64,000 nucleotides of DNA from Cyanobacteriota bacterium (GTDB taxonomy: Bacteria > Cyanobacteriota > Cyanobacteriia > Cyanobacteriales > Nostocaceae). The DNA lies in contig JBJOKS010000003.1 in NCBI GenBank assembly GCA_046045965.1, positions 165,127 through 229,126 on the forward strand. Direction: 5' to 3'. The position numbers and the translations under genes are program-made. This document shows, piece by piece, positions 1 to 64,000 of the stretch (position 1 is its first letter; every line of letters starts with the position of its first letter). The notes beneath the pieces were generated by a model. The model worked only from the letters and a program-made list of their open reading frames with translations. It ran no database searches and was not told the DNA's origin.

Positions 1-405
1 TATAGCTACAGAGGGAAAGTTTGCCAAATTCACATTTTTCGGTAAAGCATAACGTTGAGAACCACTAATTTTTTGCAAAGCAGCAATACTGACATAATCT
101 TTCTCTTTAATACCAGATTTTGGTGGTACATTACCACGATAGAGAATTACAAATAAATCTGGACCTTTATCAGTTTTAAAACTCTTCTCAAACTCTAAAT
201 ATCTAATACCATTTTCAGTAACAACTCTTACTTTTCCCTGAGTGGTATGTTCCAGTGTCTTAAAGCTTCCAGACTCTACTACTGAAGTAGCAACATTTTT
301 TCCAGACTCAGGTTTATTATCTGTAGGAGTTGAAATTGCTTCCTTTGCAAAGCTCACAGTGAGAAAGGTAACGATAATAAAAATCCCTAAATTCCGAAAC
401 TTCAT
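1..405 (-). CDS. DM13 domain-containing secreted protein (runs off the left edge; not in ORF track)
   Basis: Manual translation from ATG at 405: MKFRNLGIFIIVTFLTVSFAKEA...GSFKTLEHTTQGKVRVV...FKTDKGPDLFVIL...GSQRYALPKNVNLANFPSVAI. Signal peptide plus the DM13-type GPDLxVxL and GxQxYxLP motifs. Confidence 0.8.
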   Translation of the reverse strand, partial: MKFRNLGIFIIVTFLTVSFAKEAISTPTDNKPESGKNVATSVVESGSFKTLEHTTQGKVRVVTENGIRYLEFEKSFKTDKGPDLFVILYRGNVPPKSGIKEKDYVSIAALQKISGSQRYALPKNVNLANFPSVAI

Positions 406-549
406 ACTTTCACTTCCTCTAATTTATCTTTAAGGATAATTTAAAGCATATTCCCACGAATTAAATTAATGTAAGCTGAGAATTTCTTGAATATTAATTG
501 AGAAAAAGCAAACAATAAGCTCCCCAACTGCTCTAAGAAGTCAGGGAGA

Positions 550-1356
550 TTAAACCTCTTCATTCATCACACCTGAATTTTGACCAGTTGAGTAACAGCA
601 CCTAGCAAAATCGGCGATATTAGATATGATTAAAAAATCAATAGTTTTAAACTGTCTATCAATAGCTGGAAGACTGCATATTTTAGCACCAACACTCAAA
701 TAAGCTTGTAAAATCTTGGGAATTTCCACATTATAAATATCTGGACAATCTTGCTGAATTTCTATAGAGTATTCTAAATTAGGAGCAACCAAAATACTGG
801 GGTGTATCCAATTATTATGCTGAAAATAATTATAAGCACAAGCAGCTTGCTGAGAGCATTGTGTTAACAAAGATGCACAACCAAAAAAATATTGTTTTCC
901 ACTCCAAATTAGATAATTAGCTAAACCTTGCCAAAGTAATAAAAGAGTATAACTATTGCGATATTCTTTAGCTATACAAGCACGTCCAATTTCTACAGAT
1001 GATTGCAATACAAAATCAGGAATTTTAGAGAGATTAAAAATGTCAGCAGAATCAAATCCTAAACCTTTAGCAGCCATTGTATAGGTTTGCATTCTATATG
1101 TACCAATCGTTTCACCTGTATTTTTAGCAATCAGCAGTAAATGATCACAAACATCATCAAATTTATCTCGGTCCATCCCGGCAAAATTAGAACTAGAAAA
1201 TCCCAAACCCAGTTCTTGATTAAAAACCTGAAAACGCAGCCGAAAAATAGATTCTAACTCTTCCTGAGTTCTAGCAAGTCGCAGGATATACTTTTCACTT
1301 TCCAAAACCGGAAACTCAGAAAGATACAAAGGTGAAGTGATGGGATTGTAATACAT
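550..1356 (-). CDS. GNAT family N-acyltransferase (OlsB/ornithine-lipid acyltransferase-like)
   Basis: LRFQVFNQELG, DRDKFDDVCDHLL, GTYR, VEIGRACI, PKILQAYL..GAKI...PAIDRQFKTIDF motifs. Confidence 0.75.
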   Translation of the reverse strand: MYYNPITSPLYLSEFPVLESEKYILRLARTQEELESIFRLRFQVFNQELGLGFSSSNFAGMDRDKFDDVCDHLLLIAKNTGETIGTYRMQTYTMAAKGLGFDSADIFNLSKIPDFVLQSSVEIGRACIAKEYRNSYTLLLLWQGLANYLIWSGKQYFFGCASLLTQCSQQAACAYNYFQHNNWIHPSILVAPNLEYSIEIQQDCPDIYNVEIPKILQAYLSVGAKICSLPAIDRQFKTIDFLIISNIADFARCCYSTGQNSGVMNEEV

Positions 1357-1604
1357 TTACATCTGTTTTCCTACTTAAATTTGGGAAAAATTCTACTAGG
1401 ATTTAAACCCTAATTATGGACATTTTTTTCAATAAAATCTGGTAATAGGATACAAATTTACCTAATTCACCATTTAAATTTTCTATCAATAGTAATTAGT
1501 TGATAATGTCAAGATACTTTCAAAAAACCTCTTGCAAAAGATTAAAGGGTAAAGGAAAATTCTTCCCCTTACCCCTTATTATTTTCCCGATTTCTGCAAG
1601 CAGT

Positions 1605-2525
1605 CTAATTACGGTGATTATTGGCGTAGCGAACCCTTGTACCAGCCCAAAGTAACTTTTCTCGCAGCGTCTGATAATATGAATTATTTGCCCGCAAAAC
1701 AATAAATTTAGCCCGACAATCAGCCATACGCACATCAACACGGTGTCCAGGCCAAATTGAAGTAGATAATACCCCATCCATCCACAATTTTGTACTTAGA
1801 TCGTAATCCCCCAAAGGCCAAACACTAACCACAGAACCAGGGGGTAAAACCAGAGGACGACTAGAAAGACTCATGGGACAAATAGGAGTGATGGTAAGAG
1901 CTTCCATACCATCGTGCATAATCGGACCATTAGCCGAAACCGTGTAACCCGTAGAACCTGTAGGAGTGGAAATAATTAACCCATCTCCCACATACTGATC
2001 AACTACCTCACCATCAATTTCCATTTCCAGAATAGAGGTAATCATTCTGTCAGCAGAAGCGGGTTTAATACAAAACTCATTTAAAGCCAGATAATGTTCC
2101 GTGACTGGTTCTAAATTTGTCCGATGACCCTCATATACAGCCGCTTGCAACATCATCCGGCGCTGGAGAGCATAGCGATCTTCAAACAGCCGATCCCACA
2201 CTTGTTCTGGCTCTTGAAACTCATCCATTGACTCAGTTAAAAACCCCAAATGACCTCCCACATTCACCCCCAAAATGGGGATACCAGCTGGGGCTAAATG
2301 TCTGGCACCGGTTAAAACAGTACCATCACCACCAAGTACCAAAGCTAGATCAATTGGTTGGGTTGCGGATGCCAAAAACACTGGATAGGGGTTATCTTTG
2401 GGTCCGCTAGGTCCAACCAAAACTTGGCACTGACGGGCTTCTAGTTGTTTCGCGCAGAGTTCAGCCCAGCGTTTACTCTGGGAGTCTCGCGCTTTATAAG
2501 CAATGATTACTTGCTTGAGTTGCAC
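1605..2525 (-). CDS. nadK: NAD(+) kinase
   Basis: LGGDGT, GHLGFL, ALNE and GDGLIISTPTGSTGYTVSANGP motifs. Confidence 0.95.
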   Translation of the reverse strand: MQLKQVIIAYKARDSQSKRWAELCAKQLEARQCQVLVGPSGPKDNPYPVFLASATQPIDLALVLGGDGTVLTGARHLAPAGIPILGVNVGGHLGFLTESMDEFQEPEQVWDRLFEDRYALQRRMMLQAAVYEGHRTNLEPVTEHYLALNEFCIKPASADRMITSILEMEIDGEVVDQYVGDGLIISTPTGSTGYTVSANGPIMHDGMEALTITPICPMSLSSRPLVLPPGSVVSVWPLGDYDLSTKLWMDGVLSTSIWPGHRVDVRMADCRAKFIVLRANNSYYQTLREKLLWAGTRVRYANNHRN

Positions 2526-2531
2526 GCACTG

Positions 2532-2837
2532 TTACCACTTGAGGAGATTAAACTGCTCCATATCGACGGTATCACGGTTGCGATAAATGGCCAGCACAAT
2601 CGCTAAACCGACCGCCGCTTCCGCAGCTGCCACGGTAATCACAAAAACTGTGAAAACCTGACCTTTAATTAATGTTGAGTCAAGAAAGTTGGAAAATGCC
2701 ATTAAATTCAGATTAACAGCATTTAACAATAACTCAATTGACATTAGCACCCGCACGGCGTTACGGCTGGTAATTAACCCATAGATGCCAATGCAAAATA
2801 AAGCTGCTGCAAGTAATAAAAAGTATTGGAGTTGCAT
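2532..2837 (-). CDS. ndhE: NAD(P)H-quinone oxidoreductase subunit 4L (NdhE)
   Basis: [44 protein letters not shown]. Start moved to ATG 2837 because the ORF-track extension is translated STRR repeat. Confidence 0.95.
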
Positions 2838-2960
2838 AGTTTTCAGGAAATAGGGAATAGGGAATAGGGAATAGGGGATAGGCAAAAGGCAAAAGGCAGA
2901 AGGAAAATATTCTTCCCCTGCTTCCCTTGCCTCCCCTGCTTCCCCTGCTTCCTCATCTTT

Positions 2961-3572
2961 TTACTCTTCAGTACCGCTACCAGTTGATACCAGTTCTCTG
3001 GGGCGTTCTGGCAAGGTTAAGATAGTTTGTGGCAGGTCGGAAGGGGTTAGTTGGTCTGGTAAATATTCCCGACGTGCCAAAATAATTGCTCCTACCATTG
3101 CCATCAGTAGCAAAACGGAAGCTAATTCAAAGGGAAGCAAAAAGTCGGTGAAGAAATGTTCACCAATCAAAACTATAGAATTTTGAACAGCTACAGATGT
3201 GGAAGAATAAGCCCAAGGTGTTGCCAGTACCATCGTACTTAACAGGCCAAATAGTCCTATACTCACTACACCTGTAATTATTTTCCGCAACCCAGCACTA
3301 GGTAAAGGGGAAAAATCCTGACGTTTGTTTACCAACATAATGGCAAACAGAATCAAGACGTTAATTGCACCAACATAAATCAGAATTTGTGCTGCTGCGA
3401 CAAAATCACCATTTAGCAACAGGTACAGTCCAGCCATGCTGATGAATACACCACCGAGCAAAAAGGCAGAATAGACGATGTTAGAAAACAGCACTACACC
3501 GAGTGCTGCCCCAATCATCATTACAGCCAGTATGCCAAATGAAACAATCTGTACTCCTTCCGCTAGATTCAC
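2961..3572 (-). CDS. ndhG: NAD(P)H-quinone oxidoreductase subunit 6 (NdhG)
   Basis: AAAQILIYVGAINVLILFAIMLV and LLPFELASVLLL; position in the ndhAIGE operon. Confidence 0.95.
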   Translation of the reverse strand: MNLAEGVQIVSFGILAVMMIGAALGVVLFSNIVYSAFLLGGVFISMAGLYLLLNGDFVAAAQILIYVGAINVLILFAIMLVNKRQDFSPLPSAGLRKIITGVVSIGLFGLLSTMVLATPWAYSSTSVAVQNSIVLIGEHFFTDFLLPFELASVLLLMAMVGAIILARREYLPDQLTPSDLPQTILTLPERPRELVSTGSGTEE

Positions 3573-3667
3573 TTTTTTTGTCCTTTGTCAGTTGTCAGTT
3601 GTCAGTTGTCCTTTGTCAGTTGTCAATTATCTTTTCTAATGACTAATGACTAATGACTAATTGCAAT

Positions 3668-4249
3668 TTACTTTTCTGTTTCTACTAAGTCTTCTGGACG
3701 AGAACCAGCACGGGGAGCATCTGCGGGGACTCCGTGGGGTTCCATTACGCCTTTGGGTAGATAAACCAGTTCGCGTAGTGGTGTCACCATTGGATCGTCT
3801 GTAACTTTGTAAGGTAGTCGTCCTAATGCTACGCTGTCGTAGTTCAGTTCGTGGCGATCGTAAGTAGAAAGTTCGTATTCTTCTGTCATGGATAAACAGT
3901 TTGTGGGGCAGTATTCCACGCAGTTACCACAGAAAATACAAACTCCAAAATCAATACTGTAGTGTTTGAGTTTTTTCTTCTTGGTGGCTTTGTCCATTTC
4001 CCAATCAACTACAGGCAGGTTGATGGGACACACACGCACACAAACTTCACAAGCAATACACTTGTCAAATTCATAGTGAATCCTACCCCGAAACCGTTCA
4101 CCAGGAATCAGTTTCTCGTAAGGGTATTGTACGGTAATGGGGCGGCGCTGCATATGGTCAAAGGTGACAGACAACCCTTGTCCAATGTAACGCGCTGATT
4201 GTACTGCTTCTTTGGCGTAATCACCAACTTGTTTGAGGAACTTTAGCAT
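3668..4249 (-). CDS. ndhI: NAD(P)H-quinone oxidoreductase subunit I
   Basis: Two 4Fe-4S motifs, [12 protein letters not shown] and [12 protein letters not shown]. Confidence 0.97.
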
Positions 4250-4353
4250 TGTTTGTGTCTCTCTTCTCTAATCTTGTCAGGTGATTGGTGATTGGTGATT
4301 GGGAAAACTATTACCCAGTCCCCAGTCCCCAGTCCCCAGTCACCAGTCACCTA

Positions 4354-5472
4354 TTAACCACCGAAGGCGACGGGAAAGGCTAATTTCAGGGCTGCGGTTA
4401 ATAGGAGATTAACCAAAGCTACTGGTAGTAAGAATTTCCATCCTAAATCTAACAGTTGGTCAATCCGTACCCGGGGCAGGGTCCAACGGATGAGAATGGC
4501 GAGAAATACCAGAAAATAGGCTTTCAGTACGGTCATGGTGATACCTAAAGCGGCTGTCACCACTTGAAGTATAGGGTTGGTATCACTTACTCCCAGCCAC
4601 TCACCGATCAGGCTGACGGGGATGGGAAAATGCCAACCACCCAAGTATAAAATTGCTACGAGCAGGGAAGAAAGGATCAGGTTAATGTAAGAACCTAAGT
4701 AAAACAAACCGAATTTCATACCTGCGTATTCAGTTTGATACCCTGCCACTAGTTCTTCTTCCGCTTCGGGTAAGTCAAAGGGTAAGCGTTCGCATTCAGC
4801 TAAGGCAGCAATCCAAAAGATGATAAAACCTAGTGGTTGTCGCCAAACGTTCCAACCTAAAATCCCAAAGTTAGATTGTTGGTTAACAATATCAATGGTG
4901 CTGAGGCTGTTAGACATCATGGCGATCGCTAATACACTCAGCGCCAATGGTATTTCATAACTAATTGATTGTGCTGCTGCCCGCAATCCCCCTAACAAGG
5001 AGTATTTATTATTAGATGCGTAGCCTGCCATCAATAAGCCTATGGGCTGAATGCTGGACAAAGCAATCCACAAGAACACACCCATGCTGACGTTGGTAAT
5101 GACGATATTTTCCCCAAAGGGGACAATCAGAAACGATAAAAATACCGGAATTACCACAATTACTGGTCCGAGGGTAAACAGCCAGCGGTCTGCTTTGGCT
5201 GGTACTATATCTTCTTTAAAGATTAACTTGAGACCATCAGCTACAGGCACTAGCAAACCAAATGGACCTTGGTATTCAGGACCAATCCGTTGCTGTGCGG
5301 CAGCGGAAATTTTCCGTTCTAGCCAGGTAGCAACCAGTACACCTACTGTTGCCCCAATCAGCATCAGGATCATTGGCAATGGCATCCAAATCGCTTTGGC
5401 TGTCCCTGCTGGTATTCCTAAATCCTTGACGGATTCAATAAAAGTTCCTTGAAGGTCAATTCCTGCATTCAT
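4354..5472 (-). CDS. ndhA: NAD(P)H-quinone oxidoreductase subunit 1 (NdhA)
   Basis: [46 protein letters not shown]. Confidence 0.97.
4922..4929. repeat. HIP1 octamer GCGATCGC (one example of many across the window)
   Basis: Recurs in coding and intergenic DNA throughout the core regions, as expected for HIP1-bearing cyanobacteria. Confidence 0.9.
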
Positions 5473-6067
5473 GTTTGCTACTCTTTAATTCGTCGAGTCA
5501 CGGTGAATTACAAATATTAGTTGATTTAATATCTGTAATTTCACTGAAAAATAATCTCTGTTGAGATGATGCCTGATTGTAGATTTGTTGCCAATCCATG
5601 AGTTTAGTATATCCTTGGATGGTTTTAGGCTTTTGATCCCAGATGACAACTTCTACTTATGGTTGAGATTGAGATTGGTGATTGGGGATGTGGGGACTGG
5701 GGGTTGGGGACTGGGGGTTGGGGACTGGGCTGGGAAAAAACCTCTTTCCTCTTCCCCTGAACTCCTGTTCTCTTCTTACTGTCACCTGTCACCTATTCTT
5801 TAGACAAGAGAAAGTTACCGTCTCCAAATTGGTAACGGTTTTTTAGTCTATGCAAATTGTCTGTTTTTCCTGTACAGAAGTTATGACTATGCCAATTTCA
5901 GATGATCTGAGGTTTTGAGATTTTTGATTGTCAGCCTCATCAAGCTGACAGATGACAGTTATCGATCTGTCTACTTGAGGGCATTAATCCCAAATCTCAA
6001 ATCTAAAATTGGTTACTTGTCAGCTAATGACGGGAAAATTCCTCCTGACTGTCATCTATCCCGCTAG

Positions 6068-7204
6068 TTAACGCTTGTCGATGGGAGTGTAAGTGACTTC
6101 GTGGCGACCATTGTAAATTTGGGTAGGACGGAAAATTCGGTTTTCTGCAAGTTGTTCTTTCCAGTGTGCTAACCAACCAGCTACACGAGCGATCGCAAAT
6201 ACTGGTGTAAACAAGTCTGTAGGAATTCCCATTTTCCTATACACCAAACCGGAGTAAAAGTCAACATTAGGATAAATCCCTTTAGTGCCAACTTTTTCGG
6301 CCATTACCTTTTCTACTTCCAAGGCAATTTCATAATACTTGTCGTAGCCGAATTTCTCGAACAATTGCTCTGCCAAGCGTTGTAAGATTGTGGCTCTGGG
6401 ATCTTTGACTTTATATACACGGTGTCCAAATCCCATGATTTTCGCCTTTTTTTGCAGACGATCTTCTAGGTAGGGGCGGACATTATCGACAGTGCCAATT
6501 TCTTCTAACATCTGAATTACTTCTTCGTTAGCACCACCGTGCAATGGACCGCCTAATGTGCCTACAGCACTGGCAACTACAGCATAGGGGTCTGTTAAGG
6601 TGGAAGCTGTCACCCGCGCACTGAAGGTAGAAGCGTTCATTGTATGTTCAACGTGCAGGATCAAGCAGATGTCAAAAATCCTCGCTGCTAAAGGATCGGG
6701 TTCTTTCTCGTTGAGCATATACAAGAAGTTGGCGGAATAATCTAGGTCATCCCTGGGTTTGACTGGATCATTTCCTTTCCGCATCAACTGGAAGGCAGCT
6801 ACCATTGTAGGAATTGTCGCTACTAACCGAACTACAGCATCCCGAATATAGACAGGATTATGTAAGTCACGACGAGAATAAAATAAACCCAAGGCAGCAG
6901 CAGAGGCCTGTAGAGCATCCATTGGATGACCACTTTCGGGAAAGCACTTCATCATGTCCCGAATGCGGTATTTTATCCGTCTGTGGGTGTTAACTTCGCT
7001 CTCAAACGCTGCCAATTCTTCCTTGCTGGGCAATTCTCCCCAAATTAAAAGATAAGCAGTTTCCAGAAATGTACTTTTTTCTGCTAATTCCTCAATCCTG
7101 ATACCTCGATACTCTAGTATTCCCTTTTGCCCGTCTACATGACTAATACTCGACTGGGCTGCGGGAATGCCTTCTAAACCAGGCTTGTATTCGCACACCG
7201 TCAT
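6068..7204 (-). CDS. gltA: Citrate synthase
   Basis: GPLHGGANE, MGFGHRVYKVKDPRA, YPNVDFYSG. Confidence 0.97.
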   Translation of the reverse strand: MTVCEYKPGLEGIPAAQSSISHVDGQKGILEYRGIRIEELAEKSTFLETAYLLIWGELPSKEELAAFESEVNTHRRIKYRIRDMMKCFPESGHPMDALQASAAALGLFYSRRDLHNPVYIRDAVVRLVATIPTMVAAFQLMRKGNDPVKPRDDLDYSANFLYMLNEKEPDPLAARIFDICLILHVEHTMNASTFSARVTASTLTDPYAVVASAVGTLGGPLHGGANEEVIQMLEEIGTVDNVRPYLEDRLQKKAKIMGFGHRVYKVKDPRATILQRLAEQLFEKFGYDKYYEIALEVEKVMAEKVGTKGIYPNVDFYSGLVYRKMGIPTDLFTPVFAIARVAGWLAHWKEQLAENRIFRPTQIYNGRHEVTYTPIDKR

Positions 7205-7316
7205 GGCTACACCACTTGCTTTGTGAAATATCTGAACACGCTAACTTACCAGAGATCATTTTCACCATCACAGTTGTCGATTTAACAACTAATTTATGCG
7301 AAAGCTCGAACAACTG

Positions 7317-7811
7317 TTATAGCAGGTACTTGGGTGGTGTCAACCAGAACATTTGACTACGACCCAAAGGAGAACCATCATTTGGTAGTTTTATTCCCAT
7401 CATACCTGCTTTTTTAAGGACGAGTCGTTCTTTTGCTTCCCCCCAAAGGAGAATTTCTGCCCAACTGCTTAAACAGGGTTCATGTCCTACCAGTGCGAGT
7501 TGGGTGTTTTGAGGATATTTTCTCGGTTCTAACCAGTTTTGTAGCCACCATTGAAGATCGCCTTCAAAGCTGAGATGTTCTGAGGTTTCTATTTGAGAAC
7601 TGAGTCCGGCTGCAATGAGTATTTCTGCGGTTTGTTGGGCGCGAACTAAAGGACTGGTGAGGATTAAATCAAATTTTAAACCTAGTTTTACTAATCTTTG
7701 GGCTACTTTTTCGGTTTTTTGTCTTCCTTCTTGGGTGAGCGATCGCTCTTCATCTTTTAGCCCTGGTTGATGTTCTTCGGCAATGCCATGACGAATTAAA
7801 TATAGTTCCAT
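7317..7811 (-). CDS. sixA: Phosphohistidine phosphatase SixA
   Basis: LYLIRHGIA, TSPLVRAQQTA, LVGHEP. Confidence 0.92.
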   Translation of the reverse strand: MELYLIRHGIAEEHQPGLKDEERSLTQEGRQKTEKVAQRLVKLGLKFDLILTSPLVRAQQTAEILIAAGLSSQIETSEHLSFEGDLQWWLQNWLEPRKYPQNTQLALVGHEPCLSSWAEILLWGEAKERLVLKKAGMMGIKLPNDGSPLGRSQMFWLTPPKYLL

Positions 7812-7860
7812 AGTTAGCAGCAGTTAGGAGTCTTAAACTATAAGTTTTGTATTATCAACT

Positions 7861-8250
7861 TTATGGATATGGTAATAGGTTTAAACCTTGAATAAATTTA
7901 TAATCTCTTTGGTTTTTAGCGATCAATGGATAATTCCTAACTATTGCTGTAGCTGCTATTAGACCATCTGCAATCAACAAGCCATGACTTAGACGATAAG
8001 CCTGTAATAAATCAACAGCTTTGTCTGAAATAACTTCATCAATTTTAATAATATCAAACTGTTTGAGGAATTTTTCTAATTTTTGTAGTTCTGCTTTGTT
8101 AGCACAACCAACCATTAGTTCCATTTGTGTGACTATACTAATTGCCAAGCTAGAATTTGCTTTCAAATTTTGCAAACAGTTTACTGCCTCTAATACACCG
8201 CGACCAACATCAATGATAATATCGGTATCAACAATAGTTGAGTTAGTCAT
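7861..8250 (-). CDS. PIN-domain (VapC family) toxin
   Basis: IVDTDIII, TQMELMVG, ADGLIAATA, NQRDY acidic PIN motifs; start placed at ATG 8250, just after the antitoxin stop. Confidence 0.88.
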   Translation of the reverse strand: MTNSTIVDTDIIIDVGRGVLEAVNCLQNLKANSSLAISIVTQMELMVGCANKAELQKLEKFLKQFDIIKIDEVISDKAVDLLQAYRLSHGLLIADGLIAATAIVRNYPLIAKNQRDYKFIQGLNLLPYP

Positions 8251-8257
8251 GGGAATC

Positions 8258-8485
8258 TTACCACTCATCTTTTCTGACATTACGCACCCAAGCGTTACTC
8301 TCGGTTAAATCTTGACGTTCACTCCACATACCAATAAATCCATCATTTATTAAATCACTATTTTGGGATTGATTAGCAGGTTTAACTTCATATCTTTGTC
8401 GCAGAAAAGCAATAAAGTCAATTACTTGACGCTGCGCTTCAGCAGGAAGGGAGGAAAATTCGTTTAATAATTCGTGTTGTGTCAT
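8258..8485 (-). CDS. Putative antitoxin (DUF2281-like) for the adjacent VapC
   Basis: 75 aa; LPAEAQRQVIDFIAFLRQRY...FIGMWSERQDL...WVRNVRKDEW; directly upstream of the PIN gene. Confidence 0.75.
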   Translation of the reverse strand: MTQHELLNEFSSLPAEAQRQVIDFIAFLRQRYEVKPANQSQNSDLINDGFIGMWSERQDLTESNAWVRNVRKDEW

Positions 8486-8627
8486 TTTTCTGCTGTATGT
8501 TAGTTGGTTCTTAAAGTGCAAAAAGTTGACGAATTGCTAAAGTATATGCTTATTATACTATAAGGAAAATATATTATTGCAATTTTTATATAATTGATAC
8601 AGCTAACAGAATCTAATATCTAGTTTA

Positions 8628-8674
8628 ACCAATCACCAATCACCAATCACCAATCACCAATCATCAATCATCAA
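8628..8674. repeat. STRR heptamer tract (ACCAATC)n
   Basis: Five perfect units plus degenerate units just upstream of cobB. Confidence 0.9.
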
Positions 8675-8678
8675 GTTC

Positions 8679-10127
8679 ATGTCTGTTATTATTGCTGGAG
8701 AACGTAGCGGAGTCGGGAAAACAACGGTAACACTCGCACTTTTAGCTAATTTACGTCGTTATGGTTTAAAAGTCCAATCTTTTAAGGTGGGACCTGATTA
8801 TATTGATCCGATGTTTCATCAATATGTCACAGGTTTACCTTGTCGAAATTTAGATGCGGTTTTGACTTCAGAAAGTTATATTCAACAATGTTTTAAAACT
8901 CATTCCCAAGACTGTGAATATGCACTGGTTGAGGGGGTGATGGGTTTATTTGATGGCGTTGGTAATTTATCTAATGATCAAATAGATTTTGCTAGTACCG
9001 CTCATCTTGCTAGATTATTAGATGTTCCGGTAATCTTAGTAATTGATTGTAGTCGTTTATCTGTATCGGTTGCTGCTATTGCTTATGGTTATTGTAATTT
9101 AGATCCAAGAGTTAAAATTGCGGGTTTGGTGTTAAATAGAGTGGGGAGCGATCGCCATTTATCTTTATTAAAAAATTCTCTGAAAAATTTAGGTTTTCCT
9201 ATTCTTGGTGTGTTGAGAAGGGAAGATGATATTACTATTCCTGATCGTCATCTGGGTTTACTTCCTACGGGAGAATTACCAGAATTAGATGATGTAATTG
9301 ATCGTTTGGCAGATTTAGGTGATAATTGTTTTGATTGGAAAAATTTATTGCCACTTTTACAAGTAAGTGAATTTCTGTCTGAAGGTGTGAATAATTTTCA
9401 GATTAACGAACCGCAGAGACGCAGAGAACGCAGAGAAATACAAGAAAATTTAAAATCTCAAATCAAATCTACAATCAGAATTGCTGTTGCTAGAGATAAA
9501 GCTTTTAATTTCTATTATCAAGATAATTTAGATTTATTGGAGGAGTTGGGAGCAGAGTTGGTTTTTTGGAGTCCTTTAAATGATTTGGAATTACCACGTG
9601 ATATTCAAGGTTTGTATTTTGGTGGTGGTTTTCCTGAAGTATTCGCACAAGAATTAGCAGCAAATGTTAATGTTATTCAGGAAGTAAGAAATGCAATTTT
9701 ATCAGGAATACCTACAATTGCTGAATGCGGTGGTTTAATGTATTTGTGTGAAAATATCATTGATTTTGAAAATCAAATTTTTCCAATGGTGGGAATATTA
9801 CCTACATCTGCACAAATGGATAAAAGGTTAACTTTGGGATATCGTCGTGCGGTAGTTTTAGAAAATAGCTTTTTGTTTACTGCGGGTACAAATATTTATG
9901 GACATGAGTTTCATCGTTCTCATTTAATTACCAATTCTCAACAACCATTGTTTGATACTTTTCGTTATGACTGTGAAGAAAATACAGGTTTTGAAGGATG
10001 GAATTTACCTAATGTTCATGCTTCTTATATTCATCAACATTGGGGGGAAAGTGTAAAAATTCCTCAAATGTTTCTACAACAATGTTTAAACTTTTTAAAA
10101 GTTGATGCAAATTATTCTGACTCCTGA
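8679..10127 (+). CDS. cobB: Cobyrinate a,c-diamide synthase
   Basis: SGVGKTT, FKVGPDYIDP, EGVMGLFDG, AFNFYY, GGGFPE, AECGGLMYL, GHEFH. Confidence 0.95.
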   Translation: MSVIIAGERSGVGKTTVTLALLANLRRYGLKVQSFKVGPDYIDPMFHQYVTGLPCRNLDAVLTSESYIQQCFKTHSQDCEYALVEGVMGLFDGVGNLSNDQIDFASTAHLARLLDVPVILVIDCSRLSVSVAAIAYGYCNLDPRVKIAGLVLNRVGSDRHLSLLKNSLKNLGFPILGVLRREDDITIPDRHLGLLPTGELPELDDVIDRLADLGDNCFDWKNLLPLLQVSEFLSEGVNNFQINEPQRRRERREIQENLKSQIKSTIRIAVARDKAFNFYYQDNLDLLEELGAELVFWSPLNDLELPRDIQGLYFGGGFPEVFAQELAANVNVIQEVRNAILSGIPTIAECGGLMYLCENIIDFENQIFPMVGILPTSAQMDKRLTLGYRRAVVLENSFLFTAGTNIYGHEFHRSHLITNSQQPLFDTFRYDCEENTGFEGWNLPNVHASYIHQHWGESVKIPQMFLQQCLNFLKVDANYSDS

Positions 10128-10139
10128 CTCCTTAAAAAA

Positions 10140-11153
10140 TTACTTGTAATTCGCTAAAATTTCTATATGACTCAATGCTGCTGATATTGTTACAGGTGTG
10201 TTATATCCTCCCCCATGTGTGGAAATAATTGGACAAGATATTTTCTTAGCTACATATACAACATATTTAGTTAATTCTTGAAAGTCTTGATTTGTCCAAT
10301 TTGTAATATTTTTACCACAATCATCTATGTGGGAATCATAACCAGAAAATATCAAAATTAAATCAGGAGTGAAGGGTATTTTTTCTAAAGCATTGCGAAA
10401 GGTGGATAAACTTTCATGACTTTGATAAAATTTACCATCTAATCCTATTTTTTCCAAAATATCGGGTGTGATATATTCAGAAATTAGTGGAATATTACAA
10501 TGTCCAACTTCCTCTGCTCTGGTTGTTGTACCATAGTTTAAATTAGAAGCTTTAGCCATATAAATATCAACAGCACTATGAATACTTATGCAATAAACAC
10601 TATCATCATGACTAAAAATTGATTGTGTACCATCACCATGATGAATATCCCAATCTATAATTAATATTTTATGGAAACCTTGAGATTGAGCATATTTTGT
10701 ACCTGCTGCTAAAGGGTTAAGTAAACAATATCCATGTCCCCAGTCTCTATGTGCATGATGTCCTACTAAAGAAAAACAATATGCACGTTCTAAATTGCCT
10801 TTTTTCATTTCATCTATCGCTGTGAATATTCCTCCTAATCCATATAAATAACTCGGTAAACAATATTCTAAACCTTCACATTCAATACTCAAAGATGGTA
10901 AGGAAAGCAAAGATTCATTTAGTTCTTTTCCTAATGCTTTAAAAGCTAATTTTTGTAGATATTCATAACTATGAGCTCGGAGATATTCAGTATATTTAAC
11001 TTTGTTGATAGGTAAGGAAGGATAAACTGTGATTTTTTTAGCAATTTCTTCTCTGATGAGGTTGTAATGAGGAAATGAATAACCTACAAAAGAAATTAAA
11101 TTAATTGCTTTAGAAGTTGTGCAGGTCTGCGGGTGAAAATAGGTTGCAAACAT
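10140..11153 (-). CDS. Histone deacetylase-family (acetoin utilization-like) deacylase
   Basis: GHHA, GYCLLN, IIDWDIHHGDGTQ, SGYDSH, GGGY. Confidence 0.88.
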   Translation of the reverse strand: MFATYFHPQTCTTSKAINLISFVGYSFPHYNLIREEIAKKITVYPSLPINKVKYTEYLRAHSYEYLQKLAFKALGKELNESLLSLPSLSIECEGLEYCLPSYLYGLGGIFTAIDEMKKGNLERAYCFSLVGHHAHRDWGHGYCLLNPLAAGTKYAQSQGFHKILIIDWDIHHGDGTQSIFSHDDSVYCISIHSAVDIYMAKASNLNYGTTTRAEEVGHCNIPLISEYITPDILEKIGLDGKFYQSHESLSTFRNALEKIPFTPDLILIFSGYDSHIDDCGKNITNWTNQDFQELTKYVVYVAKKISCPIISTHGGGYNTPVTISAALSHIEILANYK

Positions 11154-11242
11154 TGATAATCATGTGGTTTATTTTATGAAATTTATTATAGAAGGAGGGA
11201 ATAGGGAATAGGAAAAAAATAACTTAATTCCCAATTCTTCAT

Positions 11243-11294
<52 letters not shown>

Positions 11295-11299
11295 AATAA

Positions 11300-11725
11300 C
11301 TAATGACTAATACTTTCATTCAGTTTGCGAATAATGCGAGATAATTCACGAATAATATTCACTGCTATTTCTGGAGTTTCTTCAATAGCATCATAAAGTT
11401 GTTCTTGGGTGAGTTCCAAACATTCACAAGGTTCTAAGGTGGTGATAGAAGCAGAACGAGGTTGAGTATCAAATACAGCCATTTCCCCAAAGTATTTTCC
11501 CGTATCTACTTCTGCTAATTTTGTATCTCCGATATGGACTTTTACCTTACCAGATACAATAATGTAGAGCGATCGCCCTTCTTCTCCTTGTTTAAAAATG
11601 CTGTGGTTAGCAGGATATGATAACTCATTCATCACTGAAGCGAGTCTGACTACAAAATCATCTCGCAATTCTTTAAAAATGGGTACGCGGCGGACAAATA
11701 ACAAACGATCAACGCTATTAAGCAT
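11300..11725 (-). CDS. Stand-alone cyclic nucleotide-binding domain protein
   Basis: IFKQGEEGRSLYIIVSGKVKV and FGEMAVFDTQPRSAS; no HTH. Confidence 0.9.
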   Translation of the reverse strand: MLNSVDRLLFVRRVPIFKELRDDFVVRLASVMNELSYPANHSIFKQGEEGRSLYIIVSGKVKVHIGDTKLAEVDTGKYFGEMAVFDTQPRSASITTLEPCECLELTQEQLYDAIEETPEIAVNIIRELSRIIRKLNESISH

Positions 11726-12288
11726 AATTACTGATTAAAAATAGAACATTCTTACAAGTATTAAACCCGAATAAATAAGGTTTTAGCAGACTGGAATTAT
11801 AACTTTTAAGTAGCCCCTGAAAGTTAATAATACCTTACCCTTTGTTAACCTGAGATATATATTGATGCTGTTTACTAACGAGCAAGAAAGATCATCATTT
11901 GATTAATATACTACCCGTAGTAATTCAGAAAAAATCTATCAAACCCTGATTTATCTGTGTAATCTGCGTCCTTTATGGGTAATTTTTATCCTTATTAAGT
12001 GTAACTTGTGACTCATGATTAATACACAAGGTGCTAAAATTTGATATTGATAAACCATTTAGTCTGTCCCTCAAGATGTTGATTTTGTAGTCTTAACCAT
12101 AGAATTACAACAGTCACTGGGACTATAAGAGATAAGTAAAATTATTTTTACTCAAGTTCAAAAATTACTACTACTATTGATATAATAACCAATACTGTCA
12201 GGTATAAATAATTGTTTACTCTTGGCAGACTATTGATATCGCTGCTTGACATTGTTGATTTACAACATCTTCACTTAAGGGTGTAATT

Positions 12289-13296
12289 ATGTACTTTATA
12301 GAAAATAATCCCCCCATAGAAACTTACAATCACATACATAGCCAAATTATCTATGATCATCAATTTATTCTTAGTCAGTCCTCACAGCCAGAGTCTATTG
12401 ATGAGTCTTTCCCCATACAACTGAGTCAAGAATCTATCAATCAAATCACTCCTGAAGTAATCACATCCCCTGCTGATTTTTTCAGTCAAGTTCCTACAAC
12501 AAATACAGATCAAATAGATCAAAGCGACGCGTCAGTTGGTACAAATAGGTTACAGACAGAGCCTACATCTCCAGAACAAAAGCCGTTTAAACCGCAAAAA
12601 TTGCCCTTAGTTCTCGAAAAGAGAACAGCACCACCGGCTTCATCCCCTGGTATTACCATGCTCACACCATCAGCCTATGGTAAATCATGGGGAAGAGCTT
12701 CTTTTGGTGTGGGATTACAATCTCGCGTTCGCTTTTCCGATAGAACAGATGGAGTTATAGGTGCAGGATTCGGTGTGGGTGATGCAAGAAAATCAGTTGG
12801 TTTAGATATAAATCTCACAATCGTCGATGTAGATTCTTTCCAAAATGGCACAATTAGTTGGAAATTACACCGTCAACTTCCATACGATTTTGCTGTAGCT
12901 GTTGGGGTGAATAATTTTATAACTTTTGGTAGTACGGATGGCGGTACATCTGGTTATGGAGTAGTTACCAAAATGTTTCGACTACAAGATAGCGAAAGTA
13001 AACCTTTGAGTCGGTTATATGTATCTGCTGGTTTTGGTGGAGGACAATTTCGTTCAGAATCAAATATCAGTAATAATATTGATTCTGCTAGTGTGTTTGG
13101 TAGCGTGGCTTTGAGAGTTGCTGAACCTGTAAATACAATTGTTGAATGGTCTGGACAAGATTTGTCTTTGGGTTTATCTATAGCTCCATTTAAAAACATT
13201 CCTTTTGTTATAACTCCAGGAATTAGTGATATTACTGGTAATGCTGGTGATGGGACACGCTTTATTTTAGGCGCTGGTTATAGCTTTTCTTTTTAA
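12289..13296 (+). CDS. Hypothetical protein, probable outer-membrane beta-barrel C-terminal domain
   Basis: Low-complexity N-terminus, then alternating Gly/aromatic beta-strand pattern ending in GAGYSFSF. Confidence 0.55.
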   Translation: MYFIENNPPIETYNHIHSQIIYDHQFILSQSSQPESIDESFPIQLSQESINQITPEVITSPADFFSQVPTTNTDQIDQSDASVGTNRLQTEPTSPEQKPFKPQKLPLVLEKRTAPPASSPGITMLTPSAYGKSWGRASFGVGLQSRVRFSDRTDGVIGAGFGVGDARKSVGLDINLTIVDVDSFQNGTISWKLHRQLPYDFAVAVGVNNFITFGSTDGGTSGYGVVTKMFRLQDSESKPLSRLYVSAGFGGGQFRSESNISNNIDSASVFGSVALRVAEPVNTIVEWSGQDLSLGLSIAPFKNIPFVITPGISDITGNAGDGTRFILGAGYSFSF

Positions 13297-13338
13297 GTCA
13301 TTTTTAGGCAATTAATCATCTAAATTTAGGATCAACTA

Positions 13339-14907
13339 ATGAAATTATCTCGTTCCTTTTTTACCATTTTTTTATCAGTTATTTTAGGCATATTGTTCTT
13401 GAAATCTGTTCAAGCTCAAGAAGCTCCTCAGTCAGATATTACTGTTCCTAACCCTCAAGAGGTTATTGTTCCTAATAGTCCAGCAAGTCTCACAGATATT
13501 ACTAATCCTAATCCTCAAGAAATTAATCCAGGTGTTCCGAGTGAACCCCCAATCATTGATCGTGAAGTCTTTGAGAGAAATTTTCCAGCAGTCACACCAG
13601 AGGAAGGAGTTGAACAGTCTGAAGAATATCATGCTGTAGAATATTCAAAATATCTGGGAGTGCAATTATTTGGTGAAATTAGTTCCACTGGGGAAATTGC
13701 TGATAACCTTAATAAGCTGGCTAAATTGACAGGAAGAAATGCAGCAGTTCTTTATGTAACTTCTTTAAGAGATAAACTCAGCTTAATTCTCATCCCACCA
13801 AAACCAGAAGAAAAAGATTTGTTAAATCAAACCAAAAACCTCAATAAAAGTGATTCTTTGCTCTCACAAGAAAGTCAAGTAAAAGTTGGTGAGGTTGTGC
13901 GTCACTTTGTTGTAGATGCTAATGAAAAAAATGTCCAAAAAATTGCTAGAGAGTTTCGTTCTAGAGTTACTAATGTGCGAGACAAAAGTTACTTTATTCC
14001 TGCCCAACAACTCTATGAATGGATAGTTAAACCCATAGAACCAGCCTTAAAAATAAATAAAATTGACACGTTAATTTTTTCTATGGATAGCGGTTTACGT
14101 TCCCTTCCCATAGCTGCTTTATATGATGGTAAACAGTTTATAATTGAAAAATATAGTGTTGGTCTTATTCCCAGTTTTAGTCTTACGGATACACGTTATA
14201 TTCCCATAGTTAAATCTGATATCTTGGCAATGGGGATATCACAAAGTACAGAAGGACAAGACCCTTTACCATCTGTACCACTAGAAATAAACACGGTAAG
14301 TAAAGAACTTTGGCGAAATAACAGTCAGACATTATTGGATCAAGAATCTACACTAGAAAATCTTAAATCTCTCAGTCTTCAAAAGCATTTTGGCATTCTG
14401 CACTTAGCCACTCATGGAGATTTTCAACCTGGAAAAATTGCTAACTCTTACATTCAAATTTGGAATCGAAAAATTCATATAGATCAGTTAAGAGAGTTAT
14501 CTAAGGAATTAGGATGGAGTAAAGAACCTAAAGTAGAAATGTTAGTTTTGAGCGCCTGTAAAACTGCTGTGGGTAGTTATGAGGCAGAATTAGGATTTTC
14601 TGGTTTAGCTGTGCAAGCAGGGGTAAAATCAGTTTTAGGTAGTCTGTGGTATGTGAGTGATCAAGGTTCTCTGGCACTGATGACAAAATTTTACGATCAG
14701 TTAAGCACTACTTCCTTACGCTCGGAATCTCTTAGACAAGCTCAGTTAGCTATGGTGAAAAGAGAAGTACGTATAACAGATAAAGAATTATATCTATCGC
14801 CAGATAAGCCTATTGCTCTACCTCCAGAACTGGTTAATTCAGGTAAGATAGACCTATCTCATCCATACTATTGGTCTGCTTTTACAATGATTGGTAACTG
14901 GAATTAA
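13339..14907 (+). CDS. CHAT domain (caspase-like) protein with N-terminal signal peptide
   Basis: [16 protein letters not shown] (His), LVLSACKTA (Cys), [22 protein letters not shown]-terminus [26 protein letters not shown]. Confidence 0.9.
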
Positions 14908-14975
14908 CAGTTATCAGTTGTGACTGTAACCTTCAACCTGTAATCTGTCACCTATTACCTGTTACCTGTAAAAGA

Positions 14976-17960
14976 ATGTTCTGGAAATGGTGCTTGAGAG
15001 TTATGATCGTGTCCCTGGGGTTATGGCTAATCTTGGATCTGGCTTCCCATCTAGGGGCTGATATTTTCTGGTTTCAGGAAGTTGGCTATTTGCAAACATT
15101 TCTGATCCAGTTAATAACTCAGGGTGCTTTATGGGTGGGTGTTGTCAGTATCAGCTGTAGTTATCTTTTGGGAAATCTAGTTTTAGCACAACGCTGGAAA
15201 TATCCCAAGTCTCTGATCAGTGAACCTGCAAGAACTGAAAAAACCAGACTAAGTAGGGATCTGACAAATTTTCTTGCCCCCCAGTATGGCAGATTTGAGC
15301 AAACTTCTCAAATTGAGACAGGAAGGCGAAAAATTAGATTGCGTTGGTTGTTACCGCTGACATTAGCCTTGAGTTTGTTGGTGGGGTTAATGGTAACGCA
15401 TTATGGCCAGGTTGCCATAGGTTACTGGAATAATGGAGAAGTTAATCAGGTTAACTCACCCTTTACTATCTTGTTTAGACCAGAGATAGCTTGGAACTTG
15501 GGTATGAGGATGATTTCTCAATTCTGGTATCTTGGCGTGGTGATGGTAGTGGCGATCGCTCTTTTAATATATTCTCAGTTTTTTCTGTGGGCGATCGCAC
15601 TTGTTTTGAGTCTCGGTTTTGGGTGGATACTATCTCACCATTGGTCTAAAATACTGCTTTATTTCCACTCTACCCCTTTCAATAGTACCGAGCCTTTATT
15701 TGGCAAAGATATCAGCTTTTATATTTTTTCACTCCCACTCTGGGAAATATTAGCTTTTTGGTTGATTGGATTATGTTTATATAGCTTTGTTTCCGTTACT
15801 CTCACCTATCTTTTATCAGGTGATAGTCTCAGTCAAGGTATTTTTCCCGGCTTTTCTCTACCACAGCAACGTCATTTATTTGGTTTAAGTGGCTGTTTGA
15901 TGTTGGTAGTAGCATTTACTTATTGGCTAGGTCGTTATGAACTCGTTTATTCTTCCCGTGGGGTGAGTTTTGGTGCTAGTTATACCGATGCTAAGGTACA
16001 GTTGCCAGCTGATACTATGTTATGTGTTTTAGCTGTGGCGATCGCATTTTATTTATTATGGCAAACTTGCTTTTGGAAACCCAAATCTCAACATCATCGC
16101 TGGGCAATTTATAGTTTATTTATTTATGTAAGTTTAATAATTGTAGGTGATTTTATTGTACCTGCTATTGTCCAATCTTTAATGGTCCAACCCAATGAAT
16201 TGCAGCGAGAACAACCTTACATTCAGCGGACTATTACCTTAACTCGGCAAGCATTCGATTTACAAACAATAGATTCTCAAACTTTTAACCCCCAAGGAAA
16301 ATTAACCCAAGCTGATCTCAAAGCCAATGATCTGACAATTAGAAATATTCGTCTTTGGGATCAAGAACCACTATTAAAAACTAACCGCCAATTACAACAA
16401 ATTCGTCCTTATTATCAGTTTCCTGATGCCGATATTGATCGCTATATCATCAAAACTGAACCCAACCAAGAAGCAACCGCATCAACAGAAAAACGTCAGG
16501 TATTAATTGCAGCGCGGGAATTAGATTATAATTCTGTTCCACAGCAAGCACAAACATGGGTAAACCGCAATTTAATTTACACTCACGGTTATGGTTTTAC
16601 CATGAGTCCAGTAAATACAGTTGCTCCCGGTGGTTTGCCAGAATATTTTGTTAAAGATATTAGCGGTAATGGTAGTGCGTTAACTACTTCTAGTGAAGCT
16701 ATTCGCCAAAGTATTCCTATTGGTGAACCGCGAATTTATTATGGAGAAATTTCTAATACTCATGTCATGACTGGGACAAAAGTTAGAGAGTTAGATTATC
16801 CCAGTGGCAGTGATAATGTTTATAATACCTACGATGGTAACGGTGGCATCAAAATAGGTTCTCTGTGGAAAAGATGGCTATTTGCCACGTATTTAAAAGA
16901 TTGGCAAATGATATTTACACGGAATTTTCTACCAGAAACAAAGGTATTATTTCGGCGAAATATTAACCAACGAATTCGCACAATTGCACCTTTTTTAAAA
17001 TTTGACAGCGAGCCTTATTTAGTAGCTGCTGATGGCAATTCTGACCATAAAAATGAACAATTTCCAGGGGCGGATAGCTATCTTTATTGGGTAGTAGATG
17101 CTTACACAACCAGCGATCGCTATCCCTATTCTGACCAAAATAATGAGGGTATCAACTATATTCGTAACTCTGTTAAAATCGTCATTGATGCTTACAACGG
17201 CACAGTCAGATTTTACATTGCTGAACCAAAAGATCCTCTAATTATTGCTTGGTCAAAAATCTTCCCGCAAATGTTCCAACCGCTAACAAATATGCCTGTA
17301 AATCTCCGCAGTCATATCCGCTATCCGGTGGACTTTTTTAAAATTCAATCTGAACGGTTAATGACTTATCATATCACTAACCCTCAAGTGTTTTACAACC
17401 GAGAAGATCAATGGCAAATTCCCAAAGAAATTTATGGAACTGAACCCCGTCAACTTGAACCTTACTATTTAATTACCAGTCTTCCTGGTGTTCCTTTTGA
17501 AGAATTTATTTTATTACTTCCCTACACACCAAAAGAAAGAACAAATTTAATTGCTTGGTTAGCAGCACGTTCTGATGGGGAAAATTACGGTAAATTGCTA
17601 CTATATAATTTTCCTAAAGAACGTTTGATTTATGGACCAGAACAAATAGAAGCCAGAATTAACCAAGATCCCGTAATTTCTCAACAAATTTCATTATGGA
17701 ACCGTCAAGGTTCGAGAGCAATACAAGGTAATCTTTTAATTATTCCCATTGAACAATCTTTGTTGTATGTTGAGCCAATTTATTTAGAAGCAACCCAGAA
17801 TAGTTTACCAACTTTGGTCAGGGTGGTTGTTGCTTATGAAAATCGCATTGTCATGGCACAGACATTAGAACAAGCTTTAGAAGGAATATTTAAACCAGAA
17901 GAAACACTAGCACCGCCAATTATTCGTCCTCTCGAAGAAGAAGGAATACCACCGGTTTAA
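14976..17960 (+). CDS. UPF0182 family membrane protein
   Basis: [43 protein letters not shown]...YVEPIYL. Confidence 0.92.
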
Positions 17961-18006
17961 AATAATTCGTAAGTTGTAATTTATAATTCATAATTAGGAA
18001 ATACAA

Positions 18007-18285
18007 ATGACCATACAGCTACAATTAAAACCAGAAATCGAGGCTCGTCTTATTACTGAAGCTGCTGCAAAAGGTGTATCAGTTGAAGTTTATCTTGAAT
18101 CTTTGATTGAAGACAGTTTGAGTAGTCAGGAAGAAAAATCTTTTTCTCAAGTTGTAAATCAGGAAGAGTGGGAAGCAGCACTAGCAGATTTAATCAATAG
18201 TCCTGCTTTTGCTTTAGCACCACCACTTTCGGATGCAGCGATTAGTAGAGAGAATATTTATACCAGAGAAGATGAAATGTTATGA
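18007..18285 (+). CDS. Putative type II antitoxin
   Basis: MTIQLQLKPEIEARL...LSDAAISRENIY; ATGA overlap with the downstream PIN-start ORF. Confidence 0.7.
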   Translation: MTIQLQLKPEIEARLITEAAAKGVSVEVYLESLIEDSLSSQEEKSFSQVVNQEEWEAALADLINSPAFALAPPLSDAAISRENIYTREDEML

Positions 18286-18980
18286 GCTATTTGGTAGATA
18301 CCAATATTTTACTGCGTTTAGTGCAGAAAAATAACCCCATGAATCCTGATGCTCAAAGAGCAATTATTACCCTCAAAAAACAATGTGAATCATTATATAT
18401 TATAGCTATATTAAGTCTATTACTTCGTTACAAACATCGTAGCGAATGGTTTTATCAAGATAAACTTTATGACTTAGCTACTGATAAGGAGAATACACGA
18501 AAAGCAGAAAAATTACTAGCACTTGATTTGTACTCTTATCTTCATGATCAAGGTCTTGATTTCAGTATCGAACCATCATCTCACAGGGGTAAAATTGATT
18601 TAATAGCTGCACAAGGTTCAGATGATCCACTTCTTGCTGATACTAAAATATTTGATGCAAAGAGTCGTGGTAAAGACTACATTCGTAAAGGTTTCCGTCA
18701 AATTTACACTTATACTAATGATTATAATGAACCATTTGGTTATTTAATAATATACAAAATAACTGATAAAGACCTCAAATTTTCATTAGCAACACCCTCA
18801 CGTAATATTCCTGTGATCATCTATAATCACAAAACTATTTTCTTGATAACTATAGATATATATCCACATTCCGAGCCTGTTTCACACCGAAAACCACTTA
18901 AAGCAATTTCCATCACTGAACAAGAATTAATCCAAACTGCTGAAGAAGAAATTGACGAAAAAATTACCCAAAATGAGTAA
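18282..18980 (+). CDS. Chimeric ORF: truncated PIN/VapC N-terminus fused to a PD-(D/E)XK-like nuclease domain
   Basis: MSYLVDTNILLRL...LYII (first ~40 aa VapC-like), then an unrelated sequence with GKIDL...ADTK...RQIYTY. Confidence 0.6.
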   Translation: MSYLVDTNILLRLVQKNNPMNPDAQRAIITLKKQCESLYIIAILSLLLRYKHRSEWFYQDKLYDLATDKENTRKAEKLLALDLYSYLHDQGLDFSIEPSSHRGKIDLIAAQGSDDPLLADTKIFDAKSRGKDYIRKGFRQIYTYTNDYNEPFGYLIIYKITDKDLKFSLATPSRNIPVIIYNHKTIFLITIDIYPHSEPVSHRKPLKAISITEQELIQTAEEEIDEKITQNE

Positions 18981-19128
18981 TTAACTCCTAATCTCTTTCA
19001 TGGATTTATACTAAACCCTGAATTAATCTAATTCTTCCTTTGCGCCTTTGCTTCTTTGTGCCTTTGCGCGAAACCTTCATCTGTAGTATTTTATTATTTA
19101 TAATTAACCAAAAGTAGAAAAATCAATC

Positions 19129-19452
19129 ATGCTATATCACTTAGATTTTCACGTCGAATACCCCGACGACATGACACAACAAGAACTATTTACCATTTGG
19201 AATGAAGAAGCAGACGCAGCACTGCAAGCAAAACAAGCAGGAATTGTTGTAGATTTGTGGAAATGTGTGGGAACTCGTCGAGTAATTGCAATTGTGGATG
19301 TTCCCACACCGGATACCCTCGATCAAATTCTCTTAGATTTACCCATCATGAAAAAAATGGGTCAAAATGTGCAAGTAGAAGTAACTCCTTTAAGAAGATA
19401 TGAAGACTTTGCAGCAGATGTAAAATCTCGGTTAGAGAAAAAAGAAAAATAA
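19129..19452 (+). CDS. Muconolactone delta-isomerase family protein
   Basis: MLYHLDFHVEYP...EE...G....LWKCVG......VDV....LDQILLDLP....VEVTPL pattern. Confidence 0.7.
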   Translation: MLYHLDFHVEYPDDMTQQELFTIWNEEADAALQAKQAGIVVDLWKCVGTRRVIAIVDVPTPDTLDQILLDLPIMKKMGQNVQVEVTPLRRYEDFAADVKSRLEKKEK

Positions 19453-19483
19453 GAAAATTATGGGTGAGATGATAATAACAACT

Positions 19484-19912
19484 TTAGTATTTGATACTGG
19501 GAAGAATCAGAATGTCTATTATCTCACCTACAGCCAAACCTGAGCCAGCAACTACTGTTAAAATCCAAAAAGACTCTGTTTTGCTAAAGCCAGAAAAACG
19601 CATTTCTAAATCAGCTAACAGCGTCGTTGCTAATGGTATGAGAAATATACTGAACAAAATTGACCAAATTGCGATTAAAGCGATGGATGCACTTAAAACT
19701 AAGACGACAACCAAGGTTTGAGAACCGAAAACTAGCAGAGTTTCTAACCAAGAGATACTTTTTCTGACTATAGCTATGGCGATCGCAGCTACAAAAGCTC
19801 CCACTAACCAAGCAATTTGATGAACCGCAAGATACCATCCTAAAAGATTATAAGCCAGCCAAAGTAATGCTAAAGCAGTTACAGGAATCCTCTGGAAAAA
19901 TAGCGTATTCAT
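19484..19912 (-). CDS. Hypothetical integral membrane protein
   Basis: 142 aa with about four hydrophobic helices. Confidence 0.65.
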   Translation of the reverse strand: MNTLFFQRIPVTALALLWLAYNLLGWYLAVHQIAWLVGAFVAAIAIAIVRKSISWLETLLVFGSQTLVVVLVLSASIALIAIWSILFSIFLIPLATTLLADLEMRFSGFSKTESFWILTVVAGSGLAVGEIIDILILPSIKY

Positions 19913-20222
19913 ATTTCCGGCTCCTATAATTATCTTATCATCAATTTAATTTATAAAGACATTATTTGTCTACTTCCAATATAAAAATTTTGTCATTATT
20001 CCTCTATCTTCAGAAGTATTTTAACATTATGTCACCACTGTTTATTAATTTGTAATTTCTTAAATTTATTCCCTGAGATATACTTTCAAATATTCCCAAG
20101 CAAACCTATCGACAGAGATAGCTGAAGTTTTATTTTGTTAAACCTATAATTAAAATGCAGGTAAAGAAACTAATTTTCATAAATTGCTGACAAAAGCATA
20201 TTATATAGAGAAGGTAAATAAT

Positions 20223-20621
20223 ATGTATGTTGAACAGATATTACCGAATAAGGCAGATAAGGTAGCTGTCAATAAAACCTTGAATCGTTTCACACAAACT
20301 GAAAGTAAACCAGAATACCCACAACAGGAAGGATTAAATATCTCCGATTTAGCAATAGCTTTAAGTCCACTCAGCTTTGTCTTTATTTGGGCAATTTTTC
20401 TGTTTATTTTGCAAAAAATCCGCTCCCATGCAGACAATAAAATGGCTTTTAGCATCAATGGGTTACATCAAGTTCCCTGTAAAAACTGTAAGTTTTTTTC
20501 CAATAATCATTATTTGAAGTGTGCTGTTAAGCCAGATATAGTTCTCACCGAAGAAGCAGTCAATTGTTCTGAATACTGCCAGAAAAAAGGTAAATTTCCC
20601 CCGAATAAATTATTTGGTTGA
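20223..20621 (+). CDS. Hypothetical single-pass membrane protein with Cys-rich C-terminus
   Basis: TM segment, then HQVPCKNCKFFSNNHYLKCAVKP...CSEY; ATG start at 20223. Confidence 0.7.
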   Translation: MYVEQILPNKADKVAVNKTLNRFTQTESKPEYPQQEGLNISDLAIALSPLSFVFIWAIFLFILQKIRSHADNKMAFSINGLHQVPCKNCKFFSNNHYLKCAVKPDIVLTEEAVNCSEYCQKKGKFPPNKLFG

Positions 20622-20643
20622 TCTGTGCTGGTCTCTTTTAACC

Positions 20644-23600
20644 TTAAGTCTCTTTACCATAGGGTTTTACTCCTGACTCCTGTACCGGCGAACGGCCGTT
20701 CGTCCCTGCTGACTCCTGACTTCTGCTATATTTTTCGATCAACTCCTTCACTTGAGCCGCCACAAGTGGATGAGGATCTGTTTGTAAATGGGGAAGAATT
20801 TCTTGCAGCACTCGCCGAGAAACTACACTCAAGTATGATATCGCGGCTTCTCTAACAAAGCCTGTAGGATGGCGCAAATTTGCCAAAATTACCGTGGTTG
20901 TCAGTCGAATATAAGCAGCTTGGGCAAAATGAAAACAGCAAGCTAAACACCAGTCAGAAAGCAAATTTCCCTGGGTGATGAGCTTACAGATGCGGTCATT
21001 GATAGAAATATTTTCATATTGCCAAAATCCTGCATCGACTAGATACTTGAGCTTTTCTGGTTCTGGTCGTCGATCTAATATATTCAGCAATAAAGACTTA
21101 CAAGGTAAATTTATAGTATGGTCTAGGATTTCTAACCCCCGTGCTAAATTGATCAAGGAATGAGATTGAAGATTGAAAGCTGCGGCTTGCATTTTTTCTG
21201 CTGGGTAAAGCAGTTTCAATAACAGCAATATCCTATCTCTGACATCTAACTCTAATTCTAGAAGAGAGCGTTGCAGCAACTGAGCAATGGTTAAAAGCCT
21301 GTCATTCCCTTGATAATTTTCTAGAGAATCGAGATTTTGGAAGTCTATATAGGCTGCATAAATCTCACCCAGAAATTTTAATTCTTGCTCAACCAAAGCT
21401 TCAACCCGACTTTCATAGAGCCGATCCACGACACTGATATTTCCTGGTTGTTGGTTAATTTTCAGTAAGCTACGGAGGATATAGTCCCTGGTAGTACCCG
21501 TGGATGCTTCCAAATGTAGCCATAAGGTTTCTCTGGCTTCTATGGTGCTGATTTGAGCAATGGTACGCCAAGCATACATTCGCACCACGTCTGGTTTGTA
21601 AACATTTGTAGCCAGTCTCAATAACATGGGGATAGCTTCATTTTGCATACTCGCCAAGCACTCCATAGCTGTAGTCCGAGTAGATTTATAGTAGAGTGCT
21701 GCTAAGAGTGTGGGATAGTATTCTTCCAACCGAGTTGCGGTAATCATTTCTAAGACCGCACAGCGTACCCGCAAGGAGTCATCCTGTAATAAGTCGGGGA
21801 TGTGAACCCGCAAAGCCTGTAAATAAACTACTTCACTCAGCGCCCTGACTCCGTTTACCCGTTCTCGTTCTTGTTTATGGGTGAGCATCCGCCGCATAGT
21901 TTTGGTAGCTGCTGCTTGTTGTATAGGTGTACCTTGACGCAATAGCAAGGCGGCGGCGGTGGCGCGGATGAGTGAATGGTGTGCTGGCTCTAGGTATTCT
22001 TCTAAGAGGCTTAAATTGAGATTTGTTTCCGAGAGCCAAATATAACGCATAGCCAAAGCAAACACTTCCGGGTCAAGGGTGGCTTGCGGCTGGTCTAGTA
22101 AGCGACGAACTTCAGGCACATATAGGTTATTTACACCTGCCATCAGCATTAATTCTAGGCTTGACCTTTGTAAATCTGAAGGTAACTTAACTAGCAAGGG
22201 TGCTAAAACTTCTCCTGAACCGGGAAGATCAATTTGGGCTAAAAGTTCTAAGCAAGAGTGTTTATCGGTGCTACTGCCTGTTTCTACTAAAGCTTTGACT
22301 ATTCCCTGTTTGAAGGCGCGTAGACCGACAGTTGTTGTACTCAATCCCCCCCGTTCTGCACTTAAAACTAAGACATCAACATAGCGCGATCGCAATTCCC
22401 AGACGACTTTTAAACAGGCAGCAGCTACAATTACTGTTTCGCCGATTAATACCCACTTCTGTAATGCTTCAGGGACAAATTTGTTGCTAATAAATATAGT
22501 ACCAAAAATTACAAATCCCGTAAAACCAGAGGCGATCGCTTCGGCTGTACCACTAGATAAAGCTTGCATCCGGCTCCGAATTCGCTCAGGAATGGGTTGA
22601 TAAAGTGCTGGACCGCTACTAATAACAAAGGTATAGCGCAGCAGTTCATCACAGAATTTGAGACTGATTAAACCCCAGAAAAATCCAGGCTCTTCAATAG
22701 CTGGAAATAAGTTGAGCAGGGAGATCACCCCAGGTAACAAAAAGCCGACAGTTATTGGTAAAAGTGCTGCTGTGAAAAACACCCCCAGTTTTTCAATCAA
22801 GCGGCTGGAAATAAACCACTGGGTAACTAATTCACACAGTCCCACAATGCCACCAAATACACCCAAAAAGCTGGCCAGTTGTTGTTCACCTAAACTGGAA
22901 TTGAGTTCACGCAAATACTGAAAATCTATTAATAAGCCTATGACTTGCAATAGGGCAAAAAAGGCAAATAACTGCCAAACGTAGCGTTTTAGAGGCGTTT
23001 CTAAACGGCGATGTCGGGAAGCTTGTTCTTCGGTAATTTCCCGTTGTGGGGTATGGGGGAAAGCTGTGGGATATTTATAAGTTAAATAAAATAAGATTCC
23101 TGAACCTAAGAGAATGACAATACAAGCCACAATAATGACTTGATTGAGCTGGGCAAATTTGAGTAAAATCGGCAAACTAAAGCCACTAATCACATCGGCC
23201 ACTAATATGCCACTACTAACCAATGGGTAAGTGCGTTTAATCTCACGAATGTTGAATAATTGATTGGCAACAATAGATGTGTTAAGGTCATTGACTACAT
23301 AACAAGCATCTACCCACAACCTGAGTAGAAAGATCATAATTACTGCCAGGTAGGGAATATTTATACCCCCATACAAGAAGACTAGTAAAAATAATGGTAC
23401 GACCATGCCCGGTGCGATCGCTACTATCACTGCACGCAACGGAAAAACTTTTTGTAACCAAGAATATAAAACCACCAGTCCAGCACCGGTGACTGCACTG
23501 GCAATATAAATCCAGGGTAGTTGTCCCGCACCATATTTATCCAAAAACAGTGCTACAGTGCTATCCTCTGCCCACCGCAACCCTACAGATACAATTGTGT

Positions 23601-23715
23601 AGAAGGCAAACATCATCCAAGTGCGTTCAACTTCCTCTGGTCGAAGATTTACCCACTTCAGTAGTCGTACCAGAAAGCTTTGATCGCTAGTCAACCAGTG
23701 ATTTTTCAATTCCAT
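20644..23715 (-). CDS. MFS/NTT(TLC)-like transporter fused to HEAT repeats
   Basis: About 12 TM helices (STVALFL..YGA..LPWIY, LFNIREIKRTYPL) followed by HEAT-like repeats (LLQDDSLRVRCAVL, LQTDPHPLV). Confidence 0.8.
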   Translation of the reverse strand: MELKNHWLTSDQSFLVRLLKWVNLRPEEVERTWMMFAFYTIVSVGLRWAEDSTVALFLDKYGAGQLPWIYIASAVTGAGLVVLYSWLQKVFPLRAVIVAIAPGMVVPLFLLVFLYGGINIPYLAVIMIFLLRLWVDACYVVNDLNTSIVANQLFNIREIKRTYPLVSSGILVADVISGFSLPILLKFAQLNQVIIVACIVILLGSGILFYLTYKYPTAFPHTPQREITEEQASRHRRLETPLKRYVWQLFAFFALLQVIGLLIDFQYLRELNSSLGEQQLASFLGVFGGIVGLCELVTQWFISSRLIEKLGVFFTAALLPITVGFLLPGVISLLNLFPAIEEPGFFWGLISLKFCDELLRYTFVISSGPALYQPIPERIRSRMQALSSGTAEAIASGFTGFVIFGTIFISNKFVPEALQKWVLIGETVIVAAACLKVVWELRSRYVDVLVLSAERGGLSTTTVGLRAFKQGIVKALVETGSSTDKHSCLELLAQIDLPGSGEVLAPLLVKLPSDLQRSSLELMLMAGVNNLYVPEVRRLLDQPQATLDPEVFALAMRYIWLSETNLNLSLLEEYLEPAHHSLIRATAAALLLRQGTPIQQAAATKTMRRMLTHKQERERVNGVRALSEVVYLQALRVHIPDLLQDDSLRVRCAVLEMITATRLEEYYPTLLAALYYKSTRTTAMECLASMQNEAIPMLLRLATNVYKPDVVRMYAWRTIAQISTIEARETLWLHLEASTGTTRDYILRSLLKINQQPGNISVVDRLYESRVEALVEQELKFLGEIYAAYIDFQNLDSLENYQGNDRLLTIAQLLQRSLLELELDVRDRILLLLKLLYPAEKMQAAAFNLQSHSLINLARGLEILDHTINLPCKSLLLNILDRRPEPEKLKYLVDAGFWQYENISINDRICKLITQGNLLSDWCLACCFHFAQAAYIRLTTTVILANLRHPTGFVREAAISYLSVVSRRVLQEILPHLQTDPHPLVAAQVKELIEKYSRSQESAGTNGRSPVQESGVKPYGKET

Positions 23716-23973
23716 GCAGTTTTTTGGGTGTGAAACAGGTAATCACAGCACAACAGCTAAGTCATTAGGATAACAGTTACTGAATAGCAAAAGTCCTGAA
23801 CAACTGAGTATTATCATTCCCACTCAGCAGCCAGGACTATCATTTGGCAATAAATTTATAGTTTGGTGTTTGGTGTTTGGGAAAGAAGGGAACTCTTAAC
23901 AGGGAACAGGGAACAGTTAAAGAATTTTCTCCCCATCACCCCATCACCCCATCACCCTACACTCTAGGAATGA

Positions 23974-24507
23974 TTACTTTTTGGGTGAGATCAGCATCAT
24001 CATATTTCGCCCTTCTTTTTTGGGAGCTTGCTGTACCTCACCAAACGGTTCTAAATCTGTAGCCATACGCTTTAGTAAAGTCTCTGCTAAGTCACTGTGC
24101 TGGATTTCTCGACCCCGGAACATCACTGTAGCTTTGACTTTATCACCATCTTTGAGGAAGCGTTCTGCTTGTTTGACGCGCACATTATAGTCATGTTCTT
24201 CAATCTTGTAGCGCATCTTCACTTCCTTCACGTCAGCCGTGTGCTGCTTCTTCCGGGCTTCCCGCGCCTTTTTCTCCTGCTCAAACTTATATTTCCCATA
24301 GTCCATGATTCGACATACCGGCGGGTCAGCTTTGTCACTGAGTAGCACCAGGTCTAGCTCTTTTTCTTCTGCTAGTTGTAATGCTTCATGCGGTGGCATA
24401 ATTCCCAGTTGGGCACCATCATTATCAATGACCCGAATTTTCGGGAAGCGAATCCGTTCGTTAATTTGGGGGAGATCGCGGGTTCTTTTTTTCTCAATCA
24501 CAGGCAT
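23974..24507 (-). CDS. infC: Translation initiation factor IF-3
   Basis: [43 protein letters not shown]. Confidence 0.97.
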
Positions 24508-24824
24508 TATGATTTTTGGGAGCTCTTTAGTTAAGGATTTGGCTTGGTCTTAGTTTACTTAGTTTTGTTTGGTATGCCCACAGAAGGCAAAATACGGAAA
24601 TGACTCAAAACTTAAAAATGAGTCCATCTCTTTAGATTAGCTAATCCATACAATAGTTGGTTACTCTGTTGTATTTGTTATTCTACTAACTTTGATCAGA
24701 TTTCCCTACAATAGTTAATCTAAATTACACAAACTTGGCTAAACTTAATTATTATTACAATCATACCTTAATCTCTTGACATTTAACTTCATATACACTG
24801 TGACAGGGAATAGGAACAGGGGAA

Positions 24825-25742
24825 ATGGAGAGAAATATGAACACTGCTTTATCTTGGCAGCAGCGTGTGGGTAATCAAAGAGATTGGCTTTGGCGGGGTT
24901 GGCAAATCCGCTACACTTACATCCGCCCTACTGAAAACCATCAAAATACCACACCTTTAATTTTACTACATGGCTTTGGTGCTTCTATTGGGCATTGGCG
25001 ACATAATTTAGAAGTTTTAGGTACACATCATACAGTTTATGCCTTAGATATGCTGGGTTTTGGCGCTTCTGAAAAAGCCACAGCTAATTACAGCGTTGAA
25101 CTTTGGGTAGAGCAGGTTTATGAATTTTGGCGGGCGTTTATCCGCCAACCAGTAATATTAGTAGGTAATTCCATCGGTTCTTTAATCAGCTTAGTTGCTG
25201 CTGCTGCCCATCCAGATATGGTGCAGGGTATAGTAATGATGAGTTTACCTGATCCAACATTGGAGCTAGAAGCCCTCCCCACTTTTTTACATCCAGTAGT
25301 TAGAGGAATTAAAAGTATTGTTGCTTCGCCTTTACTGCTTAAACCTTTATTTAAATATGTTCGTCAACCAGGAGTGCTGCGACGCTGGTCTGGTCTTGCT
25401 TATGCTCATCCCGAAGCCATCACCGATGAACTCATAGATATTTTAGCTGGACCACCTCAAGATAGAGGTTCTACCCGTGCTTTTATTGCTCTGTTCAAAG
25501 CTTCAATCAGTTCAGAATTTAGTCCTAGTGTCAAGAAAATATTACCAAACTTAACAATTCCCATGTTATTAATTTGGGGGCGAAAAGATAAATTTGTTCC
25601 CCCAAACTTGGCCAGTGAGTTTGCTAAATACAACGCAAAATTAGAAATCCTTTATCTGGAAGACGTGGGTCACTGTCCCCATGATGAATCACCAGAACTC
25701 GTGAACCAGGTGATTTTGGATTGGATACAGGGAAACAGGTGA
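24825..25742 (+). CDS. Alpha/beta fold hydrolase
   Basis: LLHGFGAS, GNSIG nucleophile elbow, GHCPHDE. Confidence 0.9.
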   Translation: MERNMNTALSWQQRVGNQRDWLWRGWQIRYTYIRPTENHQNTTPLILLHGFGASIGHWRHNLEVLGTHHTVYALDMLGFGASEKATANYSVELWVEQVYEFWRAFIRQPVILVGNSIGSLISLVAAAAHPDMVQGIVMMSLPDPTLELEALPTFLHPVVRGIKSIVASPLLLKPLFKYVRQPGVLRRWSGLAYAHPEAITDELIDILAGPPQDRGSTRAFIALFKASISSEFSPSVKKILPNLTIPMLLIWGRKDKFVPPNLASEFAKYNAKLEILYLEDVGHCPHDESPELVNQVILDWIQGNR

Positions 25743-25757
25743 CTGGGGACTCTTTAC

Positions 25758-25798
25758 TGGGGACGCAGGGGACGCAGGGGACGCAGGGGACGCAGGGG
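25758..25798. repeat. 9-bp tandem repeat (GGGGACGCA)n
   Basis: Four units plus a partial unit between convergent genes. Confidence 0.85.
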
Positions 25799-25828
25799 AA
25801 GATTAATCACCTAATTACCCATTACCAA

Positions 25829-26182
25829 TTACCCAACTGTAACTTGATTAGTATCAACATCTGTAGCACCATTCACAGAACGAGCTACAGAAATCATCCT
25901 ATTGAGAATATTTTGACTGGGAACTTTGCCTTTTAGTACCACAGTGCTTCCTGTTTGAGCCACCCAGAGGGTATTGATATCATCAAGTTGGGGATCTTGA
26001 TCAAACGCCAATGTTACCCGTTTGGCTAAACCGCTTTGGTCATACTCCCCGTTTAATCCTAGACGTTCTGGAGGGATTGTTTGAGTAGCAGTAGCTCCTG
26101 CTTGTTGTGCTACTTGAGGAGTTGGATTGACTTGTGCATTTTCTGGTTTTTCCAATCCAAATAGTCTTTGTAACCAACCCAT
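25829..26182 (-). CDS. BON domain (phospholipid-binding) protein
   Basis: MGWLQRLFG...GEYDQSGLAKRV...VVLKGKV...VARSVNGATDVDTNQV. Confidence 0.85.
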   Translation of the reverse strand: MGWLQRLFGLEKPENAQVNPTPQVAQQAGATATQTIPPERLGLNGEYDQSGLAKRVTLAFDQDPQLDDINTLWVAQTGSTVVLKGKVPSQNILNRMISVARSVNGATDVDTNQVTVG

Positions 26183-26443
26183 AAACAATTTTCTCCTGGT
26201 TAAAGCTTTCTAATATCAGTATAAAGGTTGGAAGAAAAAGTAACATCTGTCCTTGAAAGGATATATCATCAAAAATATTCATACTTTGACTTCTATATTT
26301 AGAATGTAACAAGTGCAAAAATTAAGTTTACAATGGGAGGTTGCACCGAAAATTCCATCACCATAGTTATACCTATGGTTGTTCGTGAATTTTCCCGATT
26401 TTACTAATTATTGATGCTGCTATCATCAACTGTATTGGCGAAG

Positions 26444-26962
26444 ATGAAACATACTCTTTCTGTTCTTGTAGAAGATGAAGCGGGGGTTCTGTCCCGCATT
26501 TCCAGTTTATTTGCGCGACGTGGCTTTAATATTGAAAGCCTTGCTGTAGGTCCTGCTGAACAGGGGGGAGTTTCCCGCATTACGATGGTTGTACCTGGTG
26601 ACGATCGCGTGATTGAACAACTCACAAAGCAGTTATATAAATTAGTTAATGTCCTGAAAGTACAGGATATTACAGAGATTCCTTGTGTAGAGCGGGAATT
26701 GATGCTTTTAAAGGTGAATGCTACCAGTAGCAACCGTTCTGAGGTGGTGGAACTAGCTCAGATTTTCCGCGCTAGGGTTGTGGATGTGGCGGAAGATTCT
26801 CTAACTTTGGAAGTGGTTGGTGATCCGGGTAAGATGGTAGCGATCGTGCAAGTGTTGCAGAAATTTGGTTTGCGGGAAATTGCACGCACGGGTAAAATTT
26901 CGCTTCCTCGTGAATCTGGTGTTAATACTGAGTTGCTGAAGTCTTTGGAAGCTAAGGTTTAG
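26444..26962 (+). CDS. ilvN: Acetolactate synthase small subunit
   Basis: [42 protein letters not shown]. Confidence 0.96.
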
Positions 26963-26991
26963 TTTTCAGCTATCAGTTATCTAATTTTTAG

Positions 26992-27023
26992 ATCCCCGAT
27001 TTCTTTGAGAAGTTGGGGATTTT
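26992..27023 (+). terminator. Hairpin downstream of ilvN (dispersed palindromic repeat or terminator)
   Basis: ATCCCCGATTTCT-TTG-AGAAGTTGGGGAT followed by TTT. Confidence 0.55.
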
Positions 27024-27257
27024 GTGGTGTGTTAAGTTTACGTGATTTTTCTTAATTTATCTTTATTGATAGAAATATAAATGTAACACAAGTTAAGTAA
27101 ATTCTACATATTATTTGCTTCTAATTGTGATTTAATGAAGGTAGTATTATAAATACACAGGTTGAGTATCTGCACAGTCTCAGCCATTAAAAAGCTGTTT
27201 TTAAACTAAATACGTAATAAATTATTATACTCGTTTCACAATCATAGAGAATGATAT

Positions 27258-29774
27258 ATGTTTCCAACCAATCAACCACTAAATTATCAATTCCTCCTGC
27301 TAACACATCTAGTTTGTGCAGATCAGCAGATCCACTCAGAAGAAGCTCAAGCTTTGCGTGACTTAGCTCAAGCAGCAAATATTGAAGAAAACACTTTACT
27401 AGAGATGGAAAAGATTTTATCTCAAGAAGATAAACATCTTTCTCTAGAATTAATCGCGGGTAAAATTCCTCATGGTCAGCAAACCGAGACAATGCGACAA
27501 TTATTAACAATGGCGCATATTGATGGTTATTTTGCACCTTTAGAAAGAGAAATGATCTATTATAAAATAGGTCAAGTTTGGCATTGGTCAAAAAATGAGA
27601 TAGATAAAATAATTCAAGAAGCGAAAAGTAAACAAACACAAAAAAATCATAAAAATAATAAAGATGAAGAATTATCCTTAGCGGCTAAGTTTTTGGAAAA
27701 TGAATATAAATCAGGTTTATCACGTGCCATCATTAATTTAGTTGTCAAAATTTCTCCTGATTCTATTAAAGAAACAGTTTCAAAATTAGAAAGAGAAATA
27801 TTAATTAAAGGACCAGAGTATGATAAAGCCATAGAACATTGTAGTAAAATTGCCAGAGAAGATTATGATTTTGCTTTTAATGCACTTGCTCAAGTTGATA
27901 AAGCCCTCAAAGATTTAGCCAAAAATCTGGAAAATACTATTAAGCAAATAGAAAATAGAACAAATAATAAAGGTCAAGCTAATACGGCGAAAGAAGTAGC
28001 TCAACAACTAGATTATAGTAGAAAAGCATTAAGAGAAGATATTATTAAAGAATTATTACTTGTTCGTGAGTCTCTATACTCTAAACAACGAGCATTAAAT
28101 CATTTTAGTATTGCTTTTATGGGCAGAACTAAAGCCGGAAAAAGCACATTACACGCTATTATTACTAGAGAAGGTTGGGATGCTATTGGAGTGGGAACAC
28201 AAAGAACAACTCGTTTAAATAGGGTTTATGAATGGAAAAATATCCGCATTATTGATACTCCTGGTATTGGCGCACCTGGGGGTAAAAGTGATGAAGAAAT
28301 AGCGAAAAGTATAGTTGATGAATCAGATGTAATTTGTTATGTCGTTACTAACGATAGTATCCAAGAAACAGAGTTTCAATTTATGAAACTTTTGAAAGAG
28401 AAAACCAAACCATTAATTATTTTACTCAATGTTAAACATAATTTGCGTGATAGTCGGCGTTTAGAGCATTTTTTGAAAAATCCCAATAAGCTATTTGAAA
28501 TGGAAGGTAATAGCGGTATTGGTGGACATTTTGAGCGTATCCATCGCTATGCAAAACAACAATATGCAAATGATTACTTCTCAATTGTTCCTGTAATGTT
28601 GCTTGCTGCTCAGATGAATAATGAGCCAGAACATCAAGAAATTAAAGATAAACTATTTAAAGCTAGTAGAATACAAGATTTTCTAGATTCTATTCGGGAA
28701 TCATTAGTTAAATATGGTGCAATTAGAAGATCACAAACTTTATTAGGTTCTACAGTGGGAGCTATTGATTCATCTTATAAATGGGTAAATAAACAAATTA
28801 ATATCTATGAACAGTTAATACAAACACTGAAAAATAAACGTGAGGAAATTAAGAGAAAGATTAAAAAGGCTGAGGATGATATTTATAGAAGTTTAAAATC
28901 AGACATAGATTCAATTTTTGTCAATGCGATTAATAGTATTCAACTATTTGCAGAAAAACATTGGAAATATGATCAAGAAAGTTTAAATGCAGGTTGGCAG
29001 AACCATCTGAAAGAAATTAGATTTCAAGAACGGATTCAAGCAGCTTATGAGGATGCAGGGAAAAAGTTTAATAAAGAAGTTCAAGAAGTAATTGCTGAAG
29101 TGGGTACTGAATTAGAATTAATGGCTACACTTAATGTTGGTAAAGATTTTAAACTGAAAGAAGATGATAAAAAATCTTTTTGGACTAATCGAGGATTTAT
29201 TACTGGTGTTATTTCTGGAGTAGCCGCACTATTGATTTTTTTACCTGGAGGAATTCCTGCTATTGCTGCTCTACCTTTTCTTGCTACAGCTATTGGTAGT
29301 ATCACTTCTTGGTTTAAATCTGAAGATCAAAAGCGGCGTGAAGCCGTGAATAAAATTAGGGAATCCCTAACAGAACAATTAAATAAAAATAAAGATAAAG
29401 TGAACTCTGATTTAAAGAATAGTTTTACTAATTACTGCGATTCTGCCACTACAAATATTATACAATACTTTGATGAATTGATAGGAGGTTTAGAAGCAAT
29501 TAACCAAAATCTCAAAACGGCAAATAATCATATAAATCTTGCTAATAATTATCTTAATCAAGCCTATGCTAAAAGAATCATAGATTGGAGTGTTGACAAA
29601 TATGAACAGCTAACCGATGAAGGAATCAAAAATACAATTTCTCAAGTTGATCATCAATTTGGGCATAAACTCACAATTCATACCAAACTAGAGTTAGATA
29701 TTCGTAAATCTCAATCTGATATTCAAACAATATTACAAGAAGATATTGTAATTAAATTCCCAGTTAATAATTAA
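27258..29774 (+). CDS. TerB-like domain fused to a dynamin-like GTPase (LeoBC-like)
   Basis: N-terminal CADQQIHSEE...AHIDGYFAPLERE (TerB-type acidic motifs); G1 GRTKAGKST, G3 DTPG; long helical stalk with a hydrophobic hairpin near aa 650-685. Confidence 0.75.
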   Translation: MFPTNQPLNYQFLLLTHLVCADQQIHSEEAQALRDLAQAANIEENTLLEMEKILSQEDKHLSLELIAGKIPHGQQTETMRQLLTMAHIDGYFAPLEREMIYYKIGQVWHWSKNEIDKIIQEAKSKQTQKNHKNNKDEELSLAAKFLENEYKSGLSRAIINLVVKISPDSIKETVSKLEREILIKGPEYDKAIEHCSKIAREDYDFAFNALAQVDKALKDLAKNLENTIKQIENRTNNKGQANTAKEVAQQLDYSRKALREDIIKELLLVRESLYSKQRALNHFSIAFMGRTKAGKSTLHAIITREGWDAIGVGTQRTTRLNRVYEWKNIRIIDTPGIGAPGGKSDEEIAKSIVDESDVICYVVTNDSIQETEFQFMKLLKEKTKPLIILLNVKHNLRDSRRLEHFLKNPNKLFEMEGNSGIGGHFERIHRYAKQQYANDYFSIVPVMLLAAQMNNEPEHQEIKDKLFKASRIQDFLDSIRESLVKYGAIRRSQTLLGSTVGAIDSSYKWVNKQINIYEQLIQTLKNKREEIKRKIKKAEDDIYRSLKSDIDSIFVNAINSIQLFAEKHWKYDQESLNAGWQNHLKEIRFQERIQAAYEDAGKKFNKEVQEVIAEVGTELELMATLNVGKDFKLKEDDKKSFWTNRGFITGVISGVAALLIFLPGGIPAIAALPFLATAIGSITSWFKSEDQKRREAVNKIRESLTEQLNKNKDKVNSDLKNSFTNYCDSATTNIIQYFDELIGGLEAINQNLKTANNHINLANNYLNQAYAKRIIDWSVDKYEQLTDEGIKNTISQVDHQFGHKLTIHTKLELDIRKSQSDIQTILQEDIVIKFPVNN

Positions 29775-29787
29775 GGAGCTAAATATT

Positions 29788-31533
29788 ATGCTACCAGGAC
29801 AAAGAAAAATCCAAGCTGCTGAAGTTGTTAATCATCTTAACAATTGCTATAAAAACCTGAATCAATTACTATTACAAGGTGATAATCAAGAATTACTGCA
29901 AATTCGCCAAAAAATGATTAACGAATTAGAAGATTATCGCAAAGATGGTATTTTATCAGTTGCTTTTGTGGGTCAATATAGTGCAGGTAAATCTACAATA
30001 ATTTCCGCCATTACTGGTCAAAGGGATATTAAAATAGATGCGGATATAGCGACTGATGAAACCAGTAATTATTATTGGGAAGGAATTAATTTAATTGATA
30101 CTCCTGGACTTTTTACAGAACGTAAAGATCATGATGCTATCACTTATGATGCTATTCATAAGGCTGATTTATTAGTTTTTTGTTTGACATCAATGTTATT
30201 TGATTCCATAACAATAGAGAACTTTAAAAAATTAGCTTATGAAAAAGGTTATCGTTGGAAAATGATGTTAGTCGTTAATAAAATGTCTGATGAAGCAGGA
30301 GATGATGAACAAAAAATAATTAATTATAGTAAAAGTCTAGCAGAAGCATTAAAACCTTATGAAATAGATGAATTTACTCTCTGTTTTATTGATGCTAAAG
30401 ATTATTGTGAAGGTATAGATACAGACGATGATTTTTTAATTGAAATTAGTAGATTTGATAGTTTTACTGATTCTTTAAATAATTTTGTTGATAGTCGTCG
30501 TTCTCTTGCTCGTTTAGATACACCAGTGAGAATAGTTTTGAGTGGAATTAATGACGCACAAATTTGTATCAGTCGTGATAATAATGAAGATACAGCATTT
30601 TTTGAAATTCTCAAACGGTTATCTCGTACAGTAAACCAAGAACGAGAAAGACTGAGAAATAAAGTCAAAAATATTGCTTTAAACTTATTTTCAGCAGTCA
30701 CCAATGAAGGAACAATACTAGCTTCAGTATTGGGAGATGAAAACTTTGAAATTTGCAACCAACAAACAGAAATTAATGTACGTACTCACTATGAAAAAGC
30801 TACCAATGATATGGAATATTGTATAAATGATGCTTTTTATTCTATTCAGAAGGAAATAGAAAGTGTTTTTAATAGCGATTTAGTCAAAACATTTGTGAAT
30901 AGATTGCAGTTTCAATATGAAGTTTATGCAGAAAATTCCGATGATGGTATAGATTTAAAGAATATAGTTGGACAAATTGAAGAATTATCAAAAATTGGTG
31001 AAAAAATAGGTATAAACCCATTCAGAAATAATTGGACAAATACCTATCAAGGAGAGGGATTTTTACGTTCTATGGATGTTGCAGGTAGTCAGCTACATTA
31101 TTCTGTACGTTCAGTAGGAGAGTTTCTTGGTTATAATTTTCGACCTTGGGAAGCGGTTAATTTGGCTAAAGATATTGGTAACTCTTTTATGATTATTGGT
31201 AATGTTGTAGCAGGACTAGGAGTATTAGCAGAAATTTATCAATTATATAAAGAAAGTAAAGCTGAGAAAAAATTATCTGATGCCCGTTTAAATATTACCA
31301 GCCAATTTATCAAAATGGGGGAAAGTTTAAAAGAACAGATTAATGAACAACTTGCAGAAATTGAAATCCAACTGTATGGAGAAATTGAAAATCAAATTGC
31401 CGAAGCTAGAAGGAAACAAGAGGAGTCCATAACATCTGCTAATAAAGGGATGCAAAAACTGACACAGATTAGACATGAGTTAGAATCTATTTTGCAAAAA
31501 ATTACAAAAGCGTCAACAAAATTAGTAGGATGA
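29788..31533 (+). CDS. LeoA-like bacterial dynamin-like GTPase
   Basis: VAFVGQYSAGKST, LIDTPGL, HDAITYDAI..ADLLVF, NKMSD, FRPWEAV before a hydrophobic segment; AGGAG RBS in the 13-nt gap. Confidence 0.8.
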   Translation: MLPGQRKIQAAEVVNHLNNCYKNLNQLLLQGDNQELLQIRQKMINELEDYRKDGILSVAFVGQYSAGKSTIISAITGQRDIKIDADIATDETSNYYWEGINLIDTPGLFTERKDHDAITYDAIHKADLLVFCLTSMLFDSITIENFKKLAYEKGYRWKMMLVVNKMSDEAGDDEQKIINYSKSLAEALKPYEIDEFTLCFIDAKDYCEGIDTDDDFLIEISRFDSFTDSLNNFVDSRRSLARLDTPVRIVLSGINDAQICISRDNNEDTAFFEILKRLSRTVNQERERLRNKVKNIALNLFSAVTNEGTILASVLGDENFEICNQQTEINVRTHYEKATNDMEYCINDAFYSIQKEIESVFNSDLVKTFVNRLQFQYEVYAENSDDGIDLKNIVGQIEELSKIGEKIGINPFRNNWTNTYQGEGFLRSMDVAGSQLHYSVRSVGEFLGYNFRPWEAVNLAKDIGNSFMIIGNVVAGLGVLAEIYQLYKESKAEKKLSDARLNITSQFIKMGESLKEQINEQLAEIEIQLYGEIENQIAEARRKQEESITSANKGMQKLTQIRHELESILQKITKASTKLVG

Positions 31534-31605
31534 AAAAATTGTATCTATTTTCGATACTCTCTTCTTCCTCTCTTCCTTCGTTTCTTCGTGTCTTCGTGGT
31601 TTATT

Positions 31606-31702
31606 AAATCCTGAAAATCCTAAAATCCTGGACATCCTGATTCAGACAAAAAAAGAGGCAGAGCCTCAAAAAAAGCATTCCTAGTCAGAGACTAGGAACG
31701 AG
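31606..31702 (-). repeat. Partial composite repeat (REP-like hairpins plus AGGAT-rich terminal repeat)
   Basis: Reverse-orientation match to the start of the 37406 and 38553 elements: TTCCTAGTC-AGA-GACTAGGAA, GAGGC-AGA-GCCTC, ATCCTGGACATCCTGATTC. Confidence 0.75.
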
Positions 31703-31709
31703 ATGGAAA

Positions 31710-33080
31710 CTAACCCAACTTAATAGTTTTCGTAATCACCGATAAACTTTCCTCAAACAAAGCCTCACGACCCCAACGTTGCACCTGCTGACTTAACAAC
31801 ACCTCCGGCTTTTGTTCAGCAAGAGAACTAACTTGTTGGAACAAACCAGCAGCTTGAGCGCCACCTTGAGTTTCCATTCGCATACAACCGCCGGTTTCAG
31901 TACAAATGAGAGTACCGCAATTAGCTTGAGGATTAGTAGAATTGAGACGCAAAGCGATCAAATCACCAACAATTTCACCCACATCGGCAACAGGAACACC
32001 TGCTAATTCTGCCTCTATTTGTCTTTGGTCTTTAGATACAAAAGTAATGCTGGTAATATCATAATCACCACATTCCTTTTTGTAAGAAACAGGTTGCCAT
32101 TCTAACCGACTTGCTAACCAACCCAAATACAATAAAGCTTGGGCTGCGTTACCTTTTTCATAATCAATAGTTACACGGTCAATTTCTGTTAAAGCTGCCC
32201 GACGTTGGGGTGCATCATAAGCTTCAGCAGTTAATTCTTGCCATGCGGACAAACGCCGCCAATTTAAATCAGCCAAAGGTACACCAGTTTCTGCCAAATC
32301 TTGCAAAGTTAATAAATCACTTTCTGGAGAATTAAAATTACAAGAATCAACAATCACATTATTACAAACTGCTGCCAATCGTTTGAACAAAGGATTATTA
32401 GAATCTGGCGTAGCTTTCCACCACAGAAACTTAGGTAAACCGCCAATTAACAAAGCCGGAATCATGCCGCCAATGCGTTCCAAAGCCGCAGCAGTACCAG
32501 TCAGGGTAATGTATTCACAACAAATCAAAGTGCTGGAAGATTGCTTTTGAATGGGGCAGTATGCTGAAACTTGTGCCTTAACCCCTTCATCTTCACCCGC
32601 AATGGGACATAAAGCGATAATTCGGCAAGGGTTACGCAGGGCAATTTCATCAGCAATTGTAGGACTGGTAGGACTGAAAGTATAGCCCATCGCCGCACCA
32701 TGACTAGCTCCATCCGTGCCACTGTGCTGAAGTTTGAAGTATTCTTCCCGCAGAATAGTGATAGTTTCTGGTGTGGGAATGCCGGTTTCTGGGAGTTCAT
32801 GTTGTTTTTGAAGTTCCCGCAGTGAGGCTTGGGTTTGAGGTCCCAAAATCCCATCAATAGGACCATTATAAAAACCAGTCGCTGCTAATAAATACTGGGT
32901 TTCTTCCGGTTCATAAACCACTAAAGTAAAAGTAGTCGCACGGGTAGCAGCAGGTAAACCGCCGTCTTCGCCTTGGATGCCGTAACTTTGCCAGATTTGA
33001 TTAAGTTCGTTCTCAATGTCATTGAGAGAAACATCCTTGGGGGCTTGCAGGGAATAAATTGTAGAAGCTTGGGGAGCCAT
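31710..33080 (-). CDS. opcA: Glucose-6-phosphate dehydrogenase assembly protein OpcA
   Basis: Follows zwf; NPCRIIALCP, VSAYCPI, DLNWRRL; internal PG-binding motif GFYNGPIDGILGPQT. Confidence 0.95.
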   Translation of the reverse strand: MAPQASTIYSLQAPKDVSLNDIENELNQIWQSYGIQGEDGGLPAATRATTFTLVVYEPEETQYLLAATGFYNGPIDGILGPQTQASLRELQKQHELPETGIPTPETITILREEYFKLQHSGTDGASHGAAMGYTFSPTSPTIADEIALRNPCRIIALCPIAGEDEGVKAQVSAYCPIQKQSSSTLICCEYITLTGTAAALERIGGMIPALLIGGLPKFLWWKATPDSNNPLFKRLAAVCNNVIVDSCNFNSPESDLLTLQDLAETGVPLADLNWRRLSAWQELTAEAYDAPQRRAALTEIDRVTIDYEKGNAAQALLYLGWLASRLEWQPVSYKKECGDYDITSITFVSKDQRQIEAELAGVPVADVGEIVGDLIALRLNSTNPQANCGTLICTETGGCMRMETQGGAQAAGLFQQVSSLAEQKPEVLLSQQVQRWGREALFEESLSVITKTIKLG

Positions 33081-33258
33081 AGTAGATTTTGGATTTTGGA
33101 TTTTGGATTTTGGATTTCAGAGTTGAGATTTTGAGATTTCAGATTGATGATTGAATAGTGAGTCTTAGTTAGTAGGTAATATTTCTTTTTCAATTACCAA
33201 TTACTAATGCTCAATTACCAATTACCAATCCAAAATCTAAAATCTAAAATCTAAAATT

Positions 33259-34788
33259 CTAGAGTCTGCGCCAACGGCGGCCGTCTTGGTTGATTAATAA
33301 TTCTGCTTCCGCAGGTTCCCATGTACCGGCTTCGTATTCGGGAACAGTAGTAGGGTCTGCGGGTAGGTCCCAAACGGAAAGAGCAGGTGTGACTACGCGC
33401 CAAGCTGCTTCCACTTCGTCGGACCTTGTGAATAATGTTTGGTCGCCCATCATACAATCTAAGAACAGGCGGTCATAGGCATCGGAAGTAGCTTCGATAC
33501 CAAAAGAACCATAGGTAAAATCCATATCTACGGAACGAGTGCGGAAGTCTCCACCGGGCATTTTTACGTCAAAACGGAGGGAAATACCTTCATTTGGTTG
33601 TATCCGCAATGTCAAGATATTGGCGTTGGCTTGTAGTGCGGCTGATGGGAACATTTTGGAAGGTACTTCGCGGAAGTGGATGGAAATTTCACTGACTTTT
33701 TTCGGCATCCGCTTACCTGTGCGTAGGTAGAAAGGTACACCTTGCCAACGCCAGTTATCAACGATGAATTTCATCGCTACATAAGTAGGTGTGGTGGAAT
33801 TGGGATTGACTCCTGGTTCTTCTCGATATCCTGGTACTTGTTGTCCTTTCATCCACCCGGCGCTGTATTGTCCACGAATTGCAGAACGTGAGAGATTATT
33901 CACATCTGCTAACCGAGTGGCTTGTAATACTTTCACCTTTTCTGTACGGATACTGTCAGCATCCATTGAGTTGGGTGCTTCCATCGCGGTTAAGCAATAT
34001 AGCTGCATGAGGTGGTTTTGCAGCATATCCCGCAATGCACCAGCACTTTCATAATATCCGGCTCTGTCTTCTACACCTACGGTTTCGGCTACGGTGATTT
34101 GTACATGGTCTACAAATTGCCGATTCCATAATGGTTCAAATATGGCATTGGCAAAACGGAAGACCAGCAAGTTTTGGACTGTTTCTTTACCCAGGTAGTG
34201 GTCAATGCGGTAAACTTGGTTTTCTTTACAAACCTTCTGTACTACTTGGTTGAGACTTTGTGCCGAGGCTAAATCGCGTCCAAAGGGTTTTTCGATGACT
34301 AGACGGTGTTTTTCGGGGTCGTCTAACATTCCCGCCGCACCTAGTTGTTTAATGGCTTCGGGGAAGAAGTTGGGTGCAACGGAAAGGTAAAACATCCGGT
34401 TTCCTCTTGTTCCCCGTTGGGGGTCGAGTTCAGCGAGGAAGTTTTTGAGTTTTTGATAACTTTCGGGGTTGTCGATATCACCGGAACAGTAGAACAAACC
34501 CTTAGAAAAGTCTTCCCACAGTTCTCCTAGTTCGATTTTACTGTGAGCTTCCCGCATTCCTTTTTCCATCTGCTCACGGAAGTATTCATGAGTCCAGTCC
34601 CGACGAGCTACACCGACAATGGTGGTTTCTGGGGGAATGCGTCTTTCCCGACGGAGTTTGAATAATGCAGGAACAAGTTTACGCCAGGTTAAATCACCTG
34701 ACGCGCCAAAGATTACAATAATTTGGGGTTCGGCCATCCCCTGTTGTTGTAGCCCAACCCGCAAGGGATTTTCTAGCAAACTGACCAT
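33259..34788 (-). CDS. zwf: Glucose-6-phosphate 1-dehydrogenase
   Basis: [20 protein letters not shown]. Confidence 0.98.
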
Positions 34789-34901
34789 AAGGATTTTAGA
34801 TTTTAGATTTTGGATTTTAGATTGGTAATTGGTAATTGGTAATTGGTAATAGGAAGGAAATTTTACCTATTACCCATTACCCATCACCCATTACCAATTC
34901 C

Positions 34902-36047
34902 CTATACTGGTGACAATACCTTGACTTTCTCTTCTAAAGAGTTCATTAGGGACTCGAAGGGTTGAACGAACTTGTCAATACCTTCTACAAGTAGTTCTGA
35001 CATTACTGCATCAATATTGATGTTGATGTCAGGATCTTTTAAGCTTTCGATGAGGTTATGAGCTTCTGCAACTCCTGTTTCTAGGCTCTTGCTCACATCA
35101 CAATGATCAGCACAGGCTTTTATAGTCGCTGGTGGTAGGGTGTTTACTGTGTCCTGTCCGATTAATTCATCAACATACATGACATCGCTGTAGCTGGGGT
35201 CTTTGGTGCTGGTACTAGCCCAAAGCAGACGTTGCACTTTTGCCCCTTTTGCGGCTAAGGCTTGCCACCTATCACTTTTGATAATACTTTGATATTCTTG
35301 ATAGGCGATTTTGGCATTAGCGATCGCAATTTTTCCTCTTACAGCCCTGAGTTTTGCCTCAAAGGTAATATCATCAACGCCTTTCTGTAATTTGCCATCA
35401 ATCTTTCCATCAATGTTGCTATCAATGCGACTCAAGAAAAAGCTGGCTACAGAAGCAATTTTGCTGATGTCTTTATCTTCATTCACCCGTTTTTCTAAAC
35501 CACGAATATAAGCCCAAGCTGCATTAATGTAACTTTGGACTGCAAACAACAGGGTAATGTTAACGTTAATTCCTGCGGCTATTGTTGCCTCTACAGCAGG
35601 TAAACCAGCTTCTGTTCCCGGAATTTTAATCATCACATTTTCCCGCCCAATTTCTTGAAAATAACGCCGAGCTTCAGTTATTGTGGCTTGGGTATCATGG
35701 GCTATAGTTGGTGGGACTTCAATACTCACATAACCATCGAGTCCATTGGTAACATCATACACAGGTCGCAGAATATCACAAGCATTGCGGATATCTGCAA
35801 AAACGAGAGATTCATAAATTTTGTATGTGGGTAAACCCGCACGAATTCCCGCTGCAATATCAGCATCATAAATGGCATTGCCAGTAATTGCTTTTTCAAA
35901 GATGGCAGGATTGGAAGTAATACCAGAGATTCCTTGATTTTGCACCAAGTTTTGCAGTTCCCCTGATTGAATAATGTCACGGCTCAAATTATCCATCCAA
36001 ATGCTTTGTCCGTGGTTTTTAATCTCTAATAAATGATTGGTTGCCAT
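34902..36047 (-). CDS. tal: Transaldolase
   Basis: GITSNPAIF, VMIKIPGT, LLWASTSTK. Confidence 0.96.
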   Translation of the reverse strand: MATNHLLEIKNHGQSIWMDNLSRDIIQSGELQNLVQNQGISGITSNPAIFEKAITGNAIYDADIAAGIRAGLPTYKIYESLVFADIRNACDILRPVYDVTNGLDGYVSIEVPPTIAHDTQATITEARRYFQEIGRENVMIKIPGTEAGLPAVEATIAAGINVNITLLFAVQSYINAAWAYIRGLEKRVNEDKDISKIASVASFFLSRIDSNIDGKIDGKLQKGVDDITFEAKLRAVRGKIAIANAKIAYQEYQSIIKSDRWQALAAKGAKVQRLLWASTSTKDPSYSDVMYVDELIGQDTVNTLPPATIKACADHCDVSKSLETGVAEAHNLIESLKDPDININIDAVMSELLVEGIDKFVQPFESLMNSLEEKVKVLSPV

Positions 36048-36245
36048 AGCTATTTTTTAACTCCTATTCACAGTGTTTTTGGGTGAAATAGAAAAATTTA
36101 CTCAGTTGATATTGGGTTTTATAAACATCAACTAAGAGTATTTTTAACTTCACATACAAACATTGCTAGTCCTGCATTCCAATCCCAATTTGTCAATCTT
36201 CAGCTTAATTACTGGCTAATGCTAGATGCCTTTTTTCAAATGTAG

Positions 36246-37283
36246 TTAATGACCGTTTTGAATAAAAGACTCTACCTTTGCGACATCCTGTTTACTGCCA
36301 ATAATTAAAGGTGTGCGCTGGTGCAATTGCTTCGGCACTACATCTAAAATATCCACTGTTCCAGTAGTAGCACGACCTCCCGCTTGTTCAATCAAAAATG
36401 CCAAAGGTGCGGACTCATAAAGTAGTCGTAATTTACCTTCTGGTTTTTGCAATGTCCCTGGATAAAGAAATACACCACCTTGAACTAAAGTTCTGTGAAT
36501 ATCACTGACCATTGCCCCACTATAACGGGCAGTGTAACCTTCTGTACGATGAACATAACGAATATATTCTCTATATTGTTCATCCCACTGCCAGAAATTT
36601 CCTTCATTCACGCTATAAACTGCGCCATGATCAGGAATTTTCACATTTTCTTCTGTGAGAATAAATTCGCCTAAGCTGGGGTCAAGGGTGAAGAAATGCA
36701 CGCCTTTACCGATACTGTAAACTAGCATTGTGCTTGGTCCGTACAAAATGTATCCGGCTGCTAGTTGTTTGCGTCCATTAGCTAGTAGGTCACTAGCTTG
36801 ACCATCTAAGTCTGTTCCTTCCTGTTGACGAATGGAAAAAATCGAACCTAAACTGAGATTAATGTCTGTATTAGATGAGCCATCAATGGGGTCATATAAC
36901 AAAGTGTAGCGTCCAATGGGGCAGTTTTCGGGGATGTAGTAGGGTTTCTCCATCTCCTCAGATGCTAAACGGCAAACTAAGCCACTTTGCTTAAATACGG
37001 AAATAAACACTTCATTAGCGTAAATATCCATCTTTTTGACGGACTCACCTTGGACATTAACTTCTCCAGTGAATCCAAGCACGTCTTCCATTAAACCAGC
37101 ACGGCTAAAGCGGCGAGCAATCAGTTTACCAGCTAAAGCGATGCGATTCATTAAAGCACTTAAATCTTGGGCATCGGGTCCAAAATTCTGAAGTTGTTGG
37201 AGGACGTGACGGGACAATGTTGTACAATCACGGTCTAGAGCTTTATCTGTGGACAACTCTAACGGTGCTGTTACTTGAGTCAT
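36246..37283 (-). CDS. fbp: Class 1 fructose-1,6-bisphosphatase
   Basis: [21 protein letters not shown]. Confidence 0.96.
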
Positions 37284-37405
37284 TTTGGTTACTTCCTGGC
37301 TGTTTGCTGTGAGGCCATGTTTATCAATAGCGATTTTTAGGCGCTACCTCTATCTTAGAAAGGTATTCTGACCTCTTCAAAATGATTTTAGATAAACTAA
37401 AGAAT

Positions 37406-37804
37406 TTCTCGTTCCCAGTCTCTGACTGGGAAGGCTGTCATTGAGTCTCTGACTCACAACCATGTAAAATGATCTTGATGATTTTATTTGTCAGAATCAG
37501 GATTTCCAGGATTTAAGGATTTTCAGGATGTGATTTTCCAATTACCTATTACCTATTTTGTCAGAATCAGGATATCCAGGATTTAAGGATTTTCAGGATT
37601 TTAGATTTTTTTGTCCCAGGATTTTTAATATTGATTGTTGTTTATAACTCTGTGATTTTTGAATCCGATATTATATGGCGACACGGATTACCATTATAAT
37701 ATAATAATAACCTAAACTAGAACAATGTCAAGGGGTTTTTGAGGAATATTCAGACAAAATCCCATCCTGAAAATCCTTAAATCCTGGAAATCCTGATTCT
37801 GACA
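37406..37804. mobile_element. Composite non-autonomous MITE-like element, copy 1
   Basis: REP-like hairpins at 37406-37455; repeat TGTCAGAATCAGGATxTCCAGGATTTAAGGATTTTCAGGAT at ~37489 and ~37559, inverted copy at ~37764-37804; conserved ~150-bp core. Confidence 0.7.
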
Positions 37805-37942
37805 GTTTCCTCTGCATTTTTGCTGAAGTGGGGGATTTGTATTTTTAAGTATTGTTTCGGTTGGAAAAAGAAGTATTTTAGTAATTCTTGACACTACTTA
37901 AGAACGTTTTTATTATATACATAAAGCAACTATTAGGACTTT

Positions 37943-38543
37943 ATGATCATGCTCAAAATCAATCTTTCTACCCCCCCCCATAATCGCTAAAACCCTTGCT
38001 GTGGCTGGTTTTGCGACTTCCGTATTGTTAGGTGCGTCCCCTGCAAATGCTCTTGATTTTACTTTTTCGTTTCGGGATGTTAATGGTTCTCCTGCGCCTA
38101 CTAACGGATTTGTTACAGGAACGTTAAGTGGTTTGGTGGAAGGTAATAACCTTGGACCAGGGATTACAGCAACGGTTACATCCTCTCCTGGTGGTGATTT
38201 ACTCGGTACTTATAATTTTGGTGGGACCCAGACTGGAACTGCTTTCATTGTTACTGGTGGTAATATCACTTTTGCTGATGCCGGCTTTGATAATGGAAAT
38301 AATGCCTTCTTGTTCTTAGGGACATTTGGGAGTATCGGATTTAGCAACCAACTGCTAGACTTCTCTGATGGGAATCCAAGTTATGCGGACCCATCCAGGT
38401 CTACAACACAATTTGCTCCTGCTACTGCTGTTCCCTTTGAACTTAACTCCACAGTAGGACTTGCAACATTAGGTCTTTGTTTTGGTGCTGCTAAACTGCG
38501 GAGAAAACATTTAGCGAAAAAACGCATGATATCGGTTTCATAG
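37943..38543 (+). pseudogene. PEP-CTERM/PFE-CTERM-type surface protein, frameshifted at a C9 tract (possibly phase-variable)
   Basis: C-terminus VPFELNSTVGLATLGLCFGAAKLRRKHLAKKR. ATGs at 37943/37949 join the 38001 ORF in frame only with C8 or C11 at 37971-37979. Confidence 0.75.
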
Positions 38544-38552
38544 GTTTCTCGT

Positions 38553-38826
38553 TTCTCGTTCCCAGTCTCCGACTGGGAATGCTGTCATTGAGTCTCTGAC
38601 TCACAACCATGTAAAATGATATTGATAATTTTATTTGTCAGAATCAGGATATCCAGGATTTGAGGATTTTCAGGATTTTAGATTTTTTTGTCCCACGATT
38701 TTTAATATTGATTGTTGTTTATAACTCTGTGATTTTTGAATCCGATATTATATGGCGACACGGATTAGCATTATAATATAATGATAACCTAAATTAGAAA
38801 AATGTCAAGGGGTTTTTGAGGAATAT
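38553..38826. mobile_element. Composite MITE-like element, copy 2 (lacks the right terminal repeat)
   Basis: Near-identical direct repeat of 37406-37748, minus the duplicated ~70-bp block. Confidence 0.75.
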
Positions 38827-38842
38827 AACGCCTACCTACTTA

Positions 38843-39652
38843 TTACTTTTTGGTAGGAAGTAATTTTAATAATTGATCCCTCAATTTTCCTGCTGTATGT
38901 CTCCAGGTGTAAGGTTTGAAATTAATACACTTTTTAAACTGAGGAATCCAAACTCGATGGCTATAAGGAGATGAATTGATCTGACGAGCAATATTTTCTA
39001 AATTTCTTGAATAGCCATGTAAAATTTTTACTGGTTCGCACAAGGTATTAATAAAACAAAATCTGGCATTCCATTCACTAGGCAAAGGATAGAGTCGAGA
39101 TTTTGAACACATCAATGCTTCCACAAAAGAAGTTTGATCGCTTTCTTTTAACTTACTATTGATAGCCAGCTTTTGGGAATATAAATCAAACCAAGACTTA
39201 AAAAGAACATCATTTACATCATTTTTTTTGAAGAAAATTACTCCTGTATTTAAGGGCTTACATTCAATTTTTTTTCCTGATTCTAGGACAGGGTAAAAAG
39301 TATCAACAGGAGCATGGCATAGGGCAATATCAAAATAGTCCAAAATATCAAAACCACTTTCACAGTCACTTACAAAAAAAGTATCGGTATCTGCAAATAG
39401 AGTGTTGTCATAAGGAGATAAATCATAAAGATATTTTACCTTAAATAACAACCCTTCATTTCGACAGGAAATTTGTTCATTAATGGGAATTATTTGATCA
39501 AATAAATCAGGATATTGAGGTTCTTGATTACAGGCTAAAGAAATTTTGATATTTGGGTTAATTTTCTTTAAACTTCTAGCTGAATTACAAGCTTCATCAA
39601 CATATTTTTTCCCTCCGGCAACATAAAAAACTCCAAAATTAGAATTAGCCAT
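38843..39652 (-). CDS. GT-A fold glycosyltransferase (nucleotide-diphospho-sugar transferase)
   Basis: TLFADTDT (DxD), LNTGVIFF, SDQTSF, LPSEWNAR, KILHG. Confidence 0.8.
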   Translation of the reverse strand: MANSNFGVFYVAGGKKYVDEACNSARSLKKINPNIKISLACNQEPQYPDLFDQIIPINEQISCRNEGLLFKVKYLYDLSPYDNTLFADTDTFFVSDCESGFDILDYFDIALCHAPVDTFYPVLESGKKIECKPLNTGVIFFKKNDVNDVLFKSWFDLYSQKLAINSKLKESDQTSFVEALMCSKSRLYPLPSEWNARFCFINTLCEPVKILHGYSRNLENIARQINSSPYSHRVWIPQFKKCINFKPYTWRHTAGKLRDQLLKLLPTKK

Positions 39653-39786
39653 TGATCATAATCCCCCAGCAGTATCTACGATTAATACTAAGTGTAAATT
39701 AATAATACACTTTAGTCAAGAGAAAAGAATATTGCCCACATCATTATCAATTAAAGATTTATTTTTCACTGTCGAATCAATATTTT

Positions 39787-40003
39787 TTATGCTCTATTTT
39801 GCAACATATCTTCAATCAGTTGGTCAACTAATTCTGCATCATCCGACCATTTACCAATAAATGAATCATTGATAATTTCCGGTTGCGTTAGTTGCTCAAT
39901 CATTGCTTTAATGAGATCGGAAAGTTGACAATGATGAGTTTGGGTTAGCTGTTGTATTTTGTCATAGGTTTCTTGATCAAGTTCTATATTCTATTTTTTT
40001 CAT
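39787..40003 (-). pseudogene. Frameshifted orphan antitoxin-like gene
   Basis: ATG AAA AAA ATA GAA, one extra base, then IELDQETYDKIQQL...IINDSFIGKWSDDAELVDQLIEDMLQNRA*. Shares the NDxFIGxWS motif with the 8258 antitoxin. Confidence 0.6.
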
Positions 40004-40126
40004 AATTATTTACTATTTAAATGTATATTTAATGTTATTATACCATAGCCATACCCCAGGTGAGGGTTTAGCATTGCTAGAACATCTACCCACAACAAAA
40101 CGTATAAACAATTAATTCCCAATTCT

Positions 40127-40426
40127 ATGCGAATCATTCTCTACAGTAAACCCGGTTGCCATCTCTGTGAAGGTTTACAAGAAAAGCTGGAAAAAATCAC
40201 GAGTATTGCTTTTGATTTGGAAATACGCGATATTACTAATCGTGAAGATTGGTTTAATGCTTATCAGTATGAAATTCCGGTTTTGTTTTTATCGAACCGC
40301 AGAGACGCAGAGGGCGCAGAGGTGTTACAGTCTATACCTCGTCCTTCTCCTCGTGCAAATGTTCGGCAGTTGGAACAATTGCTTTTAAAATATATTCCCA
40401 ATCTAGAAAAAAATAATGCAGAATAA
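40127..40426 (+). CDS. Glutaredoxin-like protein (DUF836)
   Basis: LYSKPGCHLCEGL, YQYEIPVL, PRPSPR. Confidence 0.88.
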   Translation: MRIILYSKPGCHLCEGLQEKLEKITSIAFDLEIRDITNREDWFNAYQYEIPVLFLSNRRDAEGAEVLQSIPRPSPRANVRQLEQLLLKYIPNLEKNNAE

Positions 40427-40458
40427 GCGCAAGGTGAGCTTATAGCAAGGTGTGGTAT

Positions 40459-41946
40459 ATGAATTTACGGGAATTATTAGCGGCTGTAGACGGTGTAGAA
40501 TATCCAAACTCTGCGGATGTGGAGGTTAAGGGGATAAAAACTAACTCCCATGCTTGCAGTGTAGGAGATTTGTTTATCGGGATGCCAGGAACTAGAGTAG
40601 ATGGGGGTGAGTTTTGGCCAAGTGCTTTAGCTGCTGGTGCGATCGCTGCTATTATCTCACAGGAGGCGATCGCCAAATATCCACCTACACAGTCCGAAAT
40701 GGTGTTCAGTGCTGGTAACATGAATAAAGTCTGCGCTCAAATTTCTGCGGCTTTTTATGGTTATCCTGGACAAAAACTAAAGATGGTGGGTGTTACCGGC
40801 ACGAATGGTAAAACCACAACTACCCATCTGATTGAATATTTTCTCACGAAGGCTGATTTAGCAACGGCTTTGTTAGGAACTCTTTACACTCGCTGGCCTG
40901 GTTTTTCCCAAACTGCGGCTTTTACTACTCCTTTTGCGGTAGACTTACAGCACAATCTAGCTCAAGCAGTTGATGCTGGTTCTGAGTTTGGGGTGATGGA
41001 AGTTAGTTCTCATGCTTTAGCACAAGACCGGGTTTTTGGTTGTCCCTTTGAGGTGGCTGTATTTACTAATCTTACCCAAGATCATCTTGACTATCACAAG
41101 GATATGGAGGATTATTTTGGGGCTAAGGCTTTGTTATTTAGTCCTGATTATCTCCAAGGTAGAGCTATTATTAATGCTGATGATGAATATGGTAAACGTT
41201 TAATTGCTGGTTTAGATCAAGAACGAGTTTGGACCTATAGCGTTAATGATAATACTGCTGATTTTTGGATGAGTGGTTTAAATTATCAGCCTACCGGTGT
41301 TAGCGGTATTTTACATACTCCTAACGGTGATGTCGCTTTTAGTTCTCCTTTGGTGGGACAATATAATTTAGAAAATCTTTTAGCTGCTGTTGCTGCGGTT
41401 TTACATCTGGGTTTAGATTTACAATTAGTGGCACAATCTATACCTGATTTCCCTGGAGTGCCGGGAAGAATGGAACGAGTACAAATTAGCCATGACCAAG
41501 ATATTAGCGTAATTGTAGACTATGCTCACACTCCTGATAGTTTAGAAAATTTACTGAGAGCCGCTCGTCCGTTTATACCAGGAAGAATGATTTGTGTGTT
41601 TGGTTGTGGCGGTGATAGAGACAGGACAAAACGCCCGAAAATGGGCAAAATTGCCGCAGAATTAGCTGATATTGCGGTAGTAACGTCAGATAATCCCCGC
41701 ACAGAAAACCCTGATAAGATTTTAGAGGATATTTTGGCAGGTATTCCCGATTCTGTGCAACCGATGGTAATTGGCGATCGCGCAACTGCAATTCGTACCG
41801 CTATACTGGAAGCAAAACTCGGTGATGGTGTATTATTGGCAGGTAAAGGCCACGAAGATTATCAAATTCTGGGGACTGAAAAAATTCATTTTGATGATCG
41901 AGAACAAGCACGGTCAGCTTTACAGGAAAGAGGAGTCAGGAGTTAG
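40459..41946 (+). CDS. murE: UDP-N-acetylmuramoyl-L-alanyl-D-glutamate--2,6-diaminopimelate ligase
   Basis: GVTGTNGKTT, MEVSSHAL, NLTQDHLDYH, DYAHTPD, SDNPR, AGKGHE. Confidence 0.97.
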   Translation: MNLRELLAAVDGVEYPNSADVEVKGIKTNSHACSVGDLFIGMPGTRVDGGEFWPSALAAGAIAAIISQEAIAKYPPTQSEMVFSAGNMNKVCAQISAAFYGYPGQKLKMVGVTGTNGKTTTTHLIEYFLTKADLATALLGTLYTRWPGFSQTAAFTTPFAVDLQHNLAQAVDAGSEFGVMEVSSHALAQDRVFGCPFEVAVFTNLTQDHLDYHKDMEDYFGAKALLFSPDYLQGRAIINADDEYGKRLIAGLDQERVWTYSVNDNTADFWMSGLNYQPTGVSGILHTPNGDVAFSSPLVGQYNLENLLAAVAAVLHLGLDLQLVAQSIPDFPGVPGRMERVQISHDQDISVIVDYAHTPDSLENLLRAARPFIPGRMICVFGCGGDRDRTKRPKMGKIAAELADIAVVTSDNPRTENPDKILEDILAGIPDSVQPMVIGDRATAIRTAILEAKLGDGVLLAGKGHEDYQILGTEKIHFDDREQARSALQERGVRS

Positions 41947-41993
41947 GAGTTAGGAGTTAGGAGTCAGGAGTTAGGAGTCAGGAGTTAGGAGTC
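41931..41993. repeat. STRR heptamer tract (AGGAGTY)9 overlapping the murE 3' end
   Basis: Nine tandem units; supplies the last codons and the stop of murE. Confidence 0.9.
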
Positions 41994-42119
41994 ATAAAGA
42001 AAGTAATATATATTCTCCCCAGTCCCCAGTAAAGAGTCCCCAGTAAAGAGTCCCCAATCACTAATCACCAATCACCCAAAATCAGCTAGATTAACTTATA
42101 GGATAAGAGAGGGGCAAAT

Positions 42120-42641
42120 ATGCCAAGAACACAGAAAAACGATAATTTTGTTGACAAGTCCTTTACCGTTATGGCAGATATTATTCTGAAAATGCTGCCA
42201 ACTAACAAAAAAGCAAAGGAAGCTTTTGTTTATTACCGAGATGGAATGTCAGCACAAGCTGAAGGTGAATATGCTGAAGCACTGGATTATTATGAAGAAG
42301 CCTTAACTCTAGAAGAAGACACCAACGATAGGAGTTATATTTTTTATAATATGGGTCTGATTTATGCTAGTAATGGTGATCATGATAAGGCTTTAGAATA
42401 CTATCACCAGGCTGTGGAGTTGAATCCTCGTTTACCCCAAGCTTTGAATAACATCGCTGTGATTTATCATTTTAAGGGTGAAAAGGCTAAGGAAGAGGGT
42501 GATAATGACGCTGGTGAAGCTCTTTTTGACCAAGCAGCAGATTATTGGATTAGAGCAATTCGTATGGCTCCCAATAATTACATTGAAGCACAAAACTGGT
42601 TAAAAACTACCGGGCGATCGCAAATTGACGTATTCTTTTAA
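42120..42641 (+). CDS. ycf3: Photosystem I assembly protein Ycf3
   Basis: [23 protein letters not shown]...[14 protein letters not shown]...[14 protein letters not shown]. Confidence 0.97.
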
Positions 42642-42695
42642 TTTGGTCATGGGTAATGGGTAATTGGTAATTGGTAATTCATAATTATGTATTTA

Positions 42696-42737
42696 CTGTC
42701 ACCTGTCACCTGTCACCTGTCACCTGTCACCTGTCAC
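42696..42737. repeat. STRR heptamer tract (CTGTCAC)6
   Basis: Six perfect units. Confidence 0.92.
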
Positions 42738-42757
42738 CTATTTCCTACTCCCTGAAA

Positions 42758-43048
42758 ATGATAGATCGTGAACAAGTCCACAAAGTCGCTAATCTCGCTC
42801 GGTTAGAATTAACACCAGAGGAGGAAGAGAAATTTACTACTCAGCTTGGTAGTATTTTAGAATATATCGAGCAACTGAGCGAGCTTGATGTTGCTGATGT
42901 ACCTCCCACAACCAGAGCGATTGATGTTAGCAATATCACAAGAGAAGATAAGTTACAACCCTATCCTGACAGAGAAGCTATCCTCAGCAGCGCACCTGAA
43001 CAGGAAGGTGATTTTTTCAAAGTTCCTAAAATCCTCAATGCTGATTGA
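42758..43048 (+). CDS. gatC: Asp/Glu-tRNA amidotransferase subunit C
   Basis: [18 protein letters not shown]...FFKVPKIL; start moved to ATG 42758. Confidence 0.95.
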
Positions 43049-43132
43049 ATAACAATTAGAAGCAATAACTTTTTTGGGGTGGGAATATATCTCACCCTGA
43101 TTTTATGCTTAGATTTGATTAAATGCCCCTAC

Positions 43133-43153
43133 AAAAAAACCTGCTTTCGCAGG
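43133..43153 (-). terminator. Rho-independent terminator downstream of pirA
   Basis: Minus strand CCTGC-GAAA-GCAGG followed by T7. Confidence 0.75.
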
Positions 43154-43200
43154 ACTGGACACAACAAAACTATGAAATCTAAAAATTTTACTTGACCGTA

Positions 43201-43356
43201 TTAGCTATAATAAGCTTGTTCTGCTTCAAGTAGACGAATTAGGTTTTCGTCTCCTTTGGATCTAGCTACTTCTAAACGGTGTTTTACGCTTTTTTGAATA
43301 TTCTGTCTGTGTGCTTCTTCAGCTTTTTGAACTGCTTGTAGTCTATTAATACTCAT
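43201..43356 (-). CDS. pirA: PII-interacting regulator of arginine synthesis PirA (51 aa; below the ORF-track cutoff)
   Basis: MSINRLQAVQKAEEAHRQNIQKSVKHRLEVARSKGDENLIRLLEAEQAYYS; HRLEVAR.KGD.NL..LE.E motif; GAGG RBS; NtcA box upstream. Confidence 0.82.
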   Translation of the reverse strand: MSINRLQAVQKAEEAHRQNIQKSVKHRLEVARSKGDENLIRLLEAEQAYYS

Positions 43357-43414
43357 AGCGATAACCTCTTGACGTTGATTTTGATGTCATGTTTTGTTAA
43401 CATAACACATTTTT

Positions 43415-43430
43415 TGTAGTTGTTGTTACA
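43415..43430. promoter_or_regulatory. NtcA binding site
   Basis: TGTA-GTTGTTGT-TACA, a perfect GTA-N8-TAC. It lies about 10 bp upstream of a minus-strand -10-like TATGTT (43399-43404), i.e. in a repressor position for pirA. Confidence 0.8.
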
Positions 43431-43455
43431 GAAAAAATTTAATAATTGTAAATCT

Positions 43456-44253
43456 ATGAACCAAGCAAAAATCCTGACTTTACTGAGTGATTTTGGATAT
43501 GATGATGTGTATGTAGGGGTAATGAAAGGTGTAATTTGCCAAATTAACCCAAATTTGACGTTAATAGATGTAAATCACCAAATTCCACCGCAAAATATCG
43601 CCGCAGCTAGATTTTCCTTGATGAATGCTTATCCTTATTTTCCTAATGGTACGGTACATTTAGCAGTGGTAGATCCGGGGGTAGGTAGTCAAAGGAGAGC
43701 GATCGCATTAAAATTAGCTCAAGGTTATCTTGTCGGACCAGACAACGGTATTTTTAGTGGTATAATTGCTGAAAATCCGGTAATTACAGCAGTAAAATTA
43801 ACAAACTCTGAATATTGGCGAATATCTCAACCTAGCAGCACATTTCACGGTAGAGATATTTTTGCACCTGTCGCTGCACATTTAGCAAGTGGTGTATCTC
43901 TGCAAGAGTTAGGAACCCAAATAAATCCTGAAACTTTGGTAAAATTGGATATTGGGGAATGTCAAATTATAAATAATGGTGTACAAGGTTGTATTCAATA
44001 TATAGATCACTTTGGTAACTTAGTCAGCAACATTCCCGCGAGTTATGTAGAAGGAAGAACTTGGTGTGTACAAATAGCAGGTTTGACTATACCAGGATGT
44101 GCAGCTTACAGTGATGTGGAAGTTGGGGAAGTTTTAGCTTTAGTTGGTAGTCACGGTTGTGTCGAAATTGCGATCAATAGCGGTAATGCACAGATACAAT
44201 TGCAAATGAAATATTTAGATAATTTACAGGTCTTGTTTTTGGAAGATTGCTAA
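43456..44253 (+). CDS. SAM hydrolase / SAM-dependent halogenase family (DUF62)
   Basis: TLLSDFG, VVDPGVGSQRR, GPDNG, STFHGRDIFAPVAA, IDHFGN. Confidence 0.9.
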   Translation: MNQAKILTLLSDFGYDDVYVGVMKGVICQINPNLTLIDVNHQIPPQNIAAARFSLMNAYPYFPNGTVHLAVVDPGVGSQRRAIALKLAQGYLVGPDNGIFSGIIAENPVITAVKLTNSEYWRISQPSSTFHGRDIFAPVAAHLASGVSLQELGTQINPETLVKLDIGECQIINNGVQGCIQYIDHFGNLVSNIPASYVEGRTWCVQIAGLTIPGCAAYSDVEVGEVLALVGSHGCVEIAINSGNAQIQLQMKYLDNLQVLFLEDC

Positions 44254-44302
44254 TTTATACTAGAAAATATGTTTCGCGCAAAGGCGCTAATGCAAAAGGT
44301 AA

Positions 44303-44630
44303 GTCTCTGACTCACAACATGGTAAAATAACATTGATCAATTTTGTCAGAATCAGGATGTCCAGGATTTTAGATTACAGATTTTTGACTTAATTTATTAT
44401 TCTTTAAAAGGAGGAAAAAAAGAATTTGACTATCTTTGCACCAGGATTTTTGATATTGATTGTTTTTTATGAGTGTGTGAGTTTTCAATCTGACCCTATA
44501 TGCCGACACAGATTCCCACTATAATTTAATGATAACCTAAACTAGAAAAAATTGTCAAGAGGGTTTTCACAATATTTTTAGATAATGAAATCCTGTAAAT
44601 CCTCAAATCCTGGACATCCTGATTCTGACA
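44303..44630. mobile_element. Composite MITE-like element, diverged copy 3
   Basis: AGTCTCTGACTCACAAC; TGTCAGAATCAGGATGTCCAGGATTT ... AAATCCTGGACATCCTGATTCTGACA terminal inverted repeats; homologous core. Confidence 0.7.
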
Positions 44631-44687
44631 ATTAATGAGAATTAAAATGTTAAAATAAATAAACAAATAACGACTTGGTATCATATC

Positions 44688-44843
44688 ATGATGATTACTC
44701 AAGAATTAGCAGCAAAATTGCGGGAATTAAATATTAACCCAGATACAATTTAGATACCATTGAAAATGGATGTTGGGTCTAAATAAACCCTTTCCTATGT
44801 TTTCGATGATTTTATAACGTCCTGTAATGATTCTACCGATCAT
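44688..44843. pseudogene. Gene scar: Uma2-like C-terminal tail (+) and Ser/Thr kinase N-terminal stub (-)
   Basis: Plus strand 44688-44753 MMITQELAAKLRELNINPDTI*. Minus strand from 44843 MIGRIITGRYKIIENIGKG, then loss of kinase similarity. Confidence 0.5.
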
Positions 44844-45021
44844 CAGATTCACCCCTCTACCCAGAATATCATATACCTATTTTAAATCATTAGCGATCGC
44901 AATTTTACGGAATACTGAAAAATTAGATCCCCCCAACTCCCCTTAAAAAGTGGGACTAAGAGTCAGGGTATGAGATAGAATAGCTATAGAAGTCTGTTAA
45001 ACATATCATCCATTATTAAAT

Positions 45022-45681
45022 ATGACGACACAAACATTATCTACACCAGAAGTCTATCAAGGACAGTTTGGAGAATTTACAATTACCAAGAGCGATCGCA
45101 CAGGTGTTATCATTTATCGTACAAGTCTAATGATAGCTGCAATTAGTTTTGCTATTGGTAGCGGTTTAGCCTTATTTTATCCTCACGAACCTGCTGCTAT
45201 TCAAGCTATTACTCCCCTTTACACCTGTTTTAGTTTAGCTTTGGGAGTGAGTTTATTAACAATTCACATCTATATGAAATTACTGCACCAAATTCTCCAG
45301 CTTTTCTGGATAATTGGTAGCATTTCAGCTTTGATTTTCGCACATTTTGACAGTCAACATTTTGCGATTACTATTTATAATCAACCTCTGACTTTATTCG
45401 GAATTGGTTTTACTTTTGCAGCATTAACAGGAATCTTTTTTAAAGAAGGTTTTTGTTTTCATCGGTTAGAAACTAAAATCTTAACTCCCCTTGTTCCTTT
45501 ACTTTTATTAGGACATTTAACAGGAATTTTATCAACTCAAGCCGAACAGATTTTATTAGGAATTTGGGCAATTTTATTCCTAGTCTTTGCATTGCGGAAA
45601 ACAGTCCAAAATATTCCTGATGATATAGGTGATAAATCAGTATTTGATTATTTAAAAAATCAAAAATTAGCCAAACAATAA
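45022..45681 (+). CDS. DUF2301 family membrane protein
   Basis: YQGQFGEFTIT..DR.GV..YR, IHIY, FKEGFCF, DDIGDKSVF. Confidence 0.85.
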   Translation: MTTQTLSTPEVYQGQFGEFTITKSDRTGVIIYRTSLMIAAISFAIGSGLALFYPHEPAAIQAITPLYTCFSLALGVSLLTIHIYMKLLHQILQLFWIIGSISALIFAHFDSQHFAITIYNQPLTLFGIGFTFAALTGIFFKEGFCFHRLETKILTPLVPLLLLGHLTGILSTQAEQILLGIWAILFLVFALRKTVQNIPDDIGDKSVFDYLKNQKLAKQ

Positions 45682-45756
45682 ACTCTTCCCTCTGCGTCCT
45701 CTGCGTCTCTGCGGTGCGGTTAGTTAAAAAAATATATAAAGAAAAAGGAAAAATAA

Positions 45757-46893
45757 TTGATACAAGAAAGAGCATATTGGTTAGCTTGGTCGCAAATTTC
45801 GGGAATTGGACCAATATTCTTACAAAGATTAAACCAGCATTTTGGTAAATTAGAAACAGCTTGGAAAGCGAGTCCTGCGGAATTACGAAAAATTGAAGGT
45901 TTTGGTTTTCAAACTTTAGAAAAAGTTGTGCAACAAAGAAGCAGAATAAACCCAGAACAATTACTTATTCAACATCAACAAATAAACCCCAATTTTTGGA
46001 CACCCGCAGATGCAGAATATCCGCAATTATTAAGAGAAATTCCCACACCTCCAGCAATTTTATATTATCGTGGTGAAGTTGATTTACAAGAAAATGCAGC
46101 ACAAAAACCCCTAGTAGGAATTGTGGGAACTCGTCAACCTACAGAATATGGAATTAAATGGACTCGTCAAATTAGCACCGCTTTAGCAAAAAATGGTTTT
46201 ACTGTGGTTTCTGGTATGGCCGAAGGAATAGACACGGAAAGTCATACAGCAGCAATGAAAGCGGGAGGTAGAACTATAGCGGTTGTGGGAACTGGTGTAG
46301 ATGTTATTTATCCCTATAAAAATAAAGATTTATATCAACAAATTTTAAAATCTGGCATAGTTATTAGTGAATATCCTGCAAAAACTACACCTAACAGGAC
46401 TCATTTTCCTCGTCGAAATCGTATTATCGCAGGGTTAAGTCGTGCGGTATTAGTAATGGAAGCGGGAACAAAATCAGGTGCTTTAATAACTGCGAATTAT
46501 GCAAATGAATTTTGTCGTGATGTGTACGCTTTACCGGGAAGAGTTGATGATGAACCATCCCAAGGATGTTTAAAATTAATTACTCAAGGTGCAGGTTTAA
46601 TAAATCAACAATTAAATGAATTATTAATCATGTTGGGTGCTATGCCCCAAATAGATGTAGAAACTCCTCTTTTTAATTCTGTTCCTTTACCTCAACCTAC
46701 TCAACCTCAGTTAGAACCAGAATTACAACAGGTAATAAATACTTTAGCTGTTGATGCTTTACCTTTTGATTTTATTGTTCAAAAAACAGGTATGGATGCT
46801 GGTTTAGTTTCTAGTTCTTTGTTACACTTGGAATTAATGGGTTTAGTTTCCCAACTTCCCGGAATGCGATATCAGAAAATAGGTGACAGGTGA
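45757..46893 (+). CDS. dprA: DNA-processing protein DprA
   Basis: IVGTR, VSGMAEGID, FPRRNRIIAGLS, SGALITA; C-terminal winged helix. Confidence 0.95.
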   Translation: MIQERAYWLAWSQISGIGPIFLQRLNQHFGKLETAWKASPAELRKIEGFGFQTLEKVVQQRSRINPEQLLIQHQQINPNFWTPADAEYPQLLREIPTPPAILYYRGEVDLQENAAQKPLVGIVGTRQPTEYGIKWTRQISTALAKNGFTVVSGMAEGIDTESHTAAMKAGGRTIAVVGTGVDVIYPYKNKDLYQQILKSGIVISEYPAKTTPNRTHFPRRNRIIAGLSRAVLVMEAGTKSGALITANYANEFCRDVYALPGRVDDEPSQGCLKLITQGAGLINQQLNELLIMLGAMPQIDVETPLFNSVPLPQPTQPQLEPELQQVINTLAVDALPFDFIVQKTGMDAGLVSSSLLHLELMGLVSQLPGMRYQKIGDR

Positions 46894-46941
46894 CAGGTGA
46901 CAGGTGACAGTGTAAGAGGGAATAGGGAGGAAAATTAGAAA

Positions 46942-47310
46942 TTATGACTTTTCCCCATATTCCATTCCATTAGCTTCAGCGTAACGGTGCAGAAAACGCA
47001 TAATTCTATCAAAATGATCGTCCCGTTCTACTTCAAATTTACAATCTACCCGTTTTAATTCATCTCCTTCATCCCCACCAAAAATAAACTTTGTTCCCGT
47101 AGGAGTAACGCGAATTTCTCCTTCTTCATCTGTTAATAATAGGGAATTTAAAGACTGTTTTGTAAAACTATTAAAACCGGATAAAGCTTTTAATTGTTCA
47201 AATTGCATCAAAACAATGCGTTTACCAGTGCGGGTTTCCCGTCGTAAACTCACATTACTAAGTTCTTCAAACAAACCTGCAAAAAATTGAATTGATGGAG
47301 AAGTTGTCAT
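46942..47310 (-). CDS. psb28: Photosystem II assembly factor Psb28 (Psb28-2 type)
   Basis: SIQFF.G..E, LTDEEGEI, RIMRFLHRYAEANG. Confidence 0.88.
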   Translation of the reverse strand: MTTSPSIQFFAGLFEELSNVSLRRETRTGKRIVLMQFEQLKALSGFNSFTKQSLNSLLLTDEEGEIRVTPTGTKFIFGGDEGDELKRVDCKFEVERDDHFDRIMRFLHRYAEANGMEYGEKS

Positions 47311-47313
47311 AAT

Positions 47314-47348
47314 TAGTTGATAGTTGATAGTTGATAGTTGATAGTTGA
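47314..47348. repeat. STRR heptamer tract (TAGTTGA)5
   Basis: Five perfect units. Confidence 0.9.
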
Positions 47349-47400
47349 TAGTTAATAGAGTTAAATTCTCCTTGAACTCCTGACTCCTGACTCCTGACTC

Positions 47401-48987
47401 CTATCTTGGAGGATAATATTGTGGAGTCATTACAGGAGGTTGATAAGCACCCATAGGTACATTATTAATCATGCCATTAGGTACTGCTGGATTTATAAAC
47501 TGGGGTTGAATAAAAGGTGGAACAGGTTGAATGAAAGGTTGAACTGGTTGAACTGGTTGAACTGGTTGAACTGGTTGAACTGGTGGCTGAAAATTATTTG
47601 ATGGTTGATTATTTGCAGGAGTGCGGGGTGTGGAAGCAGCTTGACTAAAGTTTTCATAAGCGGCTTTAGAGATGGAATTGATCAGTTTTTCCGCAGTAGG
47701 ATCATTATGGGGACGTTGTACCATGACAGCGGCTATGTAACGCTTACCAGTGGGGATATCAATTAAACCAGCATCTCCTAACATTGTACCAATATCACCG
47801 GTTTTATGATATGCTCTAGCGCCTTCTCCTAACCCAGAAGGTAACAGATTATCTCTTTGGGTGCGACGCATAATATCTAACATTAAATCACGCGATCGCA
47901 TACTTACAATATTCCCTTGATTCACCTTAGCAATTAAATCTCCTAATTCTTTCGGCGATGTGGTATTTGTGCCTTGTAAATCTGGTAAGGGATTACGAAT
48001 CATTGTAGTTGTTAATCCCCAACTGCGAAAACGCCCATTTAACACTTCCTGGCCTCCCAGTCTAGTGATGAGCATATTTGTTGCAGTGTTATCACTGATA
48101 GTCATCATTTTCGTGGCTACATCTAGCGCCGTGTATTGACTACCTACAGGTTTGGTGCGTAAATCACCAGAACCTCCTGCAACCATTTCTTTTTCCATAG
48201 TCAGCATTTCATCGAGGCGAATTTTTCCGGCATCAACATCCTGGAAAAAAGCAACTAAAATAGGGATCTTAATTGTGCTGGCTGCTGGAAAACTAGCATT
48301 ACCATTAATATCTACATAGCCACCCGTATCTAAATCCACCATGAATACCCCAGGAATTAGATTTGGGTTGGCTGTGGCTAAATTTTGTACAGTAGTTTTT
48401 AAAGGGATAATTTCTTGGGATAGGGATAAAGCGGAAGTGTTTACAGAGTTACTAGGATTAGATTGGTTAACATTGGTCTGAGATGAGGACGCGGATGTTG
48501 TAGTGATGCGATTAGCAGGGTCTAATATTGACAACAGCGTGCCAACAATTGCGCCTAATCCGATGCCGACAATTAACAGGCGGAAGGTATACAATATGGT
48601 TCTAGCCATAGGCTTTAACCGCGTTTTCCGCGATGGTTGCCTGTTGATTTTTAGCTTTCCCTGTTTTTGTACACGCACTGTTTTTAATTTCCCATTACCC
48701 GGTTGTGGCATTTTTGCCTGGGGTTTAGGGATGGGTTTAACTACTGTAGGCATAACTACTTTGGAGGGTGGTCTTCGCCCCTCAGTCGGAACATTGGTAG
48801 AACTGATATGATTATTTAGCCGCGTTAGTGCCACAGTTTCGCCTCTGTTTGCACCCTGTTGCTGTTTCTTGACTGGTTTTTGTTGTCCTGCCTTTTGGGC
48901 TTGGCTTTGGACTTGGCGTGGACGGCGACGACGCTGGGAAGGCTGCCGCCTTGAGACAGCTATTAATTTGTCACTTGATTCTGACAC
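47401..48987 (-). CDS. Membrane-anchored serine hydrolase (class A beta-lactamase/PBP-like fold)
   Basis: PAASTIK (SxxK), ISDN (SDN), HKTG (KTG); basic N-terminal region, one TM helix, Pro/Gln-rich tail. Confidence 0.85.
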   Translation of the reverse strand: MSESSDKLIAVSRRQPSQRRRRPRQVQSQAQKAGQQKPVKKQQQGANRGETVALTRLNNHISSTNVPTEGRRPPSKVVMPTVVKPIPKPQAKMPQPGNGKLKTVRVQKQGKLKINRQPSRKTRLKPMARTILYTFRLLIVGIGLGAIVGTLLSILDPANRITTTSASSSQTNVNQSNPSNSVNTSALSLSQEIIPLKTTVQNLATANPNLIPGVFMVDLDTGGYVDINGNASFPAASTIKIPILVAFFQDVDAGKIRLDEMLTMEKEMVAGGSGDLRTKPVGSQYTALDVATKMMTISDNTATNMLITRLGGQEVLNGRFRSWGLTTTMIRNPLPDLQGTNTTSPKELGDLIAKVNQGNIVSMRSRDLMLDIMRRTQRDNLLPSGLGEGARAYHKTGDIGTMLGDAGLIDIPTGKRYIAAVMVQRPHNDPTAEKLINSISKAAYENFSQAASTPRTPANNQPSNNFQPPVQPVQPVQPVQPVQPFIQPVPPFIQPQFINPAVPNGMINNVPMGAYQPPVMTPQYYPPR

Positions 48988-49169
48988 TGCTACTCCTTGT
49001 TACCCACTCGACTGTTTTGTTTGTCAACTTTCGACCCAAAACTAAATATTATTATGCACCCTGATACTCAGTTCACTTTCTGGGACTAAGTAGCATTTTT
49101 TTGTTTAGTGTAAGTCATAATTAATCTTTTTGGAAGATGATACCTGAAAATATACTTCCATCATAATCT

Positions 49170-49922
49170 CTAGTTTTGGATTTGACTGTGATTTTTAATT
49201 GCCCATTGTACTTGTTTGATAATACCTCTAAGCATTGCAACTTCCGTGGTTTCCAGGTGAGCGCGGTTATATAAATGGCGGAATTTTTCCATCCGACTGG
49301 CTGCTGTATGAGGATAAAGATAACCTACGGAAAGTAGTAGAGATTCTAATTCCTGGTAGTAGGGTTCGACAACATCTAAGGGAGCCATTTCTGTTGTCGG
49401 TATTTTCTCAGTTACAAAGTTTTCTGCTAATTGTGATAATTCGTAACAACAGATAGAAACCGCCGTAGCTAAATTTAAGGATGAGTATTCGGGATTTGTA
49501 GGAATAAATACTAACTTTTGGGCATAATTGATTTCTTGATTTGTTAAACCCCTATCCTCTCTACCAAAAATTAATGCTGTTGGTTTTTCCTGTTCTGCTA
49601 ATAACCAGGGTAAGGCGTTACGGGGGTTTTCTATGGGTAATTTTCCATCATAATCTCTACCTATTGTAGCGATCGCACGGGTACATCCTTGTAATGCTTC
49701 TGGTAAGGTGTTTACTATGACCGCAGATTCTAATATTTCTTTGGCGTGAACTGCCATTTTTAAGGCTTCAGAAGATGTGCGATCGCATTGCGGATTTACT
49801 AATATTAAATCAGATAAGCCAAAGTTTTTCATCACTCTGGCAATTGAACCTACATTTAATTCTCCTGCTGGTTCTACTAAGATAATTTTGATTTTCGATA
49901 AATTTGTTTTTTCTGTCTTCAT
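49170..49922 (-). CDS. TrmJ/LasT-family SPOUT RNA methyltransferase
   Basis: NVGSIARVMKNFG, IFGREDRGLTN, SSLNLATAV. Confidence 0.9.
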   Translation of the reverse strand: MKTEKTNLSKIKIILVEPAGELNVGSIARVMKNFGLSDLILVNPQCDRTSSEALKMAVHAKEILESAVIVNTLPEALQGCTRAIATIGRDYDGKLPIENPRNALPWLLAEQEKPTALIFGREDRGLTNQEINYAQKLVFIPTNPEYSSLNLATAVSICCYELSQLAENFVTEKIPTTEMAPLDVVEPYYQELESLLLSVGYLYPHTAASRMEKFRHLYNRAHLETTEVAMLRGIIKQVQWAIKNHSQIQN

Positions 49923-50007
49923 AAAAAATCAGGGAGTCAGGAGTCAGGAGATAAAGGAGAATTTAACACAATTACCAATTACCAATTACCAAAAAAAGTT
50001 TATTTCA

Positions 50008-50202
50008 TTAAATCATCTTGTGCAGGTTCACCAGGAAAAAAGCTATCTTTGAGATTTCCTCTATTAAGTTTAATAAGTCTAAATCATGCCATTGTTGGTG
50101 ACGTAGAAGGTTAGCTTGTTGTTGAGTCCATTGATAAAAATCACTTTCATAGAGATTGTTTTTCAGGTTTTCTCCGGTTGGTTGAATTTTAGGGGTTTGC
50201 AT
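50008..50202 (-). pseudogene. Truncated DUF29 family gene
   Basis: LYESDFYQWTQQQANLLR....LDLLNLIEEI, then similarity is lost after about 50 aa. Confidence 0.7.
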
Positions 50203-50232
50203 AATCAAAACCTGGTGAACTGTAATAATTAT

Positions 50233-50347
50233 AATATAGCAATCCTGTTTGATTTATGAATGGATTTTTTTTAATGAACCGCAGAGACGCAGAGAGCGCA
50301 GAGGTGTAGAAAAATAGGTGTTCTATATTATTTAGGATTGCTATATT
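50233..50347. mobile_element. MITE with 14-bp perfect terminal inverted repeats
   Basis: AATATAGCAATCCT ... AGGATTGCTATATT, with a nested CGCAGAG repeat. Confidence 0.7.
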
Positions 50348-50369
50348 CTGACTCCTGCCTCCTAGATTC

Positions 50370-51479
50370 TTAAAATGTTACTACACTTCTAATTGATTCA
50401 CCCTTGTGCATTAAATCAAAAGCATCATTAATTTTTTCAATTGGCATGACATGAGTAATTAAATCATCAATATTTATCTTTCCTTCCATATACCAATCTA
50501 CTATTTTCGGTACATCTGTCCGCCCTCTTGCACCACCAAAAGCTGAACCTTTCCACACTCTTCCTGTCACTAATTGAAAGGGACGAGTGCTAATTTCTTG
50601 ACCTGCACCAGCTACCCCAATAATGACACTAACTCCCCAACCTTTATGACAACATTCTAATGCTTGACGCATGACTTTGACATTACCAATACATTCAAAA
50701 GAATAGTCAGCACCACCTTTAGTTAAATCTACCAAATAAGCAACTAAATCACCTTCAATTTCGTTAGGATTAACAAAATGTGTCATGCCAAATTTTTCAG
50801 CTAATGCGCGTCTATTAGGATTGATGTCTACACCTACAATCATATTTGCGCCTACAATTTGTGACCCTTGGATCACATTTAACCCAATTCCCCCCAAACC
50901 GAAAACTACGACATTTGCACCTGGTTCTACTTTAGCTGTATTAATTACCGCACCTATTCCCGTAGTTACACCGCATCCGATATAACAAACTTTATCAAAA
51001 GGTGCATCTTCCCGAATTTTGGCTACAGCTATTTCTGGTAACACCGTGTAATTAGCAAAGGTGGAAGTACCCATATAATGGTGAATCATGTCACCACCAA
51101 TACTAAATCTACTCGTACCATCGGGCATTACTCCCCGTCCTTGGGTAGCGCGAATGGCTTGACAGAGGTTAGTTTTAAAGCTTAAACAATAATCACACTG
51201 CCGACATTCGGGAGTGTATAAAGGAATTACATGATCTCCGGGTTTAAGACTTTTTACACCTTCTCCCACTTCCACAACCACACCAGCGCCTTCATGACCT
51301 AAAATAGCAGGAAATAACCCTTCTGGATCTGCACCAGAAAGGGTATAAGCATCTGTATGACAAACACCACTGGCTTTAATTTCAATTAATACTTCTCCCG
51401 CTTGTGGTCCTTGGAGTTGTACGGTTTCAATAGTTAATGGTTTACCTGCACTGTAAGCGATCGCTGCTTTTACTTCCAA
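50370..51479 (-). CDS. frmA: S-(hydroxymethyl)glutathione dehydrogenase / class III alcohol dehydrogenase
   Basis: [48 protein letters not shown]. Confidence 0.96.
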
Positions 51480-51602
51480 AATTCTCTTCTCCCCTCAATT
51501 AACTGATATTGAGTTTATACTACTGTCACCTTTCACCTGTTCCCTGTCACCTACTATCTGAAGATTTTTTTAGCGATCGCTTGCCAAACTCCATCACCGT
51601 AT

Positions 51603-51616
51603 AGTACATTTGTACG
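51603..51616. promoter_or_regulatory. Putative cyanobacterial LexA box
   Basis: AGTAC-ATTT-GTACG matches RGTACNNNDGTWCB and overlaps a candidate -10 (TACATT) 18 bp after TTGCCA. Confidence 0.55.
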
Positions 51617-52182
51617 GTTACAAGAGAAATCCCCCCACCTCACAAGTGGGGCTTTATTATTTTTCAACTCCGGGAACTGGCAGATTCTGTTAAATTAGAT
51701 AGAATACGCAACCGCTTTGGATTACTTAAGTAAGTCAGTGGGAAAAAACCGAAGTATGTAATAAAAAGTAAACTCACAAAAATCCTCTTCTCTGTTCCCT
51801 GTTCCCTGTTCCCTGTTCCCTTGTCATAACGACAATTTTGAATTTTATAATTTCTGGAAAGATTAAAAAAGCGATCGCTAACTTGGTGGTGCTAGAGCAT
51901 CAATCTTGCTAAGTCAACTTCTATGCTTGAGGTGTCGTCGGGTCAATCGTATTGTAAAAATACGAAGTCGAGCAGATGTAAAGGCGGTTAAGCTGTTGTT
52001 TAAAAAATTGATAAATGTTCTAGACTGAATCAACATGAATATTAAGATAAGACGCTAGGGATAGCTGAGTAAGTATTTTCCAGAAAAGCGTAAATTACGC
52101 AATTCTGACTAGCCTCCACCAATCTGGAAGTAACGATATATTTGAGAATCTATCCCCTAAACCACTGTTTGTTGTTGAATCT

Positions 52183-52995
52183 ATGAAGTCTTATTTAGCC
52201 GCCGCTATTCAAATGACCAGTGTGCCTGATCTACAGAAAAATTTGGCACAAGCAGAAGAATTTATTGATCTGGCCGTGCGTCAGGGTGCAGAGTTGGTGG
52301 GTTTACCAGAAAATTTCTCTTTTATGGGTGAGGAAAAAGATAAACTCGCTCAAGCACAAGCCATAGCTCAAGAAACACAAACATTTCTGATCAAAATGGC
52401 GCAACGCTACCAAATTACTATCCTTGGCGGCGGCTTTCCTGTCCCTGTAGAGAGTACAGGTAGAGTCTACAATACTGCTTTATTAATAGACTTTAACGGT
52501 CAAGAACTCGCTCGCTACCATAAAGTACATCTATTTGATGTCAATGTCCCTGATGGTAACACCTATCAAGAATCCAGCACCGTCATGGCTGGTAAAGTTT
52601 TACCCCCAGTCCATTTCTCCGAGAAATTAGGTAATATCGGACTTTCGATTTGTTATGATGTCCGCTTTCCAGAATTGTATCGCCATCTAGCAGATAAGGG
52701 AGCCGATGTTGTTTTTGTTCCTGCGGCTTTTACTGCTTTTACAGGTAAAGACCACTGGCAAGTATTACTACAAGCTAGGGCTATAGAAAATACTTATTAC
52801 GTGATTGCACCAGCCCAAACAGGTACTAATTATGCCCGTCGTCAAACCCACGGACACGCGATGATTATTGACCCTTGGGGGGCAATTTTAGCTGATGCGG
52901 GGGATAAACCAGGGGTGGCGATCGCCGAAATCAAACCTACTAGACTAGAACAAGTACGCCGACAAATGCCATCTTTACAACATCGGGTGTTTTAG
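52183..52995 (+). CDS. Carbon-nitrogen hydrolase (Nit1/deaminated-glutathione amidase-like)
   Basis: LPENF, YHKVHLFD, SICYDVRFPE, ARAIEN. Confidence 0.9.
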   Translation: MKSYLAAAIQMTSVPDLQKNLAQAEEFIDLAVRQGAELVGLPENFSFMGEEKDKLAQAQAIAQETQTFLIKMAQRYQITILGGGFPVPVESTGRVYNTALLIDFNGQELARYHKVHLFDVNVPDGNTYQESSTVMAGKVLPPVHFSEKLGNIGLSICYDVRFPELYRHLADKGADVVFVPAAFTAFTGKDHWQVLLQARAIENTYYVIAPAQTGTNYARRQTHGHAMIIDPWGAILADAGDKPGVAIAEIKPTRLEQVRRQMPSLQHRVF

Positions 52996-53003
52996 AGACC
53001 AAC

Positions 53004-53036
53004 AAAAAACCGGGAAACAATAACGCCACCCGGTTT
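53004..53036. terminator. Hairpin between the convergent nitrilase and fbaA genes
   Basis: AAAAAACCGGG ... CCCGGTTT. Confidence 0.6.
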
Positions 53037-53087
53037 ATTGATGTTAAGGTATAGCCTAGCTATACCCTAATTTACGGCTGAGAAAGA

Positions 53088-54161
53088 TTAAACTTTAGCA
53101 GCCGCTCTCATTACCAATTCGCCTTTAGCATACTTAGCAGCGAAATCTTCTAAAGAAATTTGCTTAATCTTGCTTGCATTACCCGCAGTACCAAACTGCT
53201 CATAACGATCAGCACAAACCTTCTGCATATATTTAATAGAAGGCTTGAGGAAGTGACGAGGATCAAATTCTTTGGGATTTTTTGCCAATGCTTCACGTAC
53301 AGCCGCAGTGATAGCCAAACGGTTATCAGTGTCAATATTTACCTTACGTACACCACTCTTAATACCTTTTTGAATTTCTTCTACAGGTACACCGTAGGTT
53401 TCAGGAATAGCACCACCAAATTCGTTAATTAATGCAATCAAATCTTCAGGTACAGAAGAAGAACCGTGCATTACCAAGTGAGTGTTAGGTAAGCGACGGT
53501 GAATTTCTTCAATGCGGCTGATAGCCAAAATTTCGCCGGTGGGCTTACGAGTAAACTTATAAGCACCGTGGCTAGTGCCGATAGCAACAGCTAAAGCGTC
53601 TACTTGAGTTGCTTCTACGAAACTAACAGCTTCATCAGGATCAGTCAACAATTGAGAATGGTCAAGAGTACCTTCAAAACCGTGTCCATCTTCAGCTTCA
53701 CCTGCACCGGTTTCTAGAGAACCTAAACAACCGAGTTCACCTTCAACACTCACACCCAAAGAGTGAGCGACGTTGACAACTTCGCTGGTAACTTTAACGT
53801 TATATTCAAAGCTGGCAGGGGTTTTAGCGTCAGCTTCCAAAGAACCATCCATCATCACACTGGTGAAGTTGTTCTTAATAGCTGAATAGCAGGTAGAAGG
53901 AGCATTACCATGATCTTGGTGCATGACAATGGGAATCTGAGGATAGGTTTCTACCGCAGCCAAAATCAGGTGACGCAGGAAGTTTTCTCCTGCATAGTTA
54001 CGAGCGCCGCGAGAAGCTTGTAAGATTACGGGGCTATCTGTATCAGCCGCCGCTTTCATGATTGCCTGAATTTGCTCTAAATTGTTAACGTTAAAAGCTG
54101 GGATGCCGTAACCGTTTTCAGCAGCGTGATCCAAAAGCAACCGCATTGGTACAAGCGCCAT
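53088..54161 (-). CDS. fbaA: Class II fructose-bisphosphate aldolase
   Basis: [34 protein letters not shown]. Confidence 0.97.
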
Positions 54162-54742
54162 AGATAGTCCTCCTAATGTGTTTATCAGCTAGTCAGTTTC
54201 AGACAGGCGTAATATTTACGCTAATCTTAAGAGTTTTTTCAACTTATAGGAAATTATAACTAGGATGGGGTGTTTATGTTTAAAAACTTTGCGGTCTTAC
54301 TCTATCAAGGTAATCTATAGTTTCCATGTACTGTTGTCATGCTGGCTACCGTCAACAGTGTTAATTTGGTAATTTAGGTGACAGGTGAAAGAAGAGGCAG
54401 GGGTGCAGGGTGCAGGGGGAGGTTAATAATCAATCCTATGCCCTAATTCACTGTCACCTCTGATCAGTGCAGGATTTATCTTGCAACTAGCCGATAGCTT
54501 GTATTCTTAGTTACAAGGGGTCCGTAGCATCAAACAACAAACAAGCTAAAGCTCCATAAATTAGGCTAAAATTCTCTTTTCCCCTGCTAGAAAGCCTCCA
54601 GCGCCCTGCCTTAACCTAAGGACAAATATTCACCCCTACCTACCCGCTCTAATAGATGAGAGAACCTACTTGATGCTTCAACTAACTTGTGTAATTAGGG
54701 AACAAGAAAAAGATTTTTTTATAAATGATTTAGGATTTTTGT

Positions 54743-55696
54743 ATGACACTATTTAAACCTGAAGATTGCTTAATTCTAGTCGTTGATGATGTGAAATTAA
54801 ATCTCCAAGTTATTGCCAACATCTTAGACAAAGCTGGCTATGAAATTACGTTAGTTTCTAATGGATATCAAGCATTAGAACGTGTCCAAAATGCTCGCCC
54901 AGACTTAATATTGTTGGACTTGATGATGCCAGAAATTAATGGTTTAGAGGTATGTGAGAAAATTCAATCTAATCCAGAATTAGCAGATATTCCTATTATT
55001 TTTATTTCCGCTAGTCAAGAGCAAGATCATTTACTTAAAGCCTTTGAAAAAGGAGCCGTTGATTACGTCACAAAACCATTTCATACTGCGGAACTTCTTG
55101 CTCGTGTGAGAATGCATTTAGAGTTAAAATATTCGCGGCAGAAATTGAAAAAATTATTGGAAGAACAAAATAAATTAGTCAAACAATTAGAAAAATTAGC
55201 CAACACTGACGCATTAACTGGAGTTTGGAACCGTCGTTATCTTTTAATGATAGCCGAGCAAGAAATCAAGCGTAGTCAGCGATATAATTTGTCCTTTGCT
55301 GTACTCTTAATAGATATTGATCACTTTAAGAAAGTTAATGATACTTATGGACACAATATAGGAGATGAAGTAATTATATTCATGACAAAAATAGTCCTCA
55401 ATCATTTGCGTCAAGTAGATTGTTTTGGTCGGTTTGGAGGTGAAGAATTTGTGGTATTATTACCAGAAACAGATATCGATGAAGGTGTAATAGTAGCTGA
55501 ACGCATTCGAGAAAATATTCATAATCAATGCATTACTGTTGAAGATCAACAAGTCTCAATCACAGTCAGTATTGGTCTAGCTAGTTATAGTTTGGGAGAT
55601 CAGACTATTGATGCTATCATTCAACGAGCCGATCAGGCACTTTATCAAGCTAAAAACCAAGGACGTAACCGGGTAATTGCTAATCATATTTCTTAA
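54743..55696 (+). CDS. Response-regulator diguanylate cyclase (REC-GGDEF)
   Basis: VVDD, LLDLMMP, KPF; DIDHFKKVND, RQVD I-site, GGEEF. Confidence 0.93.
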   Translation: MTLFKPEDCLILVVDDVKLNLQVIANILDKAGYEITLVSNGYQALERVQNARPDLILLDLMMPEINGLEVCEKIQSNPELADIPIIFISASQEQDHLLKAFEKGAVDYVTKPFHTAELLARVRMHLELKYSRQKLKKLLEEQNKLVKQLEKLANTDALTGVWNRRYLLMIAEQEIKRSQRYNLSFAVLLIDIDHFKKVNDTYGHNIGDEVIIFMTKIVLNHLRQVDCFGRFGGEEFVVLLPETDIDEGVIVAERIRENIHNQCITVEDQQVSITVSIGLASYSLGDQTIDAIIQRADQALYQAKNQGRNRVIANHIS

Positions 55697-55721
55697 ATTA
55701 TCAAGGAATGACTCCTGACTG

Positions 55722-58700
55722 CTATATTAGAGCTTCCATTGCTTGTCGTACAGATGGAAACTGCTCAATTATCAAAGGTAGCTGCTCCATATCAAACGCA
55801 TCCAATTTAGTTTGCAAAGAATCAGCATAATCTACCAATAACTGACACTGATGCTCAAGTCCCCAAGTTTTTAGACGCTGAATAAACTGCTTTAATTCAC
55901 GCATTTTCAAAGTTTTACGTAAACTGATCCATACCGTTTGTTCTTCCTCATGTAACTTGATTAATAACCCTGGTAGATTTATCGTATGATTTAAGAATTG
56001 CTGAGATTCAGTATTGCTTTGAGAGCTATCTAATTGATTTTGTTTTTCCACAGTAATTACAGACTGTAAATGCTTTTTTAATTCTTGAACAAGTTCGATC
56101 CGACTAATAGGCTTAGATAAAAATCCCTGACAAATTTGCTCAAGTTCATATTGCTCTTGGGCTTGAGATGAAGCTGTGAGAATGACGATAGGAATATTTT
56201 TGGTTTTTTCATCCTGTTTGAGATGTTGTGCAGTTTCTTTTCCATCCATAATGGGCATTCTCAGATCCATTAAAATCAAATGGGGATGGTGTAATTGAGC
56301 GACATTAATCGCTTGTTGTCCATTTTCTAGCAGCAGAATTAAGTGATGAGTTTTATGAAAATATCCCTTGATTAATTCTCGATTTGATGCCACATCATCT
56401 ACAACTAAAATTGTGCTGGGGGCAAACTGGTTTAAATCATCATCTGGCGATTCTGCAACTATTTCTGGTAAACCAGTGGCAGGGGAAACTGCGGGAAAAA
56501 CAAAAGTGAAAATACTACCTTTTCCCAATTCACTTTGGAGTGTTATTATTCCCCCCATCATATTCATTAATCGCCTAGTGATTGCTAGTCCTAAACCTGT
56601 ACCACCATATTTGCGATCGCTTTGTCCTGAACTCTGAAAAAATGCCTCAAAAATTCTTTGTTGCTGCTCACGAGCAATGCCAATACCTGTATCTTCAACA
56701 GCAATTTCTAACCAAATTTTTTCTTCTGTATTTGTAGCATAAAGATGAGCGCGGATAGATATTTCAATTTGTCCTTTGTCCGTGAATTTTAAAGCATTAC
56801 CGACAACGTTAAAGAGGATTTGCCGCAACCGGACTTCATCAATGTAAATAGCTTGAGGAACTGTATGCTCAATATTGAAACAGAGGTCTAAATTTTTATC
56901 TGTTGCATTGGGGCTAAATATTTGGAAAATTTCTCTAATTAGTCTTCGTAAATCAACAGGTTCGTAGTGAAGTTCGAGTTTACCCGCTTCAATTTTAGAG
57001 AGATCAAGAATATCATTAATTAATGCCAGTAGAGTTCTGCCACTAGAGGTAATAGCTTGAACATAAGATGCTATGTGAAGTTCTGTAACCTCAGATTGCA
57101 ATAAATCTGCAAAACCCAAAATGGCATTCATCGGTGTACGAATTTCGTGACTCATATTAGCCAGAAATTCGCTTTTAGCTTGGTTAGCAGTTTCAGCTTG
57201 CTGTTTTGCTTCCTCCAGCGCCAAGTTTTTCAGCCTTAGTTCTTGTTCAGCGTGTTTTCGCATGGTAATATCTGTCATCATCGCTAATGCACCTAAATAT
57301 TTTCCCGTACTATCAATAATAGGTGTAGTAGAAACTATTACCCATAAGTCAGAGCCATCTTGACGGCGAAATTTGAAATCGTGTTGCTCTTGAATACCTT
57401 GATTGCGACGTTCTAAGTAGGTTTGGGCAAGTTTATTTTCTGTTATGCCCATAAAAGCAAATAAAGGTTTTCCCAGCATTTCTTCTACAGAATAGCCCAA
57501 CATTGCTGCCATTTGGGCGTTTACAAAGCTGGTTTTGCCTTCTATATCGAGCATCCAAATTCCTTCAGTGGTTGTTTCTACAATACGTCGATATTGTTCC
57601 TCACTTTTTCGCAGTGCGGCTTCGGCTTGTTGAGTGCGAATTAACTCTTGTTGTAAACTTTGATTGGCCGCTTGCAGTGCTGTGGTTCTTTCTGCTACCT
57701 TAGCTTCCAGTTCTGTATTGGCTCTCTGGACTTGTTCTAGTAAAGTAGCTAGTTGAATAGCATTTGCTACTTGTATTGATAACTGTTCTAAAAATTCCAC
57801 CTCGTCAGGTTGCCACGGACGTACATCTGTGCAACTATGAGCAATTAGCAGCCCCCATAGTGAATCATCTACTGAAATTGGTACTACTAAATTGGCTTTG
57901 ATTTGAAACTGTGTTAAAAATTCAATGTGACAAGCACTTAACTCGGCTTGATGAATATCTGCAATAGCTTGAGAAAATCTATTTTGATAAGAGTCTAGCC
58001 AATTTTGCTCGAAGCACTGATCTTTAATAATTCTGCCTAAAATTGACCATTGGGGTGTCTCTACAGATTCTACTGTCACTTTTCCACTCCAGTCAGAGTA
58101 AAAGCGATAAATAATTACACGCTCAACCTTTAATAATTCTCTTACTTCTGTGACGGTTGTTTGCAAAATTGTTTCTAAACTTAAAGATGAGCGAATGCGA
58201 AAAGCGATATCGGCTAACAGTTGGTGGCATTGATTTTGGGTTTGTAGCTTGGTATTGCGATCGCTCACCTGTTCTTGAAGATCACAATTAAGGCGTTTGA
58301 GCAAATCTAGTTTTTCACTTTCTAGTTTCTCTACCTGTTCTTGTAATATGGCAATAGTTTGGTGCTGTTCTTTGATATCTACAGCTTGTAAAATGCTTGG
58401 CTCGGTCAAAATTCCTACTAAATAACCTTCGTTGTTAGCAACAACAAATCTCCGCACATTCCGCTGCTGCATTGCTTCATGAGTTTCCCAAAGTGAATCA
58501 TCAGGATGGACAAAAAACAGAGGGGAACTCATTACTTGTTGTGCTGATAATTCCCTTAAGTTCATCTCCAAAGTTGGGAATTGAATAATATCCCGTTCTG
58601 TGATAATTCCTACGGGTAGAATTTTTCCGGGTTTAACTTCATCACCAATGACTACACAACTAACATGATCAGAGGCCATTAGTTGTGCTAACTCCAGCAC

Positions 58701-59207
58701 CATTGTTGTAGGAGGTGCATGAATGACATTTTCTACCATTACCTCTTTGACATAGCGAAACTTGAGTAAATCAACTGGTTTTAGCACACTACAAATGCTG
58801 GACTGTGTGACTAAACCCACAACTTGATCCTGTTCATTGAGAATTGGTAAATGACGAATCCGATGCTGAAGTAATAATTGGATCACTCTCATCGGTTCTC
58901 GCGCTTCCCATTCTTGACAGGTGATCAACTCCTGTGTCATCACTTCACAAACTGTAGTTTCTCTGAAACTGCGCTGTTGTGCAGCTAGTCTCACTAAATC
59001 TCGTTCTGTTAATAAGCCAACTAATTGCTGGTTATCTAACACCAAAATACAAGTAGCACTACGGGAATTGGTGTCAGAGACATTATCCCCCAATCTACTC
59101 ATAATCTCTACCGCTTGCTGTAGAGATGTATCTGGATCTACGGCAATAAAGTGACGCTGAATACATTCATCAGCGAGGTAATGCAGTGAAGGATTTGCAG
59201 ATTCCAT
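55722..59207 (-). CDS. Hybrid histidine kinase with CBS domains, DXCF cyanobacteriochrome GAF, PAS, HisKA/HATPase and REC
   Basis: CBS motifs (GLLTERDL, GIITERDI); GAF KDQCF...ACHIEFL; PAS; FLANMSHEIRTPMN; GGTGLGL; VVDD...LMDLRMP. Confidence 0.9.
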   Translation of the reverse strand: MESANPSLHYLADECIQRHFIAVDPDTSLQQAVEIMSRLGDNVSDTNSRSATCILVLDNQQLVGLLTERDLVRLAAQQRSFRETTVCEVMTQELITCQEWEAREPMRVIQLLLQHRIRHLPILNEQDQVVGLVTQSSICSVLKPVDLLKFRYVKEVMVENVIHAPPTTMVLELAQLMASDHVSCVVIGDEVKPGKILPVGIITERDIIQFPTLEMNLRELSAQQVMSSPLFFVHPDDSLWETHEAMQQRNVRRFVVANNEGYLVGILTEPSILQAVDIKEQHQTIAILQEQVEKLESEKLDLLKRLNCDLQEQVSDRNTKLQTQNQCHQLLADIAFRIRSSLSLETILQTTVTEVRELLKVERVIIYRFYSDWSGKVTVESVETPQWSILGRIIKDQCFEQNWLDSYQNRFSQAIADIHQAELSACHIEFLTQFQIKANLVVPISVDDSLWGLLIAHSCTDVRPWQPDEVEFLEQLSIQVANAIQLATLLEQVQRANTELEAKVAERTTALQAANQSLQQELIRTQQAEAALRKSEEQYRRIVETTTEGIWMLDIEGKTSFVNAQMAAMLGYSVEEMLGKPLFAFMGITENKLAQTYLERRNQGIQEQHDFKFRRQDGSDLWVIVSTTPIIDSTGKYLGALAMMTDITMRKHAEQELRLKNLALEEAKQQAETANQAKSEFLANMSHEIRTPMNAILGFADLLQSEVTELHIASYVQAITSSGRTLLALINDILDLSKIEAGKLELHYEPVDLRRLIREIFQIFSPNATDKNLDLCFNIEHTVPQAIYIDEVRLRQILFNVVGNALKFTDKGQIEISIRAHLYATNTEEKIWLEIAVEDTGIGIAREQQQRIFEAFFQSSGQSDRKYGGTGLGLAITRRLMNMMGGIITLQSELGKGSIFTFVFPAVSPATGLPEIVAESPDDDLNQFAPSTILVVDDVASNRELIKGYFHKTHHLILLLENGQQAINVAQLHHPHLILMDLRMPIMDGKETAQHLKQDEKTKNIPIVILTASSQAQEQYELEQICQGFLSKPISRIELVQELKKHLQSVITVEKQNQLDSSQSNTESQQFLNHTINLPGLLIKLHEEEQTVWISLRKTLKMRELKQFIQRLKTWGLEHQCQLLVDYADSLQTKLDAFDMEQLPLIIEQFPSVRQAMEALI

Positions 59208-59703
59208 GATGAAACCCAGAGCTTGAGTTTATTGGTACTTTCTTAGTGTTCCCCAAATATTGCTATATCACACCAGACAAGTAAGTTGTAGCTAGGGTTT
59301 TTTCGGACTTTACCAACAGTAGTGACACTGATCACATCAATTATTAGGCATTAATCACTAACCAATTTAGTTAAAATCACTGCCTATCACCTATTAATAT
59401 CAACGTTAAACTTACTGAAAATCACAGCTTTACCTTATCTTCATCACTGTCTAACTCATTCAAATCACTGTATATTTATCATATCAGCCAGCCGGGGAAA
59501 ACAGTCATGCAGTTGATTAATAGTATTTTTACCCAAAATTCCACACCAGCTTTTACTTCTACCAGTCTAACTAGCACCCAAAGCGATAATATTTATACTT
59601 TGGAAAATTTGATTCAAACTTTGGAAGAAGCAGCTAACTGTTTGGCAGTTGTTTCCCAGCAGCAAATACAGGCAGGTTAATATCAGGTGAAGTTAACCAA
59701 AAA

Positions 59704-61428
59704 TTAACTAAATTGTTGAGCATAAAACCGCGCATATCTCCCTTCTAATGCTAACAATTCTTCATGATTTCCTGATTCGACAATTTGCCCTTTTTCTAAG
59801 ACTAATATGCGATCGCATTTTCTCACTGTTGATAATCTGTGAGCAATAATTAATACAGTGCGATTTGACATCAATCTTTCTAAAGCCTGCTGTACCAATG
59901 CTTCTGACTCTGAATCTAAGGCTGATGTCGCTTCATCCAGTATCAAAATTTGCGGGTTTAAGAGTACAGCACGGGCGATCGCTATTCTCTGTCTTTGTCC
60001 TCCTGATAAGTTGACACCTCTTTCACCTACCCAAGTTTGATAACCTTCGGGTAATTGCATAATAAATTGATGAGCGTTAGCAATTTTGGCCGCTGCTTCC
60101 ACTGCTTCCATCTCAAAGGTTTCTTGTCCAAAAGCAATATTTTGAGCTATAGTTCCTGAAAACATAATTGTTTCTTGGGGAACTATACCAATTTGTTTTC
60201 TTAAACTATTTAATGTTACATCTTTAATATTCACATCATCTATAAAAATATCTCCAGATTCAGGATCATAAAACCTGGGTAATAAATTCACAAATGTAGT
60301 TTTACCAGCACCGGAAGCACCCACAAGTGCAATAGCTTCTCCAGAATTTACTAATAAACTAATATTATTTAATACCAGTTCACCAGGTTTATAGGAGAAA
60401 GTTACATCACGATATTCAACTTTGCCATTTACAGATGGAAGAGTAATTGCAATTGGTTTTTCTAATACTGTCGGTTGAATAGCTAATAACTCAAATACTC
60501 TGTCAACTGAAGCCTCACCTTGTTTAAATTCATTATAATTATTGGTAGTATGACCGATAGGATCAATTAACAAAGCTGCTGCTGCTAAATAACTGAAAAA
60601 ATCTCCTACTGTTAAATTGTTTTGAGAAATTTGCCACGTTCCCACCATCAACAAAGATAAAGCACTCACAGCTTCTAAAAAACCCACAATGGGAATTTGA
60701 ATTGCTTTTAATCTTTCGGCGGAATATTTAGCTTTTAAAGTTCTTTCTGCTTCATGACTGAATCTATTAATTTCGTAATTTTCTGCTGCAAAAGCTTGGA
60801 TTAAACGAATCCCACTAAAAACTTCTGTTAAAATAGCTGATAAATCAGAAATCCGGTTTTGACTTTTGAGAGAAAATTTGCGTAAACGTTCCCCAAACCA
60901 ACCAATTAAAACTCCCATAATTGGCGCTACAATTACCGTAGCTAGGGTAAGTTGCCAATTTAAGTAAATCATATAAATGGGAATAGCAATTAGTTGTAAA
61001 ACACAGGGAACAAAATCATGAAAAACCTTATTTACAACTTCGCCAACTCTGTCTACATCTTCTGTGAGACGATAAGATAAATCTCCAGCTTTTGCAGTTT
61101 CAAAATAACTAAGATTGAGTTTTTGTAAATGTGCGTAAACCTGTTGACGGAGATAAAAAGCAACCCTTAAAGCTGCTTTAGCCATATATAAATCTTGTAC
61201 AGATTGGAAAAAACCACGGACAAGAAATACTAAAGCACAAATACCCGTTAATTGAGCGATCGCCACTACATTACCCTGTCCAAAGGGAACTGCTAATTTA
61301 CCTGCTAAATTAATCAGTGTTAAAGTAGCTAAAACATAGCCTATAATACCCACAAATCCTTTAGCAATAGTTTCCCATTGTTTGCGGATATAGGGTAAAA
61401 GTAACCAATAATTAGAACGATTTTTCAT
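59704..61428 (-). CDS. ABC transporter permease/ATP-binding protein (MsbA-like exporter)
   Basis: TM domain plus GASGAGKT, LSGGQRQR, LDEATSALD. Confidence 0.93.
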   Translation of the reverse strand: MKNRSNYWLLLPYIRKQWETIAKGFVGIIGYVLATLTLINLAGKLAVPFGQGNVVAIAQLTGICALVFLVRGFFQSVQDLYMAKAALRVAFYLRQQVYAHLQKLNLSYFETAKAGDLSYRLTEDVDRVGEVVNKVFHDFVPCVLQLIAIPIYMIYLNWQLTLATVIVAPIMGVLIGWFGERLRKFSLKSQNRISDLSAILTEVFSGIRLIQAFAAENYEINRFSHEAERTLKAKYSAERLKAIQIPIVGFLEAVSALSLLMVGTWQISQNNLTVGDFFSYLAAAALLIDPIGHTTNNYNEFKQGEASVDRVFELLAIQPTVLEKPIAITLPSVNGKVEYRDVTFSYKPGELVLNNISLLVNSGEAIALVGASGAGKTTFVNLLPRFYDPESGDIFIDDVNIKDVTLNSLRKQIGIVPQETIMFSGTIAQNIAFGQETFEMEAVEAAAKIANAHQFIMQLPEGYQTWVGERGVNLSGGQRQRIAIARAVLLNPQILILDEATSALDSESEALVQQALERLMSNRTVLIIAHRLSTVRKCDRILVLEKGQIVESGNHEELLALEGRYARFYAQQFS

Positions 61429-61510
61429 TAGTTATTTATTAGTCATTATTTATTGGTTATTGGTGATGAGTCATTAGTTATTAATTGATATTTACCCAAT
61501 CACCAATCAC

Positions 61511-62134
61511 CTATCTACCTAACCAAGCTTTGATCACATCCAATAAACTAGAACCACCCCAAACCAAAGCTAGTAAAATAGAAGTAGTTAAAATTCCCCC
61601 CATTAAACACAGAACCAAACCGCCTAAACTAATAGCACCATCATCCTCTGACAAACCAAAAGCAGTAACAAAAATGCCCATAGCTGGTAAAGTATTAGTA
61701 CCAGGGATGGGAATCATCATAGAAATAGCCATCAGAGCGATCGCCACTCCAATAGTTACTCTACCTGGTAATGTGGTACAAATATAAGAAAGACGGGGAC
61801 GAGCGATCGCTTCAATTCTTCGCAACCAAGGCAGCCCCGCTTTCAAAACACCTTGCACTGTCGAGAGTTGAATTTGATGATTCATCATTTTAGCAGGTAG
61901 CCAAGGAGTTTTAGCACCTGCAACCAACTGTACCGCTAACAAAAAAATTAGCACACCAAAAGGCGTTGAATAACCAGGTGCAGGAACTGGTAAAGCAGAA
62001 GGTAGAGACAGAATAACCAGCAAAAACCCAAAAATTCTTTCTCCAGCTAGTAACAAAATATCTGCCAAAGTTACTTTTTCAGAACGTTCTTCTTCAAAAA
62101 AATAGCGTTGTAATTCGTTAGACAGTTTAGCCAT
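61511..62134 (-). CDS. exoD: Exopolysaccharide biosynthesis protein ExoD family
   Basis: ERIFGFLLVILSLP..LP.P, PWLP, PIPGTNTLPA, DDG. Confidence 0.85.
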   Translation of the reverse strand: MAKLSNELQRYFFEEERSEKVTLADILLLAGERIFGFLLVILSLPSALPVPAPGYSTPFGVLIFLLAVQLVAGAKTPWLPAKMMNHQIQLSTVQGVLKAGLPWLRRIEAIARPRLSYICTTLPGRVTIGVAIALMAISMMIPIPGTNTLPAMGIFVTAFGLSEDDGAISLGGLVLCLMGGILTTSILLALVWGGSSLLDVIKAWLGR

Positions 62135-62354
62135 AAGAGCTTTTATAGTTCCTCAGAAAGAGATTTTAACCTTTATTGACCCTATTTTTTGAGATTAAAT
62201 GCAAAATTGCCATCCAACAACCTGCATAAAATCAGACATAACAGAGAAGTTGCATCCAACATCTTAACCTTATGCAATCCGTAAAATTAAAAAACCGTAT
62301 GAAGTTGAGATAAAGTTATCTTAGATGAAGTGCGTAAGAAGTTAAACAAAAAAA

Positions 62355-63137
62355 ATGCAAAGATACCTGAAAGTAATCAGACTTTTTTGGAGCGCAGCCA
62401 TTTCCGCAGAGATGGAGTATCGTCTCAACTTCATCATAGCTACCTTGAGCAGCTTAGGCAATCTTGCGGGTAGTATTTTTAGCTTATTCTTATTTTATCG
62501 CACAGGTTACACCTTTCCCGGCTGGTCTTGGGATGCAGCTTTAATAGTTTTAGGAATTTTCACCCTCCTACAAGGTTTTTCAGCTACATTCTTAGCTCCC
62601 AACTTAAACCGCATTGTTCGTCATGTGCAAGAAGGGACATTAGACTTTGTACTATTAAAACCCATTCGCAGTCAATTTTGGCTTTCAACTCACACCCTAT
62701 CACCGTGGGGACTACCAGATTTAATTTTTGGTTGTATCATCATTGGTTATGCAGGTAAACGCCTGGGTTTAGGAATAGATAATTATTTATTGAGTATATT
62801 TCCTTTAGGTTGTGGTTTAGTAATTCTTTACAGTCTATGGTTTATGCTAGGTTCTACGAGTATATGGTTCGTGAAAATATACAATGTGACTGAAGTATTA
62901 AGAGGTTTATTAGAAGCGGGTAGATATCCCATTGTAGCTTATCCCGCAGCTTATCGAGTTTTCTTTACCTTTGTAGTTCCAGTTGCATTTTTAACAACAG
63001 TTCCCGCGCAAGCAATGTTAGGTGAAAGTCAGTTAAGTTGGTTCATCGGTGCTGTATTTTTAGCTGTGGTGTTATTTTTTGTTTCTACTTGGTTTTGGCG
63101 GTTTGCTTTGCGGTTTTATACAAGTGCTTCAAGTTAA
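62355..63137 (+). CDS. ABC-2 family permease (DUF990)
   Basis: MEYRLNF, GTLDFVLLKP, GRYP..AY, VPA; ends YTSASS. Confidence 0.88.
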   Translation: MQRYLKVIRLFWSAAISAEMEYRLNFIIATLSSLGNLAGSIFSLFLFYRTGYTFPGWSWDAALIVLGIFTLLQGFSATFLAPNLNRIVRHVQEGTLDFVLLKPIRSQFWLSTHTLSPWGLPDLIFGCIIIGYAGKRLGLGIDNYLLSIFPLGCGLVILYSLWFMLGSTSIWFVKIYNVTEVLRGLLEAGRYPIVAYPAAYRVFFTFVVPVAFLTTVPAQAMLGESQLSWFIGAVFLAVVLFFVSTWFWRFALRFYTSASS

Positions 63138-63153
63138 AAATAACATTTCAAAA

Positions 63154-63257
63154 ATAGCATTTCCCAGCCTGGTGAAGTACAAAATCATCTGCGTTTATCT
63201 GCGTCCATCTGCGTTTAATTATTACTTCTTGTACTTCACTTAGATGGTAATTGCTAT
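63154..63257. mobile_element. MITE-like palindromic element
   Basis: Outer ATAGCATTTCCCA / TGGTAATTGCTAT, inner GTGAAGTACAA / TTGTACTTCAC, nested (ATCTGCGT)3. Confidence 0.6.
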
Positions 63258-63789
63258 ATTTGTTTATCTCCATAATCTCCTGATTTTAATTCAATGGAGT
63301 TAGATTATTTATTAGTCAATACAACAAAACCTAGATTTACCAACTAGAGTTGAATATCATCATATTTTTTTCCTATTTCTTCCATCATCCACGAAAAATG
63401 TATGTAGTCTTTATCATTAAACAATCTAGGAATTTTGGGTTATTCTAGTATAGCAGAAAAATATATAAAAATCATCATTAGCACTCGCAATTTCTGGAAA
63501 TATGACATCTTTAGTCAGATAAACTCCAACAGCAGAAACCAGTAGATTTAAAAACATTCGACGATTGATATTAAATAAGCCAAATGAGTTATTGATCTTA
63601 ATCATAAGTCAATTGCCTGGAAACTGGAAATATTTTGATATTAGTACAAGTAGTATTATTTATATATTCAACATAAAACTTAGTATATTGTCAAATATTT
63701 ACACTGTATAAATATAAATGATATCAGTAAATATAACGTATAATCCCAATAACGTCTATAGCCCCAACACCTTAGCCCCTGCCAAAAAC

Positions 63790-63820
63790 AAACCCCATCA
63801 TTTTATTAATGAAGGGGTTT
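63790..63820 (-). terminator. Terminator downstream of 5S rRNA
   Basis: AAACCCC ... GGGGTTT stem followed on the minus strand by a T-rich run. Confidence 0.6.
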
Positions 63821-63835
63821 GAATGAAATATTAGC

Positions 63836-63953
63836 CCTGGCATCGAGCTATTGTGACGTGGGGCAACCCCCAGACTATCGTCGCCGCAGCAGCGTTTCAC
63901 CTCTGAGTTCGGGAAGGGATCAGTGTGGTTCCACCGCGCCATAGACACCAGGA
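63836..63953 (-). rRNA. rrf: 5S ribosomal RNA
   Basis: Minus strand TCCTGGTGTCTATGGCGCGGTGGAACCACACTGATCCCTTCCCGAACTCAGAGGTGAAACG...ATAGCTCGATGCCAGG, about 118 nt. Confidence 0.97.
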
Positions 63954-64000
63954 AAGATTGGTGGGGGGCAGGGGGAGGGGGGAAGGGGGAAAGAAGAATT

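Follow-up and report, generated by a model that had tools for sequence, protein, structure and literature searches.

A TerB-capped LeoBC protein in an Eleos-type pair of dynamin-like GTPases from a nostocacean cyanobacterium

Introduction

Which function does a tandem pair of dynamin-like GTPases have in a nostocacean cyanobacterium, and why does one of the two proteins begin with a TerB domain? These questions are raised by a window of 64,000 nucleotides from a Cyanobacteriota bacterium (assembly GCA_046045965.1, contig JBJOKS010000003.1, positions 165,127 to 229,126), the whole stretch of DNA analysed here. An earlier note, made from the letters alone, had read the pair as a cyanobacterial variant of the Eleos anti-phage system.

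Eleos is the name given in 10.1101/2022.12.12.520048 to the 'Dynamins' system. According to 10.1101/2022.05.11.491447, the pair of Bacillus vietnamensis NBRC 101237 protects against the jumbo phages AR9 and PBS1, and both P-loops are required for this defence. For LeoABC of enterotoxigenic E. coli H10407 the authors proposed a heterodimer, and they reported that membrane-vesicle release is halved in leoA and leoB knock-outs (PMC4159319). B. subtilis DynA confers protection by preserving membrane integrity (cited in 10.1101/2022.05.11.491447). TerB domains occur in the defence proteins Bunzi, Shango and Dionysus DinB (10.1101/2022.05.11.491447; 10.1101/2025.09.30.679545). Dionysus is described as depending on its TerB gene and as working against jumbo phages, at the early infection vesicle; the same source calls TerB amphitropic and predicts that DinB dimerises (10.1101/2025.09.30.679545).

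Results

The pair consists of ORF1 (27258-29774, + strand, 838 aa) and ORF2 (29788-31533, + strand, 581 aa), flanked by ilvN on the left (26411-26962, + strand) and opcA on the right (31710-33080, − strand). The two frames, the motifs quoted for them, their AT-richness and the 13-nt gap between them, all named in the earlier note, were borne out by the sequence. An AGGAG (29774-29778, + strand), the ribosome-binding site of ORF2, begins at the final base of the ORF1 TAA stop, and its GGAG ends 9 nt before the ORF2 ATG. The GC content is 31.4% in ORF1 and 30.7% in ORF2, compared with 38.1% in the genome and 44-45% in ilvN and opcA; values this low are reached by 4% of 729 long frames. A promoter scan found 24 candidates where 24.4 were expected.

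The assignment to Eleos was supported by profile, structure and conservation tests. ORF1 matches the PADLOC LeoBC model PDLC03841 (E 6.8e-112; residues 188-800 on profile positions 7-579 of 601) and ORF2 the LeoA model PDLC03839 (E 1.2e-116; residues 9-574), and LeoBC followed by LeoA is the canonical Eleos order. In a Foldseek search with the ORF1 AlphaFold model (mean pLDDT 70) all seven matches at E <= 0.001 were dynamin-family chains, the best being BDLP (2j69), IniA and LeoA (4aur). The best PDB match of the ORF2 profile (A4) was E. coli LeoA (4AUR, E 3.9e-15), the F-K/R-P-W motifs of the two coinciding in the alignment, and DLP_helical scored above its cut-off. By its modelled fold and hydropathy, ORF1 combines a G domain, a helical neck and stalk and a hydrophobic paddle, as is characteristic of bacterial dynamin-like proteins, and ORF2 is assigned to the same group from its sequence matches. 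The idea that the pair lies beyond existing models is not supported in this form: the PADLOC LeoBC model scores ORF1 like a Bacillus LeoBC (373 versus 371 bits), although its alignment begins at residue 188 and so leaves out about 185 extra amino-terminal residues, including TerB. The overall layout of ORF1 is TerB, helical neck, G domain, stalk, membrane hairpin and KH-like tail.

The GTPase domain of ORF1 (28098-28727, + strand; MMR_HSR1, E 1e-14) is its best conserved part, with 83% mean pairwise identity. It contains G1 GRTKAGKST (residues 289-297), G2 QRTT, G3 DTPG (333-336) and G4 NVKH (391-394); ORF2 has GQYSAGKST (62-70), DTPG (104-107), NKMS (164-167) and FRPWEAV (451-457). G1 to G3 are thus intact in both proteins, and the P-loop GxxxxGKS is present in all 91 LeoBC and all 55 LeoA rows. 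The unusual G4, previously singled out as a special feature, proved to be shared throughout the family: LeoBCs in general, those of Bacillus among them, read N-[VI]-K-x, and NKMS stands in Bacillus LeoA as well as in all 55 LeoA rows. The hydrophobic hairpin of ORF1 (aa ~643-686; 29184-29315, + strand), the paddle, reaches Kyte-Doolittle 19-mer means of up to 2.15, and a profile over this region (A7) matches BDLP 538-668 with E 0.006; it is likely a membrane anchor. Weak coiled-coil matches of the same profile were set aside as noise. ORF2 has a hydrophobic stretch at ~462-487. A complex prediction for ORF2 1-345 with ORF1 186-838 gave a score of 0.03, which speaks neither for nor against a complex.

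TerB folds bind metal, and their acidic motifs are of the A/D-D-G-x5-E type. The ORF1 domain (aa ~8-125; 27279-27632, + strand) is helical and carries two such motifs, D22/E29 and D89/E96, together with C20 and H26. Taken alone it scores 25.6 bits against Pfam TerB (cut-off 24.4); it matches PDB 2OU3 at profile level (E 1.4e-4), with the motif aligned, and in a VIA fold comparison (Z 8.0, rmsd 6.3, 134 aligned residues). Across 42 rows at ~38% column identity, conservation of the four acidic residues is 90% or higher, and the same level is kept among relatives down to ~30% identity. The proposed amino-terminal TerB fusion is therefore well founded, and from the conserved acidic residues the domain is likely to bind metal. 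The variability of TerB does not exceed that of the neck helices (65% versus 62%), so nothing in it points to an arms race. TerB clusters in Atlas at 0.89 provide a lead only.

At the other end of ORF1 the model contains an alpha-beta-beta-alpha-beta domain (residues 766-833; 29553-29756, + strand; pLDDT 94). This domain is absent from the earlier note. A direct sequence search against PDB and Pfam gave nothing significant, Atlas nothing useful (0.75), Foldseek only weak matches (E >= 0.25), and NusA is not among the 60 best matches of profile A7. The top VIA matches, at weak Z scores, were archaeal NusA (2cy1, Z 5.0) and KH1 of M. tuberculosis NusA (2asb, Z 4.9). In hhalign comparisons the tail aligned with the KH-KH tails of other LeoBCs at E 3.6e-4 and 3.4e-7 (best shuffles 0.015 and 0.068), and a Bacillus LeoBC tail aligned with NusA KH1-KH2 at E 8.8e-7. 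Via this Bacillus tail, VxRxxG...I and LQExV of the ORF1 tail line up with NusA KH1. The link to NusA is thus indirect, with a structural Z of only about 5; a type II KH-like topology is probably shared with NusA KH1-KH2 (PDB 1HH2, 2ASB, 2CY1), whereas ORF1 has a single domain in place of the tandem, a deleted GxxG loop and no S1 domain. KH2 of the KH-KH tails has the GxxG loop in 43 of 53 cases, while none of the 56 rows of ORF1-type tails has it, nor does [ILV]-G-[KR]-x-G occur in the tails of 41 distant representatives. The tail is likely a degenerate NusA-type KH1 without a second KH. Its net charge is only about +1.4.

The LeoBC model was matched in 54 of 301 genomes of the family. Of 301 genomes in the class, 21 contain the TerB-LeoBC subfamily (20 of the 21 by LeoBC sequence), at changing loci, and it was not found in two of three genomes of the same genus; the fusion is no local oddity, and its distribution is patchy. 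Richelia sinica FACHB-800 has a 90% identical copy at a different locus, and another copy sits on a mobilizable Pseudanabaena plasmid adjoining a Tn3 transposase. A specifically cyanobacterial variant is not supported: TerB-LeoBC representatives reach down to ~28-30% identity, many with a residue make-up far outside the cyanobacterial set, so that the lineage, judged by composition, probably extends beyond cyanobacteria. No match was found in a phage collection, and no genomic context for a distant member was confirmed in a metagenome scan.

LeoBC precedes LeoA in 71 of 80 loci, and eight of the remaining nine stop at a contig edge; 64 of the 80 are intact, some of the others being cut by contig ends. 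The two proteins also occur as natural single-chain fusions (P0073, L133, L134). Sister forms fill the TerB slot with TPR repeats (L133), an extra GTPase domain (P0262) or another cyanobacterial domain. Among the best 30 family loci, eight have an amino-terminal domain other than TerB, and Bacillus forms have none, which indicates that TerB is dispensable for the core activity. At the carboxy terminus KH-KH, KH and YbjN occur. The KH-like tail is found on both sides of the deepest LeoBC split, and one entire cyanobacterial clade is devoid of it. From these sequence comparisons, both termini of LeoBC act as swappable slots, and the varied amino-terminal occupants are the pattern expected of an exchangeable input module.

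Does the pair form an island? It does lie between ilvN and opcA, but no empty ilvN-opcA site was found, and a conserved junction with an empty allele was rejected for the same reason. One genome (G001) keeps the ilvN-opcA synteny with a 1704-aa histidine kinase in between, and in two others (G002, G003) the genes are unlinked. Neither ilvN nor the end of a LeoA gene was present in any of 29 other opcA 3' flanks (up to 1.5 kb), almost all of which differ; the site is therefore the variable end of an operon and no proven hotspot. The repeat at the right border, thought to be meaningful, belongs to a region of dispersed repeats and two terminator-like hairpins on the opcA strand (31555-31705, no strand assigned), outside the system. 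With ~180 blastn matches over 31611-31650, ~38 over 31660-31700 and a similar element (~40 matches) on the left side, it is spread over the whole genome, so it marks no insertion; the idea of an insertion scar was ruled out. A local repeat search returned chance-like families only. The surroundings are housekeeping genes, outside any defence island.

Discussion

We consider the pair, with a probability of about one half, to be an Eleos anti-phage pair directed against large phages at the membrane, with TerB as a metal-binding regulatory input. ORF1 would sit in the cytoplasmic membrane via its hairpin and recruit the more soluble ORF2; both would form GTP-driven hetero-oligomers that reshape or seal the membrane at the site of phage entry or at an early phage compartment. 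TerB may couple a local membrane or metal-ion change to oligomer assembly, and a sensor role is plausible. The GxxG-less KH remnant would then likely serve as a protein-contact or structural cap rather than as an RNA clamp. This reading is favoured by the PADLOC matches, patchiness, mobility, the gene order, the single-chain fusions, the well-kept acidic residues of TerB, the varied occupants of the TerB slot, the tested Bacillus pair and the Dionysus parallel. Against it count the housekeeping setting, the scarcity of defence neighbours, the many LeoBCs without TerB, the lack of arms-race variation in TerB, the identity of only ~25% to the tested Eleos (by proxy, P0001 versus the Bacillus homologue P0238) and the vesicle role in E. 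coli. A convincing defence gene lies within three genes in only ~9 of 80 loci, a PADLOC count from 227 cluster representatives of 1031 ORFs, without a control and with many short contigs; weak matches to Uma2-like, TnpB-like, kinase, PolA, GlgB and TPR proteins were left out. For the Eleos family an association of 60% is reported (10.1101/2022.05.11.491447), possibly over a distance other than three genes.

A rival reading is a general membrane-repair or vesicle pair that responds to stress on the envelope or from metals and protects against phages, if at all, as a side effect. Most of the 80 loci have housekeeping neighbours, LeoABC affects vesicle release (PMC4159319), DynA maintains membranes, and a 5.6-kb transcriptome-library contig, of uncertain RNA origin, spans both genes of a 93% relative. 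Nevertheless, patchy, mobile, AT-rich and often broken loci are typical of defence genes, and the single test in the family gave phage-specific protection (10.1101/2022.05.11.491447); we regard a repair function as unlikely. Alternatively, the pair is an anti-phage Eleos in which TerB senses nothing and, as a passive module, helps the protein attach to the membrane, dimerise or fold. The many TerB-less LeoBCs, the amphitropic nature of TerB and the predicted DinB dimer (10.1101/2025.09.30.679545), and a conservation resembling that of structural helices would fit such a role, yet four acidic residues kept far better than their surroundings at ~30% identity suit a ligand site better than a spacer, and we are doubtful of it. 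It is also conceivable that the KH-like tail is the trigger and, mimicking NusA, binds a phage protein, phage RNA polymerase or RNA. Its presence across the deepest LeoBC split and the NusA-like, mostly GxxG-bearing tails of Bacillus type speak for this, but the TerB-LeoBC lineage has lost KH2 and every GxxG, the tail has little net charge and an entire cyanobacterial clade manages without it, which renders a tail trigger very improbable.

Returning to the regulatory-input reading, one may speculate that Eleos is a modular membrane-surveillance system, with a constant two-dynamin motor and exchangeable sensor slots at both ends of LeoBC. In this tentative and rather unlikely scheme, the TerB metal site would register how the entry of a large phage disturbs ions or the membrane, and an RNA sensor that resembled NusA in the ancestor would have decayed to one loop-less KH, TerB replacing RNA sensing as the trigger. 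How Eleos works and how TerB domains contribute to defence are both described as poorly understood (10.1101/2022.05.11.491447; 10.1101/2025.09.30.679545). Since Eleos and TerB are united in one chain here, and this chain has four conserved acidic residues and a KH remnant that can be deleted, both questions can be addressed with a small set of mutants. In the tree, forms with TerB have one loop-less KH and forms without it have two, a trade-off that would lend itself to exchanging domains among natural variants. Eleos itself is known and called by standard tools; the gain therefore lies in mechanistic leads and not in a new system.

The TerB cap and the single loop-less KH tail on LeoBC are probably new, whereas the LeoBC-LeoA system is known. 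Neither add-on was found in the literature searched, the key 2012 TerB paper lying outside its scope, and the portion consulted of Jilly et al. (PMC5827413) does not mention TerB in its clades. DO-GTPase systems (PMC7159879) were dismissed as relatives: their architecture differs, and TerB and dynamin go unmentioned in the portion consulted. B. vietnamensis Eleos shares the tandem GTPases with LeoBC first, near-full-length PADLOC matches, intact P-loops, the G4 variants and patchy distribution; ORF1 differs by its TerB extension and, compared with Bacillaceae LeoBC homologues rather than the tested protein, by one GxxG-less KH-like domain in place of a KH1-KH2 tail. Bunzi, Shango and Dionysus DinB likewise have TerB in a membrane-linked defence setting, but these systems have no dynamin-like GTPase, whereas in ORF1 TerB is fused to the motor itself. 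E. coli LeoA (PMC4159319; PDB 4AUR) is the best solved relative of ORF2 and shares the F-K/R-P-W motif before the paddle, and the tandem layout is common to both loci; in E. coli, LeoBC is split into LeoC and LeoB, lacks TerB and has a vesicle-release role. A smaller difference concerns G4, which reads NKMD in E. coli LeoA and NKMS in ORF2.

Identity of the gene pair and its TerB cap

The two genes (ORF1, 27258–29774, + strand, 838 aa; ORF2, 29788–31533, + strand, 581 aa) form a genuine, intact Eleos pair that belongs to a widely distributed lineage with a TerB cap. The PADLOC models for LeoBC and LeoA match ORF1 (residues 188–800, E 6.8e-112) and ORF2 (residues 9–574, E 1.2e-116), which bears out the earlier note's assignment, and ORF1 scores 373 bits with the LeoBC model versus 371 for a Bacillus LeoBC. 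Both frames, the 13-nt gap and all motifs quoted in that note are present; the AGGAG of ORF2 overlaps the stop codon of ORF1. The G4 variants flagged in the earlier note turned out to be general in the family. The AlphaFold model of ORF1 has a mean pLDDT of 70, with low values in the hairpin and parts of the G domain. Its seven Foldseek matches at E ≤ 0.001 are all dynamin-family chains (BDLP, IniA, LeoA, mitofusin), so that the proposed dynamin kinship is also seen in structure. For the ORF2 profile, the first match is E. coli LeoA (4AUR, E 3.9e-15) with the F-K/R-P-W motif aligned.

The N-terminal TerB fusion proposed earlier holds. On whole ORF1 the Pfam TerB match stays below the cut-off (E 0.0036), whereas the isolated domain passes (25.6 bits versus 24.4), and PF05099 is precomputed on most homologues. 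A profile of the domain finds the Nostoc TerB-like protein 2OU3 (E 1.4e-4), and a broader one retrieves 2OU3 (E 2.9e-4) together with PG1108 (0.006) and TerB 2JXU (0.29). VIA compared with 2ou3 gave a middling score (Z 8.0, rmsd 6.3, 134 aligned). The acidic residues D22, E29, D89 and E96 are each conserved in no fewer than 90% of the 42 rows aligned, whose mean column identity is 38%. A TerB 66% identical to that of ORF1 is joined to another protein, of 898 aa, with a GUN4-like C-terminal end (L132:1333–4026, genome G057; PADLOC PD-T4-6, E 8e-31); a TIR-like gene is its neighbour. The occurrence of such a TerB on a different protein indicates that the cap moves between proteins.

A likely decayed KH domain at the C-terminus of ORF1

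The tail of ORF1 (residues 766–833), overlooked in the earlier note, has a confident alpha-beta-beta-alpha-beta fold (pLDDT 94). Among 48,161 chains its best matches, all with weak Z scores, are an archaeal NusA (Z 5.0, rmsd 3.3, 64 aligned) and KH1 of M. tuberculosis NusA (Z 4.9, rmsd 4.8, 71 aligned). Much of the match list consists of type II KH folds; Foldseek gave E values of at least 0.25. The stronger link to NusA KH is indirect, by way of the LeoBCs of Bacillus, Paenibacillus, Klebsiella and others, which carry a KH tandem at the C-terminal end. In the Bacillus homologue P0238 this tandem matches T. maritima NusA 221–338 (E 8.8e-7); its KH1 has a deletion of the loop, and its KH2 retains GxxG. 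The ORF1 tail aligns with the KH1 half of such tandems: the E value is 0.026 when 9 tails are used (0.062 for the best of 30 shuffles) and 3.6e-4 when 53 are used (0.015 for the best of 40 shuffles). Against distant TerB-clade tails it reaches E 3.4e-7 (probability 93%; best of 30 shuffles 0.068), a score partly owed to the preceding core helix. GxxG occurs in 0/56 rows of ORF1-type tails and is kept in 43/53 KH tandems. The ORF1 tail is likely a decayed KH; PF26594 denotes a NusA-like KH.

TerB fusions were reportedly surveyed by Anantharaman et al. in 2012, a survey that may list TerB-GTPase fusions, and supplements of the Millman preprint are said to list family members, cyanobacterial ones included. 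The TerB-capped lineage with its likely decayed KH tail is a variant form within Eleos, a known system. Standard tools already call Eleos, and the added domains are leads with putative functions. Literature searches turned up no description of TerB or KH domains on LeoBC; covered, in the portions available, were 10.1101/2022.05.11.491447, 10.1101/2022.12.12.520048, PMC5827413, PMC4159319, 10.64898/2026.10.19.760177, PMC7159879, 10.1101/2024.10.26.620412 and 10.1101/2025.09.30.679545.

Distribution and evolution

Out of 281 confirmed GTDB loci, the best 80 all have TerB (77 in frame with the G domain), a count biased because the ranking query contained TerB; 70 of these loci have the tail domain, 71 LeoA and 64 an intact ORF1. 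Less biased is the LeoBC model, found in 54/301 family genomes: its best 30 loci comprise 19 with TerB, all with tail, eight with another cyanobacterial N-terminal domain, in which no tail was found, and three other forms. The TerB profile matched 21/301 class genomes; in 20 of these the match falls on LeoBC sequence. When 1.8 billion representatives were searched, TerB-LeoBC made up 50 of the 54 matches listed of at least 500 aa, with identities down to 28%. Of 41 full-length representatives, 25 lie above the range of GARP/FYMINK in the cyanobacterial set, which suggests high-GC, non-cyanobacterial hosts; the proposed cyanobacterial variant is probably not confined to cyanobacteria.

In a quick IQ-TREE analysis with 76 rows (cores of LeoBC with LeoA outgroup, SH-aLRT only, long outgroup branches; L096, by motif filter, E. 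coli LeoB and Klebsiella left out), the TerB/KH1 forms fall into one clade (SH-aLRT 99). Its sister is a KH-KH clade (99), inside which tail-less cyanobacterial forms are nested (96). On the simplest reading of this tree, the KH tail would be ancestral; the TerB lineage would have retained only KH1, and the other cyanobacterial lineage would have lost the tail. Front ends also vary: LeoBC may begin with TPR repeats (L133), and some cyanobacterial LeoBCs have an additional small GTPase domain at the N-terminal end (P0262, P0263, P0269, P0281, P0285). A YbjN domain follows the KH-like tail at L165:967–4002 and L175:389–2905. LeoBC and LeoA are fused into single chains in P0073, L133 and L134, the latter two in one genome (G037; L133:9520–14652, L134:8060–12253) and capped by TPR repeats and TerB, one each. 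A divergent locus (L174:2096–8050, genome G278), near DNA polymerase genes, encodes a protein of 1341 aa that has two GTPase domains, followed by a third dynamin-like gene (605 aa).

Putative role in defence

ORF1 would most likely be membrane-anchored via its hairpin and recruit ORF2, and together they would build GTP-driven oligomers working on the membrane at large-phage entry; TerB may give metal- or membrane-dependent input to this assembly. Next to the observed identity, motifs, conservation, mobility and fusions of the pair, membrane insertion, hetero-assembly, defence and sensing would follow by analogy with three systems. According to the available parts of the sources, the Bacillus pair gives protection from AR9 and PBS1 and requires both P-loops (10.1101/2022.05.11.491447), LeoA by itself is inactive (PMC4159319), and Dionysus is a TerB system blocking the jumbo-phage early vesicle (10.1101/2025.09.30.679545). 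Speaking against an anti-phage mechanism are the vesicle role described for E. coli LeoAB in the available part of PMC4159319, the TerB domain, in which no excess variability was seen, and the few defence neighbours. Convincing PADLOC matches within three genes occur at about 9/80 loci (L025, L030, L040, L048, L051, L054, L069, L072, L077; 227 cluster representatives scanned from 1031 ORFs, no control set), so the defence context of TerB-LeoBC loci is thin.

Locus and mobility

The pair lies between ilvN and opcA and is AT-rich, as had been noted (GC 31.4% and 30.7% versus 38.1% for the genome); GC is equally low in 4% of 729 long frames. The right-border repeat, taken earlier for an island edge, is a dispersed element with about 180 genomic matches, and another dispersed element lies at the left, so it is no mark of insertion. 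The stretches 31555–31705 and 26985–27025 hold dispersed repeats of several families, which have from tens to about 180 matches in the genome; some include terminator-like hairpins.

The suggested survey of the ilvN-opcA locus revealed differing contents within the genus. G001 has a histidine kinase there. In G002 the same opcA 3' flank bears a ParA-ORC/CDC6 fusion alongside a HEPN gene (L130:11123–14238); these match PADLOC PDC-M28A/B/C and share the HINPO layout of 10.64898/2026.10.19.760177, as far as available. G003 carries a different, TerB-less Eleos elsewhere. A 90% identical pair adjoins fusA in Richelia sinica FACHB-800, and a LeoBC-LeoA pair adjoins a Tn3 transposase on a Pseudanabaena plasmid. 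Sequencing run X4 contains a cassette 97% alike. It lies behind ilvN, from which 941 other letters separate it, and the likeness is lost from 31534 on, directly past the LeoA stop. The LeoBC-LeoA unit is therefore mobile, with its end at the LeoA stop. A 5.6-kb contig of transcriptome run X21, by itself no proof of transcription, spans the gene pair of a 93% relative, whose flanks differ.

At several loci, LeoBC and LeoA are separated by a small ORF that is hydrophobic and carries a 'CGRWGC' motif (L023:12508–13014, L045:12547–12993, L068:12605–12919); the two scanned had no Pfam or PADLOC match. An HTH-NB-ARC/NACHT-TPR gene family (L025:1683–3776 and relatives) lies upstream in 14/80 loci, mostly of Microcoleus, and related genes also flank L132 and L134.
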